Shown here: positions 1-15,029 of the stretch, piece after piece
Layout of the letters: every line of letters begins with the position of its first letter
Numbering within the stretch: position 1 is the first letter of the stretch
NCBI GenBank assembly: GCA_000388065.2
Contig: KB932215.1
DNA length: 15,029 nucleotides
Reading direction: 5' to 3' (one strand)
From: Fonticula alba ATCC 38817
Taxonomy: Eukaryota; Protista; Nucleariida
Translations under genes and position numbers: made by a program
Notes under the pieces: generated by a model
Told to the model about the DNA's origin: nothing
The model's database searches: none
The model's input: only the letters and a program-made list of their open reading frames with translations

Positions 1-3000
1 GGGCTGGTGCCAGGGCTGCCGGCTCCCTTTGGCCTCGCGCGAACTCCGGCAATGTCGCCGCCCCAGGAGGGGCTCACATCAACCACCCCGGCCCCTCGCC
101 CCCCCCCCCCCCCCCCCCCCCGGATCCAGACCTGCTGCAGGGCGACCTGCGCGCCGACCTCCTGGCTCCCCTGGTCCAGAGCCGGGTCTTTTGGAAGCTC
201 TCACGCCACGAGAATGTCACCATCCAGCTGGCGGCCTACCAGTTTGTCGGCCGGCTGCTCGGGTGTGGCAGCCTGGCCGAGGCGGTGCTCTTCGGCCCGG
301 GGCCGGTGGCCAGCTACCTCCTGCGCACGGCCCTGGTCTTCCCGCAGGTGACCCACTGGAATGTGCATGCGCCCCTGCTGGAGGCCATCTGGCAGCTGGC
401 CGGCCAGCTGGTCGGGGCCCCGGCGGCCGACCCCCCCGGGCCCGGGGCCGCGGCCGTCGCCGGGGTCGACCTGCGCAAGGCCTTCTTCCCGAGCGTCACC
501 AACTACGTGTCCCGGCGCCTGCTGCCCGCGGTGGCGGTCCTGCGGGCCATCTTGGCCGCCTGCCCGAAGGAGGTGTGTCCCCATTTGCCGTGGTTCTCCC
601 ACGCCGGCCGATGCCGCCTTGCTGACGACGCCCGATGCGCCGGTCCCCCCCCCCCCCTCCCCCCCCTCCTGGCACAGCAACTGTCCGGGCATTTCCCGCC
701 CAATCTGGCCACCGCCCTGGCCGATGCCTACTCCCTCCCCGGGGCCACCGACGAGTCTCTGGCCCGGGATGCGGCCATGCCGCGCTTCTTCATCCAGCAG
801 CAGGCCCCCCTGGCCCGGGCCCTGCTGCTGGCCTCGGTCTGCTGGATGCATGGCCACCTGTGCGTCCGAGCCGGCCCTCGCCCGCGCCGCGGACACCGGC
901 CGTTTGGCTCTCTCCCCCTCCCCCCCCCCCTGCCCCCCCTTGTGTTCGAGCCGGCCCCACACGTCCACTGACCCCGGTTCTGGTGGCCCCTGCCATCTGT
1001 CACGCCCCTGTCCAGGCCCCAGGAGCAGAGCGCGCCCATCGTGGCGACGGTCCTCCGCCGGTGCCTGCTGCCTGGCCGCCCGGCCGCCACCGAGGATGGC
1101 CCCCAACTGGCCATGGACCTGGTGCTGGGTCTCTTCGAGCAGACCCCCTCCGGCGCCCAGGCCGACCAGCTGAGTGCGTGCCCCCCTCCGTGGGCCCTGT
1201 GGCTGGGGTTCTTGTTGGCCGCCGCCGCCGCCGCCGCTGTTGACTGATCTTTTTTCTTCTTTTGCCAGCCGTGCTCCTTCGTGATGCCCTTTCGGCGTGC
1301 CTCCTGTCGGACGCCTGTCCGGAAAAGCGTGCGGCCTTCCTCGGCCTGATGGCCGGGGCCACCGCGCGCAGCCCCCACTGCGAGCCCCTGGCACATGCGC
1401 TGACCCGTGCCCTGCTGGAGGACCACTTGGCGCATGCCTGCGGCGCGGCTGCCTCCTCGGCCGCCGGTGCGTGCATGCTCCCTCCATTTTGCCTTTCTCT
1501 TCCTCCTTTCCTCTTTTTTTCCGCTTCCTCTTCTTCCTCTTTTTCTCTTCTTCCTCTTCTTCTTCCTCTTTTTCTCTTCTTCCTCTTCTTCTTCCTCTTC
1601 TTCCTCTTCTTCCTCTTCTTCTTCCTCTTTTTCTCTTCTTCCTCTTCTTCCATCTTTCTCTCCTCTCCCCCCTTCTCCCCCCCTCCCTCTCTCCCCCCCC
1701 CCCTCTCTCCCCCCCTCCCTTTCTCTCCCCCCTCCCCCCGCACCCTGACAAATACTCACACTCGACCACGCGAACCCAGCTGTCACTCGCGTGGAGGACG
1801 CCGTGCGCATTGTGGCCCAGATCCCGGCGGCCGGCGTGGCGGCCATCGTCGATGCCCGGCTGGCTGACGAGCTGCTCGGGTGCCTGGAGCGCCACGGCGA
1901 CGCGCTGCTCTGGTCCCCGGAGCCGGCCGTGTCGCCGGTGTGGCTGCAGATGCTGGACCTGCTGGGCGAGGCGGCGGCCGGCCCGCGCGCCGACCGCCTG
2001 CTGGACCTGCTGGAGGCGGCCCTGGACACGGGAGCCCCGGCCGGGGCCGGGTTCCTGCACGTGTGCCAAGTGCTGGAGCGCCTGCCGGCAGCCGACCCGG
2101 CCACCGGCCGGCCGGCTCGCGTGGAGTCCCTGGTTGCCGCCTGCCTGGAGCGGGCCCTCTTCTTCACCCCGGAGGAGGGTCCCTGGGCGGATGGGCCGCT
2201 TCGGAGCCTGGCCTTCGGCCTGGCCCGGTGCCTGGGCCCGGCCGATGCGCCGGCCGGGGACGGGCTGCTGGCCGTGCTGCAGGCCGACGACCCGGAGCCA
2301 CCCGCCCTGGAGGCCTTCATGCGGCTGCTGACCCTGTCGCTGGATGATGGCCCCTCCTGCCGGGGGCTGGGGATCTTCCTGCGCCTGGCGCAGCCCGGCG
2401 CCGATGAGCACCTGGCGCGGCTGCTCCTGGCCCCGGTGGCCGACGCGTGCTGGTTCGACTCGCTGGACATGCTTGGCCGGCTGTCCGAGGCCCTGGCCCG
2501 GGGGGAGGGCCCCGCGTCGGGCCCTGCCGGCGATGCCCTCCGGGCATTTGCCCTGCGGACCCTGCCGCGCTTCGAGGCGACCCTCAGCACGACGGCCCAC
2601 CGGGGCGGGGCCCCGGCCCGGCGCCACATGGACCTGGCCCTGCGCACGGGCGCGGCCCTGGTGCGGCTGCTGCCGGCCGAGCAGGCCCCGGCCGGCTGGG
2701 CCGCCTTCACCCACCGCCCGGCCTTCGACCAGGCACTCGGGCAGCTGGTCGCCCGGGTCCCGGCGCCGGACCTGGCCCTGCAATTGGGCGGCCATGCGGC
2801 CGAGGTGTACCACTTGCTCTTCAATTACCACCGCGCGCCGGGGCTCTTCCCCGGCACCCGGTGCCCCTGGTCGGATGGCATGGCCGACCGGGCCCCGGCC
2901 CCGGCCCCGGGCCCGGCCTCCCCCGACCACGACCACGACCACGACCACGCCCCGCCCGTGGAGGACCCCCTGGCGGCGGTGGTGACCCTGGCCAGCTTCT

Positions 3001-5052
3001 ATGGCGGGCTCCTGGAGAGCCTGCACCAGGCGGAGGTGCGGTCGGCGGCGGTGGCCGGCCCGGCGGCCATGTCGCCGGCCGAGCAGGCGCACCTCGTGTG
3101 GGGCCTCTTCGCGGGGCATACCCTGGCCACGGTGCTGGCCCCGGTCGGCGGGCCGGTCGACCGGGAGCTCGACGGGCCGCTGGGCTTCGTCCGGGCCTCC
3201 ACCCCGGAGTCGGTCCTGCGCCGGTGCCTGGCCGGGCTGCCGGTGCCGGGGCCCGGCGACATGCCGGCGCTGGTCCGGCATTTGGCCACGCTGGCCGAGG
3301 CGGCGAGGGCGCTGGCCGGGCCGGTGGCCGACCCGGCCCCGGAGGCCGGCTGGCTGGCGGCCCTGCTGCATTGGGCCATGGCCGGGCTGCGGGCCGTCGC
3401 CACCCCGGCGGCCAGCAGCGCGGTGCACCTGCTGCAGAGCCTGCTCTTCGAGGCGGCCCTGGCGGCTGTGCTGGAGGCCGCGGCCGAGGCCGACCACCCG
3501 GGCGCCGGGTCCACCAGCACCGAGCAGCCCCCGCCGGAGCAGCAGGCCACGGTGCCGGTGGTGGCCGGCCTGCTGGCCTCGCTGACCGGCCTGGCTGGCG
3601 ATCAGTCCTTCGGCGGGACCGGGCTGCGGCTGCTGGCGGCCCGGTGCCTGGGCGCGGCCCGGCACCGGCTGGCCACCGGGCACCATGCGCGCCTGCGGTC
3701 GCTGCTGGAGCAGGTGGCCGACGAGGCGGCCCTCCAGACGGAGACCCTCTTCAGCTTCTCGGCCGACAGCCTGACGGCCCCCTTCTCGCTGATCATGCTG
3801 TCGGCCCTGTGCGAGCAGCTGACCCAGGCCCCGGAGTCGAATGACTTGCTGTTCTATGTGCTGCGCATGCTGGCCCACGCGCTCCGGGCCCACACGCTGC
3901 CGGCCCGGTCGGACTATGACCTGCTGTGCGCGGTGACCGTGCTGGGGCTGCGCGTGGTCCGGCGCTTTGCCGAGCTGTCGCTCATGCAGCGCGCCGGCAC
4001 CGGCACCGGCGGCCTCAACCTGCTGGCCCTGCGCTTGAGCTTCGAGACCACGGCCCGGCTCTTCTCCGAGGAGAATGTCGACCTGCTGATCGGCGCGTCG
4101 GCCTGGGCCCGGGACAGCTGCCTGCGCGAGTGCATCGGCCTCTGGGCCGAGTGCTCCGGCCAGCTGGACGAATTCGCCCCGGATCTCCCGTACCCGGAGG
4201 AGGCCGACATCGAGCACCTGCCGGGCCTGGCCCTGGAGCAGGCCCACCAGCCGGAGTACGCCGCCCCGGACAGCGTGGCCTTCTGGCGCGTGGCCTCCAA
4301 TGATGCCGCCCACCCGATGCTTTTGAAGCTGCTGCTGTCGGCGGTGGCCTCCTCGGCTGCCGGGCACGGTGCGTCGCTCGGCCGTCCTCCCCCCTGGCCC
4401 TGCTCTTCCTCGGGCTCGCTCGCCTGCTCCCTGCCCGATTGCCGCTAACACGCTTTGCCCCTTTACCCGGCCGGTGTGCGCGCCCGCGTCCCTTTGTCCG
4501 CGTCTGTCGGGGCTCACCCCCACTCGTGCCCCTCTGTCCATGCGCCCATCTTCCCGGATGCACCCGCCTGCCACACATGCCTGCCACACACGCCTGCCAT
4601 ACCTGCCTGCTACGCACGCCTGGACGCCCCTGGCCACGCCCGGTCACACATGACACACACATGACACACACACACACACACATGGTACACACGACACTAA
4701 TGCAGCCAAGCGCACCGACCTGCCGGTTTTCGTGTCGCGCTTCACCAAGCTCCTGCCGACGGCCTACCTGCTGGACTCCTTCTCGGACATCGAGTCGGGC
4801 GACACATCGCATGGGATCTCCCCAACGGAGGAGCTCCTGTCGGTGGTCCGGCTGATTGTGGATCGCACGGCGCCGATCATCGTCCGGCACTCGTCGTACC
4901 TGCTCTTCCGGCGCTACCTGCTCCTGATCTCCGAGAATGCCGACCTCTTCCAGGGCTCCAACGCCGTGGGATCGGCCGACGGCGACTCCCAGGACCTCGG
5001 TACGGCCCTCCCCTCGCCCCTGGCCCTCATCGCCCACCTACCGGCCCGATGG

Positions 5053-5119
<67 letters not shown>

Positions 5120-7208
5120 TGCCGCCGCTGCCATCGCCTCCGGGCACGGCACGCGCATGCCCTCTGATCGCGCTAACCCGGCGCCTCTTCCCGCCTCCCT
5201 GGGGTCTGCCCTCCTTACCCCCCGGCCCCGGCGCCCCGCCCCAGCCGAGGACAACTGCCAGCCGGACTCCTTCGATGCCTTTGTTCGGCGGATTTTCTCC
5301 ACCCTCCTTGGCGGCTGGCTGGTGGCGGCCGCGCCGCCGGGCCAGCAGGCCAGCCTCCTGGCCCTGGCCGAGATGGGCTCCCTCTCGACCGACGACACCA
5401 GCGACATGCTGTTGTCGACGGCTCCGACCACGACCACCGGCGGGCCTCGCGCCCCGGGCCCTGCCTCCGACGGGGAGTACGACTCGGACTCGGAAGATGA
5501 GGACCAGGACGCCGACGGCCTGCTCGGTGCCGCGGCGCACGCCGCCACCACCCTCCGCCCGGAGGCCCCCCTCTTCGACATGATGCTGGACGCCACCTCG
5601 CCCTTCCCCCGGCTCAAGCCGTCGGCCACCCTGTCCACCCTGCTGGCGGCCATGGCCCTGGCCGATTGTCTGGAAGCCTCGGTACGTCCTGCCTGTCGGC
5701 GATCTTTCGCTGCCCTGTCTGCCTCGGGTCCCGTCTTCCTGCCTCGGGTCCCGTCTTCCTGCTGATTCCCCTGCCACCTGCCACTCGCTCCCCGCGCGCG
5801 CATGCTCCCCTGCGTGACAGCCGTCGCGCTCGTCGCGCCGGGACCTGCGCGCCCGCATCCGCAAGTCCGCCCTCTCCGGGCACCTGCTGGACATCGTGAT
5901 GGCCACACATGTGGCCCTCGATCGCCAGGGCGCCCGGCGCCTGGGTGCTCCCTTCAACGTCAGCCAGGCCTACTGCCTGGGCCTGAAGGCCCGCATGGCC
6001 GAGCAGCACTACTCGCCCAGCGAGTACCTGCAGGCCGCGCGCGTGACCGGTGCGTCGTCGCCTGCCCCAGCGCCGGTCGGGCCGGCGGCCTGTCCCCTTG
6101 GCCCTGCCGCGCCTGATCCCCTCTCCTGCACCCATGTCCATGCACATGTGTGCATGTGCGCCCATGCACACGCGCACATGTGCATGGACACATACTTACA
6201 CATACACACCCTCACACCCACACTCACACTCACAATCACAATCACACTCACACCCACACTCACAAACACAATCACACCCACACTCACAATCACAAACACA
6301 ATCACACCCAGATCTTGAACTCCTGTCCAGCCCGGATCTGCTGCTGCTGCTGAGCTCGGTGGCCTACTTCCGCTGCCTGCAGGCCTTCCCCTCGGCCCTG
6401 CGCTTCTCCTACTTCGACCTGGGCGTCAGCCACCCGACGCGCGCGCAGTTCCTCAAGAAGATCACCAGCGACATGTACAGCCCGCGCATTGTCTCGCACG
6501 AGGTGGACGTCGTGCGCCAGATCAATGCCGAGGCCCGGGCACGGGCCGAAGAGCGCGCCCGGCGCCATGCCGAGGCCATGGCCGCTCGTCCGGTCAACCC
6601 CGCCCTGCCGGCCTACCTGCAGCAGCAGCAGGCCCTGCCCCTGGCCGACGAGGAGCCCTTCCGCCTGAGTGCCTCCTCCGGCCAGCGCACCATCGCCGCG
6701 AGTTACCACTTTGAGGATGCCCAGCTGTCGGTGACCGTCCGCATGCCGGACTGCTACCCGCTGCTGGAGGCCGCCGTCGAGCCGGGCGAGGGCAAGGGCG
6801 TCAGCTCGGCCCAGTGGCACCGGTGGATGGCCTCGGTCCGGTCCTTCCTGGCGGCCCAGGTTCGTGCAATGCCGTCCCCCCCCCCCTTGCTTGTTGCCGC
6901 CTCGCGGTGTGCCTCTCCCTCCATGTGCCCCGCTATGCGCCTTTGCTGACTCCCCTCCTTCTGCGCGCGCGCGCGCGCGCGCGCTATCCACACGCACGAA
7001 CCCTGGCCTCCTCCCATTCACACGCAGAATGGCACCATCGCCGATGCCCTGCAGCAGTGGTCCACCGACGTCAAGCGCCGCTTCGATGGCGTGTCCGAGT
7101 GCACGGTCTGCCAGTGCGTCGTGCAGCCGGTCGACGGATCCCTCCCGCGCATCACCTGCCACCAGTGCCGGAACAAGTTCCACTCCGCGTGCCTGGTACG
7201 TCATGCCG

Positions 7209-7275
<67 letters not shown>

Positions 7276-7422
7276 CCCTTGCGATGAACTCCCGGCCCCG
7301 TCACATCCTAACGCTCTGCTCCTCTACTCGATCCCCCGCCTGGCCCGCCGCTCGCGCCGCAGTTCAAGTGGTTCAAGAGCAGCTCGCAGTCCACCTGCCC
7401 CCTGTGCCGGCACTCCTTCTGA
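1..7422 (+). CDS. LTN1: E3 ubiquitin-protein ligase listerin (ribosome quality control), 5'-partial, spliced
   Basis: Phase-consistent GT..CAG exons: 130-572, 678-859, 1016-1173, 1269-1466, 1780-4368, 4706-4999, 5245-5681, 5821-6049, 6312-6859, 7028-7195, 7363-7422 (stop TGA 7420-7422); about 1768 aa in the window. The N-part FWKLSRHENVTIQLAAYQF resembles the listerin N-terminal HEAT region. The RWD-like segment reads TIAASYHFEDAQLSVTVRMPDCYPLLEAAVEPGEGKGVSSAQWHRW. The C-terminus QNGTIADALQQWSTDVKRRFDGVSECTVCQCVVQPVDGSLPRITCHQCRNKFHSACLFKWFKSSSQSTCPLCRHSF* closely parallels the human listerin C4HC3 RING (recalled; no search run). The start lies upstream of the window; 7-129 is a probable additional intron. 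Confidence 0.95.
1488..1740 (+). repeat. Polypyrimidine tract with imperfect (TTCCTCTTC)/(CTT)n repeat, then C-rich runs, in LTN1 intron 1467-1779
   Basis: No purine in 1524-1651 or 1653-1739; recurring 9-bp unit. Confidence 0.9.
2925..2948 (+). repeat. Coding (GACCAC)4 repeat encoding DHDHDHDH in listerin
   Basis: Read directly in the frame of exon 1780-4368. Confidence 0.85.
4566..4622 (+). repeat. 13-bp tandem repeat (GCCTGCCACACAY-like, about 4.4 copies) in LTN1 intron
   Basis: Units start at 4566, 4579, 4592, 4605 and 4618. Confidence 0.85.
5055..5132 (+). repeat. (GCC)21 perfect trinucleotide repeat with degenerate tail, intronic
   Basis: GCC units run 5055-5117, then GCT GCC GCC GCT GCC; inside intron 5000-5244. 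Confidence 0.95.
5719..5762 (+). repeat. 20-bp tandem duplication CTGCCTCGGGTCCCGTCTTC (about 2.2 copies), intronic
   Basis: Identical copies at 5719-5738 and 5739-5758. Confidence 0.9.
6206..6309 (+). repeat. Hexamer minisatellite CACA(C/A)(T/C/A), about 17 copies, abutting the 3' splice site
   Basis: CACACT/CACAAT/CACACC/CACAAA units run up to CAG 6309-6311. Confidence 0.9.
6963..6984. repeat. (GC)11 dinucleotide run, intronic
   Basis: Direct reading. Confidence 0.9.
7215..7272 (+). repeat. Poly-C homopolymer (58 nt) in the last LTN1 intron
   Basis: Direct reading; homopolymer length may be imprecise in the assembly. Confidence 0.9.
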
Positions 7423-7741
7423 TGGAAGGCTCCCCCCCAGAGGGGGAGGGCCGCAGGGCAACGGACGCCCCCGACGACCGCCCGTTGGCACCTCGGGGCG
7501 GCCAGCCCAGCGCCCCCCACAGCCGGCCGATCCTTTTGTGCTGGGCCGCCGTTGCTTTGCCCATAAAATATACACAGACACATACACACGCATACACATA
7601 CATAGACACACGAGTACCTCGATCGCGCGAGCCCGTTGCCTCTTTCTTGTGGGCTCTTTTTCCCTTCCTCCCCCCGCCGTCGCCCTCACCCTTGTGTGTG
7701 GCTGCGTCCTCCCTCTCGACGCCGGGTGCCGGCCGGTCAGC

Positions 7742-8098
7742 ATGGACCGTTTCGATCGCCAAGTCAGGTACGCCGCCGGGCCAGTGCCAGCCCGAATTTC
7801 CTTCCATGCACACACCCCTCTCCCGCACCCCCGCTTGGTGTGACTGGCGCTGACTCGCTTGCCGGCCCCTGGTGGTGTGCGCTCGGCAACCAGGATCTGG
7901 GGCCCGGACGCCCAGGCTCGGCTGCAAGGGTCGTCCGTGCTGGTGGTCGGCTCATCCGGCCTGGCGGCCGAGGTCGTCCGACAGCTGCTTCTCTGCGGTG
8001 CGCCCATCCCCCGGGCATTTGCGCTGCTCATGTCGGGTCTCTCGCGTGTGCCCGATTCAGCACCCCCGCCCCGACCACCTGCGCGCGTGAATGCGCGG

Positions 8099-8134
<36 letters not shown>

Positions 8135-9110
8135 GCGCTGACCCACACGCCGACTTGCGCGCTAACCCACACGCCGACTCGCACACTGATCGACACGCCG
8201 ACTCGCACACTGATCGACACGCCGACTCACACACTGATCGACACACCGACTCGCACACTGATCGACACGCTGACTCGCACACTGATCGACACGCCGACTC
8301 GTGCACCAACTCGCGCGCTGACCCACGTCCCCGCAGGCATTGGCCGGGTCGACTGGGCCGGTTCCCCCGGCGCCGAGGCTGGGGCGCACTTTTTCGCCGG
8401 CCCGGATGACGATCCGCTGGAGGCCCTCCGTGAACTGAGCCCCGACAGCACGTTGGCCCTTGTGACTGAGGTGCGCCACAGGGCCGGGAAGAAGGAGGAG
8501 GGAAGGGGAAAAGGAGAAGGCCGCCTCGCCATGCATCCGCAGTCGGCCTCCCACTCACCGGCACCTTGTTGGACCGCTGCTCGGCCGCGCAGGCTGCCCT
8601 CCAGCTGCTGGACCTCGGCCCCTACGATGCCATCCTCCTGGACCATGTTCCGCTGGACCGAGCAGCGGTGCGGGCGCTCGAGGCCTCGCCGGCGCCGGTG
8701 GTCCTGGCCACCACGGCCAGCATGCACGGCCTGCTCCGGCTATGTGGGCCAGACATTGTCAGTGCGTGTGCCCTGGGTTAGCCTTGGCCGGGAGCCCTGG
8801 CCGTTGCCTGCCTCGATCTGACCCCCCCAGCCAGCCTTCGAGCCGCCAGCCAGCACGACGAGCCCGGCGCGCATGCACCTTCGGCTAGATGACCGGCCCC
8901 CGGCGGCGCTGCGCCTCTGGGCCGCGCGCCTGGCCCGGGGCTGGCCACAGCTTACGGCCTCCGAGCGTGCGGCGCTTCCTTTTCCGCTGGTCCTCGCGGT
9001 GGCCATCCTCCAGGCCAGTGGTACTCCGCAGGGGGCTGCGGACGTGGATGCCTGGCCGGAGCCGGGTCAAGTACGTTTGCCATGACCCATGCTCACCCAT
9101 GCTCACCCAT

Positions 9111-9148
<38 letters not shown>

Positions 9149-10715
9149 ACACATATGCATATATGCTTTGGCCTTCGCGTCACTGACTGGCGCGACCAGG
9201 GCCTCGATCGACGGGCCCTGCGCTCGGCCCTTCGAGGGCTCTTCCCCTCGGGCGAGGGCTCCCCGCCGCGCTGCCTGGCCGAGGCCGAGGCGGCCCTGTC
9301 CTTCCATGCCCTCGGCCGGCAGACCCGGCGCGAGGTCCAGGCCTTTGAGGCGCTCCTTGCTCGCCAGGTGCGCACCATGCGCTCTCCCGTCCGCCTCATA
9401 CGGCCATGGGCCCAGCTCCTCCCCCTCCCCTCTCTCTCACACACACACACAAACACACGTCTCGGCTCGCGGGCCCAGCCGCCAGGCGCGGAGGCCGGCC
9501 CGGCTGCCGACGTGTGGCTTTTTGCACGGGCCGTGGCGGCCTGCCTCGCGGCCGCCCCCTCGACCATGCCGCTCGGCTTCGCCCCCTTCGAGGATATGGA
9601 CTCCTCTGCGGAGCACTTCCGCGCCCTGGAAGACATGTACGTGCTGGCACACGCCCCCGGCGCCCATGCATCACCGAGTGGCTGACCGGACGACCGACCA
9701 CCCCAGCTACCGCCGCCAGTCGGCCGCCGATACGGAGCAGCTGCTGGGACACGTGGCCCGGCTGCCGGTCCCGGGCCCGGAGCACGCCGTGTCGGCCATC
9801 CGCGCAGGTGCGTCTGCTGCTTGCCGGAGAGCCTCCTTGCTTGTCCCCCCTCCCCCTCCCTCTCTGTTTCTCCCTCTCCGCCTGCCTGCCTCCTTCCCCC
9901 TTTGCCGATGACCCACTGCCCCGAAGGCCGGCCCATGCTGACCTTCCTGCGGCTGTGCTTTCTGCGTGCCGGCCAGGCGCTGCGTCCTTGGCTCGGGACT
10001 TCCAGCAATTGGCCTTCCGCCGGGTGTTCCTCAGCCAGGCCGGTGCCCTTTCGGATGACTTTCCCCTGCTTGGCTCGAGCCCGGACGCTGTGATGGCCGC
10101 CCTGGATGCCGGCCTTCCCGGGCCGGCGGCTGTCGGCCGGTCGCCGGCCATCCAGGAAGCCGCGCGCGCCGGCGCGTCGGACCCCCGACTCCGGGCCCTT
10201 CTCCTGTGGTATGCCGCGGGCTTGGCTTGCCTGGCTGGCGGCGAGACCCGGCTCGATGGCATGTCGATCTTTCGCCAGGACAGACGCCTGGCGGCTGCCC
10301 TCCGCCTTGTCACGAATGTGGAACTGCGGGAGGTCCTTACGCAGGAGGACCTCCTTGGCCTGCGGGCTGCCCTGGCGGCGGACATCCGATGGCTGTACGT
10401 GACCCATGCCCACATGCATGTCCTCACACGCCCATGCACATATCCCACATACATGGACACATGGACACATGGGCCCACCTGGCGCTTTGGCGCCCCCGAG
10501 CAGCAGCTCACTCCGCACACACGTCTGACACAAAAAAAACACACAGAGCCAACTCCGGCGGCGCTGAAATCCATGTCACCGCGGCCATGACCGCCGGGCT
10601 GGCCGTCCAGGAGCTCATCAAGATCCTCGGGCGCAAGGGCGTCCCCGCCACCGGGACGGTCTTCCTCAATAGCCGGCACCCGTCGATCCTGGCGACCCCG
10701 GCCACCGAGCACTAG
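7742..10715 (+). CDS. NAE1: NEDD8-activating enzyme E1 regulatory subunit (APPBP1/ULA1/AXR1-like, ThiF fold), divergent, spliced
   Basis: Exons 7742-7767, 7894-7997, 8337-8470, 8593-8761, 8835-9070, 9200-9367, 9479-9636, 9707-9807, 9977-10394, 10547-10715 total 1683 nt (560 aa + TAG). Motifs are colinear with recalled human NAE1: MDRFDRQVRIWG (YDRQLRLWG), LLLCGIG (LVLPGIG), EAGAHFF (DAGNNFF), HLRLDDRPP (DLRLDKPF), LPFPLVLA (TPWIVII), VWLFARAV (FWILARAL), FEDMDSSAEHFRALEDIYRRQSAAD ([25 protein letters not shown]), EIHVTAAMTAGLAVQELIKIL ([21 protein letters not shown]). The DLRLD and WxxARA blocks favour NAE1 over SAE1 or UBA1. Confidence 0.88.
8101..8132 (+). repeat. (AC)16 microsatellite, NAE1 intron 2
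   Basis: Direct reading. Confidence 0.95.
8133..8326 (+). repeat. 24-bp minisatellite (GCACACTGATCGACACGCCGACTC consensus, 7-8 copies), NAE1 intron 2
   Basis: Two GCGCGCTRACCCACACGCCGACTY units, five GCACACTGATCGACACGCCGACTC-type units, then a partial unit and GCGCGCTGACCCAC before the acceptor. Confidence 0.92.
9086..9152 (+). repeat. 10-bp CCCATGCTCA tandem followed by (CA)n microsatellite, intronic
   Basis: Units at 9086, 9096 and 9106, then a CA run. Confidence 0.85.
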
Positions 10716-10720
10716 CTCCC

Positions 10721-10721
<1 letters not shown>

Positions 10722-10789
<68 letters not shown>
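10722..10789 (+). repeat. Poly-C homopolymer (68 nt) immediately after the NAE1 stop
   Basis: Direct reading. Confidence 0.9.
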
Positions 10790-10790
<1 letters not shown>

Positions 10791-10840
10791 TCAAAGCACT
10801 CACACTCACCAACACATGACAGCATGGACACGCGCATGCG

Positions 10841-10846
10841 AATAAA
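10841..10846 (+). terminator. Candidate polyadenylation signal AATAAA for NAE1
   Basis: Canonical hexamer about 125 nt downstream of the TAG, in otherwise very GC-rich DNA, within the convergent 373-bp intergenic region. Confidence 0.55.
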
Positions 10847-11088
10847 TGCACATGCATGTATTCGCCGAGGCACATGCATTCGCCCCAAAGGGCGCCAAGG
10901 CCAGGCCGGGAGGAGGGGAGAACGCCATCCACCAGCGCCGGGCGACACCAACCAGCAGTGCCGCCACAGGGGGAGTCCCGCAAGGGAGGGCGCGCCGGGG
11001 GGGGAGGGGGGGGGGACAGGGCCGCGCACACACGAAGCCCCGCCCCGGCTCCCTCAGCCCCCTTCGCCGCCAACAGTGATGCCCACTC

Positions 11089-11103
11089 TCACAGGTCGTC
11101 GCG
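11089..11103 (-). other. C-terminal KDEL-like tetrapeptide RDDL followed by stop
   Basis: The minus strand reads CGC GAC GAC CTG TGA. This is not a strict match to PROSITE [KRHQSA][DENQ]EL, but xDDL is a known retrieval variant (Trypanosoma brucei BiP ends MDDL). Confidence 0.6.
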
Positions 11104-13839
11104 CAGGGAGAACGTCCGGGGCGGGGCTTCCGGCGCCTTGGGCAGGCCCGGCTGCGGGGCTTCCAGATTGTCCGGGTCGGCCTGGAGCTGCTCCAGGCGC
11201 TGGCGCAGCAGCTCGGAGTTCACCCGGAGAAGGAGCTGCTCCGCAGATCGCAAGGTGAAAATGGAGTGCTTCACCATCAGCGCATGGTAGAGGTTCAGGT
11301 CATCGCCGACGGCCGCCTCGGCCAGGTCGGTCTCAATGCGATCCAGCGAGGCATACTCGTCATCGAGATCCGCACGGTACCGGGCCTGGCGCGCGCCGAT
11401 GTAGGAAATCAGGCGCTTGACCACGGCGATCTCATTCTCCACGGAGAGCGGGCGGCCGTCCAGCAGGCGCAGCGTCACCGCATGGGCGTACTCCGTGTCG
11501 GTGAGGGTGCGGTCGCGCTCGTCCGGGGTCATCTCCCACAGGCGGAAGTAGGCCATCAGGGCCGGGTCCTCGGTCGGCATGCCGGTCCAGTCGACGGTGA
11601 ACTCCGAGTACTCATTGGTCGTGGAGGACATGCTCTCCAGGAAGTTGTCCGGGAAGAAGTTGAACACCGGGTGCGTGCGGGCGATGTCGGAGACCGACAT
11701 CTTCGGCATGGGGACCACCACGGTGTCGGCGTGGTTCTGAAGATGCGGGAGGATGCGGGGGGATACGGGGGGGGGGGGGGNNNNNNNNNNNNNNNNNNNN
11801 NNNNNNNNNNNNNNNNNNNNNNNNNNNNNNNNNNNNNNNNNNNNNNNNNNNNNNNNNNNNNNNNNNNNNNNNNNNNNNNNGCACGCACAGAGAGACAAAT
11901 ACACAGGTGCACGCACAGAGAGACAAATACACAGATGCACGCGCGAAGAGACAAATGCGCGGGCGCATGCGCAGAGAGACAAATGCGCGGGCGCATGCGC
12001 AGAGAGACAAATGCGCGGGCGCATGCGCACACACGGATGCACACAAGAGGCGCGCAAGACAGGAAAAGGCACATGCAAGACACACACAAGCAAGCACAAG
12101 AGACAGAACAAGAAAAAAGCAACATCTGTCAGACACACCACACAGGAGGCGGACCAACGGGCGAAAGGCAGAAGCCAGCCACGCACATCCGAAAAGGCGG
12201 TCCCAATCTCCGACATGAGCACCGCATTGGAGTTGGGCTTGCCGTAGTTACGGAAGAGCATCGACCCGGCCGGGATGTCCCGCAGCGCACGGCACTCCAA
12301 CGAGGCCACCGCCGCCAGGACATCCGCCAGGCGGCTGTAGCTGTCCGGGTCCCGGGAGGCGTCCGTAGCCAGCGTCAGCGTGCAGGCCACATTCTCCACG
12401 GCCTCCTCCAGGCCATCCTCCGGCTGGTGGTCCGGGTCGGCCAGCGCCTCGCCCGAGGCCGGAAGCTCCGCCCCGGCGAACGGGTTCGAGGGCTGGAAGA
12501 GCTCCGCCAGGGGGGCCATGAACTTCAGGAGCTGCGCGTCCTCCAGCGGCGAGCGCGACAGGTCAAACTCGAAGAGGTAGTTCCACTGGACCGACAGGGC
12601 CCAGCGGAAGGCATCCCGAGTGAAGAGCTCCGGCTCGATGACTGCAGCACGACAAGAGGCGATGAGGCCCGGTGAGCGAGAGGCAAAAGGCAGAGGAGGG
12701 GACCGGGGAGGCGCAGACGCAACCCCCGGGGGCGAGAGGGGCTGGGCCTGTCGGCGTGCACATGCGTGGCGGGAGAGGCAACAAAGATGAAGAGAGAGGG
12801 GGGGGGGGGAGGGGAACACACCAACCGGCCGGCCGCTGGCCTTGCGCGTCTCCAGGGCCTGGCGGATCTCGGCGAAGTTCTCCGAGATGTGCTTCTCCCG
12901 CGAAAAGAAGTAGTACCAGGCGTCGGTGCCGGTCAGATCGGCCGCCTCCTCAGCCTCGAAGTAGATCGGCGTCCGGAAGATCTCCGGCAGCGAGTGCAGG
13001 AAGTGATACCTGCGGCCGGACCGCATCGGGGCAAGCATGGGCATAGAAGGGGGCGGGGGGGGCGGGGCGCCCAAGAACATGCACTGCTGTCAGCAAACCA
13101 GCGCCGGCGGGAAGGGGCAGACCCCAGGGCGCGGGGTGCCCCGGCAGGCGAAGGAGAGGCAGCATGGCCAGACGCACCACTTGGAGGAGGGGTCGCTGCG
13201 CTGCTGGATGAGGAAGATGGCCACCTGGTCGGTCAGGGTCAGCCGGTGCTCCGGGGTCAGCTTGATGCCGGCCACGAGACTCGGCTCGAAGATGAGCAGC
13301 GCGTCGGCCGGCACGCGCAACAGCAGGGCATCCGCCTGGGGGGGGGGGTGGAGATCCGGAGGGAGGGACAGCGGCCAGGAGGCACGCGCGCGGAGTTATA
13401 GCAGGTCAGCAACCGGAGACTGATGCCCCCTCCGCCAGCGGGCGGAGGGAGGGAGGCAGACCCGACCGCGGGAGCCACGCACCGGGATGTCCCGACGAGA
13501 GGCCAGCGAAATGCCGCCAATGCCGCCCGGGCCGTGGACGTGCAGCGACACATCCGGCCCGAAGAAGGACCGGGCATCCTTGCCATCGTCGGAGACCGAG
13601 GCCGGCGACAGGGATCCCACCCGGACGCCGGACGCTTGCAGCCAGTCGAAGTAGCCCGACAGCCGGAGGAAGCGCCGCTCGACGTCCGCCGACGGCGAGG
13701 CCGAGAAGCCCATCTCCCGCCCGGTGGGGGCCGTGGAGTTGCCGGGCGCGGCGGAGTCCAGCGCCAGCCCGGGCGCGGCGCTCAGCAGGGTGGCCGCCAG
13801 CAAGGCCAGCAGGGCCAAGACCAGCGCGGGAATCCTCAT
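11089..13839 (-). CDS. Secretory-pathway SET-domain protein of the Rubisco LSMT/SETD3 type (SET + LSMT substrate-binding-like domain), probable pseudo-methyltransferase
   Basis: Exons on the minus strand: 13839-13483, 13335-13178, 13009-12822, 12641-12187, 11736-11089, totalling 1806 nt (601 aa + TGA). Start context is GCCACGATG. LSMT-family landmarks appear in order: YFDWLQASGV, GGISLASRRDIP..LLLRVP..ALL, AIFLIQQR..SSKWYHFLHSLP..TPIYF, FTRDAFRWA, MAPLAELF, RALRDIPAG..FRNYG..SN, DNHADTV, LMAYFRL, VENEIAVVKRL. Confidence 0.85.
11781..11880. other. Assembly gap (100 N) inside the last intron of the SET gene
   Basis: N run flanked by poly-G on the left and a minisatellite on the right; true length unknown. 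Confidence 0.98.
11881..12028 (+). repeat. 28-bp minisatellite (GCAYGCRCAGAGAGACAAATRCRCRGGY-like, at least 5 copies)
   Basis: Units start at 11881, 11909, 11937, 11965 and 11993; the array may continue into the gap. Confidence 0.9.
13762..13839 (-). other. Predicted N-terminal signal peptide of the SET-domain protein
   Basis: MRIPALVLALLALLAATLLSAAPGLA has a basic n-region, a long Leu/Ala h-region and a small-residue c-region. Likely cleavage is near A21/A22 or A26. It is followed by an N-S-T sequon at residue 34. Confidence 0.8.
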
Positions 13840-14062
13840 CGTGGCGGGGGATATTCCAGGCGAGGGGAGAACGGGGCGTGGCACGAAAAAGAAGCGGAGA
13901 GGGGGGAGGGGAGGGGAAAGGTGTTGTCGGGGAGGGAAGCGAAGGGCCGTGTCCTGTGCAGGCCCGGCGGCCTCCCCGGAGGGGGGGATATCTTTTTTGC
14001 CGGGCGGCCTCCCCCCCCCCCGCAAACATCCGCGAAAGAGAAACAAACACGGCTGGGGGGGA

Positions 14063-14089
14063 CCCGCCCGATTGTCGGCCGGGCATTGG
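14063..14089 (-). promoter_or_regulatory. Candidate promoter elements of the SET gene (CCAAT box and GC box)
   Basis: ATTGG at 14085-14089 (CCAAT on the minus strand) and CCGCCC at 14064-14069, about 230-250 nt upstream of the ATG. These are short motifs that could occur by chance. Confidence 0.25.
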
Positions 14090-15029
14090 TCGGAACACCG
14101 GATATCCCCCGCGTACTGGCCGACCGCCGGGCCCGTTGCGTGCGTGTGTGCGCGCGCGCACGCACCACACACGCGCATGCCCCCGCTGGCCGGCGATCGC
14201 CCCGGACCGGCGGCAAGGCAGCGCGCGGCGGCCCCAGCCGAGATCCACCCTCTCGGCGGGGGGTCGCCGGCCGTGATGCGCGCCATTGTTTGTCGGTGGG
14301 GGCGGGGCGCCCGAGCGGCGCGGGGCACCCCCCCCCCCCTTGGCCGCACAACGGGGCTGGCTGCACCGCGAAGTGCCCTTGGTGTCACGTGCCGTGTGTC
14401 ACGCCCATGCGCGCGCTCCACGGAGGCTCGTCTCTCCTCGCCTGCCCGTCCCGGCGCCCGGGGCGCGGGGAAACTCGCGCCCACCCGAGTGCCGGGCATG
14501 CGCCTTCCTTTTGGCCGCGCCTCCCCGGGGCCGGGCGGGGCGATCGTCCGACGCACGGGAACGTGGGAACGCGGCCGCACGCACGGACGCCCGCCCGCGC
14601 GCGCGCGAGACCGCGCCCAGGCCAGGGGTGTTCCCCGGCGCAAACACCCAAAAGCGGCCCGGGACGCCCCCCGGCCCAGGTGTTAATCGGCCAGCGGTGT
14701 CTCCCCGGCGACTGCTCCTGCGGGGACGTGAGACCTCCCCCCCCCCAGGCTGGCCGCCAGCTCCCTCCAGCCGAGCGGCGCGCCGGCCCCCCTCCCCCGC
14801 GAGCCCGCTCCGGGCGGCGGACGTTGGCAGTCCGAGGCCCGGCTCCGGGAACAGCCCCCGATCGCGCCTTCCCGCTTCGGTACGAAGGTCCCCCCCTGCC
14901 CCCCATCGCCTGGCCGGGCCGAGGGTCGTGCCAGGACCCCCCCCCCCCCCCCGGCGGGGGCTGTCGCGCCGAGTTCGAGGGGGAACAGGAAGGACGGGTG
15001 GAATGCCCGATCGCGGCCGCCCCCGGCCG

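What the first reader, a model, noticed from the sequence alone, without database searches (positions are those of the whole stretch)
11089..13839. A SET-domain protein addressed to the ER lumen (signal peptide + sequon + RDDL)
Seen: an LSMT/SETD3-like SET fold preceded by a strong hydrophobic leader and an NST sequon, ending in RDDL-stop, with no other obvious transmembrane segment. Knowledge: characterised members of this family (Rubisco LSMT, SETD3, SETD4, SETD6, yeast Rkm/Efm proteins) are cytosolic, nuclear or plastid enzymes, and KDEL-type tetrapeptides retrieve soluble lumenal proteins. Inference: a soluble ER-resident SET protein, pointing either to lumenal protein methylation or to a SET fold repurposed for client binding. 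I know of no characterised example, but cannot exclude similar unannotated proteins in other protists.
Basis: partly seen in the sequence, partly recalled or inferred. Interest (0 to 1): 0.8.

Follow-up and report, generated by a model that had tools for sequence, protein, structure and literature searches.

The report
ER-addressed SET-domain protein family
This amoeba gene encodes a methyltransferase-shaped (SET-domain) protein with a secretory entry signal and a KDEL-like "return to the ER" tail; relatives in several other protist groups carry the same two tags, pointing to an unstudied family of SET proteins that sit inside the ER rather than in cytosol, nucleus or plastid.

Summary
A five-exon gene on the minus strand (13839-11089) encodes a 601-aa protein identical to Fonticula alba H696_05903. 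Spliced RNA contigs from four runs confirm all four introns, the first AUG and the RDDL-stop end. The N gap (11781-11880) lies inside intron 4 and is spliced out. The protein has the SETD3/LSMT fold plus a Rubisco-LSMT substrate-binding domain. Its only hydrophobic segment is an N-terminal signal-peptide-like leader, and a disordered tail ends in RDDL. The single NST sequon is no more than chance.

The main support is comparative. The protein sits in a clade separate from SETD3, where most members have signal peptides. Nine of 23 end in x[DE]L, against 5 of 78 elsewhere. Its four nearest relatives end in HAEL, HKEL, RDEI and KVEL.

Clade members keep the AdoMet-contacting Arg, Asn, Tyr and Phe. 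Fonticula has replaced three of the four, so it is probably a poor cofactor binder.

No characterised ER-lumenal SET protein turned up in the literature or among reviewed structures.

Localisation, signal-peptide cleavage, the ER tails of Fonticula's own residents and enzyme activity remain untested. I rate it a new variant of a known kind, interest about 0.6.

The parts
13840..13949 (-). 5' leader of the mRNA, without any ATG
   Evidence: RNA contigs reach 13941-13949 in three runs. No ATG in any frame.
13762..13839 (-). Start codon and signal-peptide-like leader (aa 1-26: n-region MR, h-region 3-19, c-region SAAPGLA). Cleavage after A26 is a guess from the -3/-1 rule.
   Evidence: Hydropathy 2.46 over 19 residues and the only such segment in the protein. 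A at -3 of the AUG. Aligned with the leaders of clade members.
13732..13740 (-). Single N-x-S/T sequon (N34-S-T) in the disordered stretch after the leader
   Evidence: About 2 are expected by chance, so it is not evidence for lumenal residence.
13483..13839 (-). Exon 1 (aa 1-119): leader, disordered linker, first helix and start of the SET core (GGIGGISLASRRDIP)
13178..13335 (-). Exon 2
   Evidence: Joints confirmed by RNA contigs.
12822..13009 (-). Exon 3 (iSET helices)
   Evidence: Aligns to SETD3 residues 107-250.
12187..12641 (-). Exon 4: second half of the SET core. It holds the degenerate NH motif (FQPS, 12498-12487), a 59-aa low-confidence insert (12486-12310), the Cys pair C321/C351 and the retained Tyr367 (12246-12244).
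11737..12186 (-). Intron 4. It holds the assembly gap (11781-11880), a 28-nt tandem repeat array (11881-12029) and a G-rich 10-nt repeat (11742-11772).
   Evidence: Spliced out in all four runs with no letters between the two sides. Repeats.
11089..11736 (-). Exon 5: Rubisco-LSMT substrate-binding domain (aa 431-524, 11604-11323), long terminal helix, disordered Pro-rich tail (aa 573-601), RDDL (11103-11092) and TGA (11091-11089)

Best explanation
[quoted passage not shown] It is kept there as a soluble resident because its flexible tail ends in RDDL, a KDEL-type signal that the ERD2/KDEL receptor would use to return it from the Golgi.

It is the Fonticula member of a previously uncharacterised clade of SETD3/LSMT-class SET-domain proteins that is addressed to the secretory pathway. 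The clade is found in nucleariids, Capsaspora, Amoebozoa, Diphylleia and other protists. Most members keep the AdoMet-contacting side chains and are probably lumenal protein methyltransferases.

The Fonticula copy has replaced three of those four residues and carries a 59-residue insert next to the cofactor site. It more likely binds a lumenal client without methylating it, or methylates it only weakly.

Shown here: the gene model, the start and the end, the fold, the single hydrophobic leader, the clade-wide recurrence of both signals, and the residue substitutions.

Inferred: translocation, cleavage, retrieval by ERD2, loss of activity, and any substrate.
For: Gene model and termini:
- Transcript-confirmed model, first AUG and RDDL-stop.

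Fold:
- SETD3/LSMT class.

Targeting features:
- The N-terminal segment is the only hydrophobic one.
- In the AlphaFold model the leader helix (5-20) is followed by a disordered stretch (20-53), and the tail from about residue 573 is unstructured, with pLDDT below 50 from 584.

Clade:
- Two trees place P0001 in the same 23-row group, apart from the SETD3 clade (FastTree support 95, SH-aLRT 94).
- 14 of the 23 rows have signal-peptide-like leaders; none of the 28 SETD3-clade rows does.
- 9 of 23 end in x[DE]L against 5 of 78 elsewhere, Fisher p = 4e-4.
- In the inner 5-row group (SH-aLRT 94) all end KDEL-like although their tails do not align: RDDL in Fonticula, HAEL in Capsaspora, HKEL in Parvularia, RDEI in Lithocolla, and KVEL in a protein of unknown origin.

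Precedent for the tetrapeptides:
- In human cells position -3 accepts any residue but Pro, HAEL binds ERD21 as well as KDEL does, and KVEL, REDL, RTDL and QEDL are natural ER signals (PMC2140024).
- T. brucei BiP uses MDDL, and removing it causes secretion.

Cofactor site, in SETD3 numbering from PMC6400499:
- The clade keeps R254, N278, Y313 and F327.
- Fonticula has Y256, Q284, Y367 and T382, and P285 in place of His279.
Against: - No signal-peptide predictor was available. The 17-19-residue hydrophobic core is long enough to act as an uncleaved signal anchor.
- RDDL fails PROSITE [KRHQSA]-[DENQ]-E-L, and AKDDL gave only partial ER localisation in human cells.
- The C-termini of Fonticula's own BiP, PDI and calreticulin, and its ERD2, could not be fetched, so whether this organism uses xDDL is unknown.
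- Dictyostelid orthologues have signal peptides but no KDEL-like end, so ER residence is not universal in the clade.
- The Parvularia sequence as predicted has no hydrophobic leader. Its N-terminus is doubtful, since its isoforms differ at residues 46-54.
- His279 contacts AdoMet through its main chain and the catalytic Tyr is kept, so residual activity cannot be excluded.
- All evidence is computational.
Confidence: 0.6

Rival explanations
1. The protein enters the secretory pathway but is not an ER resident. RDDL would be too weak, or not read at all, and the protein is secreted or lives in a post-ER compartment, for example in the Golgi-derived matrix that Fonticula secretes to build its stalk.
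For: Asp at -2 is a poor signal in human cells. Dictyostelid orthologues have signal peptides but no KDEL-like ends, so the clade need not be ER-retained.
Against: All five members of the closest subgroup end in [RHK]-x-[DE]-[LI] on otherwise unalignable tails, which argues for selection on the tetrapeptide. xxDL and MDDL signals work in nature.
Confidence: 0.2
2. The leader is an uncleaved signal anchor. The protein would be a type II membrane protein with the SET fold in the lumen, retrieved through its lumenal C-terminal RDDL in the way yeast Sec20 and Sed4 use HDEL (own knowledge).
For: The hydrophobic stretch spans 17-19 residues with mean hydropathy 2.46. The model shows a 16-residue helix there. 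An unverified scan note reports a Fonticula Sec12 with a lumenal HAEL tail.
Against: A Pro-Gly plus small-residue c-region (SAAPGLA) follows the core, as in cleaved signals. Clade members have shorter, classical signal peptides.
Confidence: 0.1
3. The protein is cytosolic or nuclear like other SETD3/LSMT-class proteins. The leader would not work as a signal, or a downstream start (M43, context GAGATGG) would be used, and RDDL would be a chance ending.
For: About one protein in 1,000 ends KDEL-like by chance (my estimate). M43 has a good initiation context. All characterised relatives are non-secretory.
Against: M1 is the first AUG of a leader with no ATG and has A at -3. No shorter 5' end appears in four runs. 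Both signals recur in relatives. M43 lies in an unconserved, disordered stretch.
Confidence: 0.06
4. The Fonticula protein is still an active lumenal methyltransferase. The changed cofactor residues would reflect a remodelled but working AdoMet site.
For: The catalytic Tyr367 is kept. His279 of SETD3 binds AdoMet through its main chain only. The His is variable across the whole clade, while the rest of the site is conserved in the other members. Methylation on the lumenal side has a precedent in METTL9 acting on ER-facing loops of SLC39A7.
Against: Arg254, Asn278 and Phe327 equivalents are all replaced only in Fonticula, and N278A severely impairs SETD3. Pfam's SET model does not match P0001, while it is recorded for several relatives. 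The branch is long (1.4-1.5 changes per column).
Confidence: 0.3

Closest known systems
SETD3 (actin histidine-73 N-methyltransferase)
   Same: It is the best sequence and structure match (E = 1e-17; Foldseek E = 1e-18). Both have a SET core, an iSET helical insert and a C-terminal LSMT-type substrate-binding domain, and the catalytic Tyr313 equivalent is kept.
   Different: SETD3 is cytosolic, with no leader and no KDEL-like end. The Fonticula protein lies outside the SETD3 clade. It lacks the Arg254, Asn278, His279 and Phe327 equivalents and the His-specificity residue Asn256, which is Phe258 here. It also has a 59-residue insert after the NH position.
Rubisco LSMT and plant LSMT-like enzymes (Pfam PF09273 family)
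   Same: It has the Rubis-subs-bind domain above the Pfam cut-off and the same two-lobed fold.
   Different: The plant enzymes are plastid enzymes with transit peptides and an intact NH motif. Fonticula has no plastid, and its leader is a hydrophobic secretory signal.
KDEL/HDEL-type soluble ER residents (BiP, PDI, calreticulin; variants ERp57 QEDL, GPX7 REDL, MANF RTDL, T. brucei BiP MDDL)
   Same: A signal peptide, no other membrane segment, and an acidic x-D-[DE]-L terminus on a flexible tail.
   Different: No known resident of this class has a SET fold. RDDL fails the strict PROSITE motif, and its use in Fonticula is untested.
METTL9 (seven-beta-strand histidine methyltransferase)
   Same: It is a precedent for protein methylation on the lumenal side of the ER, on the ER-facing His-rich loops of SLC39A7.
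   Different: It has an unrelated fold and no KDEL-type signal is described for it. This is a functional analogy only.
Catalytically silent family members kept in place for binding: SUMF2/pFGE (ER, PGEL) and the SET-fold subunit of the plastid-encoded RNA polymerase
   Same: SUMF2/pFGE is an ER protein with a non-PROSITE KDEL variant. That it is an inactive FGE paralogue is my own knowledge. LSMT-like chains sit as subunits in PEP structures (ranks 31-37). That this chain is PAP7/pTAC14 and is not known to methylate there is also my own knowledge.
   Different: These are different folds or compartments. They serve only as precedents for a repurposed enzyme fold.

Membership tests
SETD3/LSMT-class SET-domain proteins | C-terminal Rubisco-LSMT substrate-binding domain (PF09273) | tested here: met
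   28.3 bits against a cut-off of 21.6, residues 431-524. 31.4 bits on exon 5 alone.
SETD3/LSMT-class SET-domain proteins | SET core plus iSET fold superposable on SETD3, LSMT and SETD6 | tested here: met
   AlphaFold model with pLDDT 72 and pTM 0.72. Foldseek against PDB: SETD3 3.5e-18, LSMT 5e-16, SETD6 3e-11, probability 1.0. Swiss-Prot models give the same.
SETD3/LSMT-class SET-domain proteins | AdoMet-binding residues: the NH motif (Asn278-His279), Arg254 and Phe327 | tested here: not met
   The aligned residues are Q284-P285, Y256 and T382, while 14 clade relatives keep N, mostly R and mostly F/Y. Residue roles are taken from PMC6400499. Pfam SET (PF00856) gives no match.
SETD3/LSMT-class SET-domain proteins | Catalytic tyrosine (Tyr313 of SETD3) | tested here: met
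   Y367 is aligned, in the motif FRNYG.
SETD3/LSMT-class SET-domain proteins | Methyltransferase activity | not testable with these tools
   Needs recombinant protein, AdoMet binding and a methylation assay.
SETD3 orthologues (actin His73 methyltransferases) | Placement inside the SETD3 clade and presence of the His-specificity residue Asn256 | tested here: not met
   The SETD3 clade is well supported and excludes P0001. The aligned residue is F258.
Soluble ER residents retrieved by the KDEL receptor | N-terminal signal peptide at the true start of translation | tested here: met
   First AUG of a transcript-confirmed leader with no ATG. Positive n-region, strongly hydrophobic core and a small-residue c-region. 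This is a heuristic only: no SignalP was run and cleavage is untested.
Soluble ER residents retrieved by the KDEL receptor | No further membrane-spanning segment | tested here: met
   The highest 19-residue hydropathy outside the leader is 1.49.
Soluble ER residents retrieved by the KDEL receptor | C-terminal tetrapeptide matching PROSITE [KRHQSA]-[DENQ]-E-L | tested here: not met
   RDDL has D at -2. AKDDL gives partial ER localisation in human cells, and REDL, RTDL, QEDL and T. brucei MDDL are natural functional variants.
Soluble ER residents retrieved by the KDEL receptor | The terminal signal is conserved among orthologues | tested here: met
   The closest subgroup ends in RDDL, HAEL, HKEL, RDEI and KVEL. 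9 of 23 clade rows end in x[DE]L against 5 of 78 others, p = 4e-4.
Soluble ER residents retrieved by the KDEL receptor | The organism's ERD2 accepts this ending; its BiP, PDI and calreticulin use like endings | not tested
   No tool here could fetch other Fonticula proteins without a query sequence. The scan's notes held nothing on them.
Soluble ER residents retrieved by the KDEL receptor | ER localisation that depends on the tetrapeptide | not testable with these tools
   Needs tagging with and without RDDL.

The most novel reading that the evidence does not exclude
An old, widespread clade of SET-domain methyltransferases works inside the ER lumen or secretory pathway of many protists: nucleariids, filastereans, Amoebozoa, CRuMs and others. 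This would imply an AdoMet supply to the lumen and a set of lumenal lysine- or histidine-methylated proteins that nobody has looked for. In this reading Fonticula's copy has since lost cofactor binding and become a lumenal client-binding pseudoenzyme.
Probability: 0.35. Interest if true: 0.8.

Novelty: new variant of a known kind. Interest (0 to 1): 0.6.

Why it matters
SET-domain enzymes are known as cytosolic, nuclear and plastid protein methyltransferases. A conserved branch carrying a signal peptide and KDEL-type ends would put this chemistry, or at least this substrate-gripping fold, inside the ER.

That raises two questions that can be tested: how AdoMet reaches the lumen, and which secretory or chaperone proteins are methylated there.

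The clade offers a natural comparison between members with an intact cofactor site (Capsaspora, Clastostelium, Diphylleia and dictyostelids, some of which I understand to be genetically tractable) and a degenerate one (Fonticula).

It also gives a real-world set of non-canonical retrieval tetrapeptides (RDDL, HAEL, HKEL, KVEL, RDEI) in little-studied eukaryotes.

Tried and rejected
Rejected readings:
- Bipartite plastid-targeting signal of a secondary alga. The organism is Fonticula alba, a plastid-less relative of fungi.
- An exon hidden in the assembly gap, or a frame break across it. The mRNA contigs join 12187 to 11736 directly, and homologues align through the junction.
- An upstream or alternative start, or an alternative last exon. 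There is no ATG in the leader, no other joints, and all four runs agree.
- The NST sequon as evidence. It is at chance level.
- Membership of SETD3 proper.

Searches that led nowhere:
- A word-indexed search with exon 5, and one with a 19-sequence clade profile, each returned only the protein itself.
- The NCBIfam scan gave nothing.
- Looking for Fonticula's ER residents or KDEL-type notes in the scan's notebook gave nothing usable beyond an unverified 'Sec12 ends in HAEL' note.
- Literature searches for an ER-lumenal or signal-peptide-bearing SET-domain protein found none. The T. brucei lumenal proximity-proteome preprint mentions no SET domain or methyltransferase in its main text.
- A first maximum-likelihood run on 91 rows did not finish. 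It was repeated on 53 rows.

Full report
**1. What is in the sequence**

The finding's span is the coding span of one minus-strand gene. I built a five-exon model by hand: 13839-13483, 13335-13178, 13009-12822, 12641-12187 and 11736-11089. All introns are GT..AG with GTGCGT/GTGTGT donors, and the product is 601 aa. A database search returned an identical 601-aa protein, Fonticula alba H696_05903, annotated 'hypothetical protein / Rubisco LSMT substrate-binding domain-containing'. The genomic neighbours are unrelated: Rab3GAP catalytic subunit, a faint ThiF-like match, and listerin.

**2. The assembly gap and the transcript**

Four public runs from two samples hold about 65% of the stretch's sampled words, which matches the exon fraction. 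Laid on the window, each gives one contig of about 1.95-2.1 kb that skips exactly the four predicted introns.

The joint 12187|11736 skips 450 bases, including the N run at 11781-11880, with no extra letters. The gap is therefore inside intron 4, so its true length does not matter to the protein. It is flanked by a 28-nt tandem array on one side and a G-rich 10-nt repeat on the other, which probably explains the gap.

Homologues align straight across the exon 4/5 junction. The transcript leader reaches about 13949 and has no ATG in any frame. The first AUG has A at -3. There is no splice downstream of exon 5, so RDDL-TGA is the real end.

**3. Fold**

- Pfam finds the Rubisco-LSMT substrate-binding domain above its cut-off, at residues 431-524.
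- The closest solved relatives by sequence are SETD3 (1e-17), LSMT (2e-5) and SETD6.
- An AlphaFold model built on a 19-sequence clade alignment has pLDDT 72 and pTM 0.72. It shows a folded body from about residue 49 to 572, preceded by a lone helix (5-20) and a disordered stretch (20-53). The tail after the last helix is unstructured, with pLDDT below 50 from residue 584.
- Foldseek matches SETD3, LSMT and SETD6 with probability 1.0.
- Among reviewed proteins, all matches are cytosolic, nuclear or plastid enzymes: SETD3, LSMT, the aldolase methyltransferase, SDG40, set10, SETD6 and SETD4.

**4. The two address labels in the Fonticula protein**

The leader is MRIPALVLALLALLAATLLSAAPGLA. It has a positive n-region, a 17-residue hydrophobic core and a Pro-Gly/small-residue c-region. 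It is the only hydrophobic segment: hydropathy is 2.46 over 19 residues, and nothing elsewhere exceeds 1.5. No signal-peptide predictor was available, and the core is long enough that an uncleaved signal anchor cannot be excluded. Either way the body and the C-terminus would face the lumen.

The single sequon (N34-S-T) is at or below the chance expectation of about 2, so it is not evidence.

RDDL departs from PROSITE [KRHQSA]-[DENQ]-E-L at position -2. A systematic screen in human cells (PMC2140024) found the following:
- E is strongly preferred at -2, and AKDDL gives only partial ER localisation.
- REDL (GPX7), RTDL (MANF), QEDL (ERp57) and KEDL are carried by real ER proteins.
- Position -3 accepts any residue except proline.
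- HAEL binds ERD21 as well as KDEL does.
- KVEL is ERp27's signal.

T. brucei BiP is retained by MDDL and is secreted without it. RDDL is therefore a plausible, possibly weak, retrieval signal. Whether Fonticula's receptor reads it could not be tested.

**5. Relatives: the decisive part**

An exhaustive phmmer scan of 1.84 billion representatives found 159 relatives, the nearest at only 28% identity. Many have signal-peptide-like leaders, and several end in KDEL-like tetrapeptides.

Two trees agree: FastTree on 101 full-length rows and IQ-TREE on 53 rows.
- P0001 lies in a 23-row group (support 95 and 94) separate from the well-supported SETD3 clade.
- 14 of the 23 rows have leaders; none of the 28 SETD3-clade rows does.
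- 9 of 23 end in x[DE]L against 5 of 78 elsewhere, Fisher p = 4e-4.

Inside that group, a five-row subgroup (SH-aLRT 94) unites these proteins:

| Protein | Last four residues |
|---|---|
| Fonticula alba H696_05903 | RDDL |
| Capsaspora CAOG_04380 | HAEL |
| Parvularia atlantis | HKEL |
| Lithocolla globosa | RDEI |
| Unnamed environmental protein | KVEL |

Four of the five have clear leaders. The Parvularia N-terminus is doubtful, because its two isoforms differ at 6 of 9 positions around residue 50, which looks like a frameshift. Their tails differ in length and do not align, yet each ends KDEL-like, which argues for selection on the tetrapeptide.

Other members:
- Clastostelium (KQEL), Diphylleia (REEL) and Stenamoeba (KDIL)
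- Pellita, Clydonella and Ancoracysta
- Dictyostelids, which have classical signal peptides but no KDEL-like end

A second leader-bearing group includes a KDEL-ended protein and Aphanomyces H257_15895.

None of these carries an informative name. Literature searches found no ER-lumenal or signal-peptide-bearing SET protein.

**6. Is it an enzyme?**

I used the SETD3 cofactor contacts described in PMC6400499:
- Arg254, Asn278 (N278A is severely impaired) and Phe327 contact the cofactor through their side chains.
- His279 contacts it through its main chain.
- Tyr313 bonds to the adenine C8.

I then read the aligned residues. The 14 clade relatives keep Asn in all, Arg in 13, Tyr in 13 and Phe/Tyr in 11, while the His is variable. 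Fonticula alone has Tyr256, Gln284, Pro285 and Thr382, and keeps only Tyr367. It also has a 59-residue low-confidence insert right after the NH position, and its DYGF motif is EIGT. Pfam's SET model does not match it.

My reading is that the family looks like working methyltransferases and the Fonticula copy looks like a poor cofactor binder. This agrees with a separate first-stage note on this window. I put residual activity at about 0.3.

Methylation on the lumenal side has a precedent in METTL9, an enzyme of unrelated fold, acting on the ER-facing loops of SLC39A7.

**7. A possible extra sign of a lumenal life**

The protein's only two cysteines are C321, in the motif NVAC, and C351, in LEC. 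They sit on the two strands of one hairpin. Both positions are cysteine in all five members of the closest subgroup (motifs NVxC or NLxC, and xC), and in several of them these are the only cysteines of the mature protein. SETD3 has only the second. A disulfide would fit an oxidising compartment, but I could not measure the geometry.

**8. Verdict**

Most likely (0.6), this is a soluble ER-lumenal resident belonging to an unstudied secretory branch of the SETD3/LSMT class, and in Fonticula it has probably been repurposed from catalysis to binding.

The rivals are:
- a secreted or post-ER protein (0.2)
- a type II membrane protein with a lumenal body (0.1)
- a cytosolic protein with chance labels (about 0.06)

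It is a new variant of a known kind. Its interest rests on the family-level pattern rather than on this one gene.

Noticed in passing
window 11742-11772 and 11881-12029 (intron 4): The assembly gap is bracketed by a G-rich 10-nt repeat (3 copies) and a 28-nt tandem array (5.3 copies, 90% matches). These probably caused the gap. A 58-nt low-depth RNA contig matches the array (11947-12004), which may be unspliced pre-mRNA or a copy elsewhere.
   Followed up: partly
window 12384-12382 and 12294-12292 (C321, C351): The protein's only two cysteines lie on the two strands of one hairpin and are conserved as a pair in the five closest relatives (P0001-P0005). SETD3 has only the second. This is a candidate lumenal disulfide. 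MAFFT misaligned the first one by four columns, but the motif (NVxC or NLxC) is plain by eye.
   Followed up: partly
P0168-P0172, P0103, P0125, P0075 (dictyostelid orthologues): All have classical signal peptides but end in poly-Asn or other non-KDEL tails. In dictyostelids the same family may therefore be secreted or retained by other means. Cavenderia's copy is longer (643 aa), and an extra Pfam family (PF09478) is recorded for it.
   Followed up: no
P0002 and P0151 (Parvularia atlantis transcript ORFs): The two isoforms are identical except for 6 differences within residues 46-54, and the N-terminal 45 residues are Arg/Pro/Ser-rich rather than hydrophobic. This looks like a frameshift in a GC-rich transcript assembly that hides the true N-terminus.
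   Followed up: no
P0009/P0152, P0037, P0045 (Aphanomyces astaci H257_15895), P0070, P0126: A second, separate group of LSMT-like SET proteins has signal peptides. P0009 ends in KDEL and keeps the NH motif, but has Arg in place of the catalytic Tyr (VSRG where SETD3 has IFYG).
   Followed up: no
window about 10863-11088: In one run the transcript contig runs about 150-180 bases further 3' than in the other three (past 10900, against 11012-11044). That brings it toward the convergent ThiF-like neighbour, whose CDS ends about 374 bases from this gene's stop. The 3' UTRs may overlap.
   Followed up: no
same genome, another piece (scan note s1-066130): An unverified first-stage note says Fonticula's Sec12 has a lumenal tail ending in HAEL, the same tetrapeptide that ends the Capsaspora orthologue of this SET protein. 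It is worth checking as a hint to what this lineage's KDEL receptor accepts.
   Followed up: no

Follow-up and report, generated by a model that had tools for sequence, protein, structure and literature searches.

A candidate pseudo-methyltransferase of the SETD3/LSMT/SETD6 branch with putative secretory-pathway signals in Fonticula alba

A stretch of 15,029 nucleotides from Fonticula alba ATCC 38817 (contig KB932215.1), referred to here as the window, carries the gene H696_05903, whose product resembles a SET-domain methyltransferase in overall organization but is degenerate in the motifs expected to bind the cofactor SAM. The locus raises the question of whether such a protein is still an enzyme, an eroding gene product, or a pseudo-methyltransferase candidate, as a preliminary description of the sequence had proposed. 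The coding region comprises five exons on the minus strand (13839..11089) encoding 601 amino acids, and a protein search returned the deposited protein P0001 (H696_05903) as a match of 100% identity. Its parts are arranged as follows.

11089..13839, minus strand: whole coding region of H696_05903, with the stop codon at 11091-11089; the exon translations span deposited protein P0001, which agrees with each exon stretch and was the sequence used in all whole-protein analyses.
13483-13839, minus strand: exon 1 stretch, residues 1-119.
13180-13335, minus strand: exon 2 stretch, residues 120-171.
12823-13008, minus strand: exon 3 stretch, residues 173-234.
12187..12641, minus strand: exon 4, the C-terminal half of the split SET domain, with every degenerate motif inside it.
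12187-12639, minus strand: translated stretch of exon 4, residues 236-386.
11737..12186, minus strand: intron 4, 450 nt; an assembly gap of 100 N occupies 11781-11880, and a 28-bp tandem repeat occupies 11881-12029.
11092-11736, minus strand: exon 5 stretch, residues 387-601.

Codons 172 and 235 are split by exon junctions, the donors read GTGCGT, GTGCGT, GTGTGT and GTGCGT, and CAG closes each of the four acceptors. The five exons are open and every junction is canonical, in agreement with the intact reading frame and clean splice sites described previously; H696_05903 is a real, intact gene. It is very improbable that the gene is decaying or is an artefact of annotation or assembly, with unusual motifs produced by neutral drift or by an incorrect exon model. 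The gap in intron 4 speaks for this reading, as does the number of mismatches at clade-conserved columns given below, which is the highest in the clade. However, the gap lies within the intron and homology runs on from exon 4 into exon 5, so the gap conceals no missing exon; homology also continues across every other junction, neither the N-terminal leader nor the C-terminal tetrapeptide has been lost, the Asn-to-Gln replacement in the cofactor motif requires at least two base changes, the structural model is confident, and the branch length of 1.8 is ordinary for a clade ranging from 1.3 to 2.0. Purifying selection is suggested by three features, namely the intact reading frame, the ordinary branch length and the confident fold. 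A hidden intron in the acidic insertion of the protein was also considered; the sole GT...CAG candidate reads as 58 nt and shifts the frame, and was rejected by eye.

The AlphaFold model of H696_05903 (pLDDT 81.3, pTM 0.82) was compared with solved structures using Foldseek, which returned SETD3 (3e-19), LSMT (1e-16) and SETD6 (1e-12), and using VIA-align over residues 1-579, which gave Z scores of 26 for SETD3 and 24 for both LSMT and SETD6. The structural comparison with SETD3 and LSMT suggested in the preliminary description thus yields a match over the whole length of the model. The family profile HMM scores the protein at 248 bits, and the C-terminal region matches a Pfam domain.

11323..11604, minus strand: Rubisco-LSMT substrate-binding domain, residues 431-524 (PF09273, 28.3-31.4 bits; cut-off 21.6).

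The Pfam generic SET model PF00856 gave no match, either exon by exon or with the whole protein. Profile, PF09273 and fold comparison together place H696_05903 in the SETD3/LSMT/SETD6 branch of the SET superfamily, and the protein has the full layout of that branch, consisting of a split SET domain, an inserted helical iSET and the C-terminal Rubisco-LSMT substrate-binding domain; the substrate-binding-like domain recognized earlier is therefore a match above the Pfam cut-off.

The register of the cofactor motifs was established with a profile HMM of 100 relatives from which H696_05903 was left out. The relevant features, in the order of the protein, are listed below.

13507..13515, minus strand: equivalent of the GxG loop, G109-I110-S111 (SETD3 G105-F106-G107), with Ser at the second Gly.
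12571..12582, minus strand: N255-Y256-L257-F258 replacing S-R-x-F, the equivalent of SETD3 R254 being Tyr.
12490..12513, minus strand: P278-L-A-E-L-F-Q284-P285 replacing P-x-x-D-x-x-N-H (Asn to Gln, His to Pro).
12391..12480, minus strand: acidic insertion, approximately residues 289-318, just past the degenerate NH motif; H696_05903 only, predicted disordered.
12241..12249, minus strand: N366-Y367-G368, active-site Tyr kept (SETD3 Y313); Tyr in 88/100 relatives and 16/16 of the clade.
12226..12231, minus strand: S372-N373, kept; Asn in 84/100 relatives.
12199..12219, minus strand: L376-M-S-E-I380-G381-T382 replacing L-L-x-D-Y-G-F (Tyr to Ile, and Phe, SETD3 F327, to Thr).

The profile pairs PLAELFQPSNP with vPlaDmfNhspg at top posterior symbols, placing Q284 in the family Asn column and P285 in the His column, with N287 three positions downstream; phmmer against human SETD3 gives an identical register for this region. 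The profile and phmmer agree that the three motifs are degenerate in the register first described (SRAF to NYLF, PxxDxxNH to PLAELFQP, LLxYGF to LMSEIGT), at exactly the coordinates then given for these motifs and for NYG, and the kept Tyr of NYG and the SN after it are likewise borne out as Tyr367 and Ser372-Asn373. The nearby SN(P), which had been named as a possible way to restore the NH register, does not do so, as Q284-P285 occupy the NH columns. N287 as the family Asn is ruled out by the high-posterior profile alignment, and this residue also precedes a Pro. Gly381, Pro278 and an acidic residue at position 281 are kept as well, and F258 corresponds to the lysine-pocket Phe of the LSMT/SETD6 type, versus Asn in SETD3. 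The column of the second Gly in the GxG loop contains 77 G, 11 S and 6 A among the 100 relatives, and Ser111 is by these counts a tolerated variant.

In SETD3, R254 binds the cofactor carboxylate, F327 stacks on the adenine, and the side chain of the NH Asn hydrogen-bonds the ribose and the amino group of SAM; the NH His contacts the cofactor via its backbone only, its NH and CO groups reaching the adenine and the NH binding N7, and the N278A and R75A substitutions cause a severe loss of kcat (PMC6400499). In H696_05903, P285 leaves no backbone NH at the residue after the NH Asn position.

Relatives of H696_05903 were recovered only by exhaustive HMMER search; word-index searches of proteins, whether started from exon 4, from the whole protein or from the clade alignment, recovered H696_05903 alone. 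The resulting tree places it in an unnamed clade (support 0.984 and 0.989), with the SETD3 clade separate (support 0.996). The clade has 17 members including H696_05903, drawn from Capsaspora, nucleariids, Amoebozoa and dictyostelids; among them are Capsaspora CAOG_04380, Parvularia, Lithocolla, Stenamoeba, Pellita, Clydonella, Clastostelium, Cavenderia DFA_00957, Heterostelium PPL_06965 and Tieghemostelium DLAC_01885. These proteins are annotated as hypothetical or SET-domain proteins, and nothing further. In the Lithocolla protein (P0003), N-H replaces S-R and a His replaces the motif Asp. SETD3, put forward earlier for comparison, is the nearest solved structure, yet H696_05903 is not its orthologue: beyond its separate position in the tree, it is without the SETD3 marks, the histidine-recognition Asn of R-Q-N being F258 and the Trp of P-L-W-D being A280.

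The members of the clade mostly resemble H696_05903 in a signal-peptide-like leader and a KDEL-like end, and they share with it the absence of the NH His and the positions of the W-S-R-x-F and P-L-A-D-M-F-N consensus. Unlike it, they keep the Asn, the Arg, the DYGF Tyr and mostly the Phe. The NH Asn column is N in 92/100 relatives and 16/16 of the clade, with Q in 0/100; the SRAF Arg column is R in 81/100 and 15/16; the YGF Phe column is F in 86/100 and 13/16 (F or Y in 91/100); and the DYGF column is Tyr in 15/16 clade relatives. The column counts make F382T and Y380I unique or nearly so among relatives, and the combination of Q, Y, I and T at pocket positions with a 30-residue acidic insertion (a gap in 16/16 clade relatives; pLDDT 53-54) is found in Fonticula alone within the clade. 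The His column behaves differently, with His in 74/100 relatives overall, 74/84 outside the clade and 0/16 within it, where A, T, S, M or Y takes its place. The Asn-His loss noted in the preliminary description consequently separates into two parts: the loss of Asn stands as specific to Fonticula, and the loss of His does not, being clade-wide.

This distribution of His could indicate that no member of the secretory clade is catalytic and that the His was lost in their common ancestor, with Fonticula as the most eroded member; the substitutions in the Lithocolla protein would fit the same reading. We consider it distinctly improbable, given that Asn, Arg, Tyr367, the DYGF Tyr and mostly Phe persist in the clade across Amoebozoa and opisthokonts, a degree of conservation hard to account for without a cofactor, and given that the corresponding His of SETD3 touches the cofactor through its backbone alone (PMC6400499). 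In a leave-one-out comparison within the clade, H696_05903 mismatches 10/29 conserved columns, the highest value of the 17 members, with 6/10 within the three motifs versus 4/19 elsewhere (one-sided Fisher p = 0.047). Judged by this alignment, the changes cluster instead of spreading over the whole protein, and their enrichment in the motifs is only marginally significant.

It is unlikely, though a serious possibility, that H696_05903 retains methyltransferase activity with an atypical cofactor pocket, Gln284 standing in for Asn and Tyr256 for Arg, and Phe382Thr and Tyr380Ile being offset by other residues or by the inserted loop. The kept Tyr367, Asn373, Gly381, Pro278 and acidic residue 281, the confident fold and the intact gene are compatible with activity, and Gln can in principle form the hydrogen bonds of Asn. 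Moreover, 14 other family members with an intact NH have Tyr at the SRAF Arg position, SETD6 is also without this Arg (PMC6400499), and the Arg-to-Tyr change occurs in active SETD6-type enzymes, so that R256Y alone is not diagnostic. Against activity stand the lack of any Gln at the Asn position among the 100 relatives, the backbone NH donor removed by Pro285, the severe impairment of SETD3 by N278A (PMC6400499), and the co-occurrence of four or five pocket changes in one protein whose 16 clade relatives keep these residues.

The family profile detects five further family genes in the Fonticula genome. Four of these paralogues (L001/L032, L033, L038 and L040) have an intact NH motif, and the fragment of the fifth (L037/L041) stops short of NH and keeps SRAF and YG...FGF. 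L033, which has RQN, PLWD and NH, is of the SETD3 type and distinct from H696_05903. A single-sequence search of the genome with a bird SETD3 had returned only H696_05903, a false negative, since the family profile later found L033 and three further paralogues.

Both ends of the protein carry features that may direct it to the secretory pathway.

13768..13839, minus strand: signal-peptide-like N-terminus, residues 1-24 with a core at about 4-20, judged by hydrophobicity (Kyte-Doolittle maximum 3.0 over 12 residues).
13732..13740, minus strand: N34-S-T, just past the hydrophobic leader, the sole N-x-S/T sequon in a pattern scan of P0001.
11092..11103, minus strand: C-terminal R-D-D-L, candidate ER-retrieval signal.

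The leader has a 17-residue hydrophobic core after M-R, and the AlphaFold model shows a helix at residues 5-20 followed by a low-confidence linker. RDDL lies outside the PROSITE pattern and is non-canonical; xxDL signals are documented, human ER proteins using REDL, RTDL and QEDL, and KDDL in a mammalian reporter gives only partial ER localisation (PMC2140024). The C-termini of clade relatives include HKEL, HAEL, KVEL, KQEL, KSEL, GDEL, EGEL and RDEI, and the ER markers of Fonticula end in HTEL (BiP), RDEL (calreticulin), RSEL (GRP94) and HGDL (PDI); its genome also contains a KDEL-receptor gene (PF00810 at G000:C6:1284794-1285596, 71.5 and 51.7 bits). By hydrophobicity, signal-peptide-like N-termini occur in 12/17 clade members versus 11/84 outside (p = 4e-6), and a C-terminal [ED][LI] in 9/17 versus 8/84 (p = 1e-4). 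Clade members mostly have such an N-terminus and a KDEL-like C-terminus, which makes the ER or early secretory pathway the most likely place of residence for the clade. The preliminary description had linked the loss of SAM binding to a compartment whose SAM supply is not well established, an argument that does not hold for the clade: the 16 relatives, in which the same address signals are enriched, keep the Asn, the Arg and both Tyr. On this comparison the loss of cofactor residues is specific to Fonticula within the clade, and the compartment would not be a sufficient explanation for it.

The degenerate motifs, taken together with the kept Tyr367, Ser372-Asn373 and substrate domain and with the intact gene, make a pseudo-methyltransferase the most likely reading, in line with the original proposal; as in a pseudoenzyme, the fold is kept while cofactor residues conserved in close relatives are lost. 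In mechanistic terms, five cofactor-contacting residues are replaced in the Fonticula protein (Q284, P285, Y256, T382 and I380), a predicted disordered acidic loop of 30 residues is inserted directly after the degenerate NH motif, and SAM would no longer be bound productively. On the substrate side, Phe258 and Tyr367 of the lysine pocket and the substrate-binding domain are kept. The groove would still hold a client, either a peptide or a protein, and H696_05903 would act in the ER lumen as a binder or adaptor. We infer ER residence, the losses of SAM binding and catalysis and the binding role from sequence and model; on balance, the full picture of an intact fold, no productive SAM binding and client binding in the ER lumen is somewhat likely to be correct, and the protein is probably a non-catalytic binding protein.

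Known SET-domain methyltransferases are located in the nucleus, cytosol and plastid, and literature searches found none described as targeted to the ER lumen. The comparisons made here point to a conserved ER-addressed SET family in which the cofactor pocket is kept, raising the questions of how SAM would reach the lumen and which lumenal proteins would be methylated; the conserved pocket in the clade would imply both a lumenal SAM supply and lumenal protein lysine methylation. Tentatively, amorphean protists (Capsaspora, nucleariids with Fonticula, and many Amoebozoa including dictyostelids) could possess an old, undescribed SET lysine methyltransferase family of the ER or early secretory lumen, of which the Fonticula copy is a non-catalytic client binder, a possibility that we rate as short of probable. 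A single-lineage candidate pseudoenzyme known from sequence is of moderate interest on its own. As a natural loss-of-pocket variant, however, the Fonticula copy could be compared with Capsaspora CAOG_04380 or a dictyostelid homologue, from experimentally tractable organisms, to separate catalytic from scaffolding roles. New here, on the alignments and tree, are the placement in an unnamed clade, the lack of SETD3 orthology and the pocket loss confined to Fonticula within the clade.

Among known systems, human SETD3, the actin His73 N-methyltransferase (PDB 6ict, 6mbj, 3smt), ranks first both by sequence among PDB entries (E 1e-17) and by structure (Z 26 over 435 aligned residues). The two proteins have in common the N-SET/SET/iSET/C-SET layout and the active-site Tyr (Y313 and Y367), whereas H696_05903 is without equivalents of N278, R254, F327, Trp274 (A280) and the His-recognition Asn (F258), and begins with a signal-peptide-like leader and ends in RDDL. 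Pea Rubisco LSMT and human SETD6 resemble it in fold (Z 24), Pfam C-terminal domain and lysine-pocket Phe; they are chloroplast or cytosolic/nuclear enzymes, unlike H696_05903 with its putative secretory-pathway signals. Both also keep NH and the YGF Phe (PMC6400499), which H696_05903 has lost. PAP7 has an LSMT-type fold (Z ~23) and is a structural subunit of a larger complex, a precedent for the use of this fold as a scaffold; it is plastidial and keeps the LSMT active-site residues (PMC11561172), which rules it out as a precedent pseudoenzyme. METTL9 is a methyltransferase with a signal peptide that enters the secretory pathway and acts largely by non-catalytic protein binding (PMC12313917), but it is a catalytically competent seven-beta-strand histidine methyltransferase of unrelated fold without a KDEL-type signal.

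We favour, with some reserve, the reading that H696_05903 of Fonticula alba encodes a pseudo-methyltransferase that has kept its fold and substrate groove, has lost its cofactor pocket and is probably ER-resident. The gene lies in the window (G000:C15:105783-120811) as follows.

Features of the H696_05903 locus
13839 (ATG) to 11091-11089 (stop), minus strand: coding region of H696_05903, five exons
11781-11880: 100-N assembly gap inside intron 4 of H696_05903

The exon translations were searched one by one, and a word search gave the deposited protein (P0001, 601 aa), on which whole-protein analyses were run in place of self-joined exons. All five translations are exact substrings of P0001 (residues 1-119, 120-171, 173-234, 236-386 and 387-601), the donors read GTGCGT or GTGTGT, and every acceptor ends in CAG. 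Since homology to relatives crosses the exon 4/5 junction unbroken, no coding sequence is missing at the gap. Directly after the gap comes a tandem repeat with a 28-bp unit (11881-12029; 5.3 copies at 90% matches), which may have caused the assembly break. Introns 3 and 4 (180 and 450 nt) are multiples of three without an in-frame stop, the N gap apart, so the frame would be preserved if either were retained; a 663-aa open frame (window 11089-13080, minus strand) runs through both.

An exhaustive HMMER search with H696_05903 returned 159 hits at E <= 1e-3 and 7 at 1e-10, headed by proteins of Parvularia atlantis, Lithocolla globosa and Capsaspora owczarzaki, with true SETD3 ranking below. In a FastTree tree of 101 sequences and 418 trimmed columns, it groups with Parvularia, Lithocolla, Capsaspora and one further sequence (support 0.984), within a 17-member clade (0.989) that also includes Stenamoeba, Pellita, Clydonella, Clastostelium, Cavenderia, Heterostelium and Tieghemostelium; the SETD3 clade is separate (0.996). 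Clade members are annotated as hypothetical or SET-domain proteins, nothing more.

The AlphaFold2 model, computed from the 101-sequence alignment, has a mean pLDDT of 81.3 and a pTM of 0.82, with low confidence confined to the post-leader linker, an N-terminal insertion (78-107), an acidic insertion (~289-318) and the last ten residues. Foldseek matched it to SETD3 (3e-19), LSMT (1e-16), SETD6 (1e-12) and PAP7 (3e-10), and VIA-align gave Z scores of 26 for SETD3 and 24 for LSMT and SETD6 over almost the full length of the model. The C-terminal Rubisco-LSMT substrate-binding domain was the only domain detected by Pfam.

The degenerate motifs lie where the preliminary description had placed them: NYLF (for S-R-x-F) at residues 255-258, PLAELFQP (for P-x-x-D-x-x-N-H) at 278-285 (12490-12513) and LMSEIGT (for L-L-x-D-Y-G-F) at 376-382, as does NYG at 366-368 (12241-12249). 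The claimed loss of NH would fail if the nearby SN(P) restored its register. Both phmmer against human SETD3 (E 1e-17) and a profile HMM from 100 relatives, with H696_05903 left out (248 bits), align Q284 to the family Asn and P285 to the His, at top posterior probability; N287, followed by Pro, falls three positions past the family Asn, so SN(P) does not restore NH and the loss stands. Retention of the active-site Tyr and of SN is likewise borne out.

Pocket residues in the 101-sequence alignment (100 wider-family relatives plus H696_05903) and in the 16 clade relatives
Asn of NH: N in 92/100, Q in none; kept in 16/16 clade relatives; H696_05903 Q284
His of NH: kept in 0/16 clade relatives (A, T, S, M or Y instead); H696_05903 P285
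Arg of SRxF: R in 81/100, Y in 14; kept in 15/16 clade relatives; H696_05903 Y256
Tyr of DYGF: kept in 15/16 clade relatives; H696_05903 I380
Adenine-stacking aromatic: F in 86/100; Phe kept in 13/16 clade relatives; H696_05903 T382
Active-site Tyr: Y in 88/100; kept in 16/16 clade relatives; H696_05903 Y367, kept
Asn of SN: N in 84/100; H696_05903 N373, kept

The main rival, that H696_05903 remains catalytically active despite an odd pocket, draws on the ability of Gln to mimic Asn and on NH-keeping family members with Tyr at the Arg position; we consider it unlikely, though worth keeping in view. Because all 16 clade relatives lack the NH His, its loss is an old trait of the clade, compatible with a contact made by the backbone only, and the remaining four pocket changes are Fonticula-specific. 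That the whole clade is a pseudoenzyme family is more doubtful than the active-enzyme alternative, and improbable.

In a leave-one-out test, H696_05903 mismatched 10 of 29 clade-conserved columns, the highest count among clade members; six mismatches fall in the three motifs (S255N, R256Y, D281E, N284Q, D379E, Y380I) and four among the 19 columns outside (one-sided Fisher p = 0.047). Measured from the clade root, its branch is 1.8 long (clade range 1.3-2.0). The pattern suggests remodelling concentrated on the cofactor site and not general decay; a decaying gene or artefact, likewise less credible than an active enzyme, is very improbable. No close orthologue suited to dN/dS was found. Base composition was rejected as the cause of motif loss, since other Fonticula family genes show an intact NH. 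The family profile matches five further genes there: NH is intact in loci L001/L032, L033, L038 and L040, and SRAF and YG...FGF are preserved in the fragments L037/L041, whose alignment stops just short of the NH position. L033 (G000:C8:1660235-1664278), of SETD3 type with RQN, PLWD, NH and YG..SN signatures, was missed by a single-sequence search with bird SETD3 and recovered by the profile.

The Lithocolla protein (P0003) shares W-N at the W-S position with Fonticula and carries His in place of both the Arg and the motif Asp, but keeps Asn and DYGF; erosion of S-R-x-F may predate Fonticula within the nucleariid lineage. Degenerate, signal-peptide-bearing family members exist outside the clade too: in Aphanomyces astaci H257_15895 (P0045), T-P replaces N-H, the Arg is H and the active-site Tyr is L, and metagenomic P0009 and P0152, ending in KDEL, keep NH but have no active-site Tyr. 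There may be more than one origin of secretory SET-like pseudoenzymes.

Signal-peptide-like N-termini occur in 12/17 clade members versus 11/84 sequences outside (p = 4e-6), and C-terminal [ED][LI] in 9/17 versus 8/84 (p = 1e-4), the clade ends including HKEL, HAEL, KVEL, KQEL, KSEL, GDEL, EGEL, RDEI and RDDL. Fonticula homologues of BiP (HTEL), calreticulin (RDEL), GRP94 (RSEL) and PDI (HGDL) all lack the textbook KDEL or HDEL, so retrieval signals there are varied, and one core ER enzyme already ends in -DL. The endings REDL, RTDL, QEDL and KEDL occur in human ER proteins, and partial retention was seen for a reporter ending in KDDL (PMC2140024). Together with the KDEL-receptor gene encoded in the Fonticula genome, these make ER residence of H696_05903, which ends in RDDL, a reasonable inference. 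Its sole cysteines, C321 (12382-12384) and C351 (12292-12294), are conserved in 5/5 members of the opisthokont subclade, on strands predicted at 319-325 and 346-353; a disulfide between them is conceivable and would suit an oxidising compartment. In the literature searched, with partial coverage, no ER-lumenal SET-domain family was described, a weak sign of novelty. The earlier proposal that a compartment lacking a well-established SAM supply explains lost SAM binding is weakened, because the pocket is preserved in relatives that bear these same address signals, which, if anything, points to a SAM supply within their reach.

The pseudo-methyltransferase reading can be set against SETD3 bound to AdoHcy, where E104 and F327 sandwich the adenine, the H279 backbone CO and NH bind adenine N6 and N7, N278 binds the amino group as well as ribose O4', and the carboxylate is bound by R254 and R75; a severe drop in kcat follows from N278A and from R75A (PMC6400499). 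The counterparts of E104, F327, H279, N278 and R254 in H696_05903 are G108, T382, P285 (which has no backbone NH), Q284 and Y256. SETD3 Y313, which contacts C8 and the substrate (PMC6400499), is kept as Y367. The histidine-recognising Asn256 of SETD3 aligns with F258, and in LSMT and SETD6 the Phe found here contacts lysine through a cation-pi interaction (PMC6400499), so the substrate side of H696_05903 looks like a retained, lysine-type pocket.
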